Translations under genes and position numbers: made by a program
Sequence record: ON528734
DNA length: 64,000 bases
Reading direction: 5' to 3' (one strand)
DNA from: Shigella phage ESh24
In this document: piece after piece, positions 1-64,000 of the stretch
How the letters are laid out: each line of letters opens with the position of its first letter
Position numbering within the stretch: the stretch's first letter is position 1
Notes under the pieces: generated by a model
What the model was told of the DNA's origin: nothing
Seen by the model: the letters and a program-made list of their open reading frames with translations, nothing else
The model's database searches: none

Positions 1-1139
1 AAGTTTTGAACATCATTGTTCAATCTATTAACGGAAGTTTCAACTGTTGAAATTCTATTTAAAAGAGACCCAGGAGGAGAAGGTTGTCCACCGCTAGAAT
101 CAGTTCCAACAATTTGGTTTAGCCATGAAACATTTGCTCGTAGTCCAGATGAAGTGTTTTCACCAACAACTCCATTTAAAAACTCAATTGATGTGGTATT
201 ATCTTTAATTTGACCTTTAATACTAGAAGGAATATCATCTGAGCCAATTGATGTTTCAATGACAGTCAATCGTTGTTTAATACCTCCGCTTTTATTTAGT
301 TCATCATTTAAAGCTGAAATTTCTTGGGTATTAGTGTTAACATCTGTGATTATTGAAGTATTTCCTGGATATCCAATAGAAGTTTTGATAGATTTAATTT
401 CGGAACTAAGATTAATCTGTGATTGATCTAAATTATGCACACGTGAATATATGCTTTCACTAAATGAAGATGGTCTTTGTCCAAGTTCTTGTCTAAGATT
501 TCCGACTTCAATTGTCAGTGAACCTACATCAGATTCAATAAATTTTTCTTCCAAATCACTTAGACGTATTCCTTGGGAAGTTATAGCATCTGTATTATTA
601 ATGATACGGTGCTTCATACCCGTGCTGCTATTTCCTACAACAGGAAGACCATTAATGTCTTGCCCAGCATATTGTCCTAATTCCCTTTTAATCCATAACA
701 AATCATTTCTAATCGTTCTATAAACTGAATTTGCTTGCGAATTAAATGGACCAATGTCAGCAAGAATGCTATCGACAGTATTATTAGTTCCATTTAATAT
801 TTCGGTATGTTCACTCGTAAGCGTTTTAAGATCAGTGATATCCTTTTTATTGATACTTATTTGCGATAAAGCTTCTATATCACCAGATACATCTAAGATA
901 CCCTGAATGGTTTTAATATCTTCCTGGGATGTTTCTAATGCTGTTTTAAGAATTCCTATATTTTCGTCAAGAACCTCAACATTTTTAAACACGGAAACAG
1001 TTGGTCTATTCATTGACCCATCGTTTCCATACTTAGTACTAGCTCCTAATATTTCTTCACCATTTTTAATCCATGAAATACGTTCCTGACCTTCGCCAGG
1101 AACGCTATCAACAAAAGGTAACTCTTTTAATTCAATCAT
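1..1139 (-). CDS. wac: fibritin (whisker/neck protein), N-terminal ~379 aa; 3' end lies beyond the window
   Basis: Minus-strand ORF, ATG at 1137-1139 just downstream of gene 12, open to window edge; translation MIELKELPFVDSVPGEGQERISWIKNGEEILG... matches T4 fibritin N-terminus as I recall it. Confidence 0.85.
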   Translation of the reverse strand, partial: MIELKELPFVDSVPGEGQERISWIKNGEEILGASTKYGNDGSMNRPTVSVFKNVEVLDENIGILKTALETSQEDIKTIQGILDVSGDIEALSQISINKKDITDLKTLTSEHTEILNGTNNTVDSILADIGPFNSQANSVYRTIRNDLLWIKRELGQYAGQDINGLPVVGNSSTGMKHRIINNTDAITSQGIRLSDLEEKFIESDVGSLTIEVGNLRQELGQRPSSFSESIYSRVHNLDQSQINLSSEIKSIKTSIGYPGNTSIITDVNTNTQEISALNDELNKSGGIKQRLTVIETSIGSDDIPSSIKGQIKDNTTSIEFLNGVVGENTSSGLRANVSWLNQIVGTDSSGGQPSPPGSLLNRISTVETSVNRLNNDVQN

Positions 1140-1148
1140 TTGTAATCC

Positions 1149-2705
1149 TTAGTAATGAATTTTAATAATATAGTTTAATGATATATTCCATGGTCTAGTT
1201 TCATAACCAATTAATCCTTCACGGTTTAACGTGCCAAACGAGTCACGAGCGCCACCCATTTCAAATCCGTCGTTAGTAAAGAACAAATGGTTGTCCCAGT
1301 CGGCGCTTCTACCATTGCCTAAATATCCACTACCATTAGATGCGCCAAACGGTGCATAACCTCTGTTATTTCCATTTTCCCCCCAGGCACCAGCATGTTT
1401 ATGGTATGACATTTGTTGTGCCTGAACACCGCCAACATGCATTCCGTCACATCCTACACCAAGTCTATCCTTCCCATAACCATCTTGTCCGCGTTGATTT
1501 AAAATATGACTGCCTGTGCCAGCTCCTCTAACAAAAAGACCTCGCATATCAGGAATACCAGGATTATTCCAATCACCACCAAATCTTGTTCCAACTGTGT
1601 TTCTATAATCAGGAAATTGGGCACCTGAGATGGTTCCACCATGACACATAATCCAACCTGGAGGCGCTGAATCACCCGCAAACATCATAATAGTTCCAAC
1701 CGGAACCCTTTCGGACGCATATCTTTCAGTGGCAACAGGTTGATCGCCATTTTTCCACATTCCGCCGCGCGACCAAATTCCGTTTGCTGTAAGATGGTCT
1801 AAATTTAAAGAACCATTAATAGTTTGTCCACCACGAGTATTAATTACATCTGCGTTCCATGCTAATGCTCCAGAACTATCACCTTCAGGGGCAATACCAG
1901 CTTGCGTCGTTAATTTTACTACCCCACGCATAGAACCGGTAGCTCCTCGACCATTTAGTGTTTCACCTGTTACTGCAACATCCCCCAAATTATTATTAAT
2001 TTCTGCTTGTGTTCCTAGACGTATAACACCCTTATATTCTTGTGTTGCAACAGAATTCATAAAGGTATACGGGGAAATTGCATATCCTTCACGGAGAGTT
2101 CCTTGACGAGTTTGCGCAACAGTAGATAATTGAACTACACCTCTCACAGATTCTGATGCAGTATCTTCGGAAGGAGCTATTTGTGAAATTAATTTTATTG
2201 CAAGTTTTTGCGTTTTTAATGGAGTCATTGCCGTAGTATCATCTACTCCAGCTAAAGCTGCAGGTGTAGATGATATTTTAATAACCCCATTTGATGACTC
2301 AGACGAATATCTATTTTGGAACACATCGTCAGTATGGTATTTCAGTTTTTGCGGCGTTATTGATGAATTATTATCTGAGCCTTCTAATGTTTCTTCATTT
2401 GTTGAATAGCGCGTTAAACCATACTTAGTTTCAGTAGCATTTGGATACAATAATCTTGTTGCTAATGTAGCTGGTGTAACGATTTTAGAATTATTAGTTC
2501 CATCTAAAACCTCTTGCTCTGACGCAATCATTGCTATTCCTTTAACTTCCATAGTTGCATCAGGAATACCATTTACGCCGATATTACTTATTTTTGATAA
2601 TGCAGACTGCACTGTCGTGACAGTGTCAGGAAAATTCGATCCTACTGGATCGAATTTAACATATTTTGATTCATTTGATACGTGCTGATATGTATTGTTA
2701 CTCAT
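1149..2705 (-). CDS. 12: short tail fiber protein
   Basis: 518-aa minus ORF; Gly-rich C-terminal receptor-binding region; position between 11 and wac as in T4 (T4 gp12 is 527 aa). Confidence 0.9.
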
Positions 2706-3361
2706 GCTATTCTCTCAAAATAATAAAATACCGTAGGTTGTGTGTGACTATCTAGCGTAACAGTTTGCGCACCTAATAATTGCCAAGTTCCGTATCCAGG
2801 TTTAGAAGGAGAAATTATTTCTTGTTTGAAAGTAATTCCTTTATCAGAGTATTGTTCTAAGATATGTTCTTGGTTATCTAAATACTTAACTTGTATTTTA
2901 TTTCCTATGGTAGGATGGTCTTCAAATGAATCAATTGCAATAAATTTTGCAACCATTTCCTGCAGAGCTGTTCTAACGGCACTGGTAAATTCGATTGAAG
3001 TCATTCCATTAGTAGCTTTAACAGGAATGCCAAACATATTAACAATAACTGGGTCACCTGGTTTGGCTGAAGTATCAGTAACAGTTCCTTCAAATGACCA
3101 ATAGTCTGTTTGCTGCACGCCAGTAGGAGATACGCCACTTATATTAACTAATACAGCTCCAACCTGTTGCTCTGCCATATTTCTAACATCATTGATAGCA
3201 GATTCTACATTTGGGTCATAAAAACCTTTTGCTATTTGTGAAATTGTTACAGCGCCTACTGGCTGATTATTCATAACCGAAATATCATTTTTCTTAGTTC
3301 TAAAACCAAGAAAATCTGCTAAGCGGGAAATAACTCCCGCTTTATTATTAAGTAAACTCAT
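2702..3361 (-). CDS. 11: baseplate wedge / short tail fiber attachment protein
   Basis: Start set at [20 protein letters not shown] (219 aa, as T4 gp11); start ATG overlaps gene 10 stop (TAATG); six-frame ORF extends 6 codons upstream. Confidence 0.85.
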
Positions 3362-5166
3362 TATGCAATCCTTATCCAACGGTATACAGTAATAGACGGT
3401 TGAATATTACTAATATTAGCAGGAGGAGTATGTGAAGAGTTTGTTGTTGCATAATCTTCACGATATTTTGTATATATAGGACCAGTTTCATCTGGGTCAT
3501 ATTGGCAACCTCCAATAATAACCGATCCATTTTCGTCTTCAATTAAAACTCTTTCGTCGGTTTTAGTCGCAGGAAGATTTGCGTTTTCAAGTGTCACCGT
3601 TGTTGTTCCAACCGTTCCACCGGCAGTATGTGAAGGATTTCCGCTAGAATCTAAATCATTATTGTTTAAAGCAAAGTTTGGATCCGTAACATCATCATTC
3701 CATCCTACTAAAACTTGTCCTTTACCAAATAATTTCCATGAACCAAATCCCATATAAGTCACCGGATTATTTGGGTTTATAGCATTTTCATAAATTGAAC
3801 CAACAGGATAAATGCTGTCGAAAATAGATGATATTGAATTATACGTTCTAGTATAAGAATCAACTTTTTCAACATTTGGCCAACCGATTTTATCAAAATC
3901 TGTTAAGGCCACATCACCAGTAACTTCAGTAGATGATCCTTTACTAACATAACGGTCATCAGTCAATTCAATGATGTCATCTTTTTCTAAAAGAGTTCCT
4001 AAATCATTATTGAACCATGTTATAACGATTATATCACCTGATTCAAATTTTCTATCAAATAAAAGACTGATCGGTTTTCCATCTTCATATTCTATAGAAT
4101 AATCTGTGTTTGATTCTTTCCATTCACCGCCAAGAGATATACATCCTTCTTGCGTATCTGAATTAGCGCCTTCACATAAAAACAGAGGATATCCGGCTGT
4201 TCCAGCTTGTTGTTGTAAAATTCCATTAAAACGAACTTCAAGAGAGTTAGGATTAATAGGTTCACCAGGAATTAATCCAAAGGCAGAAAATGGAATTGAT
4301 TTCATCGTCGATAAATTAGTAACATAAATGCTTCCTTCTAAAGAAGTCTTTGATGTTAATTTTGAATCTAATACTTTTATTTGACGTCTTGTATATGAAC
4401 TTCTCCACTGCGATACACCATCCATAAATGTTTCAATTTGAACAGTGTCACCAACATTACAAGGCTGTCTTAATCTAATATTAAATCCATCAAGAGGAAT
4501 CAATTCTCCTTCATTTTCCCCAGGAGAGCCAAAGTCACTGTTTTCGCTAAATACATCACCGTAATACAATTCGTTACCACGATGTTTTACTCTGATGTTG
4601 TTGACATTATAACTAGTTCCATTAAAAACATCTAAAAAGTCTGTTTGTCCTTGAACTTCGACTAAAAATTCTTTACGAGCTACATTGCTAATGTCTGAAC
4701 TAATAATTTTGTCAATTTGTTTATTTTTGACATATTCCCAACGACCCGGAGCGCAATAAACTAGCTCTAAATCACTAAATTGAACGTTAATTTCAACCGA
4801 TGACGATGATCCTTTGATAGTATCACCAGAAGCGGCTACTAAAGTAACTGGATTAACATTCCATGTTGCAAATACATCCCTAGCTCTAATTACTTTATTA
4901 TAATCATTAACAGTTCCTTTAGGAAGTTGCAGTGTTACTCTTCCAGACGAAGTATTAATAGCGTATGATTTTCCCCATTCAGCTTTTAACGTTTGCCCAG
5001 ATGAAGCATTATAAGTTTTCCAGGCACCGGCTGAATATGGAACATTACCATCACCAAGTTCATAATAAAGCTCATCAAAGTTTTCATTTATTTTTATACC
5101 ACCTTTACGCAGGTAGTCACCGGTACCATCATCTACAACATTACCGATATTAATATTTTGTTTCAT
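3361..5166 (-). CDS. 10: baseplate wedge protein
   Basis: 601-aa minus ORF; size and synteny match T4 gp10 (602 aa). Confidence 0.9.
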
Positions 5167-6032
5167 TATTGAGCCACCCCGATTTTCTGCGTAGCGATAA
5201 CTTTAACTGCTGCTCTCATACCGACAGTTGAAGAACTTATAGTCGCCGTTACATAATTTTCTTTAATACTAAATGCAATATTAGCGATTTCGTCTTCTTC
5301 GGTTTCATTCCCAACTCGCATGACAGCATATTCAGAAGAAATGACCTCTGAATTAACAGTATCCACAAGAATATTTATTTCTGCTGTTTTAATTTTTCTT
5401 CCATCTACCGATTGGCACGTAACTAGTAATTTAGCCATATTGTATTCAGTACGATGAAATAGTGGAATATCAACTGATCCAGATGTAGAAATATTCCATG
5501 TACCTTCAGCTGGTGATTCCTTTTGTCCAAACATGCTTTCAATAGAATAATTCCAAACCGATGTAGAATTATCAGATGAAATACAGCGTAAAGTAACTTT
5601 ACTATATGGAGTAGTTACTACTAAATTACCTGAAACACCTTTAATTGAATCAATAGCCTGAATCGTTAAAGGATTAGTAACTGATATTGATCCATTAGAG
5701 TTAATGAATTCAACACAATCGCCAAGTTCTCCTCTTTCAATAATAACTTTAACACCTACAGTAGAGGTATCAATATCATGTCTAGTACCAACTTTCACCG
5801 GAGTTGCGTACTCTGTGATAGAATGCTTTTGATAATATCCAGTAGCATGGATAATTTGGCCGTCAGCACCAGTGCCATTTGCTACTGCCATTTTACGCTG
5901 ATCGCCAAACGCATTATAAATTGCATTAAAATCACTATTAATTTTATTACCACCGTCGAATAAGATATCACCAGTAGAAGCGTTACCAATTTCGCCGGTA
6001 TCAATCAATTTCTTTGGTTCTTGAATGAACAT
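5166..6032 (-). CDS. 9: baseplate wedge protein, long tail fiber socket
   Basis: 288-aa minus ORF, same length as T4 gp9; synteny. Confidence 0.9.
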   Translation of the reverse strand: MFIQEPKKLIDTGEIGNASTGDILFDGGNKINSDFNAIYNAFGDQRKMAVANGTGADGQIIHATGYYQKHSITEYATPVKVGTRHDIDTSTVGVKVIIERGELGDCVEFINSNGSISVTNPLTIQAIDSIKGVSGNLVVTTPYSKVTLRCISSDNSTSVWNYSIESMFGQKESPAEGTWNISTSGSVDIPLFHRTEYNMAKLLVTCQSVDGRKIKTAEINILVDTVNSEVISSEYAVMRVGNETEEDEIANIAFSIKENYVTATISSSTVGMRAAVKVIATQKIGVAQ

Positions 6033-6056
6033 AGCGGTTTCCTTATGAGTTTATAG

Positions 6057-6064
6057 TATTTATA
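6057..6064 (-). promoter_or_regulatory. late promoter TATAAATA for gene 9
   Basis: Plus-strand tatttata is TATAAATA on the minus strand, ~25 nt upstream of gene 9 start. Confidence 0.6.
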
Positions 6065-6073
6065 AAGAAAAAA

Positions 6074-6096
6074 GGGAGCCCATGGGCTCCCTTAAT
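6074..6096 (-). terminator. intrinsic terminator hairpin after gene 8
   Basis: gggagcc-catg-ggctccc stem-loop followed by a T-run on the minus strand. Confidence 0.6.
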
Positions 6097-7101
6097 TTAA
6101 AATGTAAACAGAATATTGATTTCTTCTGTTTGATCCATTGCCATGATAATGGGTGGCCTATTTTCCATATAAATCATTTCGCCCGAATGCCTCATTAAAT
6201 CTTCCGGATCATAGTAATCCTTTTCAGCTTTAACGTTTGGGTCATTTGGATGAACTTTAGCTTCAAGAGGATTCGTGATTATCGATATTTGTCTAAATCC
6301 TTTATTTCCTGGCAATGCAGCTTCAGGAAAATAAACTGAATCTAAATATGCTTTAAAACGGATAGTATTTGCCTTAACACGGTAAATTAATCCAAAATCG
6401 TCTTGTTGCCAAGTGAGATTATCTTCATACCCCCATCTAGTCGGGTCTTCTTTTAATTCCTCAGGCCAAGGAACTACGATATATTCATTCGTGCATCTGT
6501 TTATAGATACATCAGGCGGAATCTCAAAAAGATATTCCCATACATACCCATCTCCAGGTTCGATTGTTCCTTCAGCATCTCCTCGACCTTCAGGAGGAGT
6601 CATTGATCTAGCAGAAGGAGTCCATTTTCCACCTAACTTAAGGCATTCATCCTTATCAGTTAAAGATGCGATTGAACACATTCCGGTATCAGGAACATCT
6701 AAACAACGATATACTAACCAGCCTGCGCCTGATTCAGTAGCGTTGTAAGGAGCTGAGTTACACACTACAATATCGTTAATTCTAAATGTGTATGGATCCG
6801 GATATCTAGTATCTCCCCAATCTCTGCGAGGAATAACTGCATCAAGCATAGATGGAAGAACCTTCACGGTTCCCATCATATGAGTCCACATGTCAGTTAC
6901 ACCTAATACAGAATCGGTAGGATAAGGCGGGGCAAAGCCCGCCTCATTTTCATTTGATGACCACGGTTCTGATCTTCCAAATGTGATAAAGATAGTGTTT
7001 TTATCCGGACCACTTCCAATTGAATTATAAAAATTCAACATTTTTTCTGTTCTAAATTTTGAAGTAACTATCGCACGATAGATAACACTTGAATCATTCA
7101 T
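6097..7101 (-). CDS. 8: baseplate wedge protein
   Basis: 334-aa minus ORF, same length as T4 gp8; synteny. Confidence 0.9.
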   Translation of the reverse strand: MNDSSVIYRAIVTSKFRTEKMLNFYNSIGSGPDKNTIFITFGRSEPWSSNENEAGFAPPYPTDSVLGVTDMWTHMMGTVKVLPSMLDAVIPRRDWGDTRYPDPYTFRINDIVVCNSAPYNATESGAGWLVYRCLDVPDTGMCSIASLTDKDECLKLGGKWTPSARSMTPPEGRGDAEGTIEPGDGYVWEYLFEIPPDVSINRCTNEYIVVPWPEELKEDPTRWGYEDNLTWQQDDFGLIYRVKANTIRFKAYLDSVYFPEAALPGNKGFRQISIITNPLEAKVHPNDPNVKAEKDYYDPEDLMRHSGEMIYMENRPPIIMAMDQTEEINILFTF

Positions 7102-10100
7102 CTATTTTAACCTGTGTTGGATTTTCAGGGTCTCTTGGATTTCCTATATTATCTTTTAGACGTTTATTAACTAAATCTCTAAATTGCGCAAATGTTGTTC
7201 CAGATGCATCAAATAAAGGACTCATTAATTTACGTCGTTCAGATGGCAATTGACCTTGAAATATTGAATTATTATTTTCAGCATTATAGTCATCAGGAAG
7301 AGGATATTTTACACCAGCCATTGGGCCAGGCTCATAAATTGCTTCGCCTGTTACCGAATCATGCTCAATTTCACCAGTTGGAGTCAATTTAGCTACTCTA
7401 TCAGCATATTCAGTAGGCAATCCAGAATCCCATTTATAGTTTTTGTATTTATTAATTATAGTCTCTGTATGTTTAAGAGTTAAACCAACATTAATAAACA
7501 TTGTTAAAAGGGTAATTGCTATAAATCCAAATCCTACTGGATGAACAAAACGAATAACGTCAGATTTCCAGCGGGAAGAAGGTAAATTGGATTTAATTTT
7601 CATTACATAATATGATCTACTTCTATTAATATAGTCTATATTATTTTGAAGCAAGTCCTTTCCTTTAACCCCACGAATAATTTCGCCTTCAAAACTAGGA
7701 AGTCTTTCTGCTTTAACTTCTTGACCAGCAATTAATCGTCCCAAAAGATTATGAATAGTTACGGTCCATTGCAATTTACCATTAGAATAGCTTCTTTCTA
7801 TATAAGTAACATTACATCTTCCTGTAGCTGTATAAATCGTTTGTCCTACTAAGTCTTCAGTCAAAGAATCAGATTGAACGATTATATCATATTCAGTACC
7901 AGCCCCAGATTCAATTTCAATTTCAACCTCTTCATTATAAAGAACTTTAAAAAGAAATTTGTATGATGCTTCAATTCCTTTAGTAGAATAAAAATCATAG
8001 CTACGCGATTCGAAAAATCTTGCAACAGCATCACGTTTGTCAGCATTTAAATAAATGTTTCTTTTATATATCTCTGACCACAAATATTCCCACGCATGCT
8101 CTTCTCGTGGATATTTGTTACGAATTAAATTTCGTAAATTATTATACTGAGTTCCATATCCATCAGAAAGATACTGAATATATGCTTCGCAAAATGCCTC
8201 AAAATTCGAATCCTGTAACAAATAAGAATCAGGCATCATTGTGCCAATCAATGGTCTTAAATCAGGATCAGCTAATCCATGCTCTTCTTCCGGGGACCAA
8301 GGAGTTTCACGCTCTTGGTTTTGTAAAAATGCTTTTAAAAATATTCCAGTTGGCTTCCAAATTATTTCAACCGTGTCTCTCACCCGATAGTTAAAATCAT
8401 AGTAAGAAATTATTTCACCAGAAGACTTATAAAAAAGCATCCCAGATGCGTATTTTTTAAATCCCGTGAATTTAACATTTGGCATTACTATAGTACAATC
8501 GCCATCATCCCAGTATTCATGAACTAATCTATCTGGTGATGTTTCCGGAATATTTTCTATAACTTTAGTGTATTTTAAATCAGCATAAACTACTACAGCT
8601 CTATCAGAGTTGTTTATCCAACAGCGTGTGTTAGATTTTTTAGACCAGTTAAAGAATGGTTCTGCATAGTATTTCATCGGCTGAGGCGTAAAAGTTTCCC
8701 AATCAGATTTTTCATCTGCTATAAATGCCATCATATGATAATGCTTATCAGCTAACCATTCACGAGGAAATTCATATTTGACAGCACCAATTAACTGATA
8801 TTTTGCTGCAGTTTCAGGGTCATTAACAACATTATCACTTAAAAATTTAAAATTACTCGAAGACAGAGAAACTAATTTACCGTCAGTTGACATATTCGCA
8901 TATCCGGGTTGAATACGTCTTCTTTCTTCTTCGGTATTACCAAAAACTCTTTTCCACGTTTTTGTGTCATGATTTAAAACATATATTCCTTTATCAGCAG
9001 AATCAATTATTTTTGAAGTTCTCGGATTGGCATTTAATGTTTCAACTTCACCAATAATAAGAGCAAAAACTTTATCACCGATAGAATCCATTTTATAGCA
9101 TACTGCTTTAGGATTTCCGGTTATAGTCATTGTATCGGGCTCAAAAAGTCTTTCCGAATATGTTGGAGATAATGGATCAGAATCTATAGGTGCATTACTC
9201 GTTTTTATGTATCTAACTTTGTCTCTGGCGACAACGTAAATGTAATCATCGGTGCAAGTAATAGCTTCTGCAATGCGGTATACATTAGCTGGTAAAGTCG
9301 CATAAGTGGCAAAAATTTCTACATCAAATCCTAGATGCAATTGGTCACCAAGTTTAGCGAATGTTATATCCTGTGAACTAAATCTGACATCATCAGCTGA
9401 CCATCTAACATCAGTAGATTTACGGCCGTAGAAAATCTTGTCGTATCCTAGAACGTATGTTGTGTTTGCAGATTGGTAATATACTGTCTTAGATAAAGGA
9501 TATCCTACACGGTCATTGAAGAGCTTTACAGCTTTCCAAGTTTGTCCTTTATCATTGGATACTTTAACTACAGGTTGATAGCGCTCAAAAAGATATAGAA
9601 TTCCTTCTGATTCCATCAAATAAACACGGTTAATATCCTTACATACTTGCTGAATAGAACCTTGTATTTCATGATACTCATTTTCACCAATAATAAAATT
9701 ACTTATTGATGAAACATCAACATATGATGGGCTGAATTGGAACGATTCATTCATCAATGCAGCCATTATAGTGTCATTATTAAAATTGACATAATTAGAA
9801 TTGTTAAGAGTAAATTTTTCCTGAATGAATTTATTGGCTAATTGCATTTCAATCATGTTTTGAAATGTGTAAGCATTCGTAGCAAAAGTTTCAAACTCTT
9901 CTGTATAAACCCAATCAGATTGCTCAAAATCTTGTGCAGCTGTAGCTACTCTAATGATGTATGATGTTAGTGGATCAGCATCATCAAAAAAGAAACTATT
10001 ATTTGCTGTATATCCTAAATTAATCCAACGATATTGATCGCTCGGGAGATTTTCCCCCGAGTCTGTTTTTGTCTCAGCGATTTCTACAAAATAGTAGAAA

Positions 10101-10192
10101 TTAGCACCAACGTCATCCCAGCGTACTTGCACCTGATTTGCGGATAACTTGGAAATTCTGAGACTAGTGACTGAAGGTGCTTTTACTGTCAT
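7094..10192 (-). CDS. 7: baseplate wedge initiator protein
   Basis: 1032-aa minus ORF, same length as T4 gp7; synteny. Confidence 0.9.
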   Translation of the reverse strand: MTVKAPSVTSLRISKLSANQVQVRWDDVGANFYYFVEIAETKTDSGENLPSDQYRWINLGYTANNSFFFDDADPLTSYIIRVATAAQDFEQSDWVYTEEFETFATNAYTFQNMIEMQLANKFIQEKFTLNNSNYVNFNNDTIMAALMNESFQFSPSYVDVSSISNFIIGENEYHEIQGSIQQVCKDINRVYLMESEGILYLFERYQPVVKVSNDKGQTWKAVKLFNDRVGYPLSKTVYYQSANTTYVLGYDKIFYGRKSTDVRWSADDVRFSSQDITFAKLGDQLHLGFDVEIFATYATLPANVYRIAEAITCTDDYIYVVARDKVRYIKTSNAPIDSDPLSPTYSERLFEPDTMTITGNPKAVCYKMDSIGDKVFALIIGEVETLNANPRTSKIIDSADKGIYVLNHDTKTWKRVFGNTEEERRRIQPGYANMSTDGKLVSLSSSNFKFLSDNVVNDPETAAKYQLIGAVKYEFPREWLADKHYHMMAFIADEKSDWETFTPQPMKYYAEPFFNWSKKSNTRCWINNSDRAVVVYADLKYTKVIENIPETSPDRLVHEYWDDGDCTIVMPNVKFTGFKKYASGMLFYKSSGEIISYYDFNYRVRDTVEIIWKPTGIFLKAFLQNQERETPWSPEEEHGLADPDLRPLIGTMMPDSYLLQDSNFEAFCEAYIQYLSDGYGTQYNNLRNLIRNKYPREEHAWEYLWSEIYKRNIYLNADKRDAVARFFESRSYDFYSTKGIEASYKFLFKVLYNEEVEIEIESGAGTEYDIIVQSDSLTEDLVGQTIYTATGRCNVTYIERSYSNGKLQWTVTIHNLLGRLIAGQEVKAERLPSFEGEIIRGVKGKDLLQNNIDYINRSRSYYVMKIKSNLPSSRWKSDVIRFVHPVGFGFIAITLLTMFINVGLTLKHTETIINKYKNYKWDSGLPTEYADRVAKLTPTGEIEHDSVTGEAIYEPGPMAGVKYPLPDDYNAENNNSIFQGQLPSERRKLMSPLFDASGTTFAQFRDLVNKRLKDNIGNPRDPENPTQVKIDE

Positions 10193-12171
10193 TGTGATAT
10201 AGGCTCCAAATCGATAGTTAAGTATTGCGGACGTAAATCATTTTCAAATACAATCAGTGAACCATCACGGGTAAAGATAACATCATCGGTTGGGTCAGAA
10301 TATAATTCAATAGTCTGAACCTCAAATTTTTCAGATGTTAAATTAATTTTAGCGATATTCCAATAAATCATGTCAGCTGGATAATTTATTTCACCGATAA
10401 CATAGTATTTGTCGCGTCCATCAGAATTTGCTAATTTGTTAAAATCGTTGCCTGTATACGGCTGAATGTTTTCATTTTCTGTAACATCGCCAGAAGCAAA
10501 TGGACCAATAATAACTTTACCAATTCCTTTAGAATCTCGGTCTGTTGATACTATACGAACGTCATATAATACATCTTCTTCTAAACCAGTATCAGGATTT
10601 ACAACCTTTCGTCCAGAATTAAATGAAAACGTATTAGATTCCATAGAACGATCTTTTATTTGATTATTGTATTTAATACCTGCTTCAGGCGTTTTATAGA
10701 AGTTTTGTACTTCACGAACAATTTGAATAGTCGCTGATGAACCAATGATAGAATGATCTGCATCATCTACGTAAGTTAACATCTTAGACTTGGCAAAAGA
10801 TGAGTTAAAAATTTCTACATCTTCGATATAATAGCGATCAATTTTATCAATTATTTGACCTTCAAGCCACTGTTCGGATTCTTGCAGCTTATTTAAAGCA
10901 TATGTGACTTTTAAATTAGTCTTAATAAAAAGATAATTAGGAGAAATAATTGATGGCGTAATAGGAGCTAAATTATAGTCTTTGAGATAATTTTTAATAT
11001 CTTCACGTTGTACAGTAGTTAAATACAGACCTGATTTAGGTTTAGCAGCAATAAATGCATACCCAGGTTTAGTAGAATCAGTGAAAGTTTGAACTGCCTG
11101 AATAATAGAACCGAATCTCTCTGAAACGAATGTATCATAGTCAGTCGCAGTTACGCAGCGTTGCTGGGTTTCGCGTTTAATAGTACCCAATTCGCGAATA
11201 CGCTCAATATCTTCTGGATCGCCACCGCCATCTGCCCCAACAAAATCTGGGTCATCATTTGGATTTTCGTTAATATTGATGACAGTTATATTTGTTAATG
11301 TATCTGCGTATGAAAATCCGACTGCACCATTCGCATCTGCACCGTTAGTACTGATATACTCAATAACAATCGTAGAGTTCTGAGTAGGTTTAAGACCTCC
11401 AATATAATTAGCAGTCAATGCTCCTTCTGCCGCATTAACGGAAATCTCACCTTCACCAAAATAAAATTCAGTATTTCCATCAATAGTTTCACGCATGTAG
11501 TAAATTGTTGATGTAGAACCAGCATGAACCATTGACTTTCTTGTCCAGTTAATCCATTCTGCTCCATCAACGTATAGTTTAACTTGGTTTCTATCTATGT
11601 TTTTGTCATAAATGATAATAGGTGTTAATTTATCATAAATGATTTCAGTTCTTACTATACGTCCTTGAGCTAATTTTAATCGTGGAAAATATTGGTTATT
11701 TTTATCACGAATAGCAATAACATCTTCGGTAGATACAAAGTTATATGGATTAACAGAAGTATCTTTTGCATATGCTAAAAAGCGAGTACCGCGAGGAATA
11801 GTAATGTAATTCCTATTCAATGCGTCGGTGCATGTTAACATAATTTCAGTTTGAGCAGCTGATTTTGAAGTAGGTAAATATCCGTTATCTTGCGCAGCTT
11901 GAACAACTGAACTTCGTAAGTTAGCAGTACGCATAAAGCTTTCATACACAGCAGCATTACCAAACTGCTGAATGTACAGCGTATTATAAGCTAAAAGGTC
12001 GCACAGAACGTTTAATCTTGATCCTTCAAAATCATAATCCAAAAATTCATTTTGGCCATTAAGCCATTCAATGAGGTTTTGTTTTATTTCAGCAAATGTA
12101 CCCCCGACGAATATCTCGGGAATAGCATTTGCTGTTCTTGTTAATTGATAATTTACAGGGGTATTTGCCAT
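10189..12171 (-). CDS. 6: baseplate wedge protein
   Basis: 660-aa minus ORF, same length as T4 gp6; synteny. Confidence 0.9.
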   Translation of the reverse strand: MANTPVNYQLTRTANAIPEIFVGGTFAEIKQNLIEWLNGQNEFLDYDFEGSRLNVLCDLLAYNTLYIQQFGNAAVYESFMRTANLRSSVVQAAQDNGYLPTSKSAAQTEIMLTCTDALNRNYITIPRGTRFLAYAKDTSVNPYNFVSTEDVIAIRDKNNQYFPRLKLAQGRIVRTEIIYDKLTPIIIYDKNIDRNQVKLYVDGAEWINWTRKSMVHAGSTSTIYYMRETIDGNTEFYFGEGEISVNAAEGALTANYIGGLKPTQNSTIVIEYISTNGADANGAVGFSYADTLTNITVININENPNDDPDFVGADGGGDPEDIERIRELGTIKRETQQRCVTATDYDTFVSERFGSIIQAVQTFTDSTKPGYAFIAAKPKSGLYLTTVQREDIKNYLKDYNLAPITPSIISPNYLFIKTNLKVTYALNKLQESEQWLEGQIIDKIDRYYIEDVEIFNSSFAKSKMLTYVDDADHSIIGSSATIQIVREVQNFYKTPEAGIKYNNQIKDRSMESNTFSFNSGRKVVNPDTGLEEDVLYDVRIVSTDRDSKGIGKVIIGPFASGDVTENENIQPYTGNDFNKLANSDGRDKYYVIGEINYPADMIYWNIAKINLTSEKFEVQTIELYSDPTDDVIFTRDGSLIVFENDLRPQYLTIDLEPISQ

Positions 12172-12179
12172 TTTAAATC

Positions 12180-12473
12180 CTATTTAATGAATACTTTAGA
12201 TGATGCCTGAGCCACAGTATCACCGCATGATATTGGATCAGCCATTTGAACAGCTTTCTTTCCTGTGACATATACCTTAGAAGTTCTAGGTTGTGTCACT
12301 CCGCCATGTGTTTCATATGGCTTTTTAATTTCTGTATGTTCTGTAATTGGATCGCCTGCTATTAGAACAGCAATTCCTCCAGTGAATACTTTACTTTGTG
12401 TGGCATTCACAGCTGTTGGAGGCCAAGCTTCATGGCCAGCAGTAACACACTTATCATAACTTAATCCTGACAT
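12180..12473 (-). CDS. 5.4: PAAR-repeat spike tip protein
   Basis: 97-aa ORF with Gly/Thr-rich PAAR-like sequence (…[10 protein letters not shown]…GDPITEH…); same size and position as T4 gp5.4. Confidence 0.8.
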
Positions 12474-13031
12474 TTATTGCCTCTCATACACGTAGCTTCT
12501 TAATTTATTAGCCCAACGACTCCAATTTCCAACTATAGTTTTTGTGTAATTTTTAACGAGAGTTTTTCTTATTGGAGCAGGAGGATCCGTTGGTTCAGTA
12601 GTATCAGAAGATGACCTAGAATTACTGCCAGAACCTCCAGATTCACTTTGTTCTTGGTAGTCATATATTAATGTTACTTCGTAAGTGAATGTCTTCTGGA
12701 GATTTTGAGGAGCTTTCCATAAATATAACTGAGTATTAGAATCAGTTGGAAGGTCTTCCCATGAAGCAGCAGTTTTAAATTCATCATCTAAACGATATTT
12801 CAATGCGTCATTTCCAAATCCAAATACAGATTCATACGTTCCATATAAACGATTTTCTTCTACTAAAACCCCAGGAGTTTCTTCGTAACTAGTTATATTT
12901 ATAGATACTAACGTTTCACCTGTTTCTAATTGAGCGGTAAAGGTGACGTCGATAGAAGAACCTTCCATGGATTCTCCTAAATCAGCGCTCATTGGAAGTA
13001 TATTAGCCAATGTCAATCCTCGATCCATCAA
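12474..13031 (-). CDS. hypothetical protein between gene 5 and 5.4 (5.1-like position)
   Basis: 185-aa minus ORF; the annotated start overlaps the gene 5 stop by 29 nt, so the true start may be internal (e.g. ATG at 12992). Confidence 0.55.
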   Translation of the reverse strand: MMDRGLTLANILPMSADLGESMEGSSIDVTFTAQLETGETLVSINITSYEETPGVLVEENRLYGTYESVFGFGNDALKYRLDDEFKTAASWEDLPTDSNTQLYLWKAPQNLQKTFTYEVTLIYDYQEQSESGGSGSNSRSSSDTTEPTDPPAPIRKTLVKNYTKTIVGNWSRWANKLRSYVYERQ

Positions 13032-14730
13032 TTGTGTATTGACCAGATGAAATAGAACTCATAGATGCCATTTTTTCTGTCCAATCACCACCAACGTCCC
13101 AATCAACTGTCCCAGCAACTTTCCAAGAAAGATTTCCATTTACTGTATTAGTTTGATTTCCTTCAACTAAAGTAGTAGCATCTCCTTTAACTGTAATGTC
13201 AGCATTACCTTCAACTACAATAGTAACATTACCTTTAACTAGAATAGTTCCATTACCTTCAACCGTCTTAGTTTCATCGCCACGGACAAATATTGTGTTG
13301 CTTCCATCTATTTGGTGAAGACGATTATCCATATTGTAATAAATTTCTGATCCACCGACGTTAGTCTTTTTATCACCGGCTACCAAAAAATTACCATCAG
13401 CGTTGGTTATATCATACAAATTATCAACAGTTTTTCTTGTTCTTCTTCCTGACGGTGATACTTCTTCATAAGTTCCAGTTGGATGAACTAATCTATATCG
13501 TTCTTGCCCAGGGGTATCATCAAATTCCTGAATATGACCGCTTTCAGTTTCCATTGTGTGCACATAAGGATATTCGCCTTTATATGAAGAAACAGGTTCT
13601 TTGAATAAAATTCTCGAATCATTCGGAATAGGAGGATCGGCCGGGTCAGAAGACTTTACTACAGTAGCAGCCATTGCTGACAAAGACCTAGCTGGCGTTT
13701 TAACTTCAATACCGTATGATTCCAAATTCCCTGTAAGAATAATCATGGTAACACGGGATGCACGGCCTTTTGTTTGTTGATACCACAATGAATCACGACC
13801 GGCTTTATATGCTTTTTCCCAATCTCCGGCTAACATAGCAGTTAACATTGTGTTAAATTTAGCTACGCCACCAACGCCCATTTGGAATGCCATATTTTCT
13901 AACGCCATTTGACGAGAACGATTAACTGCTTGCCAAACTGGGCCAACTTTAGAATGTGATTTAATGTCACGTTGCATATCAGCCAAATCGCGTTCAAATA
14001 AAGTTACCGCTTCTTCCATTGTAATAGAACCTGGATTTCCGGTAATTTCACGACCAATTTGTTTTGATAAAACTTTATTAATTTGGGTCATATCACGAAC
14101 TGGCTGCTTCATGATAAGATGACCAATACCAATTGTCGGATATCCTTCGGTATCCCAATAAACTTTTAGTCTTAATCCTTCATCACGGCGAAGCATTTCA
14201 GCCATTGACATATTTGGATTATCATCAGTTGGAATCTCTGATAGCGGTCTATCATCAGGATTTATCGCAGTGTCTAGATTGCTATCTTGGATAATATTAG
14301 AAGACGAATCATATCCTACTTCTCCGCCTTGGTTTAATACGTTAGTATCATTTCCTAGACGTCTAGGATACTGTCCAGTTGGGTCAGAAAATCCTTCAAG
14401 TCTATTAGGTTTTTCGCGAACTATTCCGCCATAAGTGCCAAGGACAATTCCGTTAGTTTTCCATTTGTCTAAAAAATGACCATATACTCTAGTTCCTTCT
14501 ACTGGCCCTGTAACAGAACCTCCAATTCCAGACATTGCTGCAGAAGTTATCGGTTGAATAACTGACATCCATGGCAATTTATCGGTTGGAATACCCATTA
14601 CATCGCCTTGTGCTCTTTGGGGTGGATGCAGACCAACCACACGAACACGAACACGACCTAATTTTAATGGGTCCATTCTATCTTCAACAACACCAACAAA
14701 CCAATTAAGGTTATTACTTATCATTTCCAT
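13003..14730 (-). CDS. 5: baseplate hub / cell-puncturing protein with lysozyme domain
   Basis: 575 aa as T4 gp5; N-terminus MEMISNNLNWFVGVVED; internal lysozyme motif LKVYWDTEGYPTIGIGHL; C-terminal VEGN-type beta-helix repeats. Confidence 0.95.
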   Translation of the reverse strand: MEMISNNLNWFVGVVEDRMDPLKLGRVRVRVVGLHPPQRAQGDVMGIPTDKLPWMSVIQPITSAAMSGIGGSVTGPVEGTRVYGHFLDKWKTNGIVLGTYGGIVREKPNRLEGFSDPTGQYPRRLGNDTNVLNQGGEVGYDSSSNIIQDSNLDTAINPDDRPLSEIPTDDNPNMSMAEMLRRDEGLRLKVYWDTEGYPTIGIGHLIMKQPVRDMTQINKVLSKQIGREITGNPGSITMEEAVTLFERDLADMQRDIKSHSKVGPVWQAVNRSRQMALENMAFQMGVGGVAKFNTMLTAMLAGDWEKAYKAGRDSLWYQQTKGRASRVTMIILTGNLESYGIEVKTPARSLSAMAATVVKSSDPADPPIPNDSRILFKEPVSSYKGEYPYVHTMETESGHIQEFDDTPGQERYRLVHPTGTYEEVSPSGRRTRKTVDNLYDITNADGNFLVAGDKKTNVGGSEIYYNMDNRLHQIDGSNTIFVRGDETKTVEGNGTILVKGNVTIVVEGNADITVKGDATTLVEGNQTNTVNGNLSWKVAGTVDWDVGGDWTEKMASMSSISSGQYTIDGSRIDIG

Positions 14731-15304
14731 AAGATTTCTCCATTATACGTATAAGGTCGTTCATAAATGAATTGATGTCTGATTTTGCTATTATTTTTAT
14801 TTGACGAAGTTTTTCATTTTCAAGAACAGCAGCTTCATACGTATCGACCGCAGCAAGTGCTCCTTCGTATTGAGGATATTTTCTAGCTTTATCGCCTTTA
14901 TCATACCAAACATATGGATTATCATCGTATGATATTAAATTATAAAATTTTTCACCGTTCTCATTCACGTGATATACTATTTGGTCTCCACCTACATTTT
15001 TGTATTTTTGTATAGATGCTTGATAAGCAGCTTCTTGCGAAGTAATCCATCCATAATACGGGTCATAATTATCATTACACATCAATAAAACCCAATACAA
15101 CTGTGGATTTCCATATATAGCATTTGCTAATTCTTCCGGGCGTGGTGAACCTTTAATATAATAAGTACGTAAGCGGTATCCCGCAAGAGCGCGTTTAAAA
15201 TAGTCTTTATAGTTTCTAAAAATATCTGTCATAGGAATAGTCGGCGCGTTTTTATTCACCGTTTTGGCCGCATATTCAATCGGATCAAAAAATGTAAAGA
15301 GCAT
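14714..15304 (-). CDS. 53: baseplate wedge protein
   Basis: 196 aa, same length as T4 gp53; synteny. Confidence 0.85.
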   Translation of the reverse strand: MLFTFFDPIEYAAKTVNKNAPTIPMTDIFRNYKDYFKRALAGYRLRTYYIKGSPRPEELANAIYGNPQLYWVLLMCNDNYDPYYGWITSQEAAYQASIQKYKNVGGDQIVYHVNENGEKFYNLISYDDNPYVWYDKGDKARKYPQYEGALAAVDTYEAAVLENEKLRQIKIIAKSDINSFMNDLIRIMEKSYGNDK

Positions 15305-15317
15305 GGGCCCTCCTGTT

Positions 15318-15325
15318 TATAAATA
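15318..15325 (+). promoter_or_regulatory. late promoter TATAAATA for gene 4
   Basis: Exact TATAAATA 27 nt upstream of gene 4 ATG. Confidence 0.6.
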
Positions 15326-15332
15326 TATTATC

Positions 15333-15340
15333 TATTTATA
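15333..15340 (-). promoter_or_regulatory. late promoter TATAAATA for gene 53 (divergent)
   Basis: tatttata on plus strand is TATAAATA on minus strand, upstream of gene 53 start at 15304. Confidence 0.6.
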
Positions 15341-15351
15341 AGGAGAATCCA

Positions 15352-15804
15352 ATGGCATATTCTGGAAAATGGGTTCCTAAAAATATATCAAAGTATAGAG
15401 GTGACCCTAAAAAAATTACGTATAGATCAAATTGGGAAAAATTCTTTTTTGAATGGTTAGATAAAAATCCAGAAATTATTGCATGGGGTAGTGAAACAGC
15501 AGTAATTCCTTATTTTTGTAATGCAGAAGGGAAAAAACGTAGATACTTCATGGATATTTGGATGAAAGATTCTTCTAGACAAGAATTTTTTATTGAAATA
15601 AAACCTAAAAAAGAAACACAACCGCCAGTTAAACCAGCACATCTAACAACTGCAGCGAAGAAAAGATTTATGAATGAAATTTATACATATTCCGTTAATA
15701 CCGACAAATGGAAAGCAGCGCAAGCTTTAGCTGAAAAGCGTGGAATAAAATTTAGAATTCTAACAGAAGATGGATTACGAGCTCTTGGCTTTAAGGGGGC
15801 ATAA
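15352..15804 (+). CDS. 4: head completion protein
   Basis: 150 aa, [19 protein letters not shown]…; size and synteny match T4 gp4. Confidence 0.9.
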
Positions 15805-16628
15805 TGGCTATTTTTCAAATAATTAATGAAAGCACTCCCCAAGTTCCAAAGGTTAAGCAATCATTAAACGAAAAGAAATGGATTCAGATAGGTCTTGAAT
15901 ATAAAAAGGCCAAAGCAAAAGGAATGACAGGAAAGCAATTTGCTGAAGAAAGAGGAATCAAATACTCTACGTTTACTTCGGCAATGTCAAAATATGCTTC
16001 GGGAATTAAAACGGCTGAAAAGATTCAAAAGCTTGAATCAAAACCAATGAATAAGCTCAATAAGCAAGAAAGACAACTGCTTATGATAAATTCATTCAGG
16101 CAAACATTGCGTGATAAAATTCGTAATGAAGGTGCAGCAATTAATAATAAAACCAGAAAGTGGTTTGCTGAAACTATTAAGCAAGTAAAAGGACATAAAG
16201 TTGTTCGCCCGCAGCCGGGACGAATATATGCTTTTGCTTATGATGCTAAACACAAGGAAACTCTTCCTTACTGGGATAAATTTCCTTTGATAATTTACCT
16301 TGGTTTAGGTAAGCATAACTTAATGTACGGATTGAACTTGCACTATATTCCACCTAAAGCTCGTCAGCAATTTCTAGAAGAGCTTTTAAAGCAATATTCA
16401 AATACACCTACTATTACTAATAAAACGAAATTAAAAATTGATTGGAGTCAAGTGAAAGGATTTAGGGGTGCAGATCAAATGATTAAGGCATATATACCCG
16501 GTAATATTATGGGTAGCCTTGTTGAAATCGCCCCGAAAGACTGGGCGAACGTTGTGTTGATGCCACTTCAGCAGTTCGTTTCAAAAGGAAAACGTTTCTC
16601 TGCAAACAAAGTCTGGTCAAATATCTAA
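15804..16628 (+). CDS. 2: DNA end protector protein
   Basis: 274 aa, same length as T4 gp2; synteny. Confidence 0.9.
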
Positions 16629-16734
16629 TTCTATTATCTTCCATTCTTTTCTATTGTTTGTTCTAATTGGAATTGAATGGAAGGGACTTAGACCCATTAT
16701 ACCACTAACAGTTATAAAGCATTATGAGGAATAT

Positions 16735-17265
16735 ATGTCGCAAGCTCTGCAACAAATTTTTAACCAAGCAAATACAACTAACTTTGTAGTATCAATACCA
16801 CATAGTAATACTACATCTGCTTTTACTTTAAATGCTCAGTCAGTTCCTATTCCAGGAATTAGAATACCTGTTACTGATACCGTGACTGGGCCGTTTGGAC
16901 TAGGTCGAGCACAACGACCGGGTGCTACATTTGAGTATGATCCACTCATCGTGAGATTTATAGTTGATGAAGAACTTAAGTCATGGATAGGAATGTATGA
17001 ATGGATGCTAGGAACTAGCAACTATCTTACAGGTGAAAATACTGCCCAAAAAACAGGTCCTGAGTACATTACGCTTTACATCTTAGATAATAGCAAAACT
17101 GAAATCGTGATGTCAATAAATTTTTATAAGCCTTGGGTTTCTGACCTATCTGAAGTAGAATTTAGCTATACGGAAGATTCAGACCCGGCTTTAGTATGTA
17201 CTGCAACGATTCCTTACACCTATTTTCAAGTAGAAAAAGATGGAAAAATTATAGCAGAAGTTTAA
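16735..17265 (+). CDS. 3: tail completion / sheath stabiliser protein
   Basis: Start set at ATG 16735 (MSQALQQIF…, RBS tgagga) giving 176 aa as T4 gp3; the six-frame ORF extends upstream. Confidence 0.85.
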   Translation: MSQALQQIFNQANTTNFVVSIPHSNTTSAFTLNAQSVPIPGIRIPVTDTVTGPFGLGRAQRPGATFEYDPLIVRFIVDEELKSWIGMYEWMLGTSNYLTGENTAQKTGPEYITLYILDNSKTEIVMSINFYKPWVSDLSEVEFSYTEDSDPALVCTATIPYTYFQVEKDGKIIAEV

Positions 17266-17314
17266 TGCTTCAGTTTTGTGTGTTATAATCTTAATTAAAT
17301 TTGAGGAGAAACAC

Positions 17315-18039
17315 ATGAAACTAATCTTTTTAAGCGGTGTAAAGCGTAGTGGAAAAGATACTACTGCTGATTTTATCATGAGCAATTATTCTGCAGTTAA
17401 ATACCAACTTGCTGGTCCTATTAAGGATGCATTGGCTTATGCATGGGGAGTATTTGCAGCAAACACTGACTATCCTTGCTTAACTCGTAAAGAGTTTGAA
17501 GGAATTGACTATGATCGTGAGACTAATTTAAATCTGACTAAATTAGAAGTAATCACGATTATGGAACAAGCATTTTGCTATCTTAATGGTAAAAGTCCGA
17601 TTAAAGGCGTGTTTGTTTTTGATGACGAAGGACAAGAATCAGTTAATTCCGTAGCATTTAACAAAATTATTGACGTTATAAATAATATTGAAGATCAATG
17701 GTCAGTCCGTCGTCTGATGCAAGCCCTAGGTACGGATTTGATTGTTAATAACTTCGACCGCATGTACTGGGTAAAATTATTTGCTTTAGATTATCTTGAT
17801 AAATTTAACTCAGGTTATGATTATTATATCGTTCCTGATACTCGTCAAGATCATGAAATGGATGCGGCTAGGGCGATGGGTGCTACAGTAATTCATGTAG
17901 TTCGTCCTGGTCAAAAATCCAATGATACACATATTACAGAAGCTGGATTGCCAATTCGTGATGGCGATTTAGTAATTACAAACGATGGTTCTCTTGAAGA
18001 ACTTTTTTCTAAAATTAAAAATACACTAAAGGTACTATA

Positions 18040-18040
<1 letters not shown>
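17315..18040 (+). CDS. 1: deoxynucleoside monophosphate kinase
   Basis: 241 aa from ATG 17315 (RBS gaggaga); P-loop-like MKLIFLSGVKRSGKDT; same length as T4 gp1. Confidence 0.9.
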
Positions 18041-18737
<697 letters not shown>

Positions 18738-18749
18738 TTTCACAAAGTT

Positions 18750-18779
18750 GTTTACATACTGATGAGGTAGTGATACTAT
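18750..18779 (+). promoter_or_regulatory. early-type promoter (GTTTACA -35, TGATACTAT -10) inside a 10-bp inverted repeat
   Basis: gtttaca at 18750-18756; -10-like element in the loop of hairpin 18760-18789. Confidence 0.5.
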
Positions 18780-18809
18780 TACCTCATCAAAATTAATTAG
18801 GAAAATAAA

Positions 18810-19067
18810 ATGAAAACTTTCAAAGAGTTTGCTATAAAAACTACTATTACTGAATCTTCCCACGGTATGGAAGTAAAACTTGGAATGGCTTTAGCTGAAG
18901 CTGAGCGTCTTTTCTCTCGTATTAAAGAACTTGCTGCTGCAGTCGATCCTTCGTCTTTTAAAGGAGACCAAACGAAAGTTAAAGCACTTTTAGCATTATG
19001 CTCCGATGCGGGAGAAATCGCTAAAAATGGTTCTAAGATGAAGAAACGATTAGAAGATTTAAAATAA
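18810..19067 (+). CDS. internal-protein-like small protein at the ipI locus (capsid-targeting-like N-terminus)
   Basis: 85 aa, MKTFKEFAIK… resembles the MKTYQEFIAE capsid-targeting sequence; LAE cleavage-like motif; sits where T4 has ipI. Confidence 0.6.
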   Translation: MKTFKEFAIKTTITESSHGMEVKLGMALAEAERLFSRIKELAAAVDPSSFKGDQTKVKALLALCSDAGEIAKNGSKMKKRLEDLK

Positions 19068-19079
19068 TTTCACAAAGTT

Positions 19080-19110
19080 ATTTACATAGGGTTTTAGTTG
19101 TGATACTATT
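19080..19110 (+). promoter_or_regulatory. early-type promoter inside a 7-bp inverted repeat
   Basis: tttaca…tgtgatactatt flanked by atagggt/accctat (19086-19117); near-identical to the 18750 promoter. Confidence 0.45.
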
Positions 19111-19138
19111 ACCCTATCAACTACTGAGGAGAATAAAA

Positions 19139-19324
19139 ATGAAACGTTGTGAATTAATTCGAAATGTTGCTATTGCAATTTCTGCTTCCGCTTTTAGTTT
19201 TTCAATGTTTGTTGGATTTATATGCGGATTATTGACTACAGCAGAAAATGTTTTTTCACTTGTAGTAGCATTTTTAATTGGTTTAATCGCTATTGTTATG
19301 GATAAAATTTCTAAAGGTGAATAA
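19139..19324 (+). CDS. small membrane protein (2 predicted TM helices)
   Basis: ATG 19139 with RBS gaggagaataaaa; 61 aa, hydrophobic AIAISASAFSFSMFVGFICGLL…. Confidence 0.5.
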   Translation: MKRCELIRNVAIAISASAFSFSMFVGFICGLLTTAENVFSLVVAFLIGLIAIVMDKISKGE

Positions 19325-19729
19325 ATGAATATTAACGAATATTATGTTTATGCTGGAGATTATGCAAATCCTTCTCATTTTGAAGGTAATTTAATACCTG
19401 ATAGAGTTTTTAATACTCCTTTTGAAGCGTGGAGTTGGGTTGAAAGTAAAAATGGATTTTCTTATCGTTATGTTGAAGTAACTGATTGGAAAGGAACTAA
19501 ATATCCTAAAGAGCATTATTATGTAGACCCATCTAAAGTAAATTTTCTTTTGTTCGCAGGCGATAATTACTATCCTTGCGGTGGATATGATGATTTGATT
19601 GCGTATGCTGAAACAGAAGATGAATTACGCCAAATTATTGAAGACAATAAATCAAAACGATTTGGCGATAGTTTTGACTGGTGGCAAATCGTAAATGCCC
19701 ATACACATACTATTGTTGATAAAGGTTAA
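19325..19729 (+). CDS. hypothetical protein
   Basis: 134-aa ORF, start overlaps upstream stop; aromatic-rich. Confidence 0.6.
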   Translation: MNINEYYVYAGDYANPSHFEGNLIPDRVFNTPFEAWSWVESKNGFSYRYVEVTDWKGTKYPKEHYYVDPSKVNFLLFAGDNYYPCGGYDDLIAYAETEDELRQIIEDNKSKRFGDSFDWWQIVNAHTHTIVDKG

Positions 19730-19731
19730 TA

Positions 19732-20019
19732 ATGATTCTTTATGCGAAAGTATCATCCATTGAAAATGGATATAAATATGATCAAGAAGCAGCTAAAGCC
19801 TTGATTGATGATTATGGCATTTTAACATGTTTTGAAGTTGAAAAGGTTTACATTGATCGTTCATCTTCGCAAGTTAAATTAGTAAATGAAGACCGTAAAT
19901 TTAATACAGTAAATTTTGATTTCTTTATTGAAACAGAAAAAGGTCCTCTTGAATATGATATTTTCAAGAATCCTTTGGGTCTTGAATGCATCGTAAGTAT
20001 GTATCATCATAAATGGTAA
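19732..20019 (+). CDS. hypothetical protein
   Basis: 95-aa ORF immediately following the previous gene. Confidence 0.55.
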   Translation: MILYAKVSSIENGYKYDQEAAKALIDDYGILTCFEVEKVYIDRSSSQVKLVNEDRKFNTVNFDFFIETEKGPLEYDIFKNPLGLECIVSMYHHKW

Positions 20020-20116
20020 ATATGCTTTAAGAATTATTTGTTATTATTAACTCATACCGCACTGATTAATACCCTCTATCATCAAGGGTTCTTGTTTGAG
20101 AGCCTTTGTTAATAAT

Positions 20117-20189
20117 TGGGAATTAGCCAAGTTGGTAAGGCATAGCACTTTGACTGCTAGATGCAAAGGTTCGAGTCCTTTATTCCCAG
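20117..20189 (+). tRNA. tRNA-Gln (anticodon TTG)
   Basis: Cloverleaf: acceptor tgggaat/attccca, anticodon loop ctTTGac, T-arm ggttcgagtcc; no encoded CCA. Confidence 0.85.
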
Positions 20190-20190
20190 C

Positions 20191-20277
20191 GCGAGAATGG
20201 TCAAATTGGTAAAGGCACAGCACTTAAAATGCTGCGGAATGATTTCCTTGTGGGTTCGAGTCCCACTTCTCGCACCA
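20191..20277 (+). tRNA. tRNA-Leu (anticodon TAA), type II
   Basis: Acceptor gcgagaa/ttctcgc, anticodon loop ctTAAaa, long variable arm, 3' CCA encoded. Confidence 0.85.
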
Positions 20278-20282
20278 AATTT

Positions 20283-20356
<74 letters not shown>

Positions 20357-20402
20357 ATTTATGACTCGTCGTGAGACGCTCAGTTCTTTATTAGGGACTG
20401 AT

Positions 20403-21011
20403 ATGCATTTTTATCTTTATAAAATAACAAATAAAATTAATAATAAAATTTATATTGGTGTGCATTCTACCGAAAATTTAGATGATGGATATATGGGTTC
20501 TGGTAAATTATTAAAAAGAGCCCAAGATAAATATGGTATAGAAAATTTTTCTAAAGAAATATTAGAGTATTTTGACGATAAAGAATCTATGCTTGAAGCC
20601 GAGAAAAATATTGTCACAGAAGAGTTTTTAAATAGACCAGATGTGTATAATTTAAAACTTGGAGGTGAAGGTGGATGGGATCATATAAATAATTATCCTA
20701 TGACAGATCAGCAACGCGAATTAATTTCATTGGGTGTTAAAAAGGCACATTCTAATGGAAAATTAAAAGGATGGTCTTCAAATGGATTAATGAAGAATGG
20801 CTTTGCTGGTAAAACTCATTCTCAAGAAGCTAAACGTAAAATAGCAAAAGCAAACGAAGCAAAAGTTTCTGTGGATGAAAGAAAAAGAAGAATAGAAATT
20901 TCTAAATTATATGATTTTTCTAAACGTGGCGAATTGTCTAAATATGCTAAGCATATTGGCGTAAGTCATACTCAAGCAAAAAGAATTCTAAATCAAATTA
21001 ACAATATATAA
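20403..21011 (+). CDS. segB: GIY-YIG homing endonuclease in the tRNA cluster
   Basis: GIY-YIG motif FYLYKITNKINNKIYIGVHSTENLDDGYMGSGKLLKRA; start ATG 20403 (RBS aggga), alternative ATG 20361. Confidence 0.8.
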   Translation: MHFYLYKITNKINNKIYIGVHSTENLDDGYMGSGKLLKRAQDKYGIENFSKEILEYFDDKESMLEAEKNIVTEEFLNRPDVYNLKLGGEGGWDHINNYPMTDQQRELISLGVKKAHSNGKLKGWSSNGLMKNGFAGKTHSQEAKRKIAKANEAKVSVDERKRRIEISKLYDFSKRGELSKYAKHIGVSHTQAKRILNQINNI

Positions 21012-21017
21012 ATATTT

Positions 21018-21107
21018 GGAGGCGTGGCAGAGTGGTTTAATGCACCGGTCTTGAAAATCGGCAGTCGCTCCGGCGACTCATAGGTTCAAATCCTATCGCC
21101 TCCGCCA
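21018..21107 (+). tRNA. tRNA-Ser (anticodon TGA), type II
   Basis: Acceptor ggaggcg/cgcctcc, anticodon loop cTTGAaa, long variable arm, CCA encoded. Confidence 0.85.
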
Positions 21108-21112
21108 GTTTT

Positions 21113-21188
21113 GCTGATTTAGCTTAGTAGGTAGAGCAACTCACTTGTAATGAGAAGGTCGGCGGTTCGATTCCGTCAATCAGCACCA
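21113..21188 (+). tRNA. tRNA-Thr (anticodon TGT)
   Basis: Acceptor gctgatt/aatcagc, anticodon loop cTTGTaa, T-arm ggttcgattcc, CCA encoded. Confidence 0.85.
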
Positions 21189-21189
21189 A

Positions 21190-21264
21190 GGCCCTGTAGC
21201 TGGAAGGTTCAAGCAAGCGACTCATAATCGCCAGATGGTGGTTCAATTCCACCCAGGGCCACCA
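21190..21264 (+). tRNA. tRNA with anticodon CAT (Ile2 or Met; Ile by position in T4)
   Basis: Acceptor ggccctg/cagggcc, anticodon loop ctCATaa, T-arm ggttcaattcc, CCA encoded. Confidence 0.8.
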
Positions 21265-21276
21265 AATTATGAATTA

Positions 21277-21363
21277 GGGGAGTTATCCCGTAGAGGTAGC
21301 GGTGTGGACTGTAAATCCATTGTCATTGCGACTCGGGTGGTTCGACTCCATCACTCCCCACCA
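21277..21363 (+). tRNA. tRNA-Tyr (anticodon GTA), type II
   Basis: Acceptor ggggagt/actcccc, anticodon stem-loop gtgga-ctGTAaa-tccat, long variable arm, T-arm ggtgg-ttcgact-ccatc, CCA encoded. Confidence 0.75.
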
Positions 21364-21367
21364 ATTT

Positions 21368-21442
21368 GGATGTGTAGCTCAATGGCAGAGCGATCGCCTG
21401 TTAAGCGATTGGTTATAGGTTCGAATCCTATCACGTCCGCCA
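21368..21442 (+). tRNA. tRNA-Asn (anticodon GTT)
   Basis: Acceptor ggatgtg/cacgtcc, anticodon stem-loop atcgc-ctGTTaa-gcgat, T-arm ggttcgaatcc, CCA encoded. Confidence 0.8.
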
Positions 21443-21446
21443 AATA

Positions 21447-21522
21447 CGAGGCATAGCTCAGAAGGAAGAGCAAGGACCTTCTAAGTCCTAGGTCGTAGGT
21501 TCGATCCCTACTGCCTCGACCA
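21447..21522 (+). tRNA. tRNA-Arg (anticodon TCT)
   Basis: Acceptor cgaggca/tgcctcg, anticodon stem-loop aggac-cTTCTaa-gtcct, T-arm ggttcgatccc, CCA encoded. Confidence 0.85.
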
Positions 21523-21538
21523 ATTAAGTGAGGAAAAT

Positions 21539-21889
21539 ATGAAAGGTAATGTTTATTTAGTAGTTCACGATTTAACATTTTATTTTAATCACAATGACAC
21601 TGTTATTTCTGAACGTGTAATTAATTTGCTTTATCAACACGCGGATTATGTTTATGTCGAAAACGAATATGGTCATTGGCAATTTCTCAAAAATCGTTCA
21701 TTTGGCTTAGATGGTTACGAATACTTTGAACGTAAAGACCTTTTAGATAAAATTCCGTTATCTACGCAATATCAAAATCACGAGTCTTTATATAAATGCC
21801 GTCCAATTCGAAATGCTGAATCTGCGTATGAAGCAATTGATTTATGGCGTAAACGTCGTGAACAGATTGATGCTTTAAAAGAATATTAA
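21539..21889 (+). CDS. hypothetical protein
   Basis: 116-aa ORF with strong RBS (gtgaggaaaat ATG) immediately after tRNA-Arg. Confidence 0.65.
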   Translation: MKGNVYLVVHDLTFYFNHNDTVISERVINLLYQHADYVYVENEYGHWQFLKNRSFGLDGYEYFERKDLLDKIPLSTQYQNHESLYKCRPIRNAESAYEAIDLWRKRREQIDALKEY

Positions 21890-21894
21890 GAAAC

Positions 21895-22230
21895 CGGGTC
21901 GCTACCGGTAAGTCGTCGGACTGATGTTCCCTGGGTAAGGAATCGTGTTAATAAATCTTTATGATTTGTTGATGCCCTCTTACATCACAGCAGAAACGGC
22001 GCACCGAATTATCGATTCGAGGAAATATCTTTGCCGTAAGCCGAGTAGCGTTTTTGACGGAACGTTCGGATATGGTCGAGATATGGCCTTTTAAAAAAAT
22101 ATTGAGTAGCGTCAACTGCTTAATAACCGGGTTCGAATCCCGGCGTTTCGTACAAACACTTGCCTTAGCAGGTGGAACCCCGACAAGGTTGCCGCAAGGC
22201 TTAGCCCCGACCGAAAGGTTGGGGCTTTTT
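21895..22230 (+). ncRNA. candidate stable structured RNA(s), possibly the counterpart of T4 species 1/2 (rnaC/rnaD) RNAs
   Basis: Visibly more GC-rich than flanks; tRNA-like T-arm aaccgggttcgaatcccgg; ends in terminator gccccgacc-gaaa-ggttggggc + TTTTT (22204-22230); no convincing ORF. Confidence 0.4.
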
Positions 22231-22305
22231 AGTTTGAATCACTCAGAGAATGCTGTTACGGATAATAAATAATTAATAACCAATAAATTATTTCAAGGAT
22301 TTTAA

Positions 22306-22869
22306 ATGAAAACCTATGCCGAATTTTTAACCGAAGCAGCAAAATTACCATCTGAAGCAGATCTTACTAAAGTATTCTTCCACTTGGACCCAAAAGACCG
22401 GGGCGATTTTCTTAAGTGGAAAGCTAAAGCTATTGAAATGTATAACATCGATAATAGTTCTTTTACGATGAGTCAAGAAAATAAATTCAATAAAGCATTT
22501 TTCAAAATTTCTAAGAAACTTGCATCAGGCGCTCAGGTTCCTAAATCTGCCTTAGCTACTCCTGAACGTGCGCCTGTTAAAATTTCTAAGAATATGTTCG
22601 ATACTAAAAAATACGTTAATGCTTTGAATAAAGCTCTTGATGCATTGGATGATGCAAAGAAGGCAGCACACGATCTTCAAGACGTATACACCGATTTTGA
22701 TCGTAAAACTAAAGGTTCTATTTCAAATAGCGAACGCAATAGTGTAAGTGTTTATTCTGATAGCCTTGATGTTCTTGGCGATGCGTATACTGAAATTAAA
22801 AATCGTATTAACACCGCATCTAAGCTAAAAGCTGCCGCAGAAGCTATAATAACTAAACTAAGCAAATAA
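22306..22869 (+). CDS. internal-protein-like protein with capsid-targeting sequence (MKTYAEFLTE-A)
   Basis: 187 aa; first 10 residues match the CTS pattern shared with the 27137 and 27827 products; RBS aagga. Confidence 0.7.
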   Translation: MKTYAEFLTEAAKLPSEADLTKVFFHLDPKDRGDFLKWKAKAIEMYNIDNSSFTMSQENKFNKAFFKISKKLASGAQVPKSALATPERAPVKISKNMFDTKKYVNALNKALDALDDAKKAAHDLQDVYTDFDRKTKGSISNSERNSVSVYSDSLDVLGDAYTEIKNRINTASKLKAAAEAIITKLSK

Positions 22870-23035
22870 TTTTAAATCCCTATCTAAATGATAGGGCTTT
22901 TTGGTATCTAGGCCTTTCCAGGCCTCTCTAGGCATCATTTAGTTTCTACCCTTTATAATATATTATCCTATCCTTTGATTTCCCCTCCCTGCCCTAGAAT
23001 TCCCCAAAACTTTTTAAAAAATTTTTCACAAAACT

Positions 23036-23066
23036 GTTTACATCCTTGTCCTTCCATGGTACTATA
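23036..23066 (+). promoter_or_regulatory. early-type promoter (GTTTACA … TGGTACTAT) with conserved leader
   Basis: Same promoter/leader block (tggtactatacaactatcaact) recurs at 38667, 40106 and 34652. Confidence 0.5.
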
Positions 23067-23108
23067 CAACTATCAACTACTGATACAGAAAACAACTTGG
23101 AGAATAAA

Positions 23109-23372
23109 ATGGATAATTACGGTGAACTGTTCAACTTCTTTATGAAATGTGTTTCAGAAGATTTTGGTCGTACAGTGAATGATATTAAAGTTATCGGTCC
23201 TGACCATCCGATGTTTGAAACCTACGCAGTAATGGGTAATGAAGATGGTCAGTGGTATACTGTAAAAGTTGTGATTAACATGTTCACTGCTGAAGGTTAT
23301 GTTAAACTGTCTTCTAAAGTTTACCATGATAACGATGAAATCGCAGAAGAATATTTCAATAATATGAAATAA
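23109..23372 (+). CDS. hypothetical protein
   Basis: 87 aa from ATG 23109 (RBS ggagaataaa); the upstream in-frame extension covers the promoter and is rejected. Confidence 0.6.
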   Translation: MDNYGELFNFFMKCVSEDFGRTVNDIKVIGPDHPMFETYAVMGNEDGQWYTVKVVINMFTAEGYVKLSSKVYHDNDEIAEEYFNNMK

Positions 23373-23441
23373 TTGTGTACAAACACCAAGGACGGTGTTA
23401 TTATAGACTTATCAAAACAAATACAGAAAACGGAGAAATAA

Positions 23442-23618
23442 ATGACTACATTAATTATTTGGTTTGACGAAAATGAAGAAACATACTGCGTGAACATTGG
23501 AGAAAGCCCAATGCCAGAATTTGAATCTTCGGATAAAAACTCGGTTGTATCTTGGGCTGAAGGTTATAAAGCAGCAAAAGGCGATGTTGAAATAGTTTAC
23601 AAACTATCCGGAGTATAA
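23442..23618 (+). CDS. small hypothetical protein
   Basis: 58 aa, MTTLIIWFDENEETYCVNIGESPMPEF…; RBS cggagaaataa. Confidence 0.45.
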   Translation: MTTLIIWFDENEETYCVNIGESPMPEFESSDKNSVVSWAEGYKAAKGDVEIVYKLSGV

Positions 23619-23661
23619 TACTCTCGTGGATTTTAAATCTTAATTAACCTAAGGAAATACT

Positions 23662-24255
23662 ATGAACACACTGAAGAAAATTGTTGAGTTTATTCGCACT
23701 AAACTTGGTTCTGCTATGGCTAAAAATCTATCTGTTGAAGAGCAGTATACTGCTGCGGCAGCAAAATTGCTTGATAAAATTAAAGATCTAAAAACTGCTT
23801 CTGTTAAATCTATTAATGAAGAAAAGCGTATTCGTGAACTTATTGTCGAAAAGAATAAGCAGGCCGAATCAAAAGAGCGTGAAATTCGCAAGCTTCTTTC
23901 CGAAGGTCAAGATGTAACAATGCATGCTAAACTCGGTTTACTATATCGTCGAACAGCTGAGCAGTTGACTACTAAAGCTGATGGTTATGCTGAAATGCGA
24001 ATTGAAATTGCCAAGAAAGTAGTTGAGTTAGATGATGCTCGCCAAGAACTTGCAGTTAAATTGGAATATATCCGTGAAACTCGTGCAGCAAATGCCCTTG
24101 GAATTAGTACTGCTGATGATGTAGTTGAAATTGCAGCGCTGACTAAGGTTGATATTGAAGATACTCTTGCCCGAGTTGAAACCTTTAATGGCAATATTTC
24201 CGGGGTTGAAACTACCTCTGCCGATGTTCAGGAATATATTAATTCTCTGAAATAA
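23662..24255 (+). CDS. coiled-coil protein
   Basis: 197 aa, predominantly helical/heptad sequence; RBS aaggaaatact; followed by ggggcttcggcccc hairpin. Confidence 0.65.
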
Positions 24256-24261
24256 CGATAA

Positions 24262-24275
24262 GGGGCTTCGGCCCC
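24262..24275 (+). terminator. GC hairpin with UUCG tetraloop (terminator or RNA-stabilising element)
   Basis: ggggc-ttcg-gcccc; weak T-tract downstream. Confidence 0.45.
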
Positions 24276-24296
24276 TATTACTTGGAGTAAGTAGGA

Positions 24297-24905
24297 ATGA
24301 AAATGCAAAGTGATTTCAATTCAATGTTTGAAGAGTTCCAAAGACATGTTGATGTTCCAGACCAATTATTAAATGCTCTTAAACGTATGGCAGAAGGGCG
24401 TAATTATTATTGGGGTTCTTCATATGAAACTGATGAAAGTCTTTCTGGAAGATTTTCTAGAGGTAAAAAGTCTTTAATACGTCCTGGAATACTTATTAAC
24501 AGTATTGAATCAATTCATTTATTAACATGTGATTTTGACGTTGAATTTACTGATTTTGTTTCTCCTGAATGGACGGTCTGTTATTTAAACGACGATTATG
24601 ATTATCTTGGCGTTTATAGTTTAAGTGATGCATGGTTTAAACGTAATTTACAAAAGTCAAATTTATTCTATATTGATACTACTGTAAAGTTTCAGGGCAA
24701 GAAATATTTCTTTACTCTTATAGTTGATTCTGAAACGAAGCATGAAAATAAACGTATTCTTAGTAAAAAGAATATCTTAACTATTGTTGATGATCTTTTT
24801 GATAAATTCGTAGAAAATCCCAATTTTGAAAGCGATTTATTACTAGAAAAATTTGTTAAGGAATGTAGAGAATATGTCAAAGCCATCAATGTATCTTCCA
24901 AGTAA
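24297..24905 (+). CDS. hypothetical protein
   Basis: 202-aa ORF. Confidence 0.6.
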   Translation: MKMQSDFNSMFEEFQRHVDVPDQLLNALKRMAEGRNYYWGSSYETDESLSGRFSRGKKSLIRPGILINSIESIHLLTCDFDVEFTDFVSPEWTVCYLNDDYDYLGVYSLSDAWFKRNLQKSNLFYIDTTVKFQGKKYFFTLIVDSETKHENKRILSKKNILTIVDDLFDKFVENPNFESDLLLEKFVKECREYVKAINVSSK

Positions 24906-25266
24906 ACCCTTAAAGTATGAATTAAAGCGTCAGATAATTTCTACTGATGTATTAATAGGTCCTGTTATACTCATATCATTTGTAATTCTATTGATTATTG
25001 GAGGTGTTTTAGATGTTATGACTGATATTGATTCTGGCGAAATACTGGTATTAATGCTAATTCTTCCATTAATAGTTCCACTTTTATTAGTACCTGTAAA
25101 TTGGGTAGGATACTGGTATCAAGGAAGACATTATCGTAAACGCGTACGTGATTGGAAAGCACAGTGTGAAAAGATTAAAAAGGAACACCAGCTTAAACTT
25201 GCTGCGTATGAATTTAATGAAATTATGAAATTTGTTAAGGAATCACGATGCAAAAGCCAAAACTAA
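24874..25266 (+). CDS. small membrane protein, paralogue family member 1
   Basis: ~130 aa from ATG 24874; two hydrophobic helices; C-terminal tail FVKESRCKSQN; overlaps upstream gene end. Confidence 0.55.
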   Translation: MSKPSMYLPSKPLKYELKRQIISTDVLIGPVILISFVILLIIGGVLDVMTDIDSGEILVLMLILPLIVPLLLVPVNWVGYWYQGRHYRKRVRDWKAQCEKIKKEHQLKLAAYEFNEIMKFVKESRCKSQN

Positions 25267-25610
25267 ATAAAGTCAAATATTCGCTTCCTGAGTCATTTTT
25301 AATTTTTGCTGTGGCGTTGGCTGCAGCTCTTGCGGGTAGTCTTTTTGGATTGTTAATTGACTGTCTTATTTTAAACATTGACGGCACAGTAAATATAATA
25401 GAAGTTTGGAGTGAACTTCACTATACTAAAATTATTTCATTATTTTCATTCTTTGGTACCATGTTATATTTTCATTATGATAATTTTAAAATAAATTGGC
25501 AAAGAAAAAAAGATTACAAAATACAATTAAAAGAATATAATAGTTACATGTCTCATATTGAAAAAGAATCAATGGAAGAGTTTGTGAGTGATTGTAGGAA
25601 AATCAAATGA
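25248..25610 (+). CDS. small membrane protein, paralogue family member 2
   Basis: 120 aa; two TM helices; C-terminal EEFVSDCRKIK. Confidence 0.6.
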   Translation: MQKPKLNKVKYSLPESFLIFAVALAAALAGSLFGLLIDCLILNIDGTVNIIEVWSELHYTKIISLFSFFGTMLYFHYDNFKINWQRKKDYKIQLKEYNSYMSHIEKESMEEFVSDCRKIK

Positions 25611-25747
25611 TTTTAAAAACTCGCTGGTATGATTTAGATGATGGGGATGATGGCATTTCAGTTGATAGAGTTGATTGGAATGGTTGTTCCAAAGATATGA
25701 AAAATTTGTTGATTAGGGAGTTTAGAATGGGATTATCAAGCAACTAA
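25607..25747 (+). CDS. small hypothetical protein
   Basis: 46 aa; ATGA start/stop overlap with the previous gene. Confidence 0.35.
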   Translation: MILKTRWYDLDDGDDGISVDRVDWNGCSKDMKNLLIREFRMGLSSN

Positions 25748-25775
25748 GCCATCTATTATAACAGATGATAAATTC

Positions 25776-26077
25776 GTGTGTATTCATAATGGTCGCGCTA
25801 AGTTAACGAACGCTGATTGGTTCACAGATAAAATTATGATTCTGTGGTATATTATTAGTCTTCCTGTGACATCATTCGTATTTTACTTTTTTATAAAAAA
25901 TCCAATGGGCAGAATAGGAGATTGGATTCTTTTAACCATACTTGTTAATATTTTTACAGCAGCAATATTATCTGGGATATGGTACACGTTCATTGAAATG
26001 CCATGGCGGCTACGCAGACAACAAAAGATTTTTGATGAAAAGAAATATACTCAAAATTTAAATAACTTTATCACTGA

Positions 26078-26096
<19 letters not shown>
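25776..26096 (+). CDS. small membrane protein, paralogue family member 3
   Basis: 106 aa; two TM helices; C-terminal NNFITECRKLQ. Confidence 0.6.
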
Positions 26097-27065
<969 letters not shown>

Positions 27066-27069
27066 AGTT

Positions 27070-27101
27070 GTTTACTTTCTCCTAAAACTGTGATAGTATA
27101 T
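27070..27101 (+). promoter_or_regulatory. early-type promoter with -10 element in hairpin loop
   Basis: gtttac at 27070-27075; -10-like tgatagtatatt within inverted repeat aactgtga/tcacagtt (27086-27109). Confidence 0.45.
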
Positions 27102-27136
27102 TCACAGTTACTAATTAAAATATTTAAAGGAAACAC

Positions 27137-27718
27137 ATGAAAACGTATAAAGAATTTATCGCTGAAGCTTCTGTGGAAAAGGCCAAAGGCATTAATAAAG
27201 ATGAGTGGACCTACCGTTCGGGAAACGGCTTTGACCCTAAAACGGCTCCTATTGAACGGTACTTAGCTACAAAGGCTTCCGACTTTAAAGCCTTCGCTTG
27301 GGAAGGACTTCGTTGGCGTACCGATTTAAATATTGAAGTTGATGGACTTAAATTTGGCCATATTCAGGATGTTGTTGCTAGTAACTTAGACGCAGCTTTT
27401 GTTAAAGCCGACGGTGACCTTCGTCGCTGGAATTTAAAACTGTTCTCTAAACAGAAAGGCCCGGTGTTTGTGCCTAAAGCTGGTAAATGGGTTATTGATA
27501 ATAAATTAGCTAAGGCTGTCAACTACGCTGGTCTTGAATTCGCCAAGCACAAATCATCATGGAGAAGTCTTGATGCAATGGCCTTCCGTAAAGAATTCGC
27601 CGAGGTTATGACTAAAGGCGGCTTTAAGGCAGAACTAGATACCTCTAAAGGTACGTTTAAAGACGCTAATGTTCAGTACGCTTACGCCGTTGCTAATGCA
27701 GCCCGCGGTAATTCTTAA
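27137..27718 (+). CDS. ipIII: internal protein III-like (capsid-targeting sequence MKTYKEFIAE-A)
   Basis: 193 aa (T4 IPIII is 194 aa); CTS; position adjacent to e. Confidence 0.75.
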   Translation: MKTYKEFIAEASVEKAKGINKDEWTYRSGNGFDPKTAPIERYLATKASDFKAFAWEGLRWRTDLNIEVDGLKFGHIQDVVASNLDAAFVKADGDLRRWNLKLFSKQKGPVFVPKAGKWVIDNKLAKAVNYAGLEFAKHKSSWRSLDAMAFRKEFAEVMTKGGFKAELDTSKGTFKDANVQYAYAVANAARGNS

Positions 27719-27734
27719 TAAAGCCGAGTTCGAA

Positions 27735-27800
27735 CCTGGTAATTGATAAATACAGAAACGGGCAATTCATGTGTGTGAATTGCCTCAAACTTAAAGAATA
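27735..27800. repeat. intergenic direct repeat, copy 1 (core AAATACAGAAACGGGCAATTCATG), contains palindrome ggcaattca…tgaattgcc
   Basis: Second copy at 28360-28450; a partial third (aaatacagaaaacgg) at about 23421-23435. Confidence 0.6.
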
Positions 27801-27826
27801 AAACTATTTACATTTAAAGGAAACAC

Positions 27827-28300
27827 ATGAAAACATATCAAGAATTTATTACTGAAGCAGCTATTAATTCTCAAATTATTGCTGAATCTTTTACTGATCT
27901 TTTGAAATTTAAAAAAGGACAGAAAATCACTGCTGTATTGGATGATGGTACAGAAGTTGAGATGGATGTGCAAGGATATAATTATGCAGTAGATGGAAAA
28001 CTGTATAATAAATCTCATGCTAAATTTGATTCATTTGACGACTTTGTTAATACAGTTGAAGATGAAAAAACTCGTCGATCCATTGCAACTGGTGATGCTA
28101 AGGTTCTTATGGCACATGGTCATGAACGCATTCGCGCTAAACAGAATAAAATGGGTGAAGATAATTTTGCATTAGTCGGTTATCAATCTGGTAAACAAAC
28201 CTATGGTTATCAGCGTACTGCTACCATGTATAACAAAAATGGTAAAATTGCCTTTGTAAATAGTAAAGGTTCTATTCAGTACGTTAAATCATTCAAATAA
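27827..28300 (+). CDS. internal-protein-like protein with capsid-targeting sequence (MKTYQEFITE-A)
   Basis: 157 aa; canonical CTS; body unlike the 27137 product and longer than T4 IPII (100 aa). Confidence 0.7.
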   Translation: MKTYQEFITEAAINSQIIAESFTDLLKFKKGQKITAVLDDGTEVEMDVQGYNYAVDGKLYNKSHAKFDSFDDFVNTVEDEKTRRSIATGDAKVLMAHGHERIRAKQNKMGEDNFALVGYQSGKQTYGYQRTATMYNKNGKIAFVNSKGSIQYVKSFK

Positions 28301-28359
28301 GCAAATAAGAAATATGGGAACAAACTGGACCTCATGATTCTGTGAGGGATTCCCGCCAA

Positions 28360-28450
28360 CCTGTAATAAGGTCGAGCCCAAGTGCGGTAATGGGTAAATA
28401 CAGAAATGGACAATTCATGCGCCACGGAATGGCCCAAACTTAGAGAGAAT
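28360..28450. repeat. intergenic direct repeat, copy 2 (core AAATACAGAAATGGACAATTCATG)
   Basis: ~80% identical to 27735-27800; together they bracket the 27827 gene. Confidence 0.6.
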
Positions 28451-28453
28451 AAA

Positions 28454-28996
28454 ATGAGAACATTTTTAACTGGTCCTTATCTATCCCTGATGAATGCTTT
28501 TACACACCATTCTGATGCTAGAGTAGAAGAAATTTGTAAGAATGATTATCTTCCACCAATGGAAGATGTGCTCAAACAGTACTGCACACTTCGTATAGAT
28601 GGTGGACGTCAATCCGGTAAATCAATTGCTGTGACTAACTTTGCTGCTAATTGGCTGTATGATGGCGGAACAGTTATTGTTCTTTCTAATACTTCAGCTT
28701 ACGCTAAAATTTCTGCAAATAACATTAAAAAGGAATTTTCGCGTTATTCTAATGATGATATACGTTTTCGTTTATTTACTGATTCTGTCCGTAGTTTTAT
28801 CGGTAATGAAGGTCATAAATTCCGTGGGTTATCGCTTTCTCGTATCTTGTACATAATTGACGAACCTATTAAAGCTCCTGATATGGATAAGATTTACAAT
28901 ATCCATATTAAAACGGTACAACACTGTTGTCGAAGCTATAATGCTGAAACAGGTGAAACAGTTCGTCCTCAATTTTTTGTGATTGGAATGCAATGA
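28454..28996 (+). CDS. small P-loop NTPase
   Basis: 180 aa from ATG 28454 (RBS gagaataaa); Walker A GGRQSGKS, Walker B ILYIIDEP. Confidence 0.65.
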   Translation: MRTFLTGPYLSLMNAFTHHSDARVEEICKNDYLPPMEDVLKQYCTLRIDGGRQSGKSIAVTNFAANWLYDGGTVIVLSNTSAYAKISANNIKKEFSRYSNDDIRFRLFTDSVRSFIGNEGHKFRGLSLSRILYIIDEPIKAPDMDKIYNIHIKTVQHCCRSYNAETGETVRPQFFVIGMQ

Positions 28997-29322
28997 TGAC
29001 AGACACACAGCTTTTCGAATATCTTTATTTTTCGCCAAAAACTATTAAAAATAAATTGGTGAATCATTTTGAAATTTTGGCAAATAACAACATTTTGAGC
29101 GAATTTTATCCCAAGCAATACAAATTACAAAAAGGCGTATTCAAAGGATGCAGAGTTTTGTGCACGGCTCCTAATGCACGGCTAATGAATAAAATTCCAT
29201 ATTTTACCATGGAATTTATTGATGGGCCTTTTAAAGGACTAATCACGCAGAGTTTAATGGCATATGATTCTGAGCCATTTTTAATTAAAGAACAATCTTG
29301 GATAAATTTATTTTCTAATTGA
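28993..29322 (+). CDS. hypothetical protein
   Basis: 109-aa ORF overlapping the previous stop. Confidence 0.55.
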
Positions 29323-29329
29323 GGTTTAT

Positions 29330-29692
29330 ATGAAAGCATATCAAATTCTTGAAGGCACGCATAAAGGTACTATTTATTTTGAAGATGGTATTCAAGCACG
29401 AATTATTGTCTCTAAAACCTTTAAAGAGGACTCTTTTGTAGACCCAGAAATTTTCTACGGTTTGCATGCCCGTGAAATTGAAATTGAAACACAACCTACA
29501 GTTAAAATTGAAGGTGGTCAACACCTGAACGTTAACGTTCTGCGTCGTGAAACTCTGGAAGATGCAGTTAAGCATCCGGAAAAATATCCGCAGCTGACCA
29601 TCCGTGTATCCGGTTATGCAGTTCGCTTTAACTCTCTGACTCCGGAACAGCAGCGCGACGTTATCGCTCGTACCTTCACCGAGAGTTTGTAA
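29330..29692 (+). CDS. autonomous glycyl-radical cofactor (GrcA/YfiD-like)
   Basis: C-terminal [60 protein letters not shown] matches E. coli YfiD glycyl-radical domain (RVSGYAV); a T4 counterpart (Y06I) is described. Confidence 0.85.
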
Positions 29693-29913
29693 TGGCAAAG
29701 ATAATTATTGAAGGTTCTAAAGATGTGCTAAATGCTTTCGCCGAGTGGTTTAGTAATTCAGGCGAACAGCAATTTAATGAAGCATGGAACATGGGTGATA
29801 TTAATGGAATTTATCCTACGACAGAAATTTCTGTTCAGGGATATGGCATTCATGAACCTATTCGTTTAGTTGAATATGATTTATGCACTGGTGAGGAAGT
29901 CAAATATGATTGA
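29692..29913 (+). CDS. hypothetical protein
   Basis: 73-aa ORF, TAATG overlap with upstream gene. Confidence 0.5.
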   Translation: MAKIIIEGSKDVLNAFAEWFSNSGEQQFNEAWNMGDINGIYPTTEISVQGYGIHEPIRLVEYDLCTGEEVKYD

Positions 29914-30172
29914 AGATATTAAAGGTTATAAGCCACATACCGACGAAAAAATCGGTAAAGTAAATGCTATTAAAGACGCTGAAGTTCGTTTAGGACTTAT
30001 CTTTGATGCTTTATACGATGAATTTTGGGAAGCATTTGATAGCTGTGAAGATGATGAACTTGCGAAGAATTACGCCGAAAGCCTCGATCAGTTAACTATT
30101 GCTAAAACGAAACTCAAAGAAGCCAGTATGTGGGCTTGCCGTGCTGTGTTCCAACCAGAGGAAAAATACTAA
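29906..30172 (+). CDS. hypothetical acidic protein
   Basis: 88 aa from ATG 29906 (RBS gaggaag). Confidence 0.5.
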
Positions 30173-30450
30173 TGGCTCAATTAAGCGCAGGGTTTGGTTA
30201 TGAGTATTATACTGCACCTCGTCGTGTATCTGCCGCTCCTAAGAAAATTCAAAGTCTTGATGACTTCCAAGAAGTAATTCGTAATGCTTTCCAGGACTAT
30301 GCGCGTTATCTTAAAGAAGATTCACAGGACTGTCTCGAAGAAGATGAAATTGCTTACTATGCGCAGCGTCTTGAACAGCTTAAAAACTTACATGAGGTTC
30401 GTGCAGAAGTTTCAAAGTCTATGAATAAATTGATCAGATTTAAAGAATAA
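30172..30450 (+). CDS. hypothetical protein
   Basis: 92 aa from ATG 30172 (RBS ggaaaaatact). Confidence 0.55.
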
Positions 30451-30452
30451 CT

Positions 30453-30482
30453 GTTTACTTTTCCTCTTGACTGTGGTATAAT
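30453..30482 (+). promoter_or_regulatory. early promoter (GTTTAC -35, TGGTATAAT extended -10) for regB
   Basis: Well-spaced -35/-10; the -10 lies in the loop of an 11-bp inverted repeat (30463-30501) whose 3' arm contains the regB SD aagaggag. Confidence 0.6.
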
Positions 30483-30509
30483 TTTTCTATCAGTTAAGAG
30501 GAGAATAAC

Positions 30510-30971
30510 ATGACTATCAACACAGAAGTTTTTATCCGTCGAAATAAGCTCCGTCGTCACTTTGAGTCGGAGTTTCGTCAAATTAACAATGAGATTCGTG
30601 AGGCATCAAAAGCAGCAGGAGTCTCATCGTTTCATCTAAAATATTCTCAACATCTTCTTGATCGTGCAATTCAACGGGAGATTGATGAGACATATGTTTT
30701 TGAATTATTCCATAAAATAAAAGACCATGTTTTAGAAGTTAATGAATTCCTGAGTATGCCTCCGCGTCCTGACATTGACGAGGATTTTATTGATGGGGTT
30801 GAATATCGTCCTGGACGTTTAGAAATCACAGATGGAAATCTTTGGCTTGGATTTACAGTTTGTAAACCTAACGAGAAGTTCAAAGACCCGTCACTTCAAT
30901 GTAGGATGGCAATTATCAACAGTCGTCGTTTACCAGGAAAGGCTTCTAAAGCAGTAATTAAAACTCAATGA
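30510..30971 (+). CDS. regB: sequence-specific endoribonuclease RegB
   Basis: 153 aa as T4 RegB; MTINTEVFIRRNKLRRHFESEF…; synteny near tk/e. Confidence 0.75.
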   Translation: MTINTEVFIRRNKLRRHFESEFRQINNEIREASKAAGVSSFHLKYSQHLLDRAIQREIDETYVFELFHKIKDHVLEVNEFLSMPPRPDIDEDFIDGVEYRPGRLEITDGNLWLGFTVCKPNEKFKDPSLQCRMAIINSRRLPGKASKAVIKTQ

Positions 30972-30978
30972 GGTAAGC

Positions 30979-31524
30979 ATGAGAAAAGCACTACTCGCTG
31001 GTCTATTGGCCATTTCAATGATGGCACATAGCTCCGAGCATACTTTCAGTAATGTCCAACTCGATAACATGCGTTACGCGTATCAATTCGGGGAACAATT
31101 TTCTAAGGATGGAAAATATAAAACACACAAAAATATCCACAAGAGCGGATTAGGTCATATAATGGCTGCTATTTTATGGCAAGAAAGCTCTGGCGGAGTT
31201 AATTTAAAATCTAAACCAAAGCATCACGCCTACGGAATGTTCCAAAATTATTTGCCTACTATGCGAGCAAGAGTTAAGGAACTTGGTTATAATATGACCG
31301 ATGCTGAAATAAAAAGAATGTTGAATAAACGATCCAATTCAGCTTCCTGGGCGTACATTGAACTTTCTTATTGGTTAAATATACATAAGGGCGATATAAG
31401 AAAAGCAATATCCTCTTATAATTCGGGATGGAATGTTAAAGCTGGTTCTAAATATGCTTCTGAAGTCCTAGAAAAGGCTAATTACCTTAAAAATAATAAA
31501 CTTTTGGAAATAGTAAATGACTAA
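30979..31524 (+). CDS. secreted lytic transglycosylase-like (SLT domain) protein
   Basis: N-terminal signal peptide MRKALLAGLLAISMMAHS; SLT catalytic motif ILWQESSGG…AYGMFQ. Confidence 0.6.
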   Translation: MRKALLAGLLAISMMAHSSEHTFSNVQLDNMRYAYQFGEQFSKDGKYKTHKNIHKSGLGHIMAAILWQESSGGVNLKSKPKHHAYGMFQNYLPTMRARVKELGYNMTDAEIKRMLNKRSNSASWAYIELSYWLNIHKGDIRKAISSYNSGWNVKAGSKYASEVLEKANYLKNNKLLEIVND

Positions 31525-31864
31525 AATTTTGGTTTTATGTATAGGATTAATTTCATTTTCTGCTTCTGCATCAGCAGATACATCATATACTGAAATTAGA
31601 GAATATGTAAACCGCACTGCGGCAGATTATTGTGGGAAAAATAAAGCATGCCAAGCTGAATTTGCACAGAAATTAATATATGCATATAAAGATGGAGAAA
31701 GAGATAAATCAAGCAGATACAAAAACGATACATTATTAAAACGATATGCTAAAAAGTGGAATACCTTAGAATGTTCAGTTGCGGAGGAGAAAGATAAAGC
31801 CGCTTGTCATTCAATGGTTGACCGTTTGGTAGATTCTTATAATCGAGGATTGAGTACTAGATGA
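31517..31864 (+). CDS. secreted hypothetical protein (possible vs counterpart)
   Basis: 115 aa with signal peptide MTKILVLCIGLISFSASASA; four Cys. Confidence 0.55.
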   Translation: MTKILVLCIGLISFSASASADTSYTEIREYVNRTAADYCGKNKACQAEFAQKLIYAYKDGERDKSSRYKNDTLLKRYAKKWNTLECSVAEEKDKAACHSMVDRLVDSYNRGLSTR

Positions 31865-32340
31865 TTGTAAAATATATCAAGGGCGATATTGTCGCCCTAT
31901 TTCTTCAAGGTAATATTATTGCGCACGGGTGCAATTGTTTTCATACAATGGGCAGTGGTGTAGCTGGTCAATTAGCAAGAGCCTATCCCAAAATTTTAGA
32001 AATAGATAAGACCACAACTGAATATGGTTCGCGTGAAAAACTCGGTGATATGTCTATTGTTTTTAAACATAAACCTAATGGTTTTGGCATATGTTATAAC
32101 TTGTATACGCAATACGAACCAGGTCCTAATCTTGATTATGGTGCTTTAGTAAACTGTATGATAGAATTAAATCTACAGGCAGAAACCCTTTTGTTTAAAC
32201 CGATAATTTACATTCCACGCATAGGTTGTGGTATTGCTGGCGGCGATTGGGATAAAGTTTCTAAATTAATCGACATGTTTACTCCTGATATTGATTTAAT
32301 AGTGGTGGATTATGAAAGTACATTACCCGCATCCGTTTGA
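31861..32340 (+). CDS. macro-domain-like protein (ADP-ribose binding/processing fold)
   Basis: 159 aa; IKGDIV…NIIAHGCNCFHTMGSGVAGQLA resembles the TARG1/OARD1-type macro-domain motif. Confidence 0.5.
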   Translation: MIVKYIKGDIVALFLQGNIIAHGCNCFHTMGSGVAGQLARAYPKILEIDKTTTEYGSREKLGDMSIVFKHKPNGFGICYNLYTQYEPGPNLDYGALVNCMIELNLQAETLLFKPIIYIPRIGCGIAGGDWDKVSKLIDMFTPDIDLIVVDYESTLPASV

Positions 32341-32524
32341 TCCTAAAAACAAAGCAGTAATTATTCGTCAATGGGAACGCATTTGCCGTACTAAATGTCC
32401 AATTAATAGTCCACATGATGTAGATAAAGACTACATTGGAACATTCGTTGAATATACCTTTATTGATAAGAAAGGTCGTAAACAACATGTAGAAGAATAT
32501 TGCTTAAAGGTTACATGGTTATGA
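32312..32524 (+). CDS. small hypothetical protein
   Basis: 70 aa; RBS ggtgga; overlaps end of the previous gene in another frame. Confidence 0.4.
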   Translation: MKVHYPHPFDPKNKAVIIRQWERICRTKCPINSPHDVDKDYIGTFVEYTFIDKKGRKQHVEEYCLKVTWL

Positions 32525-32727
32525 GCCAAACTAATATTCTTAAAAATGCCCACTGTGAAAAGTGTAAGTGGCCGGTTGTTTTTGCTTTATGCAACGATGA
32601 AATGGCTTGTGATTTCGATTATTGGTGCTATTGTTCTAATAAAGGATGCATCAATCATAAAGGTGAAGGATTTTATTCAGGATTTTATCCTTATCCTGAT
32701 TTCGTTAAAGAAGGTAAACCAAAATGA
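32515..32727 (+). CDS. Cys-rich small protein (putative metal-binding)
   Basis: ~70 aa with 9 Cys (CEKCKW…CNDEMACDFDYWCYCSNKGC); six-frame start at 32500 is TTG, ATG at 32515/32521. Confidence 0.5.
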   Translation: MVMSQTNILKNAHCEKCKWPVVFALCNDEMACDFDYWCYCSNKGCINHKGEGFYSGFYPYPDFVKEGKPK

Positions 32728-32897
32728 ATAGTTTTGAGTTACAATACGAAGTGTTACGTGAGCTTGATAATTTAATTGAACTCGCTGTTAATAAAGGTTT
32801 TGCCATTGGAATCGGTCAAAAAGATACTGGTCATTTAACTATGGAAATATTTAAGCAAAAGCGAATTATTTTAAAACTCCTGGAAATTAATATATGA
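32724..32897 (+). CDS. small hypothetical protein
   Basis: 57 aa; ATGA overlaps on both sides. Confidence 0.4.
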   Translation: MNSFELQYEVLRELDNLIELAVNKGFAIGIGQKDTGHLTMEIFKQKRIILKLLEINI

Positions 32898-33079
32898 GTC
32901 TGAGTAAAGAACAAAAAGATAAATTGTTTGAGCTTATTCATGAACTTCTAGATGAGCATATAGAAGCAAACACCTTTTATGATGAATACGGCCCGCTATC
33001 TCCAGAACAGCAGGAAGAATTTGCTGATCGGTTTGATAAGAAAGAAAACGAATTAATAGCTTATGTGAATACGCTTTAA
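32894..33079 (+). CDS. small acidic helical protein
   Basis: 61 aa, MSLSKEQKDKLFELIHELLDEH…. Confidence 0.5.
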   Translation: MSLSKEQKDKLFELIHELLDEHIEANTFYDEYGPLSPEQQEEFADRFDKKENELIAYVNTL

Positions 33080-33088
33080 GAAGGTGAT

Positions 33089-33670
33089 ATGGCGAGTTTA
33101 ATTTTTACTTATGCAGCAATGAATGCTGGAAAATCTGCTTCTCTTTTGACTGCTGCACATAATTATAAAGAGCGTGGAATGAGTGTATTAGTTCTTAAGC
33201 CTGCTATTGATACTCGCGATTCTGTCTGTGAAGTCGTTTCTCGCATTGGAATTAAGCAGGAAGCGAATATTATTACAGATGATATGGACATTTTCGAATT
33301 CTATAAATGGGCTGAAGCACAAAAAGATATTCATTGCGTATTTGTAGATGAAGCTCAGTTTTTAAAAACTGAACAGGTGCACCAATTAAGCCGAATTGTT
33401 GATACATATAATGTTCCTGTTATGGCTTATGGATTAAGGACTGATTTCGCTGGAAAATTGTTTGAAGGTTCTAAAGAACTTTTAGCGATTGCAGATAAAC
33501 TTATTGAACTAAAGGCAGTTTGTCATTGCGGCAAAAAAGCGATTATGACAGCTCGATTAATGGAAGATGGAACACCAGTTAAAGAAGGTAATCAAATCTG
33601 TATTGGTGATGAAATTTATGTTTCTTTGTGTAGAAAACATTGGAATGAATTAACTAAAAAGCTTGGTTAG
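33089..33670 (+). CDS. tk: thymidine kinase
   Basis: 193 aa; P-loop AAMNAGKSASLL; C-terminal Zn ribbon cysteines; same length as T4 Tk. Confidence 0.93.
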   Translation: MASLIFTYAAMNAGKSASLLTAAHNYKERGMSVLVLKPAIDTRDSVCEVVSRIGIKQEANIITDDMDIFEFYKWAEAQKDIHCVFVDEAQFLKTEQVHQLSRIVDTYNVPVMAYGLRTDFAGKLFEGSKELLAIADKLIELKAVCHCGKKAIMTARLMEDGTPVKEGNQICIGDEIYVSLCRKHWNELTKKLG

Positions 33671-33712
33671 TGCAAAAGTTATAAATAGGTTTATCTAACT
33701 AAAGGGGTATAT

Positions 33713-33925
33713 ATGCTACAATTAACTGAAAAGCAACTTCGCAATCTTACTGTGCTTCAATTAGATGAAATTCGTAGGGAAGTTGGAAATATCATTTCAG
33801 CTTTGCGTCGAGAAGTATCACTCAACCAATCTCCGGCAGACTATACTAGATTGCGAAATTTTGAAAAATACCTTGATAAAGTTAAGGCCGTGCATCGGCA
33901 TAAAGTAAATACAGGACAAAAATGA
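33713..33925 (+). CDS. hypothetical protein
   Basis: 70-aa ORF, RBS aaagggg. Confidence 0.5.
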
Positions 33926-33937
33926 TAGGAGGCCTTT

Positions 33938-34231
33938 ATGGCCTTAAAAGCAACGGCACTATTTGCCATGCTAGGATTGTCATTTGTTTTATCTCCACCA
34001 ATTGAAGCGAATGTCGATCCTCATTTTGATAAATTTATGGAATCTGGTATTAGGCACGTTTATATGCTTTTTGAAAATAAAAGCGTAGAATCGTCTGAAC
34101 AATTCTATAGTTTTATGAGAACGACCTATAAAAATGACCCGTGCTCTTCTGATTTTGAATGTATAGAACGAGGCGCGGAGATGGCACAATCATACGCTAG
34201 AATTATGAACATTAAATTGGAGACTGAATGA
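33938..34231 (+). CDS. rI: lysis-inhibition regulator (antiholin) RI
   Basis: 97 aa with signal-anchor MALKATALFAMLGLSFVLS; matches T4 RI as I recall it. Confidence 0.85.
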   Translation: MALKATALFAMLGLSFVLSPPIEANVDPHFDKFMESGIRHVYMLFENKSVESSEQFYSFMRTTYKNDPCSSDFECIERGAEMAQSYARIMNIKLETE

Positions 34232-34614
34232 AATTCAGCGACTTTTCACAAAGTGGAAAACCTTCAAAGGCAGATGAATACTTAGGTTTATTAATGGCTG
34301 CACAAGCTTATTTTCATTCTGCACATTTTGAAACTAAAAGTTATGCTAGACACAAAGCATACGATTTTATTTTTTCTGAGTTACCAGATTTGATTGACAA
34401 ATTTGGTGAGCAATATTTGGGGTACTCTGGTAGAAAATACACACCTTCAATTCCAGATGCCAGTAAACTTCCTACCGACACAATTAAAATGATTGATCGC
34501 ATACTAGACCAATCTGACAGCATTTATAAAGAAATGCCTCCAGCCATCCAAAGCACGATAGATGATATTACTGGAATGTTTTACCAGAGTAAGTATCTTC
34601 TTTCCCTCGAATAA
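34228..34614 (+). CDS. hypothetical protein (rI-adjacent)
   Basis: 128-aa ORF, start overlaps rI stop; followed by a terminator. Confidence 0.6.
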
Positions 34615-34618
34615 CATT

Positions 34619-34642
34619 AGTCTCCTTCGGGAGACTTTTTTC
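34619..34642 (+). terminator. intrinsic terminator
   Basis: agtctcc-ttcg-ggagact hairpin followed by TTTTTT. Confidence 0.7.
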
Positions 34643-34651
34643 ATTTTACCG

Positions 34652-34682
34652 GTTTACTTTTCGTTTGAGCCGTGGTACTATA
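34652..34682 (+). promoter_or_regulatory. early-type promoter (GTTTAC … TGGTACTATA) with conserved leader
   Basis: Shares the tggtactatacaac block with promoters at 23036, 38667 and 40106. Confidence 0.5.
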
Positions 34683-34709
34683 CAACCATCGGATAAAGAG
34701 GAGAACATC

Positions 34710-34898
34710 ATGAAAATTGAAGCACTCAATCAAGAAGGAAATATTTACGTCATCATTAATGGTGATTTTTTCGTCGACATGGATGAAGTTACTAGTGAAG
34801 AACTTGTAGAACTTCTTAAGAAACGTTATAATATGTGTGATGAAGTTGCAACTCACATGGCGTGTGCAATATTCTCTCTTTCATATGTGGTGGAATAA
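34710..34898 (+). CDS. small hypothetical protein
   Basis: 62 aa from ATG 34710 (RBS aagaggagaac). Confidence 0.55.
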
Positions 34899-35101
34899 TG
34901 ATTAGTATAGAGCAAGCAGATAAAATCAAGGAATTAGTGGCTTCAATTCGTAAAGCAGATGAGGAACTTAGTGACTTTGCTTGGTTTTCGTCAGGCATTG
35001 CAAATAAAGGTATTGATGAACTTGAAACTAAAGTTGATAATGCTTTAGAAGCGTTAGATATGTTTCTTGATGAAATTATCGATCATAATACGAGAGTTTA
35101 A
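34898..35101 (+). CDS. small acidic helical protein (tandem family)
   Basis: 67 aa from ATG 34898. Confidence 0.5.
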   Translation: MISIEQADKIKELVASIRKADEELSDFAWFSSGIANKGIDELETKVDNALEALDMFLDEIIDHNTRV

Positions 35102-35103
35102 GT

Positions 35104-35298
35104 ATGCTAACACGCGAACAGTTTGAAAAAATCATTAAATTAGCACGTGATATTGAAATAGATTCATACCAATTAGCAGTTGAGCATTGTGAAGGATATT
35201 CATACGACGGTATAGAAACAGCTAAAAAGGATTTGGATAAATCTAAAGCTAAGTTAGTTCAATATCTTGAAATGATTAGGTGGAATAATGAAAACTGA
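35104..35298 (+). CDS. small acidic helical protein (tandem family)
   Basis: 64 aa, MLTREQFEKIIKLARDIEID…. Confidence 0.5.
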   Translation: MLTREQFEKIIKLARDIEIDSYQLAVEHCEGYSYDGIETAKKDLDKSKAKLVQYLEMIRWNNEN

Positions 35299-35461
35299 AA
35301 AGCAGATGCTTTTAATGAAACTAATTGAAGAATATGCTAACGCAGTTTCTGACTATGAATGTTCTTCTCGGGAAAGAGGTACAGCTTTCGCCAAAGAAGA
35401 AATGAAAATCATGGTTGATGCTCATACAAAGCTTCAAAATTTTATTGAAAACGTCATTTAA
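35288..35461 (+). CDS. small acidic helical protein (tandem family)
   Basis: 57 aa, MKTEKQMLLMKLIEEYANAV…. Confidence 0.45.
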   Translation: MKTEKQMLLMKLIEEYANAVSDYECSSRERGTAFAKEEMKIMVDAHTKLQNFIENVI

Positions 35462-35463
35462 TG

Positions 35464-35496
35464 GTTTACAAGTTGGCAAGGTTATGGTATAGTAAT
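35464..35496 (+). promoter_or_regulatory. early-type promoter (GTTTACA … TGGTATAGTAAT)
   Basis: -35/-10-like elements upstream of a 34-codon leader ORF (35522-35626) and gene 35626. Confidence 0.45.
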
Positions 35497-35625
35497 CTTG
35501 TCAACTGTTAAGGAGAAGAGAATGAAAGTTTTGTTTGTTGTGTATGTAATGATTCAATATAATCACCCAATGTTTACTTATAATCTGGTGAACAACATTA
35601 TTGATATTATTCAAAGGAGTATGTA

Positions 35626-35811
35626 ATGACAAGTGAGCAGGCTTTTAAATTAAGAGAATTAATTGAGACGTATAGTAAAGCTGTTCATACATCAACAATT
35701 ATTGATGAATCAGCTTTCTCCGGACATGCCAACAAGATTAAATACAAAACTCTTATGGAAGAAGCTAAAGTAAATCTTGATTCTTATATTGAAACTTTAA
35801 TTGGTGAATAA
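35626..35811 (+). CDS. small acidic helical protein (tandem family)
   Basis: 61 aa, MTSEQAFKLRELIETYSKAV…. Confidence 0.5.
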   Translation: MTSEQAFKLRELIETYSKAVHTSTIIDESAFSGHANKIKYKTLMEEAKVNLDSYIETLIGE

Positions 35812-35812
35812 C

Positions 35813-36079
35813 ATGGGCTTTCCTAAATTAGAAGTAGGTGATTTGGTCTTAACAAAATTATGGAATGATGTTCAATCAGTAGAAATCTGTCAATATCGTG
35901 GAGCAACAGGTAATTTGATGTACACGATTTATAATCCAGAAATTTTATTAGAGTGTCATTTGGAACGCTTTATAAAAGACACCGATAGTATGCCGTATAG
36001 TGTATCGATTGTACGTAAATCTGATACAAAGGAATACTCTAAAATTTTAGAACAAATCAGCGCAAATAAAAAGGATTAA
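35813..36079 (+). CDS. hypothetical protein
   Basis: 88 aa from ATG 35813; the six-frame start at 35801 is TTG. Confidence 0.5.
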   Translation: MGFPKLEVGDLVLTKLWNDVQSVEICQYRGATGNLMYTIYNPEILLECHLERFIKDTDSMPYSVSIVRKSDTKEYSKILEQISANKKD

Positions 36080-36080
36080 T

Positions 36081-36614
36081 ATGAAACGATTAGTATTAGA
36101 AGTTAGTCCACTTTTTGGTGAATTGGCTATAGAAAAAGTAAATAATATGTATCGTTTGACACAAGAAGACGATATGATGTATTTTACACCTAGTGAAATT
36201 ATTCATTTAACCCAAATTGAATATCCTTATACTGATAAAATAATAAGCATCAATGATGAGCACAAAATTCATTTTTATTCTTCATGCCCAGGATTTAATA
36301 TTAAAAGTGAGTCAATGTGTTTATCAGTTATCCATTGGGATAGTTTTATAGCCAAGATTAAATATTTTTATTATTCTAATGAAAGAAAACATAGTTTAAA
36401 ATGGCTCAAAAATTGTAATGCTATTATTACTAACGCTTGCAATCAGAATGATGAAACTCTTTTAAATGTATCAAAATGTTATGAAGAGGGAGATGTCTTA
36501 ACTATTCGTCAAATTGACGATTTTCGATCGCATATTGTCACATTTACCAAAGACGAAGCTATTGCACTAAAAGCTTATCTTGATTCTGTTATTCCAACTA
36601 TGATTTCAAAGTGA
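36081..36614 (+). CDS. hypothetical protein, paralogue A
   Basis: 177 aa; C-terminus …AIALKAYLDSVIPTMISK parallels the next gene. Confidence 0.6.
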   Translation: MKRLVLEVSPLFGELAIEKVNNMYRLTQEDDMMYFTPSEIIHLTQIEYPYTDKIISINDEHKIHFYSSCPGFNIKSESMCLSVIHWDSFIAKIKYFYYSNERKHSLKWLKNCNAIITNACNQNDETLLNVSKCYEEGDVLTIRQIDDFRSHIVTFTKDEAIALKAYLDSVIPTMISK

Positions 36615-36620
36615 GGAAAT

Positions 36621-37142
36621 ATGTTTATTTCAAGTGAAAGTGGTTTAATTCGTGCTGAATTTAAAAATGACATCTTTCTTATTCAAGGAGATGATATTAT
36701 TAAAATGAGTTATGACGAAATCAAGAAAATTTGTCATGCTCTTGAAAGTCATGGAAAAGTGAACGCTGTTATTGATATTGGCGATTTATGGGTGACACTT
36801 TATGAAGTATCCGAAGGATTTAACATTGAAGATGAAAATAACATTTTAGCTATTGATAAAAGAAGTGATTTGTTTGATGTATTAAAAGTTTATGAACAGT
36901 CAAATGGCGGAAGAAAAGCTGTATTGATTTATCAAAAACCGCATTCATGTGGAACTGCTTCAATCATTTCAAATATTGAAGATGAAACTGATACTTATAT
37001 GTGTGTTTTAAAAGCTGGTGGTGACCGTCATCCGGATTTTATTTCTATTCGTCAAAACAATGGAGAAATTTCATTATCAAAATCAGAAGCTGAAGCGATG
37101 ATTAAGTATTTAACAACCGTTACGCCTTCAATGAAAGGATAA
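36621..37142 (+). CDS. hypothetical protein, paralogue B
   Basis: 173 aa; C-terminus …AEAMIKYLTTVTPSMKG; RBS gtgaggaaat. Confidence 0.6.
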   Translation: MFISSESGLIRAEFKNDIFLIQGDDIIKMSYDEIKKICHALESHGKVNAVIDIGDLWVTLYEVSEGFNIEDENNILAIDKRSDLFDVLKVYEQSNGGRKAVLIYQKPHSCGTASIISNIEDETDTYMCVLKAGGDRHPDFISIRQNNGEISLSKSEAEAMIKYLTTVTPSMKG

Positions 37143-37144
37143 TT

Positions 37145-37606
37145 ATGATTATTAATGAAAACTCTTGGCACTATAAATTATTCAAATTGTTTAACGATGA
37201 ATGGCAACGACCTAAGACACTATGTGCATACTTTTGGTCTATTGTTATCCCTACATTTTTCGTTTCTATTTTTGGGTGTACTATACTCGTAGGGCTAACA
37301 ATTATTTGTGCAGAAAGCCTACAACGTTGGCTTATTTTCGGTAGTTTATGGACTCTTCTTCCATTAGCATTTATACTTGCGCTTTTGGTTGTTTTACTTA
37401 TTATCGGTTCATTTGTTATTCCTGCACATTTGCGTGAAAAATATAAAGATTATAAATGGAAAAAGGATTATGCTTTACACGTAGAAAATATTGATAGGGC
37501 GTATAAAGGTTTACCTCCTATTCAACCCAAGAAATCTATTATCGTCGAATTTTTAAAAGCTCGTAAAGCTAAAGTATGTCCTGTTATTGAATATAAGGCT
37601 GAATGA
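37145..37606 (+). CDS. integral membrane protein (~4 TM helices)
   Basis: 153 aa, strongly hydrophobic segments; RBS aaaggataatt. Confidence 0.6.
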   Translation: MIINENSWHYKLFKLFNDEWQRPKTLCAYFWSIVIPTFFVSIFGCTILVGLTIICAESLQRWLIFGSLWTLLPLAFILALLVVLLIIGSFVIPAHLREKYKDYKWKKDYALHVENIDRAYKGLPPIQPKKSIIVEFLKARKAKVCPVIEYKAE

Positions 37607-38616
37607 TGAAAACAGTAATGAAAAGCTATTTTGGTAGTCATCTTTATGGAACTTCTACCCCAGAATCTGATGTAGATTTTAAAGAAATTTTTGTTCCTCC
37701 TGCTCGCGATATTCTTATCGGAAATGTTAAAGAGCATATGAGCAAAAACACTAACAACACATCATCTAAAAACACTAAAGATGATATTGACCATGAACTA
37801 TACAGTCTTAAGTATTTCTTTAAATTAGCAGCAGATGGTGAAACCGTAGCATTGGATATGCTTCACACTCCACCTGAACTAGTGGTTAAATCTGATTTGC
37901 CTGATGTGTGGAAGTTTATTCAAGACAACCGTTCTCGTTTTTATACGACTAACATGAAATCCTATTTAGGATATGTTCGCAAGCAAGCTTCTAAATACGG
38001 TGTCAAGGGTTCTCGTTTGGCTGCATTACGCGATGTATTGAAAGTAGTTAATCAAATCCCTGAGCAATGGGTTGATTACCAAGAAGATGGTTCTATTAAG
38101 CAGCGTCGTACTAAAGTTGAAGATATTAAGCATCGTCTTCCAGAAAACGAATTCTGTGAATGGGTGTTCCATAATCATGAGAAAACAGGTCCACAAACGT
38201 TCTATACTGTATTGGGTCGTAAATATCAGACAACTCTTTCTCTTATTGAGCTTAAGCAGTCACTGAACAAATTAGATGCTGAATATGGTGAACGTGCTCG
38301 TAAGGCCGAAGCCAATGAAGGTATTGACTGGAAAGCACTAAGTCATGCTTGTCGTGGTGGACTTCAACTATTGGAAATTTACAAAACTGGCGACTTAGTT
38401 TATCCACTCAAAGATGCTCCTTTTATTCTCGACGTGAAGTTGGGTAAGCATCCATTTAAAACGGTTCAAGAGTTTTTGGAAGATGTGGTCGATCAAGTAG
38501 AAGCAGCATCTACTGAAGCTTCTAAGAACGGTATGCAACAAAAAGTAGACATGAGTTTCTGGGATGACTTCCTTGAGAAGGTCTATCTTGAAAACCACCG
38601 AAATTATTATAAATGA
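37603..38616 (+). CDS. nucleotidyltransferase-fold protein
   Basis: 337 aa; N-terminal NTase signature FGSHLYGTSTPESDVDF (GS…DxD); followed by a terminator. Confidence 0.6.
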   Translation: MMKTVMKSYFGSHLYGTSTPESDVDFKEIFVPPARDILIGNVKEHMSKNTNNTSSKNTKDDIDHELYSLKYFFKLAADGETVALDMLHTPPELVVKSDLPDVWKFIQDNRSRFYTTNMKSYLGYVRKQASKYGVKGSRLAALRDVLKVVNQIPEQWVDYQEDGSIKQRRTKVEDIKHRLPENEFCEWVFHNHEKTGPQTFYTVLGRKYQTTLSLIELKQSLNKLDAEYGERARKAEANEGIDWKALSHACRGGLQLLEIYKTGDLVYPLKDAPFILDVKLGKHPFKTVQEFLEDVVDQVEAASTEASKNGMQQKVDMSFWDDFLEKVYLENHRNYYK

Positions 38617-38618
38617 TA

Positions 38619-38642
38619 GGGAGCCTTCGGGCTCCCTTTTTT
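38619..38642 (+). terminator. intrinsic terminator
   Basis: gggagcc-ttcg-ggctccc hairpin followed by TTTTTT. Confidence 0.75.
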
Positions 38643-38666
38643 ATTTCAAAAATTTTTCACAAAGTT

Positions 38667-38697
38667 GTTTACAAGCATAAAGCTTTATGGTACTATA
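38667..38697 (+). promoter_or_regulatory. early-type promoter (GTTTACA … TGGTACTAT) with conserved leader
   Basis: aatttttcacaaagttgtttaca upstream block; leader tatacaactatcaact…ggagaataaaATG near-identical to that of the 23109 gene. Confidence 0.5.
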
Positions 38698-38730
38698 CAA
38701 CTATCAACTGATACGGATTTGGAGAATAAA

Positions 38731-39699
38731 ATGAAAACTGTAACTATCAATAAGGGTATCTACTTTGGCAAAGAAATCTCTGGAACTTTTGAACTCTTAG
38801 GTGAATGGTTCCCAGATAATGCTCCAGTAGATGCACAAGGAGATGGTAAAGTTTTTGTTGAAATTGACGGTAAACGTCGCGGTGTTTGGGTTTACAAATC
38901 AGACATTTCATATGATGGTGTAAAAGTTGAAGAAGTTAAAGAATCGTATGAAGATATGAAAACCCGCATTAATAAAAGATTTAATGTTATGGGAATGATG
39001 ACGAATGGTATTATTAACGGAAACATTCGTTCATTAATTATCTCTGGTGCGGCGGGTATTGGTAAAACGTATTCTTTAGATAAAGCTTTAAATAAAGCAA
39101 ATGATATTGGATACATTGAATATAAAAGCATTAACGGTAAAATCTCTGGTATCGGTCTTTATGAACAGCTTTGGAATAATCGTGAAGAGAATTCTGTCCT
39201 TTTGATTGATGATGTGGATGTTTTCTCTGATATGGACATTCTTAATCTTCTGAAAGCTGCTCTGGACACCGGAGAGACCCGTAAAGTCTGCTGGAGCACC
39301 GCATCTTCTTACTTAGAAGAAAAAGGCATTGAGCGTGAGTTTGAATTTAAAGGAACGATTGTTTTTATCACAAACGTTGACATTGACCGCGAATTAGACC
39401 GTGGTACTAAACTTGCTCCACATTTACAAGCATTAGTGTCCCGCTCAGTTTATTTGGATTTGGGTGTTCACACTAATGAAGAAATTATGGTCAGGGTTGA
39501 AGATGTTATTCTTTCAACTGACATGATGCAAAAGCGCGGTCTTTCTGATGAAGAAACTTATAAAGCATTATCATGGATGAAAGTCAATGTTAATCGTTTA
39601 CGCAATGTTTCACTGCGTACTGCACTTTATCTTGCTGACTTTATTATGACCGACAAAAATGGTTGGGAAGAAATTGCTGAGGTTACTCTTCTGAAATAA
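38731..39699 (+). CDS. AAA-type P-loop ATPase
   Basis: 322 aa from ATG 38731 (RBS ggagaataaa); Walker A GAAGIGKT, Walker B-like VLLIDDVD. Confidence 0.65.
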   Translation: MKTVTINKGIYFGKEISGTFELLGEWFPDNAPVDAQGDGKVFVEIDGKRRGVWVYKSDISYDGVKVEEVKESYEDMKTRINKRFNVMGMMTNGIINGNIRSLIISGAAGIGKTYSLDKALNKANDIGYIEYKSINGKISGIGLYEQLWNNREENSVLLIDDVDVFSDMDILNLLKAALDTGETRKVCWSTASSYLEEKGIEREFEFKGTIVFITNVDIDRELDRGTKLAPHLQALVSRSVYLDLGVHTNEEIMVRVEDVILSTDMMQKRGLSDEETYKALSWMKVNVNRLRNVSLRTALYLADFIMTDKNGWEEIAEVTLLK

Positions 39700-39797
39700 T
39701 TCATAAGAGGCCTTCTAAGATAAAAAGGCAGTTCAGAAATAGATTATATGGACTGCCATTAAAAAGATGACTAGAATTAAACTGGTAAATGGAGGTA

Positions 39798-40103
39798 ATG
39801 ATGTTATACTCAAAGGCTCGTGAAATTTACGAAACTAAAATTAAAGAAGCAGTATTTCAGTTCGCAACAACGATGCGATGGACAAATGATTGGGAATATT
39901 CAAAAAATCATAAGAAGCCCATGGTGACAAGAAAGGCTCATGTGTTAGTGTTAATAGACCGTGAGCAGATTAAAGCCCGAGAAGCCCTCCAGAATCATAA
40001 AAAGGCTGCCTTTGAATGGTTTATGGATAACACTGCTCCTGAGACTAAGAAAGCAGTGAGCGCTTGGTTCAGTGGAAAAAATTGTGAAAGAAGTTTCTTT
40101 TAG
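39798..40103 (+). CDS. hypothetical protein
   Basis: ~101 aa; RBS ggagg; start among ATGs at 39789/39798/39801. Confidence 0.55.
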   Translation: MMLYSKAREIYETKIKEAVFQFATTMRWTNDWEYSKNHKKPMVTRKAHVLVLIDREQIKAREALQNHKKAAFEWFMDNTAPETKKAVSAWFSGKNCERSFF

Positions 40104-40105
40104 TT

Positions 40106-40136
40106 GTTTACAAGACAGTTCCTCTGTGGTACTATA
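40106..40136 (+). promoter_or_regulatory. early-type promoter (GTTTACA … TGGTACTAT) with conserved leader
   Basis: Same cassette as at 23036 and 38667. Confidence 0.5.
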
Positions 40137-40163
40137 CAACTATCAACTACGGAGGAACAGAAA

Positions 40164-40691
40164 ATGAATGCTAAAGATATTTTCAACTTGGTAAACTACA
40201 ATGATGGTAAATTTAAATCTGAAGCTCAAAGCAAGTTTTTTAATGATGTCTCAATCGGTGGTGAAATCACGGTTGATGGAGGACAAGTTTATAAATCTCG
40301 TTGGAATTGGATCGTTATTATCGATGAGATTGGTATTGTAGAAATTTACAAGAATACGAATAAAAATCGTACATTACACTGGTCTCGTGATACTAACGAA
40401 CAGTACAAAAAGGATAAAGCATCTAAATTATCTCGTGTAACTCAAGAAGATATTGAGTTCATCAAAAAGGATATTTTGATGTATGATAACTTAATTGCTG
40501 AAGAGCAAGCTGTTATTGATAAATTTGACGAGATTAAAGCTTCTCGTGAAATTCCTGATTTTATGAAAGAATCAGTAAATGAACGATACACTCTCATTTC
40601 AGAGCGTATTGAAACTTACAAAAAGCAAAGAGCTGAACGCCAGAACACTCTTCGGAAATTTGAAGAACGGTTAAAGACGGTACTCGCATAA
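40164..40691 (+). CDS. hypothetical protein
   Basis: 175 aa from ATG 40164 (RBS ggaggaacag). Confidence 0.6.
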   Translation: MNAKDIFNLVNYNDGKFKSEAQSKFFNDVSIGGEITVDGGQVYKSRWNWIVIIDEIGIVEIYKNTNKNRTLHWSRDTNEQYKKDKASKLSRVTQEDIEFIKKDILMYDNLIAEEQAVIDKFDEIKASREIPDFMKESVNERYTLISERIETYKKQRAERQNTLRKFEERLKTVLA

Positions 40692-40715
40692 CCGCTTTAT
40701 ACCAAGGATGGTATA

Positions 40716-41150
40716 ATGGTTCTAAGCCCTTTAATTGAGAATATGAATATGAAACAGTTAATAATTAAAAGATTGAATTTATTGATATGTTGTTTATGTG
40801 TAATAGTTGCATATGGTTATTACGCAATTAATGATTATATGCATTATAAAGATTATGATGTTACTGTAGTTAATACCCTTACAGGAACTCAAGGAAAGGG
40901 ATCTAGTTTATCGTTTATTGCCGTATATGAACTCAAAGACGGTTATAGATTTAGTGAATATATTTCCCCAGAGATGTATTCATCAATAGAAAAAGGCGAT
41001 AATATTACTGTAAGTTTACGTCCTTTTGACGTAAAACAGACATGGTTTGATAATATTATTTGGTTCTTTGGAATGGCATTAGTTCAATCTATATGTGGTA
41101 CTTATATAGTATGTTCAATCTTATTCCGCATAATTGATAAAATTGAGTGA
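40716..41150 (+). CDS. membrane protein
   Basis: 144 aa; N-terminal TM LNLLICCLCVIVAYGYYAI and C-terminal TM segment; RBS aaggatgg. Confidence 0.6.
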   Translation: MVLSPLIENMNMKQLIIKRLNLLICCLCVIVAYGYYAINDYMHYKDYDVTVVNTLTGTQGKGSSLSFIAVYELKDGYRFSEYISPEMYSSIEKGDNITVSLRPFDVKQTWFDNIIWFFGMALVQSICGTYIVCSILFRIIDKIE

Positions 41151-41157
41151 GGAAAAT

Positions 41158-42048
41158 ATGTCAGTAGTAATTAATAATGTCAATGCAGTAATTAAATCTT
41201 TAGTTAATAAGAAAATGATGAATGAATGGACTGTACTTCGTCGTGGAGAGCCAGATAAATTTTTTCATAGATTTAACCCAACTTTGGATTTGAATGTTAT
41301 TGACAGAGATGTTCATGCAGAAATTTTAGATAAGTTTAAAGTTGATATTGGATTTGGATTAGAAAAACATTTACAGCGAACAAACGGGTCTGGAATGGGT
41401 TTATCTAATCGCATTATGAAAGCCCTTAATAAAATTGGAGCATTGTCTCGTATTAATGCAAGTGAAATTCTTCGCAATTATAATAAAGGCTATGATCTTT
41501 ATGGTCGATTAATGCCGAAATTATCATTTGACCAAATGATCGCGGATTTGTGGGAAAATCAACGACGATTATTAGCATTAGGCGCTCGATTAGCTAAAGG
41601 TCTAGATAAACAAATGATTTTTAAGACCAATAATACAGAAGACCTTAAATGCTTTAAATTTAGTACTCGTGGAGATGATTATTACATCAGAGCTCGCTCT
41701 ACTGATTATGCCAATATGGGTCATCATCTCTGTTTAGCTTTTGAAGTTTTAAAAGAAGCCGGAACATTAGAATATTCATCTGGTGCAAAATGCCCGATTG
41801 GTTCAAGTTGTATTTTAATTTATCGTCCGGATGAATCCAGTTCAACTAAATTGCCTACAAAACCTGTACCAGTTCGTAGTAATGAAAAACATTCTGAACA
41901 AATTGATTATTTTAATAAGCAAATTGAAGAGCTGAATATTTCTATTCAACAGTATGACGATGAAATTTTCAGACTATCTGGATTGAGTAGTAAAGCTAAA
42001 TCTGAGCGTGAAAAATTAATTAAAATTGTTGATTTACTTAAATCTTAA
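41158..42048 (+). CDS. hypothetical protein with C-terminal coiled coil (family member 1)
   Basis: 296 aa from ATG 41158 (RBS gaggaaaat); C-terminal heptad region. Confidence 0.65.
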   Translation: MSVVINNVNAVIKSLVNKKMMNEWTVLRRGEPDKFFHRFNPTLDLNVIDRDVHAEILDKFKVDIGFGLEKHLQRTNGSGMGLSNRIMKALNKIGALSRINASEILRNYNKGYDLYGRLMPKLSFDQMIADLWENQRRLLALGARLAKGLDKQMIFKTNNTEDLKCFKFSTRGDDYYIRARSTDYANMGHHLCLAFEVLKEAGTLEYSSGAKCPIGSSCILIYRPDESSSTKLPTKPVPVRSNEKHSEQIDYFNKQIEELNISIQQYDDEIFRLSGLSSKAKSEREKLIKIVDLLKS

Positions 42049-42056
42049 GGAACACC

Positions 42057-43079
42057 ATGAAAACTCGTTCTCAAATTGAAGATATGGTTCGTAATGCCAG
42101 CTATACTCGTGATGTTATGACATTTTTGTGCCAAAATAATTTAGACCCTGATAAAGTTAATCGTGTTATTCATCACTTTAAGTATACGAATAGCAGTGAA
42201 TGGGTGCGTAATTTTAGTAAAGCAGGGTATATTACGCAAATGACTGCTCGTGAACAGCTCACCGATTTCTGTAAAACTATTGATTATAAAAATCCTCTAT
42301 TTGTTCAAGGTGTTGGTCAAAGTAAGGTCGATTTATCATCTGGATTTTTCAATCCAAATCATTATCGTATTGAATGGAGATTTATTGCTCTATTCCGTAA
42401 ACAATTAAAGCAAATTTTGTCTACTGCTAGTCGATTAAAAGGTTCTGATATTAACTTAAAGAATCTGAAATTTGATGGTTATACTCTTCAGATGGAAGTA
42501 AGACCATTAAAAGAAAATAATAGAACTGCACGAATTAGCTTTAAACCTAATACAAAAAATTCTCTTTCAATTTGTGAATGCCTTAAATCACAGTTGACAG
42601 AAGCATTTAAGTATATGGATGTTGTTGCTGCTGTTCAATCTAAGATTTTACCTCGTTTTGAACGATTTAAGTTAGATACAACAACATATGAACTTGATAT
42701 GATTGTTTCATTTAAATACGATTTTTTGAGAAAGGACGAAGTCCCGCAAGAGAAAAAGCAGGAAGTGCAAGATACCTTAAATTCATCTAATTACTCATCA
42801 AACGATCCTAAATTTTGGATGTATAGCTCAAGCAATATAGATGCATGTAAACTTAATAAAGTGAGTTTTCTTCCTACTGAAAATTCAAATTTTAAACCTG
42901 TAGAAAAATGGCACGCTGACGCGATTGAGAAGTCTCTTAAGGCAGTAGATGATGAACTCGTTAAAGCGACCAATGAAGTGCTAGAAGCTGAAAAGGTGTT
43001 AGAACAAGCTCAGTCAAGGGTTCAAAATCTGACAAAGCAACGTTCTAAACTGAACAATGCACTAAATGCACTGAACTAG
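42057..43079 (+). CDS. hypothetical protein with C-terminal coiled coil (family member 2)
   Basis: 340 aa; N-terminus MKTR…; C-terminal coiled coil …LEAEKVLEQAQSRVQNLTKQRSKLNNALNALN. Confidence 0.65.
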   Translation: MKTRSQIEDMVRNASYTRDVMTFLCQNNLDPDKVNRVIHHFKYTNSSEWVRNFSKAGYITQMTAREQLTDFCKTIDYKNPLFVQGVGQSKVDLSSGFFNPNHYRIEWRFIALFRKQLKQILSTASRLKGSDINLKNLKFDGYTLQMEVRPLKENNRTARISFKPNTKNSLSICECLKSQLTEAFKYMDVVAAVQSKILPRFERFKLDTTTYELDMIVSFKYDFLRKDEVPQEKKQEVQDTLNSSNYSSNDPKFWMYSSSNIDACKLNKVSFLPTENSNFKPVEKWHADAIEKSLKAVDDELVKATNEVLEAEKVLEQAQSRVQNLTKQRSKLNNALNALN

Positions 43080-43108
43080 TTTACTTTGCCACAAGGATGT
43101 GGTATAAT
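43079..43108 (+). promoter_or_regulatory. early promoter (GTTTAC -35, TGGTATAAT -10)
   Basis: Near-consensus spacing and extended -10 upstream of gene 43137. Confidence 0.55.
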
Positions 43109-43136
43109 GTTCTTACTTTCTACTGAGGAGATTAAT

Positions 43137-44138
43137 ATGACTCGTAACGAATATATCAAATCATTCAATAGCGTTATTGATGATAAAGCTATACCGATGT
43201 TTGGCCAAAATAGCGTTCTTTCTATTATTAATCAATGGCTCAATAGTGTTGATGCAAGTATTGTTTCTTCTACTAAATTTATTCATGAAATTCGTAAAAT
43301 TTCTAGCCGTGTAGATAAAGATCTTATCAAGAAAACCTTTAAAGAGTCTCGTCTTCTTTCATATTTGGTTAATCGGGATATTCTTGGTAATTTTGGGAAA
43401 GAAATTAAACGAACCAAAGATGTAGTAGGATATAATTGGTTCGGTGATGTTAATTCTTATCATCTTAATAATAAAGAAGACCCTGAGAATATTTTTACTC
43501 GTCGTTGGATTAGTAATTTCAGACTTTTCAAAGGACAAATTCTAAAATCAGCTTCTAAATTATGTTATGGCGATTATCGTCAAATTCATCCTTTGGCTTC
43601 TGATATGATTATCGTAAAAGAATATGAGCTTGATGAAAATAAAGTAGCTATTTTTGTGAATTATGGATTTTTTACACCAAACGCTAACCAAAAGAATATT
43701 AATAAATTTTTCTCAATTGCTAGCACTATAACTCGTCAGTTAGAGACTGCATTACTTTGTATGGAAACAGTAGAAAATATTCATACATATCCTTTTAAGA
43801 ATATATGCGGATGGGAAGGATATAAAATTGTAATTAGTCTTCGTGAAGTGAAATGTGCTTATTCACCTACTGATAAAGAAATTTACCAACAAAAATGCGA
43901 AGAAATTGTGAATACTCCTAAAGAAGAAACTACCCTTGAGGAACTAATGGATAATCTTGATGATTCGCCTGAACCGGTAGAAATTCGTCCAGAAGTTATT
44001 GCGTTAGAAAAAGCTTATAAAGAAGTTCTAGAAATTTCTAATAAAGCACAGAAAGAATATGAGCAGGCTAAAAGGATTTGGGAAGAATCTGTTAATCGTC
44101 TTGATCGTTTGGAACAAGCTTTACAGTTAATTAAGTAA
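43137..44138 (+). CDS. hypothetical protein with C-terminal coiled coil (family member 3)
   Basis: 333 aa from ATG 43137 (RBS gaggag); C-terminal coiled coil. Confidence 0.65.
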   Translation: MTRNEYIKSFNSVIDDKAIPMFGQNSVLSIINQWLNSVDASIVSSTKFIHEIRKISSRVDKDLIKKTFKESRLLSYLVNRDILGNFGKEIKRTKDVVGYNWFGDVNSYHLNNKEDPENIFTRRWISNFRLFKGQILKSASKLCYGDYRQIHPLASDMIIVKEYELDENKVAIFVNYGFFTPNANQKNINKFFSIASTITRQLETALLCMETVENIHTYPFKNICGWEGYKIVISLREVKCAYSPTDKEIYQQKCEEIVNTPKEETTLEELMDNLDDSPEPVEIRPEVIALEKAYKEVLEISNKAQKEYEQAKRIWEESVNRLDRLEQALQLIK

Positions 44139-44190
44139 TTTAAAGCCAAGGATGGCTCGGAGTATAAACCATTAACCAAGTGAGAAGAAT

Positions 44191-45117
44191 ATGAAAACTC
44201 GTAAACATTATATTGATTATTTTGACAGTCTTATTACTAAACATCGTGATTATCAGATAGGACACAGAACAGTAGTTAATAATATTCTTCGTGATTTTTT
44301 AGACTATATTGGATGGGAAAACCATATTTGTAAAGATACACAAAATGCGTATTCACATTCTCTTGGTTCTTTGCTAGGGTGGTTCAAACGTTCCCGATTA
44401 CTATCTTCTGTGATAGCTGTTAATAATGTTAAAAAATTTATGTATCCAAGCTATATTGAGACTAATGTATCAAATGCTAATGTTGTTACATTTAATATTA
44501 TTAATGACGTGAAAAGAACTTATTTAGAAGAATGGTTTTCTAAAAATAGTAAAGAAAAATTTGCTAGTGAGTTTTCACACGAATTTAATAATAATGTGAA
44601 TATGCTTTTTAAGCATTCTCGTAGACTGTTTTGTCATGGCGATGACCGTACTATTAATGTAAATGTAAAAGATTGGGTTACGGCTAAATTCATTCCATCA
44701 TCACAGAATGGACCATTTGAATTGTCAATTATTGTTTGTGCTCCACATGAAATATATAAAAATCTTCCATATATGAAACCATGTGAAGCTAATAAACATA
44801 ATAAAACGATTCGTTCTTTGACTTATAATCTTCGTACGTTATTGTCTAAAATGGACGTAGTTGAATCCTTTGATGATAATACGAATTATGGTCTTTCACT
44901 GTTTGAAACTAAAGTTGTTATTAAGTTAAAGGACCCTAGTAAATTTAAACCTACGCCAAAATCCAATCATGAAAATGATACTATGAAAGAAGAACGCGAA
45001 TATCTCAATGCTCGTTTGATTGAAGTTGAAGCCCAAATTGCAGAACACACCAAATTGTTAAAAGCTCTTAATGCAAAAGCAAATGGTTTACGTAATGCTA
45101 TTGAGGTATTGAAATGA
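44191..45117 (+). CDS. hypothetical protein with C-terminal coiled coil (family member 4)
   Basis: 308 aa; N-terminus MKTR…; C-terminal coiled coil …[29 protein letters not shown]. Confidence 0.65.
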   Translation: MKTRKHYIDYFDSLITKHRDYQIGHRTVVNNILRDFLDYIGWENHICKDTQNAYSHSLGSLLGWFKRSRLLSSVIAVNNVKKFMYPSYIETNVSNANVVTFNIINDVKRTYLEEWFSKNSKEKFASEFSHEFNNNVNMLFKHSRRLFCHGDDRTINVNVKDWVTAKFIPSSQNGPFELSIIVCAPHEIYKNLPYMKPCEANKHNKTIRSLTYNLRTLLSKMDVVESFDDNTNYGLSLFETKVVIKLKDPSKFKPTPKSNHENDTMKEEREYLNARLIEVEAQIAEHTKLLKALNAKANGLRNAIEVLK

Positions 45118-45431
45118 AAAAGCGTCTATTAGAAGACATTGCAGCTTCAAGTAATTCTAGTCTAATTAAAATTATTATGGCTGGTGAAGAAGACGATCTG
45201 GAAATGCGTGGAAAGATTCATGGTTGTGACGATTTAGATTTTAAACCGCCAGCCTGGGACGCTATTATGGTTATGGTTGAACGTCGCGAAAGGGCTTCTA
45301 AAAACGTTCCTAATTGCCCTGAATGCGGTACTGAACAGGTGCAATTGGTCCATTGGCAGACTAGTAATCTTCGTTATAAATGTCGCCATTGTAAACACCG
45401 ATTTGACCGAGAAGAAAATGACCAAGCGTAA
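45114..45431 (+). CDS. zinc-ribbon-containing small protein
   Basis: 105 aa; CPECG…(17)…CRHCKH four-Cys ribbon at the C-terminus. Confidence 0.55.
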
Positions 45432-45660
45432 AGAATATATGGAGGCTGCTGAAAAGGCAGTCCGTGAATTAGCAATAGCTTATTATAATGAACATGGTAA
45501 ATTTCCTGATAGATACAGCGTGCTTAAATCTGCTTTAACTCGTTCATATAAAAATATGCTATCAGAAGTAAGTGATATTATATACAAACATAAAGAACAA
45601 ACAGGCCAAAGTCTTGATTACGACGAGACTTTTAAACAAGTACTAGGAATTAAGGAATAA
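45418..45660 (+). CDS. hypothetical protein
   Basis: 80 aa from ATG 45418; the upstream extension overlaps the previous gene. Confidence 0.5.
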
Positions 45661-45661
45661 T

Positions 45662-45925
45662 ATGTTTAAAGTATATGGTTATGATAGCAACATCCATAAA
45701 TGCGTGTATTGTGATAATGCAAAACGTCTTTTGACCGTGAAGAAACAGCCATTTGAATTTATCAACATTATGCCGGAAAAAGGTGTTTTTGATGATGAGA
45801 AAATTGCTGAGCTTCTGACTAAACTAGGTCGTGATACTCAAATTGGATTGACAATGCCGCAGGTATTCGCTCCAGATGGAAGTCATATTGGTGGATTTGA
45901 CCAATTGCGGGAATATTTTAAATGA
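45662..45925 (+). CDS. nrdC: thioredoxin/glutaredoxin (ribonucleotide reductase hydrogen donor)
   Basis: 87 aa; CxxC active site CVYC; same length as T4 NrdC. Confidence 0.85.
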   Translation: MFKVYGYDSNIHKCVYCDNAKRLLTVKKQPFEFINIMPEKGVFDDEKIAELLTKLGRDTQIGLTMPQVFAPDGSHIGGFDQLREYFK

Positions 45926-46137
45926 TGCTTGAAGGAACTGATTATATCCATGACTACCGCGGAAGCGCGGTATATGTAGGTGATGAAGTTGCAGTTTACT
46001 ACGGGTATGGAACTTTGATGACAGCTAAGGTTATTCAAATTAAAAATAATCGTGCTAAACTCGAAGTTTATTATTCTAATGGTGAAAAGTCTATTTCTAA
46101 ATGGAAATATGGCGATTGCATGGTTAAACTGGGGTAA
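45922..46137 (+). CDS. hypothetical protein
   Basis: 71-aa ORF, ATGA overlap with nrdC. Confidence 0.5.
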   Translation: MMLEGTDYIHDYRGSAVYVGDEVAVYYGYGTLMTAKVIQIKNNRAKLEVYYSNGEKSISKWKYGDCMVKLG

Positions 46138-46139
46138 AT

Positions 46140-46310
46140 ATGATTTACGATATTAGTGTATCAAGAACTCCGTCAATGGTTACTATTCCAGCTGAAGAAT
46201 TAGATCGTCTTCATAAAATTGAAGAACTTCTTTGGGAAATTGAATGTGACCTGCCATCAGGACTAGAATCCTGGATTGAATATGAAGAACTTAATAAGCT
46301 TCGGGATTAA
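46140..46310 (+). CDS. small hypothetical protein
   Basis: 56 aa. Confidence 0.4.
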   Translation: MIYDISVSRTPSMVTIPAEELDRLHKIEELLWEIECDLPSGLESWIEYEELNKLRD

Positions 46311-46432
46311 ACCTTGGTGGGCGGCTAGATGGGAAACTGTAGAGCCAGAGCCGGAAGAACCGGTTTACACAGATGAAGAAATAGTATATAATGAACCAAC
46401 AATAAATGACTTAATTGATATGGAGATGGGAC

Positions 46433-46879
46433 ATGATTACAGTAAATAAATGGTTTAGAATTAATCGTGCTGATAATGGTCTTTGTACATACTGGCCAGA
46501 ACTCAATGTAGGCACCGTCTTTAAAGTTCGTCAAATTGCATGTGAAGATCTTGATAGTATAGAATCTGATACTGGAATTATTGAAATTGAACTTTCTGAC
46601 GGAAAGATTATTAATATCTACGATAAGCCAATTACTTACTGGTGTTTGTGGAATAACGAATCTGTCGAAAATGGCGAAATTGAAGAAGTTGTAGAACGAA
46701 TTGATCAAGTTCTTCATAAACCCAAAGCTGAATTCCAAGGTGAACGTATTTCTTATGCTCTAGCTAAATTAGCTGGGCAAGAGAATAATGATGGTTATGA
46801 AGGTAACCTGATGCAAGCTGCGGCAGAATATATTGAATGGCTTGAAACTCAAAAATCTTTTTCTGACCGAGCGTTTTAA
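46433..46879 (+). CDS. hypothetical protein (at the position of T4 pin/49.x genes)
   Basis: 148 aa from ATG 46433 (RBS ggagatggga); the six-frame start at 46415 is TTG. Confidence 0.55.
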   Translation: MITVNKWFRINRADNGLCTYWPELNVGTVFKVRQIACEDLDSIESDTGIIEIELSDGKIINIYDKPITYWCLWNNESVENGEIEEVVERIDQVLHKPKAEFQGERISYALAKLAGQENNDGYEGNLMQAAAEYIEWLETQKSFSDRAF

Positions 46880-47055
46880 TGAAAACTGAACTGATTTATA
46901 CAGAAAAACTGAATGGCGGCAAGGTCTGGAAACTTTTTATTAAAGGAAGTCCTGTCGATCCCAATATGACTACTTGTGTAGGAACTTATTCCCGTCCTAC
47001 TAAAAAGATGATTCGACAATATAAGCGATTGCATCGTGCATTTTACAATACTTGA
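46879..47055 (+). CDS. small basic hypothetical protein
   Basis: 58 aa. Confidence 0.4.
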   Translation: MKTELIYTEKLNGGKVWKLFIKGSPVDPNMTTCVGTYSRPTKKMIRQYKRLHRAFYNT

Positions 47056-47096
47056 AAATAATAAATACCCTTATCTATTTAAGGTAAGGGTTTATT

Positions 47097-47570
47097 ATGT
47101 TATTGACTGGCAAATTATACAAAGAAGAAAAACAGAAATTTTATGATGCACAAAATGGTAAATGTTTAATTTGCCAGCGAGAACTAAATCCTGATGTTCA
47201 AGCTAATCATCTTGATCATGACCATGAATTAAATGGACCAAAAGCAGGAAAGGTACGTGGATTGCTTTGTAATCTCTGCAATGCCGCAGAAGGTCAAATG
47301 AAACATAAATTTAATCGTTCTGGCTTAAAGGGGCAAGGTGTTGATTATCTTGAATGGTTAGAAAATTTACTTACTTATTTAAAATCCGATTACACCCAAA
47401 ATAATATTCACCCTAACTTTGTTGGAGATAAATCAAAGGAATTTTCTCGTTTAGGAAAAGATGAAATGATGGCTGAGATGCTTCAAAGAGGATTTGAATA
47501 TAATGAATCTGACACTAAAACACAGTTAATAGCTTCATTTAAGAAGCAGCTTAGAAAGAGTTTAAAATGA
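47097..47570 (+). CDS. 49: endonuclease VII (Holliday junction resolvase)
   Basis: 157 aa; Zn-binding cysteines CLICQ…CNLCN and HLDHDHE motif; same length as T4 gp49. Confidence 0.85.
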   Translation: MLLTGKLYKEEKQKFYDAQNGKCLICQRELNPDVQANHLDHDHELNGPKAGKVRGLLCNLCNAAEGQMKHKFNRSGLKGQGVDYLEWLENLLTYLKSDYTQNNIHPNFVGDKSKEFSRLGKDEMMAEMLQRGFEYNESDTKTQLIASFKKQLRKSLK

Positions 47571-49384
47571 CAATTGAAAAAGAAATTGAAGGATTGATTC
47601 ATAAAACTAATAAAGACCTTTTGAACGAGAATGCTAATAAAGATTCTCGTGTTTTTCCAACTCAACGGGACCTTATGGCTGGTATTGTGTCTAAACACAT
47701 TGCCAAAAATATGGTCCCGTCTTTTATTATGAAAGCGCATGAAAGCGGAATTATTCATTTCCATGATATTGATTATTCCCCTGCTCTTCCATTTACTAAT
47801 TGTTGTTTAGTAGATTTAAAAGGAATGCTTGAAAACGGATTTAAGCTTGGTAATGCACAGATTGAAACTCCTAAATCAATTGGAGTTGCTACTGCAATTA
47901 TGGCACAAATTACTGCGCAAGTTGCTTCTCACCAATACGGCGGAACGACCTTTGCGAATGTAGATAAAGTACTTTCTCCTTATGTTAAACGCACCTATGC
48001 AAAACATATTGAGGATGCAGAAAAATGGCAAATCGCCGATGCGTTGAATTATGCTCAATCTAAAACAGAAAAAGATGTATACGATGCATTCCAAGCTTAT
48101 GAATATGAAGTAAATACTCTCTTTAGTTCAAACGGACAGACTCCTTTTGTAACAATTACATTTGGTACGGGAACTGACTGGACTGAACGAATGATTCAGA
48201 AAGCAATTCTGAAAAATCGTATTAAAGGTCTTGGTCGTGATGGGATAACTCCTATTTTCCCTAAGCTTGTTATGTTCGTCGAAGAAGGTGTTAATCTTTA
48301 TAAAGACGATCCGAACTATGATATTAAGCAACTTGCTCTAGAGTGCGCAAGTAAAAGAATGTATCCTGATATTATTTCAGCTAAGAACAATAAAGCTATC
48401 ACTGGCTCATCTATTCCTGTTTCTCCAATGGGTTGTCGTAGTTTCTTGAGCATATGGAAAGATTCGACTGGTAATGAAATTCTTGATGGACGTAATAATC
48501 TTGGCGTTGTAACACTGAATCTTCCTCGTATCGCATTAGATTCTTATATTGGAACACAGTTCAATGAACAGAAATTTACTGAATTATTCAATGAACGAAT
48601 GGATTTATGTTTTGAAGCTTTGATGCGTAGAATTAGTTCCTTAAAAGGAGTTAAAGCTACTGTTGCTCCTATTCTTTACCAAGAAGGTGCATTCGGGGTT
48701 CGTCTTAAACCTGACGACGACATAATTGAGTTATTTAAAAACGGTAGAAGTTCAGTGTCTTTAGGATACATTGGTATTCACGAATTGAATATTCTTGCCG
48801 GTCGTGATATTGGACGAGAAATTTTAACTAAAATGAATGCTCGTCTTAAACAGTGGACTGAAAGAACTGGATTTGCTTTTAGTTTATATTCGACTCCTGC
48901 TGAAAACCTTTGTTATCGCTTCTGTAAACTTGATACTGAAAAATATGGAAGTGTAAAGGATGTTACCGATAAAGGCTGGTACACTAATAGTTTCCATGTT
49001 TCAGTAGAAGAAAATATTACTCCGTTTGAAAAGATTTCTCGTGAAGCGCCATATCATTTCATTGCGACAGGTGGTCACATTTCTTATGTTGAACTTCCTG
49101 ATATGAAAAATAACTTAAAGGGTCTTGAGGCTGTCTGGGATTATGCTGTGCAGCATTTAGATTATTTTGGTGTTAACATGCCAGTAGATAAGTGTTTTAC
49201 ATGCGGAAGTACCCATGAAATGACTCCTACTGAAAGCGGATTTGTTTGTTCTATTTGTGGAGAAAGTGATCCTAAAAAGATGAACACAATAAGAAGAACA
49301 TGTGGTTATTTGGGAAATCCGAACGAGCGCGGATTTAATCTTGGCAAAAATAAAGAAATCATGCATAGGGTTAAACACCAATGA
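47567..49384 (+). CDS. nrdD: anaerobic ribonucleotide reductase large subunit (class III)
   Basis: 605 aa contiguous ORF; C-terminal Zn-ribbon CFTCGS…CSICG and glycyl-radical tail RRTCGYLGN. Confidence 0.92.
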   Translation: MTIEKEIEGLIHKTNKDLLNENANKDSRVFPTQRDLMAGIVSKHIAKNMVPSFIMKAHESGIIHFHDIDYSPALPFTNCCLVDLKGMLENGFKLGNAQIETPKSIGVATAIMAQITAQVASHQYGGTTFANVDKVLSPYVKRTYAKHIEDAEKWQIADALNYAQSKTEKDVYDAFQAYEYEVNTLFSSNGQTPFVTITFGTGTDWTERMIQKAILKNRIKGLGRDGITPIFPKLVMFVEEGVNLYKDDPNYDIKQLALECASKRMYPDIISAKNNKAITGSSIPVSPMGCRSFLSIWKDSTGNEILDGRNNLGVVTLNLPRIALDSYIGTQFNEQKFTELFNERMDLCFEALMRRISSLKGVKATVAPILYQEGAFGVRLKPDDDIIELFKNGRSSVSLGYIGIHELNILAGRDIGREILTKMNARLKQWTERTGFAFSLYSTPAENLCYRFCKLDTEKYGSVKDVTDKGWYTNSFHVSVEENITPFEKISREAPYHFIATGGHISYVELPDMKNNLKGLEAVWDYAVQHLDYFGVNMPVDKCFTCGSTHEMTPTESGFVCSICGESDPKKMNTIRRTCGYLGNPNERGFNLGKNKEIMHRVKHQ

Positions 49385-49851
49385 ATTATGACAGAATATA
49401 CCCGTGCTGCTTTGTGAATGGCCCTGGATGCAGGACTGTTCTTTTCGTTACAGGTTGTTTGCATAAATGCGAAGGGTGTTATAATAAATCAACATGGAAT
49501 GCTAGAAATGGTATTCCATTCACTGGTGAAACACTAGAGCAATTAATTGAATGTTTGAATAATGATTATATAGAAGGATTAACTATAACTGGAGGAGACC
49601 CTCTCTATCCTGATAATCGAGATGTTATTCATTGCATTGTTCAAACAGTAAAAAATCTTTATCCCAATAAAAGCATTTGGTTGTGGACAGGATATAAATT
49701 TGAAGATATTAAACAACTAGAAATGCTTAAATATGTTGATGTTATTATTGATGGGAAGTATGAGAAAAATCTTCCGACTAAAAAGCTGTGGCGAGGATCA
49801 GATAATCAGCGACTTTGGTCAAATACCGATGGGGTGTGGAAACATGATTAA
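49381..49851 (+). CDS. nrdG: anaerobic RNR activating protein (radical SAM)
   Basis: 156 aa; Cys cluster CLHKCEGC; directly follows nrdD. Confidence 0.85.
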   Translation: MNYDRIYPCCFVNGPGCRTVLFVTGCLHKCEGCYNKSTWNARNGIPFTGETLEQLIECLNNDYIEGLTITGGDPLYPDNRDVIHCIVQTVKNLYPNKSIWLWTGYKFEDIKQLEMLKYVDVIIDGKYEKNLPTKKLWRGSDNQRLWSNTDGVWKHD

Positions 49852-49953
49852 ATTGAATTATATTATGGATACTATAAATGATATGATTTTTCATTTTGGT
49901 CCACAGTATAGTTTAGTGCTTATCAATGCTTGGTTAATTAATTAAGGGTAAAT

Positions 49954-50166
49954 ATGTATAAATTTCGTAAAGGTTTAGCTGATTTTCTTACAACTGTAAC
50001 ATTCTTTCTGTTTATGGCAGTTGGAGCTATTTTCCTTATTCCTTTTATTGCTATATTTTTCGTGATTAGTTTAATTTCTCCAGAAAAGGGCTTATCTTCT
50101 AGTGAGTTTAATGAGCGTCTGGATAAAATTACTAACAAGCTGAATGCTGCTCTTAGTAAGGAATAG
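49954..50166 (+). CDS. small membrane protein
   Basis: 70 aa with hydrophobic core TVTFFLFMAVGAIFLIPFIAIFFVISLI. Confidence 0.5.
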   Translation: MYKFRKGLADFLTTVTFFLFMAVGAIFLIPFIAIFFVISLISPEKGLSSSEFNERLDKITNKLNAALSKE

Positions 50167-50168
50167 TT

Positions 50169-50477
50169 GTGAAACAAAATAAGATTGAAGTCTATGGAAT
50201 TCCAGATGAAGTAGGTCGTTGTCCTGGATGTCAATCAGTTACAAAACTTCTAAAGGAGCTCAATGCTCCTTTTACTTTCTATAAAGTTCTTACAAATAAC
50301 GGTAAGATTGAGTATGATCGTCCGCTGATTGTATCTCTTGCTAAACGCGCTGGATTCACATCTCTTAACATTCGTTATCCAGTCATTTTCATTAATGATT
50401 CTAGACAAAAGAACATTAAACACTTCAAAGAAACTCTCATTTCACTTGGATATGATAGAGATATCATAGAAGACTAA
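50169..50477 (+). CDS. nrdH: glutaredoxin-like protein
   Basis: 102 aa; CxxC motif CPGC near the N-terminus; followed by a terminator. Confidence 0.65.
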   Translation: MKQNKIEVYGIPDEVGRCPGCQSVTKLLKELNAPFTFYKVLTNNGKIEYDRPLIVSLAKRAGFTSLNIRYPVIFINDSRQKNIKHFKETLISLGYDRDIIED

Positions 50478-50480
50478 GAC

Positions 50481-50500
50481 GGGCCCTCTGGGCCTTTCTT
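50481..50500 (+). terminator. intrinsic terminator
   Basis: ggccc-tct-gggcc hairpin followed by a T-rich tract. Confidence 0.5.
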
Positions 50501-50575
50501 TCTTACATTCTGTATATTACCATTCTAAGCTATCGTTCCATTCTTATCATTCCCTAAAATAATTTTCACAAAGTT

Positions 50576-50606
50576 GTTTACAACAAGTTCAAACTGTGGT
50601 ATTATT
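50576..50606 (+). promoter_or_regulatory. early-type promoter (GTTTACA … TGGTATTAT)
   Basis: aattttcacaaagttgtttaca block as at 38651 and 18741. Confidence 0.5.
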
Positions 50607-50635
50607 AACACATGAATTGCCTTTGAGGAATTGAT

Positions 50636-50818
50636 ATGGTTGTGGTTGATAAAGAAATTAAAAAGGGACAGTATTATCTTATTAATGGTAATGCTGTTCG
50701 CGTTACTTACGTAAATGGTTATGATGTTTATTATCTTATACTTAAGTTACATAAACACATGATTTGTGACCGTGCTGTATTTAGTTCAGTTGCTAAGGAA
50801 ATTAAACTCCATGGGTAA
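50636..50818 (+). CDS. small hypothetical protein
   Basis: 60 aa; RBS gaggaattgat. Confidence 0.5.
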   Translation: MVVVDKEIKKGQYYLINGNAVRVTYVNGYDVYYLILKLHKHMICDRAVFSSVAKEIKLHG

Positions 50819-51104
50819 AACGTATCGTCGTAAAGACTTAAAAGTGCGTGATTATGACTATTTCGGAAAGCGTAAAGCTCCTGACGGTGTTAGCCACAAA
50901 GACATGGTTGAAAACATTTTCCGCTCAGATAAATGGAAACGTATGAAAGGCGTTGATTCTGAAGTCAAGAACGAAATGAATCGACAACTCCGCAAAGAAG
51001 TTCGTAAGTTGAAAAAAGATGTTTACAGTAAAGAAGAGTATGATTATAATACTTCTCATACTGAAGCCAAACGTAAAGCTAACGAATGTTATCGTTACAG
51101 TTGA
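50811..51104 (+). CDS. highly basic small protein
   Basis: 97 aa from ATG 50811; Lys/Arg-rich. Confidence 0.5.
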   Translation: MGKTYRRKDLKVRDYDYFGKRKAPDGVSHKDMVENIFRSDKWKRMKGVDSEVKNEMNRQLRKEVRKLKKDVYSKEEYDYNTSHTEAKRKANECYRYS

Positions 51105-51111
51105 GGAAAAT

Positions 51112-51243
51112 ATGAATATCAAACGCTGGCTTTTTAAGCAAGGGTTCTACACTTTAAATTCTGCTCCAAAAGGCGATACAACTAAGTGGTCAGTAAATGA
51201 CTGGATTAAATTCATTGATGAAAATGGTAATTGGAAAATTTAA
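51112..51243 (+). CDS. small hypothetical protein
   Basis: 43 aa; strong RBS gaggaaaat. Confidence 0.4.
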   Translation: MNIKRWLFKQGFYTLNSAPKGDTTKWSVNDWIKFIDENGNWKI

Positions 51244-51444
51244 ATGAATCCTGAATCTAAATTATCGCAACGAATTGCTGAAGCTCGTCGCCAGTTCTTT
51301 GAAAATATGATAGCCCAAGGTATTGATGACGAAGTTTTTCTAAACTGGTTTTGGAATCACAAATATTCAAGTTGCTCAGGAGCAATATTAATATCAGCCG
51401 CAATGATGTACGAAGGCTGGAAGGGTGCCAAACAGTTTAGCTAA
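51244..51444 (+). CDS. small hypothetical protein
   Basis: 66 aa; followed by terminator agggc-ttcg-gccct + TTTTT (51444-51462). Confidence 0.5.
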   Translation: MNPESKLSQRIAEARRQFFENMIAQGIDDEVFLNWFWNHKYSSCSGAILISAAMMYEGWKGAKQFS

Positions 51445-51496
51445 GGGCTTCGGCCCTTTTTGGATAATAAAATTTTAATGCAATTGAGGATAATGT

Positions 51497-51823
51497 ATGA
51501 CTATTCAAATTAAAAACGCCATCAATTCTTACGCATATGATAAAGTAGTTTCTTTGCTAGAAAAAGGCGATATTGTAACTCCTCAAATTTTGGATAAATG
51601 GGAAAAAGAGCTTCATCAGACGATGAAACAGAATGATCAGAAGATTGGACGCAATACTGTCCGTGAATTGTTGGTTCAATATATCTTGTCAGAATTTGAT
51701 GTTAAAGCTTTTGGTGTAGAATCTAAAGCTTATCAAAAGCATGAAATTTCCGATAAGACTATTCGTCGCATGAAAAATCAACGCAAGAAAAAATTTGCAG
51801 ACCTGAAAATTACTAAGGTATAA
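51497..51823 (+). CDS. hypothetical protein
   Basis: 108 aa; RBS tgaggataatgt. Confidence 0.55.
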   Translation: MTIQIKNAINSYAYDKVVSLLEKGDIVTPQILDKWEKELHQTMKQNDQKIGRNTVRELLVQYILSEFDVKAFGVESKAYQKHEISDKTIRRMKNQRKKKFADLKITKV

Positions 51824-51825
51824 TT

Positions 51826-52041
51826 ATGAACGAAGCTCTTATTAACGATTTACGTCTTGCCGGATATGAAGTAAATACAAACGGCAATGGTTTAACTCAA
51901 ATTGAAGGAAATGGATTCATCCTTGAGTATGAATTTAGCCAATGGTGGTTATATGCTAATTACGGCGAATTAATTAAATATGTTGACCAATTTGATTCAC
52001 TAGATGCAGCTCTTGGAGCGGCTAAGCTAATGAATGCTTGA
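51826..52041 (+). CDS. small hypothetical protein
   Basis: 71 aa. Confidence 0.5.
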   Translation: MNEALINDLRLAGYEVNTNGNGLTQIEGNGFILEYEFSQWWLYANYGELIKYVDQFDSLDAALGAAKLMNA

Positions 52042-52123
52042 AATTGATTCATCCTCTATGCTTTAAGATAGATCTTCAAATATTATGATATAATAGATCT
52101 ATGAATTGAGCTAAGAGGTGAAA

Positions 52124-52681
52124 ATGTCAGAAACTAAGCCTAAATATAATTACGTAAACAATAAAGAGCTTTTACAAGCTATTATTGATTGGAAAACAGA
52201 ATTAGCAAATAATAAAGACCCAAATAAAGTAGTTCGTCAGAATGATACTATCGGATTAGCCATTATGCTTATTGCAGAAGGCTTATCTAAACGTTTCAAC
52301 TTTTCAGGATACACCCAGTCTTGGAAACAAGAAATGATTGCAGATGGTATAGAAGCTTCTATTAAGGGGCTTCATAATTTTGATGAAACGAAATATAAAA
52401 ACCCACATGCATATATAACTCAAGCTTGTTTTAATGCATTCGTCCAGCGTATTAAAAAAGAACGTAAGGAAGTTGCAAAGAAATATAGTTACTTCGTTCA
52501 CAATGTCTATGACAGTCGTGACGACGATATGGTTGCGTTAGTAGATGAAACTTTTATTCAAGACATCTATGATAAAATGACGCATTACGAAGAATCAACC
52601 TATAGAACACCGGGGGCTGAAAAGAAAAGTGTTGTAGACGATTCTCCTAGTTTGGATTTTTTATATGAGGCTAACGATTAA
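52124..52681 (+). CDS. 55: late-transcription sigma factor
   Basis: 185 aa from ATG 52124 (RBS aagaggtgaaa), [20 protein letters not shown]…; same length as T4 gp55. Confidence 0.9.
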
Positions 52682-52883
52682 CCTCTCCGGATTCTTGGAA
52701 GAAATACCTGAAGTTGAAGCTATTCCCTATTTACTTAAAATGTATCTCAGGGAAGTTTTAGCTCTTGACATTGATATTGATCCAGAAAATCCGTATGATA
52801 CCGCTTTTAAATCTAATGGTGTAGAATTAAACTATCGGTATCATTTAACAGATGATGATTTTTATTTTATATTAGAGAAATAA
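52665..52883 (+). CDS. small hypothetical protein
   Basis: 72 aa; overlaps the end of gene 55. Confidence 0.45.
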
Positions 52884-52884
52884 T

Positions 52885-53202
52885 ATGACTGATAAACCCG
52901 AAATTAATGATGAAGTGGAAAAGCTTATTTCTTCTATTGAAGAAAAGAACCGTCTTGAAGCAGAAAGAAAAGCAAATAAGTTATTGTCTAAAAACAAACG
53001 CGAACTGAATCGTCTTTATAAGCACGCTCAGATCGCAGCTGAAAATAATAATTTTGCTCAATACGAATATGCTATCAAGAAAAGTCGGGATATTCTAAAA
53101 CAGCCATATAACGATGAACTCATCAGTATTCTTTGGAAGACTACTAGATCGCAAATTGAGGATATGATTGATGCTTACACACGTAAAATTCAAGCGTCTT
53201 AA
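52885..53202 (+). CDS. hypothetical protein
   Basis: 105 aa, helical/charged. Confidence 0.5.
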   Translation: MTDKPEINDEVEKLISSIEEKNRLEAERKANKLLSKNKRELNRLYKHAQIAAENNNFAQYEYAIKKSRDILKQPYNDELISILWKTTRSQIEDMIDAYTRKIQAS

Positions 53203-53374
53203 AATTAATGCAGGATTTACTGAATCTTTGAATGGTCATCTTTGTGTGAAAATTTCTGAAAAAGAATACCATGATAGTTCAATTAAAGAAGTTAATCCTC
53301 CTATTGTAAGAGCAGACCCTAATATGAAAGTGTGGGTTGATTCCTATCAAGTCAAAAAATGGTGGCAACTGTGA
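53171..53374 (+). CDS. small hypothetical protein
   Basis: 67 aa from ATG 53171; overlaps the previous gene. Confidence 0.4.
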   Translation: MLTHVKFKRLKINAGFTESLNGHLCVKISEKEYHDSSIKEVNPPIVRADPNMKVWVDSYQVKKWWQL

Positions 53375-53377
53375 AAG

Positions 53378-53551
53378 ATGAACGCCCAGACTTGTGAAAT
53401 AGATTATAATAAAATTCGTTCCTCTAAAGTAGAAATGATGAGACGCTTTAAAGAGTCTCATGATAAAGCTAAAGCAGAAGGAACTATAAAATATAAGCGC
53501 ATAAAATTTAAAAGTTCTAACGAGCCTCTGTATGGCGTATTATGCGGATAG
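53378..53551 (+). CDS. small basic hypothetical protein
   Basis: 57 aa; followed by hairpin ataggagc-ttcg-gctcctat. Confidence 0.4.
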   Translation: MNAQTCEIDYNKIRSSKVEMMRRFKESHDKAKAEGTIKYKRIKFKSSNEPLYGVLCG

Positions 53552-53617
53552 GAGCTTCGGCTCCTATATTGCTTTATAAATTTTTGGTAAAATAAACCAA
53601 AACAAAGAGGATATTAA

Positions 53618-54820
53618 ATGAAAGTATGTATTTTTATGGCTCGAGGTCTTGAAGGTTGTGGTGTAACAAAATTCTCACTCGAGCAACGTGATTGGTTTAT
53701 TAAAAATGGTCATGAAGTAACTTTGGTTTATGCTAAAGATAAATCATTTACTCGTAATTGTGCGCATGATTATAAGTCATTTTCAATTCCGGTTTTATTG
53801 GCAAAAGAATATGATAAAACACTTAAGCTGGTAAATGATTGTGATATTCTAATTATCAATTCAGTTCCTGCTACTTCGGTTGAAGAAGACACTATTAATA
53901 ACTATAAAAAAATTATTGATAACATTAAACCTTCTGTTCGTGTTGTAGTTTATCAGCATGACCATTCTTCTCTTTCTTTGCGCCGAAATTTGGGATTAGA
54001 AGAAACTGTTCGTCGAGCTGATGTTATTTTTAGCCATTCTGATAATGGTGATTTTAATAAAGTTCTGATGAAAGAATGGTATCCAGAAACTGTTTCTCTG
54101 TTTGATGATATTGAAGAAGCACCGACCGTATACAACTTTCAGCCTCCGATGGATATTGCTAAGGTTCGGTCAACCTACTGGAAAGATGTTTCTGAAATTA
54201 ACATGAATATTAACCGTTGGATTGGTCGTACGACTACATGGAAAGGTTTTTATCAGATGTTTGATTTTCACGAAAAACATCTTAAACCTGCAGGACTAAG
54301 TACTATTATGGAAGGTCTGGAACGTTCTCCAGCGTTCATTCCTATTAAAGAAAAAGGAATTCCATACGAGTATTATCGTCTTCATCAAGTAGACCAAATT
54401 AAAATTGCTCCTAATTTGCCAACGCAAATTCTTGACCGTTATGTAAATAGCGAAATGCTTGAACGCATGAGTAAATCCGGTTTTGGTTATCAGCTGAGTA
54501 AATTAGATAAAAAATATCTACAACGTTCTTTAGAATATACTCATCTCGAGCTTGGTGCATGTGGAACAATTCCGGTATTTTGGAAATCTACTGGCGAAAA
54601 TTTAAAATTCCGTGTTGATAATACTCCTTTGACCTCGCATGATAGCGGTATCATTTGGTTTGATGAAAATGACATGGAATCAACATTTGAACGTATTAAA
54701 GAACTGTCATCTGACCGAACTCTTTATGACCGCGAACGCGAAAAAGCTTATGAATTTTTGTATCAGCATCAAGATTCAAGCTTCTGCTTTAAAGAACAGT
54801 TTGACATTATTACAAAATAA
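53618..54820 (+). CDS. a-gt: DNA alpha-glucosyltransferase
   Basis: 400 aa, MKVCIFMARGLEGCGVTKFSLEQRDWF…; same length as T4 AGT. Confidence 0.9.
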   Translation: MKVCIFMARGLEGCGVTKFSLEQRDWFIKNGHEVTLVYAKDKSFTRNCAHDYKSFSIPVLLAKEYDKTLKLVNDCDILIINSVPATSVEEDTINNYKKIIDNIKPSVRVVVYQHDHSSLSLRRNLGLEETVRRADVIFSHSDNGDFNKVLMKEWYPETVSLFDDIEEAPTVYNFQPPMDIAKVRSTYWKDVSEINMNINRWIGRTTTWKGFYQMFDFHEKHLKPAGLSTIMEGLERSPAFIPIKEKGIPYEYYRLHQVDQIKIAPNLPTQILDRYVNSEMLERMSKSGFGYQLSKLDKKYLQRSLEYTHLELGACGTIPVFWKSTGENLKFRVDNTPLTSHDSGIIWFDENDMESTFERIKELSSDRTLYDREREKAYEFLYQHQDSSFCFKEQFDIITK

Positions 54821-54840
54821 AGGGCTTCGGCCCTTTAGCT
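54820..54840 (+). terminator. GC hairpin after a-gt
   Basis: aagggc-ttcg-gccctt stem-loop. Confidence 0.5.
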
Positions 54841-54859
54841 TTATACGGAGTTTGATATA

Positions 54860-55000
54860 ATGATATTTCTTGGATATGTGGTACTTTTTCTTGCATTTTA
54901 TCTATTCACTAGAGCATGTTGGATTGGATTCTTTAGCACACCAGATGGGTTTATTTCAATAATTTTATTTTGCATTTCAATGACGGTTCTTGATATATGA
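54860..55000 (+). CDS. small membrane protein
   Basis: 46 aa, hydrophobic; RBS acggag; ATGA overlap with gene 47. Confidence 0.4.
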   Translation: MIFLGYVVLFLAFYLFTRACWIGFFSTPDGFISIILFCISMTVLDI

Positions 55001-56016
55001 AAATTTTAAATTTAGGTGATTGGCATTTAGGCGTTAAAGCTGATGATGAGTGGATTCGCGGTATTCAAATTGATGGAATTAAGCAAGCGATAGAATATTC
55101 TAAGAAAAATGGAATTACGGTATGGATTCAATACGGTGATATTTTTGATGTGCGAAAAGCGATCACGCATAAAACTATGGAGTTTGCCCGTGAAATAGTT
55201 CAAATGCTTGATGGTGCTGGAATCACATTACATACTATTGTAGGAAATCACGATCTCCACTACAAAAATGTAATGCATCCAAATGCCTCTACTGAGCTTT
55301 TGGCTAAATATCCTAATGTTAAAGTATATGATAAGCCTACTACAGTAGATTTTGACGGATGTTTGATTGATTTAATTCCTTGGATGTGTGAAGAAAATAC
55401 TGGTGAAATTCTTGAACACATCAAAACTTCATCTGCTTCTTTTTGTGTTGGTCACTGGGAGCTGAATGGATTTTATTTTTATAAAGGAATGAAATCTCAC
55501 GGTCTTGAACCTGATTTCCTTAAGACTTATAAAGAAGTGTGGTCTGGTCACTTCCATACTATCTCTGAGGCTGCTAACGTCAGATATATTGGGACACCAT
55601 GGACACTAACTGCAGGTGACGAGAATGACCCTCGTGGGTTCTGGATGTTTGATACAGAAACAGAACGAATGGAATTTATTCCAAACAATACTACCTGGCA
55701 TCGTAGAATTCATTATCCATTTAAAGGAAAAATTGACTATAAAGATTTTACAAATCTATCAGTACGTGTTATAGTAACTGAAGTAGACAAAAATCTGACG
55801 AAGTTCGAATCTGAACTAGAAAAAGTTGTGCATTCATTACGAGTTGTGTCAAAAATTGATAACTCTGTCGAGTCAGATGAAAGTGAAGAAGTTGAAGTTC
55901 AATCTCTTCAGACGTTGATGGAAGAATACATCAATGCAATTCCAGACATCACTGATTCTGACCGTGAAGCACTTATTCAATATGCAAATCAGCTATATGT
56001 AGAGGCAACACAATGA
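54997..56016 (+). CDS. 47: recombination endonuclease subunit (Mre11-like)
   Basis: 339 aa; phosphoesterase motifs DWHLG, GDIFD, GNHD; same length as T4 gp47. Confidence 0.92.
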   Translation: MKILNLGDWHLGVKADDEWIRGIQIDGIKQAIEYSKKNGITVWIQYGDIFDVRKAITHKTMEFAREIVQMLDGAGITLHTIVGNHDLHYKNVMHPNASTELLAKYPNVKVYDKPTTVDFDGCLIDLIPWMCEENTGEILEHIKTSSASFCVGHWELNGFYFYKGMKSHGLEPDFLKTYKEVWSGHFHTISEAANVRYIGTPWTLTAGDENDPRGFWMFDTETERMEFIPNNTTWHRRIHYPFKGKIDYKDFTNLSVRVIVTEVDKNLTKFESELEKVVHSLRVVSKIDNSVESDESEEVEVQSLQTLMEEYINAIPDITDSDREALIQYANQLYVEATQ

Positions 56017-56276
56017 CTTTTGATGAATTTAAAAATGTTATGATGAGTCAGCATTTTGAATGCGAAGTAAAAGATGATATTGGTCATAAAGAAATTATTG
56101 AATATTGGTTTGAACCGCTAGAGGTTGAAGATAATTGTATTAAAAAGGTTACAGTCTGCACTGACTGGGCTGTATCTTTTAACTTCAACATTTTAGATAA
56201 TGACACACCTAAATCATTACGAGATATGGCTGTATCTTGTATTAAGGATGCATACTGTGAAGTTTTCGACATTTGA
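56013..56276 (+). CDS. hypothetical protein
   Basis: 87-aa ORF, ATGA overlap with gene 47. Confidence 0.5.
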   Translation: MTFDEFKNVMMSQHFECEVKDDIGHKEIIEYWFEPLEVEDNCIKKVTVCTDWAVSFNFNILDNDTPKSLRDMAVSCIKDAYCEVFDI

Positions 56277-56463
56277 CGTTAACGATGAATTCATAGCAAA
56301 TATTGATTATACCGAAGAAGATTCTAGATATGTTGGAATAATTTATATTACATCAAAAACAGCACAAGGTGTTGTTTGCATGGCTGAATTTGATGAATAC
56401 TTTTTAGATTATGATGATATGATAGAATGGTCTAAAAGATACATTAAAAGGAATCTTTTGTGA
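56248..56463 (+). CDS. hypothetical protein
   Basis: ~71 aa; start uncertain (ATG 56248 or GTG 56257). Confidence 0.4.
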   Translation: MHTVKFSTFDVNDEFIANIDYTEEDSRYVGIIYITSKTAQGVVCMAEFDEYFLDYDDMIEWSKRYIKRNLL

Positions 56464-58142
56464 AGAATTTTAAACTAAACCGAGTTAGGTATCAAAATAT
56501 AATGTCAGTAGGTGGAAATCCTATTGACATTCAATTAGATAAGGTTCAAAAAACTCTTATTACTGGACGAAATGGCGGTGGTAAGTCTACTATGTTAGAA
56601 GCCATCACATTTGGGCTTTTTGGCAAGCCATTTCGTGATGTAAAGAAAGGTCAATTAATAAACAGCACAAATAAGAAAGAACTTTTAGTTGAACTGTGGA
56701 TGGAATATGATGAGAAAAAGTACTATATCAAAAGAGGACAAAAACCAAACGTTTTCGAAATCACCGTTAACGGTACACGTCTTAATGAATCTGCCAGCAG
56801 TAAAGATTTCCAAGCAGAATTTGAACAGCTTATCGGAATGTCATATGCCAGTTTCAAGCAGATTGTTGTCCTTGGTACAGCAGGGTATACCCCTTTCATG
56901 GGTTTGTCGACCCCTGCACGAAGAAAGCTTGTGGAAGACCTGCTTGAGGTAGGAACATTAGCTGAAATGGATAAGCTTAATAAAGCACTAATACGTGAAT
57001 TAAATTCACAAAACCAAGTGCTTGATGTTAAAAAAGATAGTATTATCCAACAAATTAAAATATATAATGATAATGTTGAACGTCAGAAAAAATTAACGGG
57101 TGACAACCTTACTCGTCTTCAAAATATGTATGATGATTTGGCAAAAGAAGCTAGAACGCTAAAATCGGAAATAGAAGAAGCTAATGAAAGATTAGTTAAT
57201 ATTGTTTTGGATGAAGACCCGACTGATGCATTTAATAAAATCGGTCAAGAAGCATTTTTAATTAAATCAAAAATTGACTCGTATAATAAAGTCATTAACA
57301 TGTATCACGAAGGTGGATTATGTCCAACCTGCTTGTCACAATTAAGTTCCGGTGATAAAGTTGTTTCTAAAATTAAAGATAAAGTTTCTGAATGTACGCA
57401 TTCATTTGAACAGCTTTCAACACACCGTGATAATTTAAAAGTTCTTGTTGACGAATACCGAGATAATATTAAAACCCAGCAGTCGTTGGCAAATGATATT
57501 CGCAATAAAAAGCAATCTCTAATCACGACGGTAGATAAAGCTAAAAAAGTTAAAGCAGCTATAGAAAAAGCATCTTCTGAGTTTATTGACCATGCTGATG
57601 AAATAGCACTGCTTCAAGAAGAACTTGATAAAATTGTTAAGACAAAAACTAATTTAGTAATGGAAAAATACCACCGAGGAATTTTGACTGATATGCTCAA
57701 AGATTCTGGTATTAAAGGTGCTATTATTAAAAAGTACATTCCATTATTTAATAAGCAGATTAACCATTATCTTAAAATAATGGAAGCGGATTATGTGTTT
57801 ACATTAGATGAAGAATTTAATGAGACAATTAAATCCCGTGGTCGTGAAGATTTTAGTTATGCTTCATTTAGTGAAGGCGAAAAAGCGCGAATTGATATTG
57901 CTCTTTTATTTACTTGGCGTGATATTGCTTCTATTGTATCTGGTGTTAGTATTAGTACATTAATACTCGATGAAGTGTTTGATGGGTCATTTGATGCCGA
58001 AGGTATTAAAGGTGTAGCTAATATTATAAATTCAATGAAAAACACTAATGTTTTTATAATTTCGCATAAAGACCATGACCCGCAAGAATATGGTCAGCAT
58101 CTTCAAATGAAGAAAGTTGGTCGATTTACTGTAATGGTTTAA
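56460..58142 (+). CDS. 46: recombination endonuclease ATPase subunit (Rad50/SbcC-like)
   Basis: 560 aa; GTG start; Walker A GRNGGGKST, central coiled coil with CPTC zinc hook, signature SEGE and Walker B ILDEVFD. Confidence 0.92.
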   Translation: MKNFKLNRVRYQNIMSVGGNPIDIQLDKVQKTLITGRNGGGKSTMLEAITFGLFGKPFRDVKKGQLINSTNKKELLVELWMEYDEKKYYIKRGQKPNVFEITVNGTRLNESASSKDFQAEFEQLIGMSYASFKQIVVLGTAGYTPFMGLSTPARRKLVEDLLEVGTLAEMDKLNKALIRELNSQNQVLDVKKDSIIQQIKIYNDNVERQKKLTGDNLTRLQNMYDDLAKEARTLKSEIEEANERLVNIVLDEDPTDAFNKIGQEAFLIKSKIDSYNKVINMYHEGGLCPTCLSQLSSGDKVVSKIKDKVSECTHSFEQLSTHRDNLKVLVDEYRDNIKTQQSLANDIRNKKQSLITTVDKAKKVKAAIEKASSEFIDHADEIALLQEELDKIVKTKTNLVMEKYHRGILTDMLKDSGIKGAIIKKYIPLFNKQINHYLKIMEADYVFTLDEEFNETIKSRGREDFSYASFSEGEKARIDIALLFTWRDIASIVSGVSISTLILDEVFDGSFDAEGIKGVANIINSMKNTNVFIISHKDHDPQEYGQHLQMKKVGRFTVMV

Positions 58143-58197
58143 TTTATAAGAGATTATGCTTTAATTTATTAGAGTATAATCTCTGTGGAGGAAAAAC

Positions 58198-58386
58198 ATG
58201 GAATATTCAACTGGACAGCATCTATTAACTTTTCCTGAAATAAAACGATATATTCTGAGAAATAATTTTTCTAATGAAGAGCATATAGTTACTGAATCTA
58301 TGCTTAGGAATGCATTTAAAGCAGAATATACAAAAATAATGTCCAATAGAAATGAAGCTTGGACTGTTACTGATTATTATGACTAA
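58198..58386 (+). CDS. small hypothetical protein
   Basis: 62 aa; RBS ggaggaaaaac. Confidence 0.5.
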   Translation: MEYSTGQHLLTFPEIKRYILRNNFSNEEHIVTESMLRNAFKAEYTKIMSNRNEAWTVTDYYD

Positions 58387-58395
58387 AGGTGTATT

Positions 58396-58785
58396 ATGAC
58401 TAAAATTACCGTGAATTATACTGTTGATGTAAAAGATATTCAGCCAAAACACGTGCGTTCTGAATCAAATCCACAAAACCAAAATAAAATTCGTCGAGCA
58501 TGGGTTTTGTCTCTTTCTGATAACGCAATGGAAGTTATTCAGAACAAAATTAAATCTGCACCTGCTCGTCATGCGTATTATGAAGCTATCGATCGTGAAG
58601 TAAGTAATAAATGGATTGAACTAATGCGCAAACATACTACAGAATCCCTAAACGCTGGTGCTAAATTTATTATGACTTCATGCGGTGAACGTCTTGAAGA
58701 TGATTATTGCGGTAATGCAGATGAACGTCTAATTGTTGCTGCTCAAATTGTTGCGGAAACAATTGTGGCCGAGTTTAATAAATGA
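58396..58785 (+). CDS. rpbA: RNA polymerase-binding protein
   Basis: 129 aa as T4 RpbA; position between 46 and 45. Confidence 0.75.
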
Positions 58786-59670
58786 ATTTAGTATATCTTA
58801 TTAGCTTTCCAGAGCGGGAAGCTAAAAATATTTTTCCGTGTTATTATATAGGTTCAAAAATTAACGCAATTTTCGATGGAACAAATATAATTGATTCAGC
58901 TGGAAAGATTTATACTGGAAGCGTGTCATCGAGTTATAGTGATGAATATTTTGAGCTTATTAAAACCACTAAATATACCGTCAAAATTTTAGCTGAAACT
59001 ATATTAGATCCAAGAAAATTGGAAAGATTTTTTTCAATTAAAAGTTAAAGCAAAAAGCAATATAAAATATTTTAATAAAGCATACGCAGATGAAAATACT
59101 TTAATTGGCGCTAAAGGATATGGAACATATAAAAATGTTTTAACTGGAAAAATTGTAAAGCTTTCGCAATCTGAAATTACGCCCGATTATGTTGGTATTC
59201 GTAAAGGTTACAAACATAGTTCTGACGTAAAATATAAAATATCTAATTCAATGAAGAATCACTGGACCGATGAGAAAAAGCTTAAACTTTCAAATAAGAT
59301 GAAATTGAAATATCTTGATTGTAGTTATGCTAAAAAGTTTAGTGATATAATGAATTCAGAAAGTGTAAGATCAAAAATTTCTAAATCTCAAAAAGAGTTA
59401 TGGAATAATGCTGAAAGAAGACAGAGAGCTTCAATTCAAGCAACTGTTAGAAATAATTTACCGGAATTCAAATCAAAATTTAGAAAATCTAAAGCTAGAG
59501 GAACTTGGATTGAACATGAAGATGAATTAAAAACTTTATGGCATGCTTACGGAAAACCGAGTTATAATAAATTTCGTAAAATTGCAGTAGCTAATGGGTT
59601 TAACGACGAATCTTATCAGGGTGCTGTACGGTCCTGGTCTAACTATTATGTAAATAGGAAATTGAAATGA
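58782..59670 (+). pseudogene. seg-like GIY-YIG homing endonuclease, split by a frameshift
   Basis: Frame A 58782-59048 encodes a GIY-YIG-like N-terminus (VYLISF…YYIGSKI); frame B is open from 59008 to 59670 and encodes a Lys/Ser-rich tail (KISNSMKNHW…, VRSKISKSQKELW) of the kind found in homing-endonuclease DNA-binding regions; the frames overlap at 59008-59048. Confidence 0.5.
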
Positions 59671-60353
59671 AATTATCTAAAGACACACTGAATATTTTGA
59701 AAAATTTCGCTACTATTAACTCCGGTATTATGCTTAAATCTGGTCAATTTATTATGACTCGCGCAGTTAATGGTACAACTTATGCGGAAGCAAATATTTC
59801 TGACGTTATTGATTTTGATGTAGCAATTTACGATTTGAACGGTTTTCTCGGTATTCTGTCTTTAGTTAATGATGATGCAGAAATTTCCCAGTCAGAAGAT
59901 GGAAATATTAAAATTGCTGATGCCCGCTCAACAATTTTTTGGCCAGCAGCCGATCCGAGTACAGTAGTTGCTCCTAATAAACCAATTCCATTCCCGGTAG
60001 CATCTGTTGTTACTGAAATTAAAGCTGAAGACCTTCAACAGCTGTTGCGTGTATCTCGTGGTCTGCAGATTGATACAATTGCTATCACGGTAAAAGAAGG
60101 TAAAATCGTAATTAACGGTTTTAATAAAGTAGAAGATTCTGCTCTGACCCGCGTTAAATATTCTTTGACTCTTGGTGATTATGATGGTGAAAATACATTT
60201 AATTTCATTATCAATATGGCAAATATGAAAATGCAACCAGGAAATTATAAACTTCTGCTCTGGGCAAAAGGTAAACAAGGTGCTGCTAAATTTGAAGGTG
60301 AACACGCGAATTATGTAGTAGCTCTTGAAGCTGATTCTACCCACGATTTTTAA
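59667..60353 (+). CDS. 45: sliding clamp
   Basis: 228 aa, MKLSKDTLNILKNFATINSGIMLKSGQFIMTRAVNG…; matches T4 gp45. Confidence 0.95.
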   Translation: MKLSKDTLNILKNFATINSGIMLKSGQFIMTRAVNGTTYAEANISDVIDFDVAIYDLNGFLGILSLVNDDAEISQSEDGNIKIADARSTIFWPAADPSTVVAPNKPIPFPVASVVTEIKAEDLQQLLRVSRGLQIDTIAITVKEGKIVINGFNKVEDSALTRVKYSLTLGDYDGENTFNFIINMANMKMQPGNYKLLLWAKGKQGAAKFEGEHANYVVALEADSTHDF

Positions 60354-60355
60354 TA

Positions 60356-60371
60356 GAGGGCTTCGGCCCTT
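60356..60371 (+). terminator. GC hairpin between 45 and 44
   Basis: gagggc-ttcg-gccctt. Confidence 0.5.
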
Positions 60372-60404
60372 TATAATTTACACTAAAACTTGAATGAGGA
60401 AATT

Positions 60405-61364
60405 ATGATTACCGTAAATGAAAAAGAACACATTCTTGAACAGAAATATCGTCCATCTACTATCGATGAATGTATTCTTCCCGCCTTTGATAAAGAAACC
60501 TTTAAATCTATTACAAGTAAAGGTAAAATTCCACATATTATTCTTCATTCTCCTTCTCCAGGAACAGGTAAAACAACTGTAGCGAAAGCATTGTGTCATG
60601 ATGTAAATGCTGATATGATGTTTGTGAATGGATCAGATTGTAAAATTGATTTCGTTCGTGGTCCTTTGACTAATTTTGCCAGCGCCGCTTCATTTGATGG
60701 TCGTCAAAAAGTAATCGTTATTGATGAATTTGACCGCTCAGGATTAGCAGAGTCTCAGCGACATCTTCGCTCCTTTATGGAAGCTTATAGTTCAAACTGT
60801 AGTATTATTATTACTGCTAACAATATTGATGGTATTATTAAACCACTTCAGTCACGCTGTCGAGTTATTACATTCGGTCAACCGACCGATGAAGATAAAA
60901 TTGAAATGATGAAGCAGATGATTCGTCGATTGACTGAAATCTGTAAACATGAAGGTATTGCTATAGCTGATATGAAAGTTGTAGCAGCTTTGGTTAAAAA
61001 GAATTTTCCTGATTTTCGTAAAACTATTGGCGAGCTCGATAGTTATTCATCTAAAGGTGTTTTGGATGCTGGTATTTTATCACTGGTTACTAACGATCGT
61101 GGTGCTATTGATGATGTTCTTGAGTCTCTCAAAAATAAAGATGTTAAACAACTCAGAGCTTTAGCACCAAAATATGCAGCCGATTATTCGTGGTTCGTTG
61201 GTAAACTTGCCGAAGAAATCTATACACGTGTAACACCACAGAGTATTATTCGTATGTACGAAATTGTCGGCGAAAATAATCAGTATCATGGTATTGCAGC
61301 TAATATTGAATTGCATCTAGCTTATCTTTTCATTCAGTTAGCATGTGAAATGCAGTGGAAGTGA
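60405..61364 (+). CDS. 44: clamp loader large subunit
   Basis: 319 aa from ATG 60405, [27 protein letters not shown]…; Walker [11 protein letters not shown]. Confidence 0.95.
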
Positions 61365-61365
61365 T

Positions 61366-61929
61366 ATGAGCTTATTTGAAGATGATATTCAATTAAACGA
61401 GCATCAAGTTGCTTGGTATTCTAAAGATTGGACAGCTGTCCAATCCGCTGCTGATTCTTTTAAAGAAAAAGCTGAAAATGAGTTTTTTGAAATAATTGGA
61501 GCTATTAATAATAAAACTAAATGCTCTATTGCTCAAAAAGATTATTCAAAATACATGGTTGAAAATGCATTATCACAATTTCCAGAGTGCATGCCAGCTG
61601 TATATGCTATGAATTTAATTGGATCAGGCTTAAGTGATGAAGCCCATTTTAATTATCTAATGGCTGCAGTTCCTCGTGGTAAAAGATATGGTAAATGGGC
61701 AAAACTAGTTGAAGATTCCACCGAAGTATTGATTATTAAGTTACTTGCTAAACGGTATCAAGTTAATACAAATGATGCAATTAACTATAAATCAATTCTT
61801 ACTAAAAATGGAAAACTTCCTTTAGTATTAAAAGAACTAAAAGGTTTAGTCACGGATGATTTTTTGAAAGAAGTGACTAAGAACGTAAAAGAACAGAAAC
61901 AACTCAAAAAACTAGCATTGGAATGGTAA
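61366..61929 (+). CDS. 62: clamp loader small subunit
   Basis: 187 aa from ATG 61366, [22 protein letters not shown]…; same length as T4 gp62. Confidence 0.9.
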
Positions 61930-61930
61930 A

Positions 61931-62299
61931 ATGATTGAAATTACTCTTAAAAAACCTGAAGATTTTCTGAAAGTAAAAGAAACTTTGACTCGTATGGGAA
62001 TTGCTAATAATAAAGATAAAGTTCTGTATCAGTCCTGTCATATTCTTCAGAAAAAAGGACTATACTATATCGTTCATTTTAAAGAAATGCTTCGTATGGA
62101 TGGCCGTCAAGTTGAAATGACAGAAGAAGATGAAGTTCGTCGTGATTCGATTGCATGGCTGTTAGAAGATTGGGGGCTGATTGAAATCGTTCCTGGACAA
62201 AGAACTTTTATGAAAGATTTAACTAATAACTTCCGAGTTATTTCTTTTAAACAAAAACATGAATGGAAACTCGTTCCTAAATATACGATTGGTAATTAA
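61931..62299 (+). CDS. regA: translational repressor RegA
   Basis: 122 aa, MIEITLKKPEDFLKVKETLTRMGIANNKDKVLYQSCHILQKKGLYYIVHFKEM…. Confidence 0.95.
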   Translation: MIEITLKKPEDFLKVKETLTRMGIANNKDKVLYQSCHILQKKGLYYIVHFKEMLRMDGRQVEMTEEDEVRRDSIAWLLEDWGLIEIVPGQRTFMKDLTNNFRVISFKQKHEWKLVPKYTIGN

Positions 62300-62317
62300 G
62301 CAAGGGGCTTCGGCCCC
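62300..62317 (+). terminator. GC hairpin between regA and 43
   Basis: aagggg-cttcg-gccccctt-type stem-loop (aaggggcttcggcccctt). Confidence 0.5.
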
Positions 62318-62377
62318 TTATTTGGAGTATAATATATCAAGAGCCTAATAACTCGGGCTATAAACTAAGGAATATCT

Positions 62378-64000
62378 ATGAAAGAATTTTATATCTCTAT
62401 CGAAACAGTCGGAAATAACATTGTTGAACGTTATATTGATGAAAACGGAAAGGAACGTACTCGTGAAGTAGAATATCTTCCAACTATGTTTAGGCATTGT
62501 AAGGAAGAGTCAAAGTACAAAGACATCTATGGCAAAAATTGTGCTCCTCAAAAATTTCCATCAATGAAAGATGCTCGAGATTGGATGAAACGAATGGAAG
62601 ACATCGGTCTCGAAGCTCTCGGTATGAACGATTTTAAACTCGCTTATATCAGTGATACATACGGTTCAGAAATTGTTTATGACCGAAAATTTGTTCGTGT
62701 AGCTAACTGTGACATTGAGGTTACTGGCGATAAATTTCCTGACCCAATGAAAGCTGAATATGAAATTGATGCTATTACTCATTACGATTCAATTGATGAT
62801 CGTTTTTATGTTTTCGACCTTTTGAATTCAATGTATGGTTCAGTATCAAAATGGGATGCAAAGTTAGCTGCTAAGCTTGACTGTGAAGGTGGTGATGAAG
62901 TTCCTCAAGAAATTCTTGACCGAGTAATTTATATGCCATTCGATAATGAGCGTGATATGCTCATGGAATATATCAATCTCTGGGAACAGAAACGACCTGC
63001 TATTTTTACTGGTTGGAATATTGAGGGATTTGACGTTCCGTATATCATGAATCGCGTTAAAATGGTTCTCGGTGAACGTAGTATGAAACGCTTCTCTCCA
63101 ATCGGTCGAGTAAAATCTAAACTTATCCAAAATATGTACGGTAGCAAAGAAATTTATTCTATTGATGGCGTATCTGTTCTTGATTATTTAGATTTGTATA
63201 AGAAATTCGCATTTACTAATTTGCCGTCATTCTCTTTGGAATCAGTTGCTCAACATGAAACCAAAAAAGGTAAATTACCATACGATGGTCCTATTAATAA
63301 ACTTCGTGAGACTAATCATCAACGATATATCAGTTATAACATCATTGACGTAGAATCAGTTCAAGCAATTGATAAAATTCGCGGGTTTATCGATCTAGTT
63401 TTAAGTATGTCTTATTACGCTAAAATGCCTTTTTCCGGTGTAATGAGTCCTATTAAAACCTGGGATGCTATTATTTTTAACTCATTGAAAGGTGAACATA
63501 AGGTTATTCCTCAACAAGGTTCGCATGTTAAACAGAGTTTTCCGGGTGCATTTGTGTTTGAACCTAAACCAATTGCTCGTCGATATATTATGAGTTTTGA
63601 CTTGACGTCTCTGTATCCGAGCATTATTCGTCAGGTTAACATTAGTCCTGAGACTATTCGTGGTCAGTTTAAAGTTCATCCAATTCATGAATATATTGCA
63701 GGAACAGCTCCTAAACCGAGTGATGAATATTCTTGTTCTCCGAATGGATGGATGTATGATAAGCATCAAGAAGGTATCATTCCAAAGGAAATCGCTAAAG
63801 TATTTTTCCAGCGTAAAGACTGGAAAAAGAAAATGTTCGCTGAAGAAATGAATGCCGAAGCTATTAAAAAGATTATTATGAAAGGCGCAGGATCTTGTTC
63901 AACTAAACCAGAAGTTGAACGATATGTTAAGTTCAGTGATGATTTCTTAAATGAACTATCGAATTATACTGAATCTGTTCTCAATAGTTTGATTGAAGAG
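62378..64000 (+). CDS. 43: DNA polymerase (family B), N-terminal ~540 aa; 3' end beyond window
   Basis: MKEFYISIETVGNNIVERYIDENGKERTREVEYLPTMF…; exonuclease motif region FDIEV-like (ANCDIEVTG); open to window end. Confidence 0.95.
   Translation, partial: MKEFYISIETVGNNIVERYIDENGKERTREVEYLPTMFRHCKEESKYKDIYGKNCAPQKFPSMKDARDWMKRMEDIGLEALGMNDFKLAYISDTYGSEIVYDRKFVRVANCDIEVTGDKFPDPMKAEYEIDAITHYDSIDDRFYVFDLLNSMYGSVSKWDAKLAAKLDCEGGDEVPQEILDRVIYMPFDNERDMLMEYINLWEQKRPAIFTGWNIEGFDVPYIMNRVKMVLGERSMKRFSPIGRVKSKLIQNMYGSKEIYSIDGVSVLDYLDLYKKFAFTNLPSFSLESVAQHETKKGKLPYDGPINKLRETNHQRYISYNIIDVESVQAIDKIRGFIDLVLSMSYYAKMPFSGVMSPIKTWDAIIFNSLKGEHKVIPQQGSHVKQSFPGAFVFEPKPIARRYIMSFDLTSLYPSIIRQVNISPETIRGQFKVHPIHEYIAGTAPKPSDEYSCSPNGWMYDKHQEGIIPKEIAKVFFQRKDWKKKMFAEEMNAEAIKKIIMKGAGSCSTKPEVERYVKFSDDFLNELSNYTESVLNSLIEE

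What the first reader, a model, noticed from the sequence alone, without database searches (positions are those of the whole stretch)
37603..38616. Nucleotidyltransferase-fold protein as an independent transcription unit
The N-terminus contains a canonical minimal NTase signature, FGSHLYGTSTPESDVDF (GS, then ~10 residues, then DxD), in a 337-aa protein that ends at a strong terminator (38619-38642). The family cannot be assigned by eye. Enzymes of this fold in phage include nucleotide-modifying and signalling-related proteins, so it may interact with nucleotide-based host immunity or modify nucleic acid ends.
Basis: partly seen in the sequence, partly recalled or inferred. Interest (0 to 1): 0.55.

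Follow-up and report, generated by a model that had tools for sequence, protein, structure and literature searches.

The report
T4 nrdC.11 RlaP-type RNA nucleotidyltransferase gene
This is the phage T4 gene nrdC.11, a known member of the RlaP family of enzymes that add one or two nucleotides to broken RNA ends, so the family assignment is not new, although the phage enzyme itself has never been tested.

Summary
The ORF (37603-38616, +, 337 aa), the GS...DxD motif (aa 10-26) and the terminator (38618-38645) are all present as described. The window is a T4-like phage, and the protein is 98% identical to T4 NrdC.11, which RefSeq already calls 'nucleotidyltransferase'. [quoted passage not shown] A December 2025 preprint names T4 NrdC.11 as an RlaP of unknown function. 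The same preprint shows that two bacterial RlaPs add 1-2 nucleotides to RNA 3'-OH ends.

The gene is not an independent transcription unit. Its ATG overlaps the stop codon of the upstream gene, and the nearest promoter-like site lies about 2.1 kb upstream. It is the last gene of a tightly packed early operon.

G11, S12, D23, D25 and D63 are invariant in 49 diverse homologues. The AlphaFold model (pLDDT 88) has a Pol-beta NTase core, a helical C-terminal domain, and a clade-specific insert of about 100 residues.

In 80 bacterial and archaeal loci, homologues of this clade sit next to RtcB, Pnkp/Hen1, HD phosphohydrolases and a canonical RlaP.

Best reading: an early phage RNA 3'-end extender that acts with T4 Pnkp and RNA ligase in tRNA repair. 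There is no evidence for a role in nucleotide signalling. Interest is low to moderate.

The parts
37603..38616 (+). nrdC.11 orthologue: RlaP-clade Pol-beta nucleotidyltransferase. 337 aa, or 336 aa from the ATG at 37606; the stop codon is included in the coordinates.
   Evidence: ORF. 98% identical to T4 NrdC.11. PF10127 at 44.6 bits. PHROG 388 at E = 1.5e-136. Homologues in 1,517 phage records.
37603..38010 (+). N-terminal NTase core (aa 1-136). It holds the GS motif (aa 11-12, nt 37633-37638), the DxD motif (aa 23-25, nt 37669-37677) and the third carboxylate D63 (nt 37789-37791). It also holds a conserved KNTxDDxD loop (aa 56-63) and the helix carrying Y124/Q128/K131/Y132.
38011..38310 (+). 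Clade-specific insert (about aa 137-236): helix 138-150, a five-strand beta unit 155-209, and helix 214-236. Canonical RlaP of about 254 aa lacks it.
   Evidence: Comparison of secondary structure in the two models. hhalign bridges the two flanking motifs only when aa 137-236 are removed. The insert carries clade-conserved residues: P180, E183, Y201, G205, Y228, G229, R231.
38311..38613 (+). C-terminal helical domain (aa 237-337). It carries the invariant K244-x3-H248-x2-R251 motif, P268, K279, and a long terminal helix (aa 317-336).
38618..38645 (+). Rho-independent terminator that ends the operon.
   Evidence: Annotated at the same place in phage fPS-2.
37145..37606 (+). Upstream 153-aa membrane-protein ORF. 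Its TGA stop overlaps the NTase ATG, giving translational coupling. An AAGG Shine-Dalgarno sequence lies at 37594-37597.
   Evidence: PHROG 944 'membrane protein'.
35465..35493 (+). Nearest upstream T4 early-type promoter (TTTACA-17-TATAGT with an extended TG). It probably starts the seven-ORF transcription unit that ends with the NTase gene.
   Evidence: It shares the consensus GTTTACAAG..TGGTA..TCAACT with the sites at 38668-38696 and 40107-40135. An early promoter is annotated at the equivalent place in fPS-2.

Best explanation
The gene encodes the T4 NrdC.11 orthologue, a divergent RlaP-clade Pol-beta nucleotidyltransferase. It is made early in infection as the last cistron of a polycistronic early transcript.

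Proposed mechanism:
- G11/S12 and the three carboxylates D23, D25 and D63 bind two divalent metal ions and an NTP.
- The enzyme transfers one or a few NMPs, without a template, to the 3'-OH of a broken RNA. The most likely substrate is the 5' half of a tRNA cut in the anticodon loop.
- In the infected cell it would act between end-healing and sealing. T4 Pnkp first converts the 2',3'-cyclic phosphate to a 3'-OH. T4 Rnl1 or Rnl2 then seals the break.
- This would replace nucleotides trimmed by nucleases such as the wobble-excising anticodon nuclease RloC.

Shown here: the gene's identity, its family, the intact and invariant catalytic residues, the fold, the operon structure, and the linkage of this clade to RNA-repair genes in cellular genomes.

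Inferred: that the substrate is RNA and that 1-2 nt are added (by analogy with PfRlaP and PaRlaP), the cooperation with Pnkp and Rnl1, and the anti-RloC role.
For: Identity: 98% to T4 NrdC.11, with synteny to the T4 nrdC.10-nrdC.11 region.

Family: PF10127 above threshold. PMC12776372 places T4 NrdC.11 in SSN cluster 5 of PF10127. It shows that PfRlaP and PaRlaP add 1-2 NMP to RNA 3'-OH but not to DNA or protein, prefer Mn2+, and prefer the 5' half of a nicked tRNA.

Active site: G11, S12, D23, D25 and D63 are invariant in 49 sequences of 34-55% identity. D63 pairs with the invariant third Asp of canonical RlaP.

Context of this clade elsewhere. Within 5 kb in 80 bacterial and archaeal loci:
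- a canonical RlaP in 21 loci (immediately downstream on the same strand in 19)
- RtcB in 9
- Pnkp with its ligase domain in 7
- Hen1 in 7
- an HD protein in 6
- a Ro60-like vWA protein in 4
- an operon of order hen1-pnkp-NrdC.11-type-rlaP in L071 and L080.

In phage-like contigs: an RNA ligase 1.2 kb upstream (L012), RtcB 4.3 kb downstream (L006), and an HD gene overlapping the 3' end (L007, L010, L011, L012). A CCA-adding enzyme lies two genes upstream in Rheinheimera phage Barba31A.

[quoted passage not shown] RlaP was predicted to restore such nucleotides before ligation (PMC7824862).
Against: - No experiment exists on NrdC.11 or on any member of its clade.
- The characterised RlaPs belong to a different SSN cluster (1a), and only the first ~90 residues align significantly with canonical RlaP (hhalign E = 3e-4, probability 40%). 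The C-terminal half alone gives no significant match.
- The clade has an insert of about 100 residues of unknown role and a different C-terminal motif (K-x3-H-x2-R rather than K-x-Y-x-Y-x2-R). Substrate or product could therefore differ.
- Bacteria often keep this type and a canonical RlaP side by side. That argues the two are not redundant.
- In T4-like genomes the gene is about 80 kb from pseT and rnlA, so there is no local linkage.
- The nrdC.11-mobD.3 block can be lost from viable T4 (PMC9825161). There is therefore no phenotype on laboratory hosts.
- I could not measure the 3D distances between D23, D25 and D63, because model coordinates are not exposed by the tools.
Confidence: 0.6

Rival explanations
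1. tRNA 3'-end (CCA) maintenance. The enzyme would rebuild or extend the acceptor ends of phage or host tRNAs, for example phage tRNAs transcribed without CCA or tRNAs trimmed by host exonucleases, rather than repair anticodon-loop breaks.
For: The homologue in Rheinheimera phage Barba31A lies two genes downstream of a CCA-adding enzyme on the same strand. HD phosphohydrolase genes overlap the 3' end of homologues in four phage-like places. From established knowledge, bacterial CCA-adding enzymes carry an HD domain. The window has a cluster of 10 predicted tRNA genes at 20117-22153.
Against: There is no match to the CCA-adding family PF01743. The characterised RlaPs use all four NTPs with little specificity and favour the internal break of a nicked tRNA over its acceptor end (PMC12776372). 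The most specific neighbours in cellular genomes are ligase systems (RtcB, Pnkp/Hen1), which seal internal breaks.
Confidence: 0.1
2. Interference with nucleotide- or oligonucleotide-based immunity. The NTase would make a signal mimic or decoy. One example is an oligodeoxyadenylate like the one made by the Hailong regulator HalB, which would keep a host effector switched off. Another is modification of a signalling nucleotide.
Against: Identity to HalB is only 14-16% and covers only the generic NTase core (TM-score 0.26). There is no PADLOC match and no CD-NTase or cGAS-like match. Neighbours of the clade are RNA-repair genes, not defence or signalling genes. PfRlaP needs an RNA 3'-OH acceptor and does not use DNA or protein.
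Confidence: 0.06
3. Protein or small-molecule nucleotidylylation in the manner of MNT antitoxins or kanamycin NTase. One example is AMPylation of a host HEPN-type RNase toxin to neutralise it.
Against: These are fold-level matches at 4-12% identity. The match to PF01909 is below threshold (E = 0.07). PfRlaP did not label E. coli proteins. No HEPN or toxin gene recurs next to the clade.
Confidence: 0.07
4. Same chemistry but a different biological target. The enzyme would add untemplated 3' tails to host or phage mRNAs or small RNAs, to mark them for decay or to stabilise them, as part of T4's early takeover of host RNA metabolism. It would not be a repair enzyme.
For: The gene is early and dispensable. 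PfRlaP labels many E. coli RNAs, including rRNA-sized species. There is no physical linkage to pseT or rnlA in T4.
Against: RlaP stops after 1-2 nucleotides. In independent lineages the clade is embedded in ligase and end-healing operons.
Confidence: 0.12

Closest known systems
T4 NrdC.11 (NP_049709.1, T4p095; UniProt name 'uncharacterized 38.9 kDa protein in nrdC-mobD intergenic region')
   Same: 98% identical over 335 residues. Same position upstream of nrdC.10, same terminator. Same RefSeq product name, 'nucleotidyltransferase'.
   Different: T4 has the HNH homing endonuclease gene mobD immediately upstream. This window has a 153-aa membrane-protein ORF there instead. T4 has Asn at position 61 where this protein has Asp; D63 is kept in both.
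RlaP family (Pfam PF10127), biochemically characterised as PfRlaP and PaRlaP (PMC12776372)
   Same: GS motif and three catalytic Asp residues. An N-terminal NTase domain followed by a helical domain that ends in a long helix. Linkage of the clade to RtcB and Pnkp/Hen1 operons.
   Different: A different SSN cluster: 5 rather than 1a. Only the NTase core aligns at sequence level. An extra alpha/beta insert of about 100 residues (aa 137-236). No N-terminal helix. The motif is K-x3-H-x2-R instead of K-x-Y-x-Y-x2-R. There is no adjacent ligase gene in T4-like genomes. Activity has not been tested.
Hailong HalB (PDB 9dbh, 9dbj)
   Different: 14-16% identity and TM-score 0.26. HalB is 217 aa, is primed by a tyrosine, makes poly-dA, and is paired with a membrane channel gene. 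None of these features was seen here.
Kanamycin nucleotidyltransferase and the MNT-HEPN type NTases
   Different: No sequence-level relationship. Their substrates are small molecules or proteins. Their gene neighbourhoods differ.

Membership tests
RlaP (Pfam PF10127) | Sequence match to the family profile above the curated threshold | tested here: met
   44.6 bits against a cut-off of 23, E = 1.9e-11. The match covers only aa 7-135 and profile positions 23-142 of 249.
RlaP (Pfam PF10127) | hG[GS] motif plus three conserved catalytic aspartates | tested here: met
   G11, S12, D23, D25 and D63 are invariant in 49 diverse homologues. D63 aligns with the invariant Asp of canonical RlaP and lies in a beta strand of the model. 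The spatial distances between the three Asp residues could not be measured.
RlaP (Pfam PF10127) | N-terminal NTase domain, C-terminal helical domain, and a final helix that packs back on the NTase domain (PfRlaP crystal structure) | tested here: inconclusive
   The order of secondary-structure elements matches a canonical RlaP model, apart from a ~100-residue insert and a missing N-terminal helix. Shorter phage NTases align over their full length in BFVD, with TM-score normalised to target of 0.55-0.72. The C-terminal half alone gives no significant profile match. The PfRlaP coordinates are not in the PDB copy.
RlaP (Pfam PF10127) | Gene neighbourhood with RNA ligase or RNA end-healing genes | tested here: not met
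   This row concerns the window only. No ligase or Pnkp gene flanks the gene, and in T4 pseT and rnlA are about 80 kb away. The feature is met for the clade elsewhere. RtcB, Pnkp or Hen1 lies within 5 kb in 14 of 80 cellular loci, and a canonical RlaP in 21 of 80. RNA ligase or RtcB is also nearby in two phage contigs.
RlaP (Pfam PF10127) | Adds 1-2 NMP to RNA 3'-OH; does not use DNA or protein; prefers Mn2+ | not testable with these tools
   This needs biochemistry. It has been shown only for PfRlaP and PaRlaP (PMC12776372).
CD-NTase / cGAS-like signalling NTases | Sequence or fold match to CD-NTases, and a partner effector gene | tested here: not met
   No PADLOC match. No CD-NTase among the PDB or BFVD fold matches. 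No effector-like neighbour.
Class II CCA-adding enzyme (PF01743) | Match to the PolyA_pol head domain | tested here: not met
   No Pfam match at E <= 0.01.
Hailong HalB-type NTase | Close structural match, a priming tyrosine, and an adjacent halA channel gene | tested here: not met

The most novel reading that the evidence does not exclude
The NrdC.11-type enzymes are a functionally distinct branch of RlaP. Their conserved insert of about 100 residues and their altered C-terminal motif would give a substrate or nucleotide specificity that canonical RlaP lacks. One possibility is recognition of the broken anticodon stem-loop. This would explain why bacteria keep both types side by side in Pnkp/Hen1 and RtcB operons. 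In T4 this branch would be the missing third enzyme of the classic Pnkp-Rnl1 tRNA repair pathway, letting the phage reverse nucleotide-excising anticodon nucleases such as RloC, which were thought to defeat phage repair.
Probability: 0.25. Interest if true: 0.6.

Novelty: already known. Interest (0 to 1): 0.3.

Why it matters
T4's Pnkp-Rnl1 pathway is the founding example of RNA repair. RloC-type nucleases that remove a nucleotide were proposed in 2008 to defeat it. If NrdC.11 restores the lost nucleotide, the textbook pathway gains a third step, and a phage counter-defence against trimming tRNases becomes testable in the best-studied phage.

The idea is already in print in general form (Burroughs and Aravind 2016, cited in PMC12776372 and PMC7824862; Carruthers et al. 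2025), so the finding offers little that is new. What this analysis adds:
- The operon structure of the gene.
- The definition of the clade-specific insert.
- The observation that this clade is paired with a canonical RlaP in tandem (19 of 80 loci) and embedded in RNA-repair operons in bacteria.

Tried and rejected
- Sequence and profile searches of the PDB with the protein, with the clade profile (A1) and with the canonical RlaP profile (A3) found nothing meaningful. The PfRlaP structure is evidently not in the copy.
- NCBIfam and PADLOC gave no match.
- Profile-profile comparison of the C-terminal half alone against canonical RlaP was not significant. Removing aa 137-236 lengthened the alignment without raising the score. 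A second comparison with deeper but less diverse alignments was weaker still.
- I looked for a promoter directly upstream of the gene, both sigma-70/early type and MotA-box middle type. None lies within about 2 kb, so the 'independent unit' reading was rejected.
- I considered a functional pairing with the downstream nrdC.10-like AAA ATPase and rejected it. A terminator and its own promoter separate the two genes. No AAA gene recurs next to homologues outside T4-like phages.
- The neighbourhoods in Klebsiella phage phiKp_32 and Vibrio phage phi-ST2 were uninformative.
- The Burroughs and Aravind 2016 paper is not held in the library.

Full report
**What is there**

The + strand carries an ORF at 37603-38616 that encodes 337 aa.

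Two bases after the stop codon comes a hairpin at 38618-38637. It has an 8-bp stem with 6 G-C pairs and a UUCG loop, followed by TTTTTTATTT. As RNA it folds at -17.7 kcal/mol, z = -4.4 against shuffles.

The sequence-level observation is therefore correct.

**Identity**

The window is a T4-like (Tequatrovirus) genome.
- The gene matches 750 phage records at DNA level, with the best at 97.7% identity.
- The protein matches 1,517 phage records.
- The protein is 98% identical to T4 NrdC.11, which RefSeq annotates as 'nucleotidyltransferase' at T4 55435-56445.
- Many GenBank records call it 'thioredoxin'. That is a mis-transfer from the neighbouring nrdC gene name.
- PHROG 388 ('nucleotidyltransferase') matches at E = 1.5e-136.
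- Pfam PF10127 (RlaP, 'RNA repair pathway DNA polymerase beta family') matches at 44.6 bits against a threshold of 23. The match covers residues 7-135 only.
- NCBIfam and PADLOC give no match.

**Transcription**

The claim of an independent transcription unit fails, for these reasons.
- The ATG at 37603 overlaps the TGA of the upstream 153-aa membrane-protein ORF (ATGA), and an AAGG ribosome-binding site lies inside that ORF.
- From about 35498 to 38616, seven ORFs overlap or are at most 6 nt apart.
- The only sites with the T4 early-promoter consensus (GTTTACAAG...TGGTAnnnT...TCAACT) are at 35465-35493, 38668-38696 and 40107-40135.
- No MotA-box middle-promoter pattern lies on the + strand between 35064 and 47479.

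The NTase gene is therefore the last cistron of an early operon of about 3.1 kb that ends at the terminator. The next gene, an nrdC.10-like AAA ATPase, has its own early promoter. Phage fPS-2 carries the same annotated promoter-operon-terminator layout.

**Family and active site**

An exhaustive search of 1.84 billion cluster representatives found 3,436 clusters at E <= 0.001 and 826 at E <= 1e-30. Most listed hits match over the full length and are 310-350 aa.

In an alignment of 49 members at 34-55% identity to the query, the invariant residues are G11, S12, G16, S22, D23, D25, N57, D63, Y124, Y132, K244, H248, R251, P268 and K279.

D85 might have been taken for the third carboxylate, but other residues replace it in some members. 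D63 is invariant and sits in an h-D-h context. T4 itself has Asn at position 61 but keeps D63. Profile-profile alignment pairs D63 with the invariant third Asp of canonical RlaP.

The requested 'second catalytic acidic residue' therefore exists. I could not measure 3D distances because the tools do not expose model coordinates.

**Structure**

AlphaFold2 with a 69-sequence alignment gives mean pLDDT 88.3 and pTM 0.73.

There is no close solved relative.
- Foldseek on the PDB gives only weak NTase matches.
- In BFVD, shorter phage NTases (234-285 aa) align across their whole length, with TM-score normalised to target of 0.55-0.72.

I also modelled a canonical RlaP of 261 aa (pLDDT 92.8). Its secondary-structure elements correspond one-to-one with those of NrdC.11, with two exceptions. 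NrdC.11 lacks the N-terminal helix. It carries an extra block (helix 138-150, five strands in 155-209, helix 214-236) between the Y124 helix and the K244-R251 helix.

At sequence level only the NTase core aligns significantly (hhalign E = 3e-4). Deleting residues 137-236 lets the alignment run on through Y124/Y157 and K244-R251/K177-R184, but the score does not rise.

I conclude that this is a divergent RlaP clade with a conserved insert. That agrees with its separate SSN cluster (5 rather than 1a) in PMC12776372.

**What the family does**

PMC12776372 (bioRxiv, December 2025) reports the following for PfRlaP and PaRlaP.
- They add one or two NMPs to RNA 3'-OH ends, from any NTP and also from dATP.
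- They do not act on DNA or protein.
- They prefer Mn2+.
- They prefer the 5' half of a nicked tRNA.
- They partly restore aminoacylation of a tRNA that lacks one anticodon-loop nucleotide, when used before ligation.

The paper marks T4 NrdC.11 as an 'RlaP of unknown function'.

PMC7824862 states the earlier prediction that RlaP restores nucleotides lost to enzymes such as RloC before ligation. PMC2610378 shows that RloC excises the wobble nucleotide and argues that this could defeat phage tRNA repair. The nrdC.11-mobD.3 block is lost in viable genome-reduced T4 (PMC9825161), so the gene is dispensable on laboratory hosts.

**Independent context evidence for this clade**

T4-like genomes give no local clue. 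pseT and rnlA are about 80 kb away.

I therefore collected 80 bacterial and archaeal loci that encode full-length homologues at 33-54% identity. I clustered all ORFs within 5 kb and identified the recurrent clusters with Pfam. The recurrent neighbours are:

| Neighbour within 5 kb | Loci (of 80) |
|---|---|
| Canonical full-length RlaP (274 bits) | 21, of which 19 immediately downstream on the same strand |
| RtcB | 9 |
| Pnkp with kinase, Metallophos and PNKP_ligase domains | 7 |
| Hen1 | 7 |
| HD phosphohydrolase | 6 |
| Ro60-like vWA | 4 |

In all, 37 of 80 loci have at least one of these neighbours, and 14 of 80 have a ligase system. In L071 and L080 the gene order is hen1-pnkp-NrdC.11-type-rlaP.

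Phage-like metagenomic contigs show similar neighbours.
- RtcB lies 4.3 kb downstream in L006.
- An RNA ligase lies 1.2 kb upstream in L012.
- A Metallophos gene lies two genes upstream in L008.
- An HD gene overlaps the 3' end of the homologue in L007, L010, L011 and L012.

In Rheinheimera phage Barba31A the homologue follows a CCA-adding enzyme.

These neighbours are all RNA end-healing, sealing or protecting functions. None is a signalling or defence effector.

**Most likely mechanism**

NrdC.11 is probably an early-expressed, template-independent RNA 3'-end nucleotidyltransferase. The proposed sequence of events is:
1. A host nuclease cuts and trims a tRNA.
2. T4 Pnkp, or an HD or Metallophos enzyme in other lineages, generates a 3'-OH.
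3. NrdC.11 adds one or two nucleotides.
4. Rnl1 or Rnl2 seals the break.

My confidence in each step:

| Claim | Confidence |
|---|---|
| It is an active Pol-beta NTase | about 0.85 |
| It acts on RNA 3' ends in a repair context | about 0.6 |
| It specifically counters RloC-type trimming nucleases | about 0.3 |

Rivals are CCA-end maintenance, decoy or signal synthesis like HalB, MNT-like protein AMPylation, and RNA tailing for decay. Each is listed with its evidence. None has support beyond fold-level resemblance or single neighbourhoods.

**Novelty and score**

The gene, its family assignment and the repair hypothesis are already published, so the finding is 'already known'.

- The operon structure of the gene.
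- The delineation of the clade-specific insert.
- The frequent tandem pairing of this clade with a canonical RlaP inside RNA-repair operons. That pairing argues the two types are not redundant.

Interest is 0.3. The most novel reading not excluded is that this is a distinct-specificity branch that forms the third enzyme of T4 tRNA repair and defeats RloC. I give that a probability of about 0.25 and an interest of about 0.6 if true.

Noticed in passing
L017, L022, L032, L034, L035, L044, L045, L066, L068, L069, L071, L079, L080, L083, L084, L089 and others (about 8900-9800 in most of these loci): In bacterial genomes the NrdC.11-type gene is followed within a few tens of bases, on the same strand, by a canonical ~254-aa RlaP gene (19 of 80 loci). 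The two diverged RlaP paralogues form a conserved tandem pair, sometimes in the operon order hen1-pnkp-NrdC.11-type-rlaP.
   Followed up: partly
L007 8939-9445; L010 1913-2371; L011 2479-2910; L012 8948-9454: In phage-like contigs an HD-domain phosphohydrolase gene lies immediately downstream of the NrdC.11-type gene, overlapping its 3' end in three of the four places. This recalls the NTase-plus-HD arrangement of bacterial CCA-adding enzymes and suggests a heal-then-extend pair.
   Followed up: partly
window 20117-22153 (+): A cluster of 10 predicted tRNA genes: Gln, Leu, Gly, Ser, Thr, Met(CAT), Tyr, Asn, Arg, and a 97-nt 'tRNA-Phe(aaa)' call that looks doubtful.
   Followed up: no
window 36081-36614 and 36621-37142 (+): Two tandem paralogues in the same early operon. 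Each has the T4_y05I_N and T4_y05I_C domains of putative transcription factors.
   Followed up: no
window 37145-37606 (+), compared with T4 56429-57208: T4 has the HNH homing endonuclease gene mobD directly upstream of nrdC.11, overlapping it. This phage has a 153-aa multi-pass membrane-protein ORF (PHROG 944) there instead.
   Followed up: partly
window 38668-38696 and 40107-40135 (+), also 35465-35493: Three near-identical early-promoter-plus-leader modules (GTTTACAAG...TGGTACTATACAACTATCAACT...GGA...ATG). They precede the nrdC.10-like gene, the ORF starting at 40164, and the operon that contains the NTase gene.
   Followed up: partly
window 38725-39699 (+): The nrdC.10-like protein (324 aa from the ATG at 38725) has only sub-threshold matches to AAA_14, AAA_22 and nSTAND3 P-loop domains. 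It belongs to PHROG 1250, of unknown function. No conserved linkage to the NTase was seen outside T4-like phages.
   Followed up: partly
GenBank records under hits H1, H4, H8, H13, H16 and others: Many deposited T4-like genomes label this NTase, and the whole nrdC.x block, as 'thioredoxin'. One record calls it 'HNH homing endonuclease'. These are annotation errors propagated from neighbouring gene names.
   Followed up: no

What the first reader, a model, noticed from the sequence alone, without database searches (positions are those of the whole stretch)
41158..45117. Tandem array of four ~300-340 aa proteins each ending in a coiled coil
Four consecutive genes (41158, 42057, 43137, 44191) encode proteins of similar length whose last ~50 residues are heptad-repeat coiled coils ending in a hydrophobic-Lys/Asn tail. 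Two of them start MKTR. The N-terminal ~250 residues are divergent. Each has its own RBS and one has a consensus early promoter (43079-43108). A tandem family with a conserved oligomerisation module and variable N-terminal domains is the pattern expected of diversified effectors or decoys.
Basis: seen in the sequence. Interest (0 to 1): 0.6.

Follow-up and report, generated by a model that had tools for sequence, protein, structure and literature searches.

The report
T4 nrdC.3–nrdC.6 counter-defence paralogue array
Four neighbouring early genes of a T4-like phage are old duplicates of one gene, each encoding a globular head on a coiled-coil tail; one of them (nrdC.5) is already known to disarm the bacterial immune protein Dsr1, so the other three are good candidates for undiscovered anti-immunity genes.

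Summary
The window is a Tequatrovirus, about 96% identical in DNA to T4. The four ORFs are one-to-one orthologues of T4 nrdC.6, nrdC.5, nrdC.4 and nrdC.3 (296, 340, 333 and 308 aa). Each ends in a roughly 50-residue heptad helix, in the same register counted from the C-terminus.

The interpretation needs one correction. These are not variable heads fused to a shared tail. They are full-length paralogues. With the last 60 residues removed, the N-domains still link through intermediate subfamilies (hhalign P from 1e-6 to 1e-14; 70 negative controls gave P of 0.011 or higher). A Foldseek search with a confident NrdC.4 model also recovers NrdC.6- and NrdC.3-type proteins.

The superfamily is confined to Straboviridae. 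It has about 30 representatives at 50% identity among 1.84 billion proteins. It sits at a fixed locus in 1 to 4 copies.

- **Dispensability:** the genes are non-essential.
- **Plasticity:** they undergo deletion, chimera formation and replacement of the N-domain allele.
- **Neighbourhood:** they lie among proven anti-defence genes.
- **Known function:** T4 NrdC.5 is published as an anti-Dsr1 factor.

Best reading: a diversified family of oligomeric early counter-defence proteins. The mechanism is inferred, not shown. The fold has no significant match among solved structures; there is only a weak resemblance to tail-terminator proteins.

The parts
41158..42048 (+). nrdC.6 orthologue, 296 aa (phrog_2257; homologues carry Pfam PF26899). 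Globular N-domain, linker and C-terminal heptad helix.
   Evidence: 98% identical to T4 NrdC.6 over residues 1-259. for membership of the superfamily.
41899..42045 (+). Coiled-coil tail of NrdC.6 (last 49 aa, ...EREKLIKIVDLLKS).
   Evidence: 12/14 a/d positions hydrophobic, shuffle p<0.0005; shared tail motif.
42057..43079 (+). nrdC.5 orthologue, 340 aa (Pfam DUF7235 PF23882, 401 bits; phrog_2351). This is the member with a published anti-Dsr1 phenotype in T4.
   Evidence: 94% identical to T4 NrdC.5. PMC9391042.
42930..43076 (+). Coiled-coil tail of NrdC.5 (...TKQRSKLNNALNALN).
   Evidence: 13/14, p<0.0005; helix 281-339, pLDDT 78-92.
43080..43108 (+). T4-type early promoter match, TTTACT-N17-(TG)TATAAT, in the 57-nt gap before nrdC.4. 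Stem-loop candidates lie at 43055-43073 and 43087-43104. It fits the PST/T4 PeSL promoter consensus TTTACW-N17-TAYWAT.
   Evidence: fPS-65 annotates a predicted early promoter at the syntenic position. Consensus from PMC4122927.
43137..44138 (+). nrdC.4 orthologue, 333 aa (phrog_1435; homologues carry PF26897). In the model, the alpha/beta domain spans 1-235, the acidic low-confidence linker 236-284 and the helix 285-332.
   Evidence: 96% identical to T4 NrdC.4; pLDDT 82.9, pTM 0.68.
43989..44135 (+). Coiled-coil tail of NrdC.4 (...NRLDRLEQALQLIK).
   Evidence: 12/14, p=0.001..
44191..45117 (+). nrdC.3 orthologue, 308 aa (phrog_1435, the same PHROG as nrdC.4). Its stop overlaps the start of nrdC.2 (45114).
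   Evidence: 94% identical to T4 NrdC.3. C-D hhalign P=3e-14.
44300..45000 (+). Allele-replacement segment inside nrdC.3 (N-domain). It is 49-72% identical in DNA to phage WL-3, while flanks are 90-97% and the coiled-coil part (45001 onward) is 99%.
   Evidence: One search shows the allele classes in Tequatrovirus-type records: 90-97%, about 62% and about 57% aa identity.
44968..45114 (+). Coiled-coil tail of NrdC.3 (...[14 protein letters not shown]). It is nearly invariant across N-domain alleles.
   Evidence: 11/14, p=0.0095..
40107..40135 (+). Upstream early-promoter match (TTTACA-17-(TG)TACTAT) before nrdC.8. It is the likely start of the transcript that reads through nrdC.8, nrdC.7, nrdC.6 and nrdC.5.
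   Evidence: fPS-65 annotates a predicted early promoter here. Read-through is inferred.

Best explanation
The four genes are ancient tandem duplicates of one Straboviridae-specific gene. This report calls the group the NrdC.3-6 superfamily.

Each encodes a soluble early protein with three parts:
- a basic globular alpha/beta head of about 235 residues;
- a flexible, variable linker;
- a C-terminal amphipathic heptad helix of about 50 residues that most likely drives oligomerisation.

The family most likely serves counter-defence. Each paralogue's head would bind and neutralise a different host immune protein, and the coiled coil would make the inhibitor multivalent.

What is shown:
- paralogy, domain architecture and early-promoter context;
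- dispensability in the laboratory;
- rapid gain, loss and allele replacement;
- the anti-Dsr1 phenotype of T4 NrdC.5.

What is inferred:
- that the 94%-identical orthologue here also blocks Dsr1;
- that NrdC.3, NrdC.4 and NrdC.6 have analogous targets;
- that inhibition is by direct binding;
- that the tail self-associates.
For: **Identity.** The window is 96% identical to T4 across the region, and the four ORFs are one-to-one orthologues of nrdC.6 to nrdC.3.

**Paralogy of the heads, with the last 60 aa removed.** hhalign P values:
- nrdC.4-nrdC.3: 3e-14
- nrdC.6-subfamily E: 4e-10
- nrdC.5-E: 8e-6
- nrdC.5-H: 9e-8
- nrdC.5-F: 5e-6
- nrdC.4-E: 3e-7
- nrdC.4-G: 1e-7

The alignments are collinear and start at the shared motif F-K-x-S/A-R/G-L-L-S. 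Seventy control comparisons with unrelated ORFs of the window gave P of 0.011 or higher.

**Structure.** The NrdC.4 model has pLDDT 82.9. Searched by Foldseek against BFVD, it recovers the following at probability 1.0:
- fPS-65 NrdC.3 (E 1.6e-8);
- JS10 NrdC.6 (E 2.8e-5);
- 300-370 aa proteins of Acinetobacter, Enterobacter, Pectobacterium, Erwinia, Serratia and Klebsiella T4-like phages.

**Tail.** Heptad statistics and the shared motif are.

**Function.** nrdC.5 supplied in trans rescues a T4 deletion mutant on Dsr1-bearing cells (PMC9391042).

**Neighbourhood.** Nearby genes are published anti-defence or host-protease factors:
- nrdC.1, anti-Septu (bioRxiv 10.1101/2025.11.20.689424);
- gp49.2, anti-OLD (PMC13096335);
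- pin, annotated as an inhibitor of host Lon protease in the T4 record.

**Accessory behaviour.**
- All four genes are non-essential in T4 transposon data.
- Copy number is 4 in Tequatrovirus, 3 in NHEP10, whose nearest nrdC.3-allele relative APCEc01 is a Mosigvirus, and 1 in Kanagawavirus IME523.
- ACG-C40 has lost three of the four.
- Natural chimeras and internal duplications exist.
- The nrdC.3 head has been replaced while its tail stays 99% identical.

**Localisation.** No transmembrane segment was found.
Against: - Only one of the four has any phenotype, and even for that one the mechanism is unknown. No binding data exist.
- HIDEN-SEQ screens reported no phenotype for nrdC.3 to nrdC.6. 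In the one comparison table read, none differed significantly (partial reading).
- The NrdC.5 model was poor (pLDDT 56), so its link to the others rests on profile comparisons through intermediates, shared motifs, the tail and gene position.
- Oligomerisation was not tested. The a/d positions contain many Ala and aromatic residues, which is atypical for a simple parallel dimer (read by eye).
- The heads are basic (net +8 to +10). That would equally suit nucleic-acid binding.
Confidence: 0.55

Rival explanations
1. The conserved C-terminal helix is not a self-association module. It is a docking motif that brings all paralogues to one common partner, either a host hub protein or a phage protein. 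The heads then supply different activities at that site.
For: The extreme C-terminus keeps a specific motif (..QRxKLxxA(I/L)xxLK) across subfamilies that share under 20% identity in the head. That is more conservation than a heptad pattern alone requires. The tail of nrdC.3 stays about 99-100% identical while the head is swapped.
Against: Within each orthologous group, the rest of the tail is group-specific: nrdC.6, nrdC.5, nrdC.4 and nrdC.3 each have their own tail sequence, conserved out to the distant phage NHEP10. That pattern is what homo-oligomer specificity predicts. No partner is known.
Confidence: 0.15
2. The four proteins assemble through their tails into one hetero-oligomeric complex with a single function. 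In that case they are subunits, not independent effectors.
For: There are four tails with the same heptad register and a shared terminal motif. The genes are adjacent and probably co-transcribed from two early promoters.
Against: - Copy number varies from 1 to 4 between genera, and ACG-C40 keeps only nrdC.6.
- The deposited T4 reference has NrdC.6 without its tail.
- nrdC.5 alone in trans was enough to rescue the deletion mutant.
Confidence: 0.1
3. They are early host-takeover or nucleic-acid-binding proteins unrelated to immunity, for example modulators of host DNA, RNA or nucleotide metabolism. The Dsr1 effect of NrdC.5 would then be indirect.
For: The heads are basic, with pI about 9.2 for three of the four. 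The genes lie in the nrdC / nrdD / gene 49 region and are expressed early. The mechanism of NrdC.5 has not been published.
Against: - No match to any DNA- or RNA-binding or enzymatic family in Pfam, PADLOC or PDB sequences.
- The genes are dispensable in laboratory hosts.
- They show hypervariable heads and presence/absence polymorphism, which is typical of host-specific accessory genes.
Confidence: 0.15
4. There is no real family. The resemblance is generic coiled-coil composition at the ends of four unrelated ORFs.
For: Direct pairwise BLASTP is non-significant for most pairs. Direct hhalign values for nrdC.6 against nrdC.5, nrdC.4 and nrdC.3 are only 0.002 to 0.3.
Against: - Tail-free profile comparisons through intermediates reach 1e-6 to 1e-10, against a control floor of 0.011.
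- Motifs are collinear.
- Structural matches exist between independently modelled members.
- PHROGs already merges nrdC.3 and nrdC.4.
Confidence: 0.03

Closest known systems
T4 NrdC.5 (Pfam DUF7235, PF23882), the anti-Dsr1 factor of Srikant, Guegler and Laub 2022 (PMC9391042)
   Same: The 42057 product is its orthologue: 94% identity, same length, same position, and a Pfam score of 401 bits against a cut-off of 30. The other three ORFs are its paralogues.
   Different: The paper treats nrdC.5 as a single uncharacterised early gene. It describes neither the paralogous array, nor the coiled-coil tail, nor the wider Straboviridae superfamily. Anti-Dsr1 activity of this window's allele was not tested.
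DSAD1 of phage SPbeta, the inhibitor of the DSR2 sirtuin defence (PMC11087589, PMC10973363 and others listed)
   Same: Functional analogy only. It is a phage protein that lets the phage escape a defence-associated sirtuin NADase, and according to those abstracts it acts by binding the defence protein.
   Different: It targets a different system (DSR2, not Dsr1) and comes from a different phage lineage. No sequence or fold relationship was tested here. DSAD1 is not described there as belonging to a tandem paralogue family.
Anti-defence gene clusters in phage accessory regions: the T4 dmd-tifA-adfA 'anti-TA island' (PMC9391042) and the hyperplastic regions of T4-like genomes (PMC4122927)
   Same: These are clusters of small to mid-size early, non-essential genes with host-specific benefit. 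They are bounded by early promoter/stem-loop elements and show frequent indels and replacements. The neighbours nrdC.1 and gp49.2 are proven inhibitors.
   Different: Here four members of the cluster are paralogues of one another. The genes in the clusters named above were not compared with one another here.
Phage tail terminator / tail completion proteins (lambda gpU 3fz2, T5 p142, the SPP1 gp17-like protein of HFTV1, GTA 6tba)
   Different: Sequence identity is 12% or less in all but one hit (17%). Foldseek against the PDB finds nothing significant (best E 0.039; gpU at 0.24). Other two-layer alpha/beta proteins score similarly. NrdC.3-6 are early genes carrying an extra helical subdomain and a coiled-coil tail. 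This is a fold-level resemblance at most.

Membership tests
T4 NrdC.5 / DUF7235 (PF23882) | Full-length match to the Pfam model above the gathering score. | tested here: met
   The 42057 product scores 401.2 bits (cut-off 30) over residues 1-340. The other three ORFs do not match this model.
T4 NrdC.5 / DUF7235 (PF23882) | Orthology to T4 nrdC.5: high identity and a conserved position between nrdC.6 and nrdC.4. | tested here: met
   94% identity over 340 aa. The gene order nrdC.8-.7-.6-.5-.4-.3-.2-.1-nrdC is identical.
T4 NrdC.5 / DUF7235 (PF23882) | Neutralises Dsr1-mediated defence. | not testable with these tools
   The phenotype is published only for the T4 allele (PMC9391042).
NrdC.3/NrdC.4 family (phrog_1435; Pfam PF26897 on homologues) | Full-length match to the family profile. 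| tested here: met
   43137 product: E 2.6e-169. 44191 product: E 2.8e-101, both against phrog_1435. All homologues of the 43137 product carry PF26897. The local Pfam copy lacks that model.
NrdC.6 family (phrog_2257; Pfam PF26899 on homologues) | Full-length match to the family profile. | tested here: met
   41158 product: E 3.7e-152 against phrog_2257. Its homologues carry PF26899.
Single NrdC.3-6 superfamily (proposed here) | Homology of the N-terminal domains independent of the coiled coil. | tested here: met
   Tail-free hhalign links through subfamilies E to H give P from 1e-6 to 1e-14. Controls gave 0.011 or higher. Foldseek on BFVD supports it. The nrdC.5 link is the weakest: direct to nrdC.4 7e-4, via H 9e-8.
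Coiled-coil oligomerisation module | Heptad periodicity of hydrophobic residues in a long uninterrupted helix. | tested here: met
Coiled-coil oligomerisation module | Actual self-association, and the oligomeric state. | not testable with these tools
   Only monomer prediction was available.
Tail terminator / completion protein fold (gpU-like) | Significant structural superposition on solved members. | tested here: inconclusive
Thioredoxin (the label 'thioredoxin, phage-associated' given to these ORFs in many GenBank records) | Thioredoxin-fold domain or CxxC active site detectable by profile. | tested here: not met
   None of the four matches a thioredoxin or glutaredoxin family in Pfam at E up to 1. 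The predicted fold is not thioredoxin-like. The label appears to have spread from the neighbouring nrdC gene.
DSAD1-type anti-sirtuin inhibitor | Sequence or fold similarity to DSAD1. | not tested

The most novel reading that the evidence does not exclude
The heads of NrdC.3-6 are early-expressed mimics of a virion protein, with a tail-terminator or tail-tube-like alpha/beta sandwich displayed as an oligomer on a coiled-coil stalk. They would act as competitive decoys, occupying the sensor domains of immune proteins that recognise late structural proteins. For Dsr1 that would be its Avs7-type sensor, which detects major capsid protein (PMC13581612). The sensors would then be blocked before the real triggers are made. 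On this reading the tandem array is a panel of decoys for different pattern-recognition receptors.
Probability: 0.1. Interest if true: 0.8.

Novelty: new member of a known kind. Interest (0 to 1): 0.45.

Why it matters
NrdC.5 is one of the few known inhibitors of a sirtuin-type abortive-infection system, and its mechanism is unknown. It has three paralogues next door and a superfamily across T4-like phages of Escherichia, Klebsiella, Enterobacter, Acinetobacter and other hosts. That gives three immediate candidates for new anti-defence genes.

It also gives a defined domain plan for mutagenesis: head, linker and coiled coil. Natural variants can guide target mapping:
- swapped nrdC.3 heads;
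- the tail-less NrdC.6 of the deposited T4 sequence;
- chimeras between nrdC.5 and nrdC.3.

Finally, it removes a widespread misannotation of these ORFs as 'thioredoxin'.

Tried and rejected
- **Direct BLASTP among the four.** Only nrdC.4-nrdC.3 was significant.
- **First full-length hhalign.** It gave a 95.7% nrdC.5-nrdC.3 hit that proved non-collinear, and I discarded it as an artefact of low Neff and the coiled coil. I then repeated everything without the tails and with deeper subfamilies.
- **hmmsearch between the first shallow family profiles.** Suggestive only: per-sequence P of 1e-4 to 1e-5, taken as the best of many family members.
- **AlphaFold2 of NrdC.5 with a family-only alignment.** Chosen to stay independent of the other paralogues, but confidence was too low (pLDDT 56) for a fold search.
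- **afdb50 fold search.** The library was unavailable.
- **Sequence libraries.** PDB sequence profile search found no hit. PADLOC gave only a coiled-coil-type match to BrxC at E 0.004, which I dismissed. Pfam gave only weak coiled-coil families for the tails.
- **NrdC.8 as a short fifth member.** Rejected: tail HMM E 1.5. NrdC.10 as a member was also rejected: control P 0.061.
- **DNA-level repeats between the four genes.** None beyond a 30-nt, 73% match at the GD.R motif of nrdC.4 and nrdC.3. The duplications are therefore old.
- **MotA-type middle promoter inside the array.** None found with the pattern used.
- **P0239.** This 1480-aa hit of the exhaustive search is a repetitive protein, with the same ~90-aa unit repeated in tandem, that matches a short helical part of the profile. 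It is not a family member.

Full report
**What the window is.** The 3.98-kb stretch matches 506 phage records, almost all Tequatrovirus, at 90-97% DNA identity. It is 95.9-96.0% identical to the T4 records and at most 96.7% to any record. Laid over the T4 reference, the four ORFs are nrdC.6 (41158-42048), nrdC.5 (42057-43079), nrdC.4 (43137-44138) and nrdC.3 (44191-45117). They are embedded in the order nrdC.11.10.9.8.7, [.6.5.4.3].2.1, nrdC, 49.x, pin, 49. Protein identity to T4 is 98% (over the first 259 aa), 94%, 96% and 94%. So these are known T4 ORFs, annotated 'hypothetical' in T4 and mislabelled 'thioredoxin' in many other records.

**Check of the observation.**
- Coordinates, lengths (296, 340, 333 and 308 aa), the MKTR starts of two genes and the Shine-Dalgarno-like stretches are all as described.
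- In the last 49 residues, hydrophobic residues occupy 12/14, 13/14, 12/14 and 11/14 of the a/d positions. Shuffle p is 0.01 or less in every case. The register is identical counted from the C-terminal ...LK/LN.
- AlphaFold2 draws one long terminal helix in NrdC.4 (residues 285-332) and one in NrdC.5 (residues 281-339).
- Aligned across all subfamilies, the tails share ..QRxKLxxA(I/L)xxLK.
- The promoter match at 43080-43108 (TTTACT-17-TG-TATAAT) is real. A predicted early promoter is annotated at the same place in fPS-65. A second one lies before nrdC.8.

**Are the heads related?** Direct BLASTP sees only nrdC.4-nrdC.3 (E 5e-4). PHROGs already places those two in one family.

A MAFFT alignment of the three database families shows collinear motifs in all four proteins:
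- F-K-x-S/A-R/G-L-L-S...IL..F;
- a helix ending A-S/G-R/K-L..G-D/L;
- a later helix QL..AL..M..V.

An exhaustive HMMER search of 1.84 billion cluster representatives with the merged profile found only 30 proteins at E below 1e-3. So the family is narrow. The search also supplied intermediate subfamilies, named E to H here.

With the last 60 residues cut from every sequence, profile-profile comparison gave:

| Pair | hhalign P |
|---|---|
| nrdC.4-nrdC.3 | 3e-14 |
| nrdC.6-E | 4e-10 |
| nrdC.4-E | 3e-7 |
| nrdC.4-G | 1e-7 |
| nrdC.5-H | 9e-8 |
| nrdC.5-F | 5e-6 |
| nrdC.5-E | 8e-6 |
| E-G | 4e-8 |

All these alignments start at the first shared motif. Seventy comparisons of unrelated ORFs from the same window against the same profiles never went below P = 0.011.

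Independent structural evidence agrees. The NrdC.4 model (pLDDT 82.9, pTM 0.68) retrieves, by Foldseek from BFVD, NrdC.3 of fPS-65 (E 1.6e-8) and NrdC.6 of JS10 (E 2.8e-5). It also retrieves 300-370 aa proteins of T4-like phages of Acinetobacter (two with adjacent UniProt accessions in Acj61), Enterobacter, Pectobacterium, Erwinia, Serratia and Klebsiella, all at probability 1.0.

The NrdC.5 model was built from its own shallow family to avoid circularity. It is poor (pLDDT 56), but it shows the same order of elements in the core (helix, strands, long helix, two strands, linker, terminal helix).

I conclude that all four are full-length paralogues. The nrdC.5 link is the least direct.

**Anatomy.** In NrdC.4:
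- residues 1-84 form a small helical bundle;
- residues 88-235 form an alpha/beta sandwich;
- residues 236-284 form a low-confidence acidic linker;
- residues 285-332 form the tail.

The heads carry net charge +8 to +10. Three of the proteins have pI about 9.2. No transmembrane segment is present.

**Evolutionary behaviour.**
- The family occupies a fixed locus between nrdC.10/.8 and nrdC.2/nrdC. Copy number varies: four in Tequatrovirus, three in NHEP10, one in Kanagawavirus IME523 and at least two in Acj61 (Twarogvirinae).
- NHEP10's nearest nrdC.3-allele relative, APCEc01, is a Mosigvirus.
- ACG-C40 has a deletion joining nrdC.5 codon ~70 to the end of nrdC.3, leaving only nrdC.6 intact.
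- P0056 is an in-frame nrdC.5/nrdC.3 chimera. Sf25 NrdC.6 carries an internal duplication of about 82 aa.
- nrdC.3 exists in allele classes of 90-97%, about 62% and about 57% identity among otherwise near-identical genomes.
- Against WL-3, DNA identity falls to 49-72% exactly over the nrdC.3 head (44300-45000) and returns to 99% in the tail.
- Each orthologous group keeps its own tail sequence out to the distant phage NHEP10.
- No DNA repeats remain between the paralogues, so the duplications are old.

**Function.**
- T4 nrdC.5 expressed in trans restores plating of a T4 deletion mutant on MG1655 carrying ECOR17 dsr1. Deleting dsr1 in ECOR17 has the same effect (PMC9391042).
- Dsr1 is a sirtuin NADase. 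Its Avs7-type sensor recognises phage major capsid protein (PMC13581612).
- Neighbouring genes are proven inhibitors: nrdC.1 against Septu and gp49.2 against OLD. pin is annotated as an inhibitor of host Lon protease.
- All four genes are non-essential in T4 transposon sequencing.
- The region is one of the hyperplastic, early-promoter-rich accessory regions of T4-like genomes. The 43080 promoter fits the published PST/T4 PeSL consensus (PMC4122927).

**Most likely mechanism.** The proteins are early, soluble and oligomeric inhibitors. Their diversified heads each bind a host immune protein, and the coiled coil supplies multivalency. Paralogy, architecture, accessory behaviour and the NrdC.5 phenotype are shown. 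Direct binding, self-association and any role for NrdC.3, NrdC.4 or NrdC.6 are inferred.

Rival readings that remain open:
- the tail docks on a common partner;
- the four form one hetero-oligomeric complex;
- the proteins have a non-immune host-takeover role.

'Chance coiled-coil composition' is excluded.

**Novelty.** The genes and the NrdC.5 phenotype are already known. No paper in the searched library names nrdC.3 or nrdC.6; nrdC.4 is mentioned once, and only in passing. What is new here:
- the unification of three separate Pfam/PHROG families into one superfamily;
- its domain plan;
- its spread across Straboviridae;
- the evidence for head-specific allele replacement.

This makes it a new set of members of a known kind, phage counter-defence proteins, of moderate interest.

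Noticed in passing
window 41158-42048 compared with L001 4025-4852 (T4 NC_000866): The T4 reference annotates NrdC.6 as 275 aa. It diverges from the 296-aa protein after residue 259 (...QIEEL then IFLFNNMMMKFSDYLD), so the deposited T4 sequence encodes a version without the coiled coil. ACG-C40, WL-3 and the T4 stock used for HIDEN-SEQ (an 891-nt gene) have the full-length form. This is either a strain polymorphism or an old sequencing error.
   Followed up: partly
L002 5802-6213 (phage ACG-C40): A natural deletion joins the first ~70 codons of nrdC.5, out of frame, to the last ~65 codons of a WL-3-type nrdC.3. It removes nrdC.4 and most of the two flanking paralogues.
   Followed up: yes
P0056 (299 aa, metagenome) and P0120 (378 aa, Shigella phage Sf25): P0056 is an in-frame chimera: NrdC.5 residues 146-272 followed by NrdC.3 residues ~134-308, joined at a short NKV/NNV microhomology. 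P0120 is NrdC.6 with residues 177-259 duplicated in tandem.
   Followed up: partly
window 41158-45117 and homologues: Many GenBank, UniRef and RAST-type records call these four ORFs and their neighbours 'thioredoxin, phage-associated'. None of the four has any thioredoxin signal. The label seems to have spread from the adjacent nrdC gene.
   Followed up: yes
window 45900-46300: DNA identity to T4 drops to 45-63% here, while flanks are 91-99%. The small ORFs after nrdC (45922-46449) differ from T4 49.3/49.2, the locus that encodes the anti-OLD protein Gp49.2 in T6. This phage may carry a different cassette there.
   Followed up: no
window 45114-45431 (nrdC.2 orthologue): The 105-aa product has two CxxC pairs and weak matches to many zinc-ribbon families (best DUF7129, E 1.3e-4). 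Its start overlaps the nrdC.3 stop (ATGA).
   Followed up: no
window 43055-43108: The early promoter before nrdC.4 has stem-loop candidates both just upstream (43055-43073, inside the codons for the NALNALN tail of NrdC.5) and between its -35 and -10 boxes (43087-43104). This resembles the promoter-early-stem-loop (PeSL) elements proposed to mediate gene shuffling in T4-like phages.
   Followed up: partly
window 43137-44138, residues ~244-283 of NrdC.4: The linker of NrdC.4 is strongly acidic (net -10 over 40 residues), whereas the linkers of the other three are neutral to slightly basic. In NrdC.5 the linker is the most variable part among close relatives and carries indels.
   Followed up: no
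window 38618-38637: A strong bidirectional terminator-like hairpin (AGGGAGCC-TTCG-GGCTCCCT followed by a T run) sits just before the promoter-like site and start of the nrdC.10 orthologue.
   Followed up: no

What the first reader, a model, noticed from the sequence alone, without database searches (positions are those of the whole stretch)
50811..51104. Highly basic 97-aa protein
The protein is ~30% Lys/Arg and is followed by several tiny ORFs between nrdH and gene 55. Small basic proteins in phage early regions often bind nucleic acid or host nucleoid proteins.
Basis: inference. Interest (0 to 1): 0.22.

Follow-up and report, generated by a model that had tools for sequence, protein, structure and literature searches.

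The report
T4 gene 55.5 ortholog, uncharacterised
The flagged ORF is a real, conserved early gene of T4-like phages (the ortholog of T4 gene 55.5, Pfam DUF5499): a small, strongly basic protein that is known to be made in infection but has never been given a function, so this is an ordinary, already catalogued "hypothetical" gene.

Summary
Window 50811-51104 (+) encodes a 97-aa protein with 28 Lys/Arg (28.9%), pI 9.8 and net charge about +11. It is the most K/R-rich ORF of at least 60 aa on this strand. It lies between nrdH and gene 55 and is followed by ORFs of 43, 66, 108 and 71 aa.

It is the ortholog of phage T4 gene 55.5. It matches Pfam DUF5499 over its full length (E = 2.9e-54) and PHROG 1774, and has homologs in 815 phage records. 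In T4 both the mRNA and the protein are classed as early.

The gene is under purifying selection (median dN/dS 0.14). The family is small and phage-only. Members are 82-110 aa, basic throughout, and have invariant ends (N-terminal MGKTxRRK, C-terminal KAN-x-C-Y-x-Y-S). None was found in 185,579 bacterial and archaeal species genomes.

No function could be assigned. There is no PDB, NCBIfam or PADLOC hit. AlphaFold gives only low-confidence helices (pLDDT about 63), and Foldseek finds nothing significant.

My best guess, at modest confidence, is a non-enzymatic protein that folds on binding a polyanionic partner, either nucleic acid or a nucleic-acid-bound host machine. The DNA-binding neighbour gp55.2 is a functional precedent, not a homolog. 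The gene keeps close to ribonucleotide-reductase and glutaredoxin genes in T4-like and FelixO1-like phages; this is suggestive, not decisive.

Verdict: already known, low interest.

The parts
50481..50495 (+). Intrinsic-terminator-like hairpin plus T-run directly after nrdH. It marks the upstream boundary of the transcription unit that holds 55.5.
   Evidence: Terminator scan. RNA fold -15.3 kcal/mol, z = -3.7.
50577..50605 (+). Promoter-like site TTTACA-17-TATTAT with an extended -10 TG, about 30 nt upstream of 55.6. It is the candidate early promoter for 55.6-55.5-55.4-55.3.
   Evidence: Consensus scan, 10/12 matches plus TG. Both hexamers and the 17-nt spacing are identical in RB32; the spacer differs at three positions. 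The T4 orthologs are classed as early. This is a consensus match only, not shown to be functional here.
50636..50818 (+). Gene 55.6 ortholog (60 aa, PHROG 2283). It is the upstream cistron, and its stop overlaps the 55.5 start codon.
50795..50799 (+). Shine-Dalgarno-like AAGGA, 11 nt before the 55.5 ATG.
   Evidence: Read directly from the sequence.
50811..51104 (+). The finding: the gene 55.5 ortholog, 97 aa, Pfam DUF5499 / PHROG 1774. It is a polycationic protein of low hydrophobicity, predicted to be helical.
   Evidence: Pfam 182 bits, positions 1-97 of 97. PHROG. RB32 annotation names it '55.5'. 815 phage records carry a homolog. dN/dS 0.14. AF2 pLDDT 63-64.
51112..51243 (+). Gene 55.4 ortholog (43 aa, DUF5484), the next cistron, with its own GAGG Shine-Dalgarno.
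51244..51444 (+). Gene 55.3 ortholog (66 aa, DUF5490), the last cistron before the next hairpin.
51443..51461 (+). Hairpin AAGGGC-UUCG-GCCCUU followed by UUU. It is the probable terminator that closes the 55.6-55.3 unit.
   Evidence: Read from the sequence. Centroid fold -9.3 kcal/mol. It falls just below the scan's T-run threshold and is not significant against shuffles (z = -1.1), so this is tentative.

Best explanation
Identity (shown, about 0.97 sure): this is the ortholog of bacteriophage T4 early gene 55.5. It is a genuine protein-coding gene of the DUF5499 / PHROG 1774 family. It is the second cistron of a short early transcription unit (55.6-55.5-55.4-55.3) that lies between nrdH and the late sigma factor gene 55.

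Mechanism (inferred; the confidence figure refers to this part): gp55.5 is a non-enzymatic, probably non-essential accessory protein. It has little hydrophobic core and does not fold stably on its own. It works by binding a polyanionic partner in the infected cell. The partner is most probably nucleic acid (DNA or RNA) or a conserved nucleic-acid-bound host machine.

The proposed contact elements are three: the invariant N-terminal basic motif G-K-T-x-R-R-K, the central H-S-D-K-P-K-R-W...S-x-V-K segment with the long basic helix (residues about 50-73; R61 is invariant, R65 nearly so), and the conserved basic/aromatic C-terminal tail K-R-K-A-N-x-C-Y-x-Y-S.

The expected effect is a subtle modulation of a host or phage nucleic-acid transaction early in infection. 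This would resemble the neighbouring basic protein gp55.2, which binds DNA and blocks topoisomerase I.
For: Identity:
- Full-length Pfam DUF5499 hit, E = 2.9e-54, and PHROG 1774.
- RB32 annotates the syntenic gene as 55.5.
- 84.5% amino-acid identity to T4's copy, and homologs in 815 phage records.
- The phiEa21-4 annotation cites T4 gp55.5.

Real gene:
- Median dN/dS is 0.14 over 171 pairs.
- One pair shows zero non-synonymous changes at dS = 0.21.
- The T4 ortholog is detected as early RNA and early protein.

Mechanism, all indirect:
- The basic charge is conserved across the family despite about 30% identity (mean K+R 23%, net +8, pI 9.7), and hydrophobic residues make up only about 25%.
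- The most conserved positions are basic or terminal: K3, R6, R7, K8, K53, R61, R65 and K87-K89.
- AF2 with 33 and with 46 sequences gives helices without confident packing (pLDDT 62.9 and 63.9, pTM 0.43 and 0.29). This is typical of proteins that fold on a partner.
- The family is found in T4-like phages, FelixO1-like phages and other unrelated phage contigs. That argues for a conserved target rather than a strain-specific one.
- gp55.2, three genes downstream and also basic, binds DNA in vitro (PMC4396842).
- gp55.2 shares only a short K-T-I-R-R-x-K motif with the gp55.5 N-terminus.
Against: - No sequence or fold similarity to any known DNA- or RNA-binding family. Pfam shows only DUF hits, NCBIfam has none, the PDB profile search has none, and Foldseek against PDB and BFVD finds nothing below E = 1.6.
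- D+E is also high (17.5%), so part of the 'basicity' is simply a highly charged helical composition.
- Conserved aromatic residues and strictly conserved termini fit a specific protein-protein docking role equally well.
- The K-T-I-R-R match to gp55.2 is not significant (hhalign probability 1.6%).
- No experimental paper on 55.5 was found in eight full-text searches.
Confidence: 0.4

Rival explanations
1. gp55.5 is a specific protein-protein inhibitor or modulator of a conserved host enzyme, with no meaningful nucleic-acid binding. This would resemble other T4 early ORFans in this cluster. I recall that 55.1 acts on folate metabolism and nucleotide-excision repair; that was not checked here. 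The invariant N- and C-termini would act as docking peptides.
For: - The extreme conservation sits at the two ends (MGKTxRRK, and aromatic-x-aromatic-Ser at the C-terminus) and in a Pro/Trp-containing central motif. This looks like short linear docking motifs.
- The AF2 model is not confidently folded. This also fits folding on a protein partner.
Against: - No partner is known.
- Net charge of +8 to +11 is conserved family-wide. That is not needed for a generic protein-protein interface.
- No literature on toxicity or on an interaction was found.
Confidence: 0.25
2. gp55.5 is an accessory or regulatory factor of the phage ribonucleotide-reduction module (NrdD/NrdG, NrdA/NrdB, glutaredoxin NrdH). 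For example, it might tether or regulate the reductase, or regulate nrd mRNA.
For: Linkage to nrd genes is kept through several different gene orders:
- T4-likes: nrdD-nrdG-55.8-nrdH-(55.6)-55.5.
- Bragavirus PM2: nrdD-x-55.5-nrdG-x-glutaredoxin.
- Erwinia Kolesnikvirus: nrdA-nrdB-glutaredoxin-x-55.5.
- Three FelixO1-like contigs: nrdD, then 1.3-3 kb, then the 55.5-like gene, then 0.7-2.2 kb, then nrdG.
Against: - The most divergent members lie on contigs with no nrd gene within the available 3-8 kb. One of these is near dUTPase/dCD and another near thymidine kinase.
- In one FelixO1-like contig about 3.9 kb of unrelated genes separates it from the glutaredoxin.
- Block inheritance of an early nucleotide-metabolism region explains the linkage without any functional tie.
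- The single Cys (C93) is not conserved (23 of 46), so a redox role is unlikely.
Confidence: 0.1
3. gp55.5 is a counter-defence protein, or a trigger sensed by a defence system. It would neutralise an acidic or nucleic-acid-like component of a bacterial immune system.
For: - It is a small, early, dispensable-looking gene in a plastic accessory region.
- In this window 55.5 and 55.4 form a mosaic patch (83% and 90% nucleotide identity to RB32) inside flanks of 97-99.5% identity. Two allele classes exist among Tequatroviruses: 149 records at 95% identity or more, and 501 at 80-90%. This pattern is often seen for host-interaction genes.
- FelixO1-like homologs lie a few kb from Prs-like and NAPRTase genes. 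From memory, those genes form an NAD+-reconstitution counter-defence pair.
Against: - No PADLOC hit, and no known anti-defence family matched.
- Selection between the allele classes is purifying, not diversifying (dN/dS 0.10-0.18).
- The invariant motifs are conserved across very different phages. That argues for a conserved target rather than a rapidly evolving immune protein.
Confidence: 0.12
4. It is not a real gene: a chance ORF whose lysine richness only reflects the AT-rich genome.
For: The genome is 34.8% GC, which favours AAA/AAG codons.
Against: - dN/dS 0.14.
- Conserved in 815 phage records, with full-length relatives down to 22-36% identity in the family alignment.
- The protein is detected in T4-infected cells.
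- It has the highest K+R of 108 ORFs, far beyond the 99th percentile.
Confidence: 0.01

Closest known systems
Bacteriophage T4 gp55.5 (UniProt P07079 according to the PMC9697503 table; Pfam PF17603 DUF5499; PHROG 1774)
   Same: - Same length (97 aa) and 84.5% identity.
- Same position between nrdH/55.6 and 55.4.
- Same start overlap with 55.6.
- Full-length family HMM match.
   Different: This window carries the minority allele class. That class is 95-100% identical in about 149 phage records, such as E. coli O157 typing phage 3 and Shigella phage Shf125875. It differs from the T4/RB32 allele at 15 of 97 residues, mostly in residues 70-86. No function is known for either allele.
T4 gp55.2 (DUF7570), a DNA-binding inhibitor of E. 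coli topoisomerase I
   Same: - Small, basic (20% K+R, pI 9.7), early, and encoded in the same gene cluster.
- Shares a short K-T-I-R-R-x-K motif.
- Gives a precedent for how such a protein can work: it binds DNA and blocks a host enzyme.
   Different: Not homologous (hhalign probability 1.6%). The motif is N-terminal in gp55.5 but near the C-terminus in gp55.2. Nothing shows that gp55.5 touches DNA or topoisomerase.
Arginine-rich-motif RNA-binding proteins such as lambdoid phage N antiterminators (comparison from memory only)
   Same: About 100 aa, basic, poorly structured alone, with an N-terminal K/R-T-R-R-type basic motif and separately conserved central and C-terminal segments.
   Different: No sequence homology and no Pfam hit. 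The gp55.5 motif has only four basic residues. No nut/boxB-type RNA targets were sought or are known in T4-like phages. This is a lead, not a test.

Membership tests
Pfam DUF5499 / PHROG 1774 (T4 gp55.5 family) | Full-length match to the family HMM above the curated cut-off | tested here: met
   PF17603: 182.1 bits against a cut-off of 27, residues 1-97 on profile 1-97. phrog_1774: E = 2.9e-46, full length.
Pfam DUF5499 / PHROG 1774 (T4 gp55.5 family) | Stand-alone protein of about 82-110 aa with N-terminal M-G-K-T-x-R-R-K, a central [FY]-H/R-S-D-K-x-K-R motif, and a C-terminal K-[AS]-N-x-x-aromatic-x-aromatic-S end | tested here: met
   All three motifs are present in the window protein (MGKTYRRK; FRSDKWKR; KANECYRYS). 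Alignments A2 and A3.
Pfam DUF5499 / PHROG 1774 (T4 gp55.5 family) | T4-type synteny: nrdH, 55.6, 55.5, 55.4/55.3, 55.2, 55.1, 55 | tested here: met
   RB32 annotation. tblastn map of 37 loci.
Pfam DUF5499 / PHROG 1774 (T4 gp55.5 family) | Early expression in infection | not testable with these tools
   For this phage there is only a promoter consensus match. The T4 ortholog is classed as early RNA and early protein (PMC9697503 supplement).
Known DNA/RNA-binding families (HU/IHF, H-NS, Fis, HTH, ribosomal proteins such as bS21, Hfq/ProQ and others) | Significant sequence-profile or fold match | tested here: not met
   Pfam at E <= 1 returns only DUF5499 and a sub-threshold DUF7295 hit. NCBIfam has none. 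The PDB profile search has none at E <= 10. The best Foldseek E-value against PDB is 3.5, for eL19-type long helices, and is not significant. The best against BFVD is 1.6.
gp55.2 family (DUF7570, topoisomerase I inhibitor) | Profile-profile homology | tested here: not met
   hhalign of A3 against A4: probability 1.6%, with only 10 columns aligned.
Known anti-phage defence or anti-defence components | Match to PADLOC models | tested here: not met
   No hit at E <= 1. PADLOC holds defence proteins rather than phage counter-defence proteins, so this test is weak.
Lambdoid N-type antiterminators (arginine-rich motif plus nut RNA) | N-terminal arginine-rich motif that binds a boxB hairpin, and nut sites in the phage's early transcripts | not tested
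   There is only a compositional resemblance of residues 2-8. No homology was found in Pfam. No search for RNA targets was made.

The most novel reading that the evidence does not exclude
gp55.5 could be the founding member of a phage-only class of polycationic proteins that fold on binding. It would act on a universally conserved host machine, for instance by binding ribosomes or rRNA to bias translation early in infection. Alternatively it would be the missing regulatory or tethering subunit that travels with phage ribonucleotide reductase and glutaredoxin genes. The strictly invariant N- and C-terminal peptides would be the functional contacts.
Probability: 0.1. Interest if true: 0.5.

Novelty: already known. 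Interest (0 to 1): 0.15.

Why it matters
As it stands this matters little. The ORF is a catalogued conserved hypothetical gene of the best-studied phage, and nothing in the sequence gives it a function.

It is still a reasonable small target for T4 'dark matter' work, for five reasons:
- The protein is made early in infection.
- It is strongly constrained.
- It is restricted to virulent phages.
- It is conserved from T4-like to FelixO1-like phages.
- It has unusually invariant termini.

Two neighbours in the same cluster, 55.1 and 55.2, turned out to modulate host enzymes. A defined target for gp55.5 would add one more host-takeover mechanism. It might also explain why the gene stays beside the nrd genes.

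Tried and rejected
1. Remote homology.
- Pfam, PHROGs, NCBIfam and PADLOC scans gave only DUF/unknown families.
- The PDB profile search gave no hit at E <= 10.
- An exhaustive HMMER search of 1.84 billion representative proteins with a 33-sequence profile found only 23 representatives. All but one are small stand-alone relatives; the exception is a repetitive 711-aa protein that I judge spurious.

2. Structure.
- Two AF2 runs (33 and 46 sequences) stayed at pLDDT about 63.
- Foldseek against PDB and BFVD found nothing significant.
- The third fold-search job was not spent, because the model is too uncertain.

3. Literature.
- Searches for DUF5499, gp55.5, gene-name combinations and accession numbers found no functional study.
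- The main texts of the 55.2 paper, a toxic-protein screen of phage fHy-Eco03, a phage-trigger library paper and the CRISPRi-ART preprint do not mention 55.5. The one CRISPRi-ART supplement held as text does not mention it either.
- A 2026 Mosigvirus preprint could not be opened.

4. Co-travelling partner. The upstream small ORFs in T4-like phages, Marfavirus, PM2 and phiEa21-4 show no evident similarity to one another on inspection of the translations; no formal comparison was run. I found no sign that 55.5 is part of a conserved two-gene module.

5. Paralogy with gp55.2: rejected.

6. Redox role through the single Cys: rejected, because C93 is present in only half of the members.

7. Presence in bacterial genomes or prophages: none in 185,579 species genomes.

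8. Rfam scan of the whole window: only the tRNA cluster, and nothing near the finding.

Full report
**What is there**

The window is a piece of a Tequatrovirus (T4-like) genome. A 2.6-kb query around the finding matches 803 phage records, and the best matches are about 96% identical.

On the + strand the gene order is as follows:
- nrdD (47567-49384)
- nrdG (49381-49851)
- a 55.8-like membrane ORF (49954-50166)
- nrdH (50169-50477)
- 55.6 (50636-50818)
- the finding, 55.5 (50811-51104)
- 55.4 (51112-51243)
- 55.3 (51244-51444)
- 55.2 (51497-51823)
- 55.1 (51826-52041)
- gene 55, the late sigma factor (to 52681)
- a-gt (53618-54820)

Gene names come from the RB32 record.

**Checking the observation**

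The ORF translates to 97 residues with 17 Lys and 11 Arg (28.9%). D+E is 17.5%, pI is 9.76, net charge is about +11 and GRAVY is -1.63. It has the highest K+R fraction of the 108 ORFs of at least 60 aa on the + strand (mean 12.7%, 99th percentile 22.8%). AT-richness alone therefore does not explain the bias.

The ATG at 50811 is the real start. Every one of 46 aligned relatives starts M-G/S-K-T. An AAGGA lies 11 nt upstream, and the ATG overlaps the stop codon of 55.6.

The 'several tiny ORFs' that follow are genuine genes, each with its own Pfam DUF family.

**Identity**

The protein matches Pfam PF17603 (DUF5499) from end to end at 182 bits, E = 2.9e-54. It also matches PHROG 1774, 'unknown function'.

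tblastn finds it in 815 of 50,697 phage records, and 813 of those hits cover at least 80% of the query. The syntenic RB32 gene is annotated 55.5. The phiEa21-4 record explicitly calls its copy 'similar to T4 gp55.5'. This is the ortholog of T4 gene 55.5, at 84.5% identity to T4's own copy.

**Is it a real, expressed gene?**

Nineteen distinct T4-like alleles give a median dN/dS of 0.14 (range 0-0.28). The window and locus L005 encode identical proteins despite dS = 0.21.

The published time-resolved T4 transcriptome and proteome study lists 55.5 as 'early-RNA_early-Protein', together with 55.6, 55.4 and 55.2 (PMC9697503 supplement).

A promoter-like TTTACA-17-TATTAT with an extended -10 TG lies at 50577-50605, just after a strong terminator hairpin behind nrdH at 50481-50495. 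A UUCG-loop hairpin with a short U-run follows 55.3 at 51443-51461. The 55.6-55.5-55.4-55.3 genes thus look like one short early unit. This rests on consensus matches only.

**Extent and hallmarks of the family**

An exhaustive HMMER search of 1.84 billion representative proteins, using a 33-sequence profile, found only 23 representatives at E <= 1e-3. All but one are small stand-alone proteins of up to 110 aa (two are short fragment or frameshifted forms). The exception is a repetitive 711-aa protein that I judge spurious. No relative was found in one genome from each of 185,579 bacterial and archaeal species. The family is confined to phages.

Conserved features:
- N-terminal M-G-K-T-x-R-R-K. 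M1, T4 and R6 are invariant in all 46 aligned sequences; G2, K3 and R7 are in at least 44 of 46; K8 is in 41 of 46.
- Central [FY]-H-S-D-K-P-K-R-W-x-G...S-x-V-K.
- R61 invariant and R65 nearly so, within a long predicted helix.
- C-terminal K-R-K-[AS]-N-x-C/G-[YWF]-x-[YHW]-S at the very end.

Basicity is a family property. Mean K+R is 23%, pI 9.7 and net charge +8, with only about 25% hydrophobic residues, even at about 30% identity.

**Attempts to assign function**

NCBIfam, PADLOC and a PDB profile search gave nothing.

AlphaFold2 with 33 and then 46 sequences gave pLDDT 62.9 and 63.9 and pTM 0.43 and 0.29. The predicted helices fall at about residues 29-38, 50-73 and 79/83-90, with no confident tertiary packing. 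Foldseek against PDB and BFVD found nothing below E = 1.6. The top PDB hits are long rRNA-bound helices of eL19 and are not significant.

Profile-profile comparison with the neighbouring basic protein gp55.2 shows no homology (probability 1.6%). The only aligned stretch is K-T-I-R-R-x-K, which is N-terminal in gp55.5 and covers residues 86-92 in gp55.2.

No paper dealing with the function of 55.5 was found.

**Genomic context beyond T4**

In all T4-like loci the gene follows nrdH and precedes 55.2 and gene 55. Other arrangements are:
- Proteus phage PM2 and relatives: it lies between nrdD and nrdG.
- Erwinia Kolesnikviruses (Ounavirinae): it follows nrdA-nrdB-glutaredoxin and one small ORF.
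- Three other FelixO1-like contigs: it lies between nrdD and nrdG, upstream of Prs-like and NAPRTase genes.
- A fourth FelixO1-like contig: it lies about 3.9 kb after nrdAB-glutaredoxin.

More divergent members sit on contigs with no nrd gene in the available flanks. One is near dUTPase/dCD and another near thymidine kinase.

The upstream small ORF shows no evident similarity between lineages on inspection, so there is no sign of a two-gene module. The nrd linkage is notable. It is explained at least as well by inheritance of an early nucleotide-metabolism block as by a functional tie.

**Most likely mechanism**

The shown facts are these. The gene is a real, early, constrained, phage-only gene. 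It encodes a polycationic, poorly hydrophobic, helix-prone protein with invariant basic N-terminal and basic/aromatic C-terminal peptides.

The inference is that it is a non-enzymatic binder that folds on a polyanionic partner. That partner would be nucleic acid or a conserved nucleic-acid-bound machine. The result would be modulation of a host or phage nucleic-acid transaction, by analogy with gp55.2, which binds DNA and blocks topoisomerase I (PMC4396842).

I put this at about 0.4. The rivals are:
- A pure protein-protein inhibitor of a host enzyme (0.25).
- A counter-defence role (0.12).
- An accessory of the ribonucleotide-reductase/glutaredoxin module (0.1).
- A chance ORF (excluded).

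**Verdict**

However, the feature is the already named and catalogued T4 gene 55.5 (DUF5499), and nothing found here goes beyond 'conserved early protein of unknown function'. Novelty: already known. Interest: low (0.15).

The most novel reading still open is a ribosome/rRNA-directed or RNR-coupled polycationic factor. I give that about 0.1 probability, and it would be of moderate interest if true.

Noticed in passing
window 50811-51243 (55.5 and 55.4) against the flanks 49954-50810 and 51244-52681: There is a mosaic patch. Against RB32, nucleotide identity is 83% in 55.5 and 90% in 55.4, but 97-99.5% in 55.8, nrdH, 55.6, 55.3, 55.2, 55.1 and gene 55. The same 55.5 protein (100% identical) occurs in a phage (L005) whose neighbouring genes are only 53-75% identical. 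This indicates gene-sized allele exchange. About 149 phage records carry this allele class and about 501 carry the T4 class.
   Followed up: partly
window about 51011-51016 (A-run in TTGAAAAAAGATG, codons 67-69 of 55.5), and the +1-frame ORF 51019-51243: Four database clusters carry a frameshift exactly at this A-run. P0032, P0034 and P0035 (143 aa) consist of 55.5 residues 1-68, then the +1 frame, read through into 55.4 as a fusion. Phage Bp7 (P0036, 87 aa) is shifted at the same place. The +1 frame is open from 51019 into 55.4 (74-aa ORF), and PHROG 24953 models such a 74-aa form. It is unresolved whether this is homopolymer sequencing error, real pseudogenisation or fusion, or ribosomal frameshifting.
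   Followed up: partly
window 51022-51050 (+), inside the 3' end of 55.5: This is the best sigma-70-type promoter match of the region (TTTACA-17-TATAAT, 11/12), about 60 nt upstream of 55.4. Both hexamers are conserved in all Tequatrovirus alleles examined. They coincide with conserved V-Y and D-Y-N codons. The -35 hexamer is lost in some of the more divergent alleles (L014, L016 and L020, 74-75% protein identity). It could be an internal early promoter for 55.4-55.3, or a by-product of coding constraint.
   Followed up: partly
window 50811-50837 (55.5 residues 3-9) and 51752-51772 (55.2 residues 86-92): Two non-homologous basic proteins of the same cluster share the short motif K-T-[IY]-R-R-[KM]-K. 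It was the only stretch aligned by hhalign, and the match is not significant. gp55.2 is a DNA-binding topoisomerase I inhibitor (PMC4396842).
   Followed up: partly
L003, L004 and L028-L032, L037, L038, L040 (related loci): DUF5499 genes stay within 0.3-4 kb of ribonucleotide-reductase or glutaredoxin genes in T4-like, Bragavirus, Kolesnikvirus and other FelixO1-like phages, despite different local gene orders. In three FelixO1-like contigs the gene lies between nrdD and nrdG, upstream of Prs-like and NAPRTase genes. More distant members show no such linkage on the short contigs available.
   Followed up: partly
window 20117-21519 (+): There is a cluster of nine Rfam tRNA hits. One, at 21279-21358, scores only just above threshold (30.2 bits against a gathering score of 29). 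I take this to be the T4-type tRNA gene region (from memory). It is unrelated to the finding.
   Followed up: no
window 49954-50166 (+): The 70-aa ORF between nrdG and nrdH (55.8-like, PHROG 1930) has a hydrophobic core (FFLFMAVGAIFLIPFIAIFFVISL), which suggests a small membrane protein. A counterpart of similar layout precedes nrdH in Klebsiella Marfavirus.
   Followed up: no

Follow-up and report, generated by a model that had tools for sequence, protein, structure and literature searches.

A probable one-base knock-out of a SegG-like homing endonuclease gene between rpbA and gene 45 of Shigella phage ESh24

Between rpbA and gene 45 of Shigella phage ESh24, two open reading frames overlap in different frames, and the question is whether they are two genes, one gene that is read through a frameshift, or the pieces of a single broken gene. 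The window analysed here is a stretch of 64,000 nucleotides from the sequence record ON528734; the part of interest is a T4-type (Tequatrovirus) segment with the local order 46, 45.2, rpbA, the insert, 45, 44, 62, regA and 43. A preliminary description, drawn from the letters alone, had read the insert as a frameshifted seg-like homing endonuclease gene (HEG), in which a GIY-YIG-like N-terminal module in one frame (A) is followed by a Lys/Ser-rich, DNA-binding tail in another (B). Retranslation bears out the coordinates and frames given there for the two ORFs together with their 41-nt overlap (59008-59048), and the neighbours rpbA and gene 45 lie where they had been placed (Table 1).

Frames A and B are offset by +1. 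The translation of ORF A begins MNLVYLISF...PCYYIGSK in the ORF listing and comprises the nuclease core through a conserved Glu (in LERFF), after which five out-of-frame codons lead to the TAA stop, so that the conserved Asn of the YFN motif and all that lies beyond it are missing. As to frame B, its earliest ATG, GTG or TTG, which is also the sole start codon in the frame, is the ATG at 59251; it opens an ORF of 139 aa and has no evident Shine-Dalgarno sequence ahead of it. In the GenBank annotation of ESh24 the products are entered separately as hypothetical proteins, one 88 aa long (URY13021.1) and the other 139 aa (URY13022.1).

Table 1. Features of the rpbA/45 locus in the ESh24 window, and of further alleles, numbered within the stretches compared
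Feature	Position	Strand	Remarks
rpbA, 129 aa	58396..58785	+	stop TGA overlaps the HEG start in ATGA, 58782-58785
Homing endonuclease gene (HEG), entire	58782..59670	+	889 nt in ESh24; intact form 888 nt, 295 aa
ORF A, 5' fragment, 88 aa, frame A	58782..59048	+	TAA stop at 59046-59048
Frame B open stretch, 220 codons	59008..59670	+	TGA at 59668-59670 ends the frame; earlier in-frame stop TAG at 59005-59007
T7 homopolymer, frameshift site	59028..59034	+	inside the 41-nt overlap; T6 in relatives
HEG 3' part, frame B, wild-type residues 85-295	59035..59670	+	remainder of the nuclease with YFN, beta-hairpin linker, Lys/Ser-rich NUMOD3-like helices, C-terminal three-helix region
T4 middle-promoter-like motif	59544..59568	+	TGCTTAC, 13 nt, TATAAT; within the 3' end of the HEG; gene 45 follows after ~100 nt
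Gene 45 ribosome-binding site and ATGA overlap of HEG stop and gene 45 start	59656..59670	+	AGGA at 59656-59659; stretch conserved across three genus-level alleles
Gene 45, sliding clamp, 228 aa, intact	59667..60353	+	three synonymous changes in the first codons (59673, 59675, 59684)
EC121 frameshift	codon 18/19		+C; HEG at 1887-2775
Logan contig ERR11570814 frameshift	codon 117		A5 to A4 (-A); HEG at 2534-3420
ENA metagenome scaffold ERZ28574151 frameshift	codon 68		A4 to A3 (-A); HEG at 1265-2151
AV118 (Mosigvirus) HEG allele	1501-2391
TH15 (Gaprivervirus) HEG allele	1501-2388		GTG start

Relatives of ESh24 carry the same insert in one piece. In 11 of the 12 checked base by base, rpbA and gene 45 are separated by a single 888-nt ORF of 295 aa, colinear with both ESh24 pieces and with a run of six Ts (T6) where ESh24 has seven (T7); the remaining one, EC121, has T6 at this point too, but a frameshift of its own farther upstream. 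One T is the sole difference in length between ESh24 and the intact relatives, as seen in an alignment that took in PaulHMueller, SHBML-50-1, EC121 and GiZh. In a comparison over 24 kb with phage GiZh, the same extra T is the only indel in a 7.3-kb block of 98% identity (54997-62299), and the run in which it falls is, as T6, the longest homopolymer of the HEG. The place of the frameshift can thus be narrowed from the overlap flagged in the preliminary description to the T-run at 59028-59034, which lies within it. Immediately beyond the block, ESh24 is devoid of a segment of ~220 nt between regA and 43 (62296-62299, against GiZh 23325-23543, ORF43.1), a presence/absence polymorphism in its own right.

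Judging from these alignments, the pieces A and B are one disrupted gene and not a chance overlap. The existence of two independent overlapping genes, one for a small N-terminal protein and one for a Lys/Ser-rich DNA-binding protein, would agree with the two GenBank entries, yet it retains next to no probability in view of the colinear 295-aa ORF of the relatives, of the family PHROG 655, annotated as homing endonuclease, which matches the intact protein over residues 1-294 (E 7e-33), and of a frame B in which no start precedes 59251. It was in fact two independent genes with homologues lacking nuclease motifs that the preliminary description had named as the case against its own reading, a case which the intact colinear ORFs counter.

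The T7 form is so far private to ESh24: it occurs in 0 of the 12 relatives compared and in 0 of three further database alleles, all with T6, namely an intact one on a contig of SRR13517639 and those of ERZ28574151 and ERR11570814; in IMG/VR, neither the exact T7-containing pattern nor a protein-based search for the locus returned a match. The phage might truly have T6 and an intact 295-aa gene, with the extra T of the deposited sequence a consensus error at a homopolymer. The lesion does amount to one base, placed in the gene's longest homopolymer, in an allele without other sign of decay; all four disrupted alleles of the locus (see below) are one-base homopolymer indels, the typical kind of assembly error, and the assembler, Newbler, was made for flow-space data. 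The reads, however, are MiSeq 2x300 with a minimum coverage of 49.5x (PMC9686686), at which consensus errors in a 7-nt homopolymer are rare; the essential genes 46, 45, 44 and 62 and the remainder of the 7.3-kb block are free of further visible frameshifts, and real slippage mutations fall at homopolymers as well. A miscall is therefore considered unlikely, though with some weight of its own, and a biological origin of the extra T is the more plausible reading. As the substitutions private to the ESh24 allele number only three, two of them synonymous and the third from Ser to Thr, and its frame B is free of stops down to the natural TGA, the lesion appears to be recent.

A one-base shift in a HEG, a class of genes whose regulation has been reviewed (PMC2988022), may also be looked at as a device. 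In particular, the U7 run could let the ribosome slip by +1 (UUU UUU U), or the RNA polymerase slip to U6, so as to produce the wild-type ...LERFFQLKV... at a low level and to throttle a toxic nuclease; the preliminary description had likewise spoken of a decaying or frameshift-regulated endonuclease. The run does form a slippery sequence at the junction of the frames and, for the extra T lies within it, a one-base slip of RNA or ribosome would restore exactly the wild-type protein. Along the same line, very low expression suffices for homing endonucleases. The shifted arrangement, however, is conserved in no relative, the 11 intact ones, EC121, SRR13517639, ERZ28574151 and ERR11570814 all having T6 in frame, and this leaves programmed frameshifting unsupported. 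In addition, the remaining broken alleles have lost their frame at other positions and in both directions (+1 and -1), the run is followed by UCA, which is not a stop codon and not obviously slow or notably rare, and efficient transcriptional slippage needs longer runs, of about nine or more. The odds on a programmed device are accordingly very slim: of the two terms of the preliminary description, decay stands and frameshift regulation does not, T6 being present in every relative examined and other homopolymers being broken elsewhere. Slippage may still yield traces of active enzyme in ESh24, a significant amount being unlikely.

How widespread the insert is was assessed by a megablast search with rpbA, the insert and gene 45 as query against 50,697 phage records, a collection from which ESh24 itself is absent. 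The insert is covered in 24 of 626 matching records (~4%), the remaining ones matching rpbA and 45 alone; among 20 distinct insert-bearing genomes, the matched stretch measures 1957 nt in 19, against 1958 nt in ESh24. A single 888-nt CDS is annotated in PaulHMueller/Bas45, SHBML-50-1, bov9_1, S1P5QW, Lv5cm, N2, GRNsp7, F13076 and G10400, and several relatives' annotations give 'homing endonuclease' as the product name. The records that lack the HEG, T4 and HY03 among them, have a spacer of 55 nt in its place. The preliminary description had placed the known seg genes of T4 elsewhere and had proposed comparing the rpbA-45 interval with T4 and relatives; the comparison agrees with that placing, with an empty site in T4 and an intact ORF in the relatives.

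Presence of the insert is thus sporadic, at one fixed site between conserved genes, and it extends beyond the genus: protein alleles of 54-59% identity occupy the same rpbA/45 site in the Mosigvirus phages AV116 and AV118 and in the Gaprivervirus TH15. Diverged alleles also appear in BFVD in apparently split (120 + 184 aa) and shortened (210 aa, VR26) forms. A search of the literature on T4 HEGs brought up none at rpbA/45, a junction that adds to the sites of seg-type HEGs in T-even phages.

What kind of protein the intact gene encodes is indicated by its N-terminal third. Over residues 1-102 its identity is 39.8% to T4 SegG (E 3e-9; tblastn over 2.3 Gb) and 35-43% to HEGs of other T-even phages at the segA position, beside gene 49 and beside gene 59. 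The N-terminal domain also matches PHROG 7504, annotated as homing endonuclease, at E 5e-18; a profile search retrieves, with E from 1e-25 to 1e-46, proteins of SegG type that are named 'homing endonuclease', and Foldseek against BFVD retrieves a SegG at E 5e-10. Two alignments of the clade, of nine and eight sequences with T4 SegG included, have Y5, P19, Y21, Y22, I23, G24, S25, K26, Y44, S47, E81, Y96, F97 and N98 as invariant residues. The motifs of GIY and YIG type are VYL (residues 4-6) and YYIG (21-24), on strands 2-8 and 21-26 of the AF2 model, and the GIY-YIG alpha/beta fold is recognisable with a moderate match. E81 and N98, the latter in YFN, stand 17 residues apart and would, by order and spacing, be the equivalents of I-TevI E75 and N90. 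In the interval from the YIG motif to the conserved Glu, where I-TevI has R27, no column of either clade alignment is invariably Arg or Lys; near the position aligned with R27, SegG and some relatives have Arg and the rpbA/45 HEG has SSSYSDEYFELIK.

Pfam PF01541 (GIY-YIG) matches neither the intact protein nor either fragment at E<=1 in a run of Pfam and NCBIfam. T4 SegG is likewise without any Pfam match, so the Pfam test is uninformative, the model being insensitive to this clade. A related protein (L007) scores 55.0 bits, E 1e-14, against TIGR01453, the group I intron endonuclease family, just short of the cut-off of 56.05. The clade profile gave chance-level matches to PDB sequences, and hhalign of the clade with an I-TevI sequence gave a weak NUMOD3-like match, with the nuclease domain unaligned. 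In the C-terminal half, which is all-helical in the AF2 model and ends in three helices, NUMOD3 scores only E 0.1 in the intact protein (13 bits, below the cut-off of 20.4), and at the aligned positions of L007 and of a second relative (L008) it is significant (E 3e-9 and 7e-7). In the model, moreover, the YIG strand is set apart from the first helix by an insertion of ~25 residues.

The GIY-YIG-like N-terminus of the preliminary description is hence backed by homology to SegG, by motifs and by a moderate fold match, and not by Pfam; its DNA-binding tail finds weak backing in the sub-threshold NUMOD3 similarity of the protein itself. Its overall claim of a frameshifted seg-like HEG between rpbA and 45 holds, with the N-terminal homology to T4 SegG and the 295-aa ORF of the relatives in its favour. 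From its sequence, the protein may be filed as a SegG-like, free-standing and uncharacterised member of the phage GIY-YIG Seg family. For the 88-aa product of ESh24 lacks the conserved Asn and the whole DNA-binding half, though it keeps GIY, YIG and Glu, it should be inactive.

Is the intact form a gene in use? Over 13 alleles, with the frameshifts of ESh24 and EC121 repaired in silico, pN/pS of the HEG is 0.093, as compared with 0.089 for rpbA and 0.038 for gene 45, which argues for purifying selection on the intact alleles. Its silent diversity (pS 0.053) is below that of the flanks (0.107 and 0.074), as would fit a functional gene whose common ancestor is more recent than that of its surroundings.

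At the same time, the gene is repeatedly broken. Three other alleles, those of EC121, ERR11570814 and ERZ28574151, have different one-base homopolymer frameshifts, both +1 and -1, so that, with ESh24 included, at least four independent frameshift alleles exist at rpbA/45. A case in point is the ERR11570814 allele, the closest to that of ESh24, which has T6 and is broken at another site. The four frameshifts fall in the first 40% of the HEG, a clustering that is not significant, given that 55% of the bases in runs of four or more fall there. Two cluster members of 88 and 82 aa were considered as further shortened alleles and discounted, since their C-termini, at contig ends, resemble translated library adapter. 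That close relatives differ in having them, and that frameshifts inactivate them, are given as hallmarks of HEGs in PMC10448857 and PMC2790892. Frameshifts that recur, at different sites and at the tips of lineages, in a gene otherwise kept by purifying selection are what is expected of the decay phase of a HEG.

The junctions of the insert have features that bear on how it arrived. In HEG-carrying genomes the spacer is replaced, and ATGA overlaps join rpbA stop to HEG start and HEG stop to the start of 45. The C-terminus of RpbA reads FNK before the stop in HEG carriers and FNR in HEG-less phages (58780-58784; Arg to Lys); these substitutions and the three synonymous changes within the first six codons of 45 are present in 13 of 13 HEG-carrying sequences and in 0 of 2 HEG-less ones (T4 and HY03); farther out from the junctions the flanks are mosaic. 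These differences fit a short, tightly linked tract, and they may be co-converted markers or target-site immunity changes; they leave the cleavage site unplaced. As evidence of homing the flank signature is limited, being confined to a few junction sites and to 13 HEG-carrying versus two HEG-less sequences.

With the spacer, an expression signal of gene 45 appears to have been exchanged. The spacer of T4 and HY03 carries TTGCTTTAT...TATAAA upstream of gene 45, which I read as a MotA box plus -10 element typical of T4 middle promoters. In ESh24, the motif at 59544-59568 is a candidate middle promoter for gene 45 embedded in the HEG, and at its place the AV118 and TH15 alleles have a perfect TGCTTTA-N12-TATATT; protein and codon constraints could equally account for it. 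The pattern TGCTTNA-N11-13-TANNNT occurs 22 times in the window, against 5.3 expected from shuffles, two examples being 53570 and 58157, the latter upstream of 45.2, a surplus consistent with many MotA-dependent promoters in an early/middle region. Gene 45 has its own Shine-Dalgarno sequence (AGGA); the loss of translational coupling to the HEG need not affect it.

A terminator-like hairpin at 58801-58825 (plus strand; 10-bp stem, 5-nt loop, a T-rich tract after it), 20 nt into the HEG, was entertained as a regulatory element and rejected because its z-score is -1.15 and its register is not kept in AV118 or TH15. TH15 has a different, stronger hairpin near the equivalent position.

Because the spacer promoter of 45 has been replaced, and a MotA-box promoter and the ribosome-binding site of 45 seem to lie inside the 3' end of the HEG, the cassette might be hard to delete. 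On this basis it can be imagined that phages silence the nuclease by reversible homopolymer slips instead, T7 being an off or attenuated state of a phase-variable or leaky HEG. If so, the T7 allele could revert, or be read through at a low level via U7 slippage. Such a scheme is regarded as quite improbable.

To sum up, it is likely that ESh24 carries a recent one-T knock-out of a free-standing, SegG-like GIY-YIG HEG, precisely inserted between rpbA and 45 and probably inactivated in this phage. The intact 295-aa enzyme would act in mixed infections, with the rpbA-45 region of HEG-less relatives as its cleavage target; recombinational repair would then copy the HEG into the cut genome, carrying nearby flanking markers along. 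In the ESh24 lineage, replication slippage would have added one T to the longest homopolymer of the gene (T6 to T7), thereby shifting the frame after the catalytic Glu. The outcome would be an 88-aa stub and a 3' remainder that is untranslated or poorly translated, hence a presumably inactive endonuclease. Such a lesion, young and lineage-specific, may be regarded as one instance of the recurrent decay of this HEG.

To a specialist, the ordinary knock-out of a mobile gene, with no special frameshift mechanism, comes as no surprise. Its value for annotation is that the two 'hypothetical proteins' of ESh24 would be the halves of one homing endonuclease pseudogene. The locus could moreover serve as a small natural series of the HEG life cycle, with intact alleles, at least four knock-outs and alleles of 54-59% identity across three genera, and it is relevant to the way in which the expression signals of gene 45, an essential neighbour, are taken over by an incoming cassette.

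Among known systems, the closest is SegG (gp32.1) of T4, a free-standing GIY-YIG homing endonuclease at the genes 59/32 site. The N-terminal ~100 aa of the two proteins are homologous and share the pattern MN.VY...P.YYIGSK...Y..S...E...YFN; both genes are free-standing, promoter-less cassettes between replication genes, and both are optional among T-even phages. Signals for the downstream gene inside the 3' end of the HEG are established for segG, within which promoters of gene 32 are found (PMC2988022), whereas at rpbA/45 they consist of a motif only. The rpbA/45 protein also differs in being longer (295 vs 210 aa), in a C-terminal half unrelated in sequence, in its site (rpbA/45, not 59/32) and, in ESh24, in its frameshift.

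Unlike I-TevI and the other GIY-YIG endonucleases of group I introns (TIGR01453, PDB 1LN0), the rpbA/45 HEG is not intron-encoded; its similarity to I-TevI is undetectable by Pfam or HMM profile, a conserved Arg equivalent to R27 was not found, and the insertion of ~25 residues follows the YIG strand. With the defunct HEGs of phages, such as I-TevIII of T4 and the frameshifted HEGs in ICP1 phages, it has in common a patchy presence and frameshifts; in contrast to them, its decay is minimal, amounting to one base without deletions, and the intact alleles are still under purifying selection.
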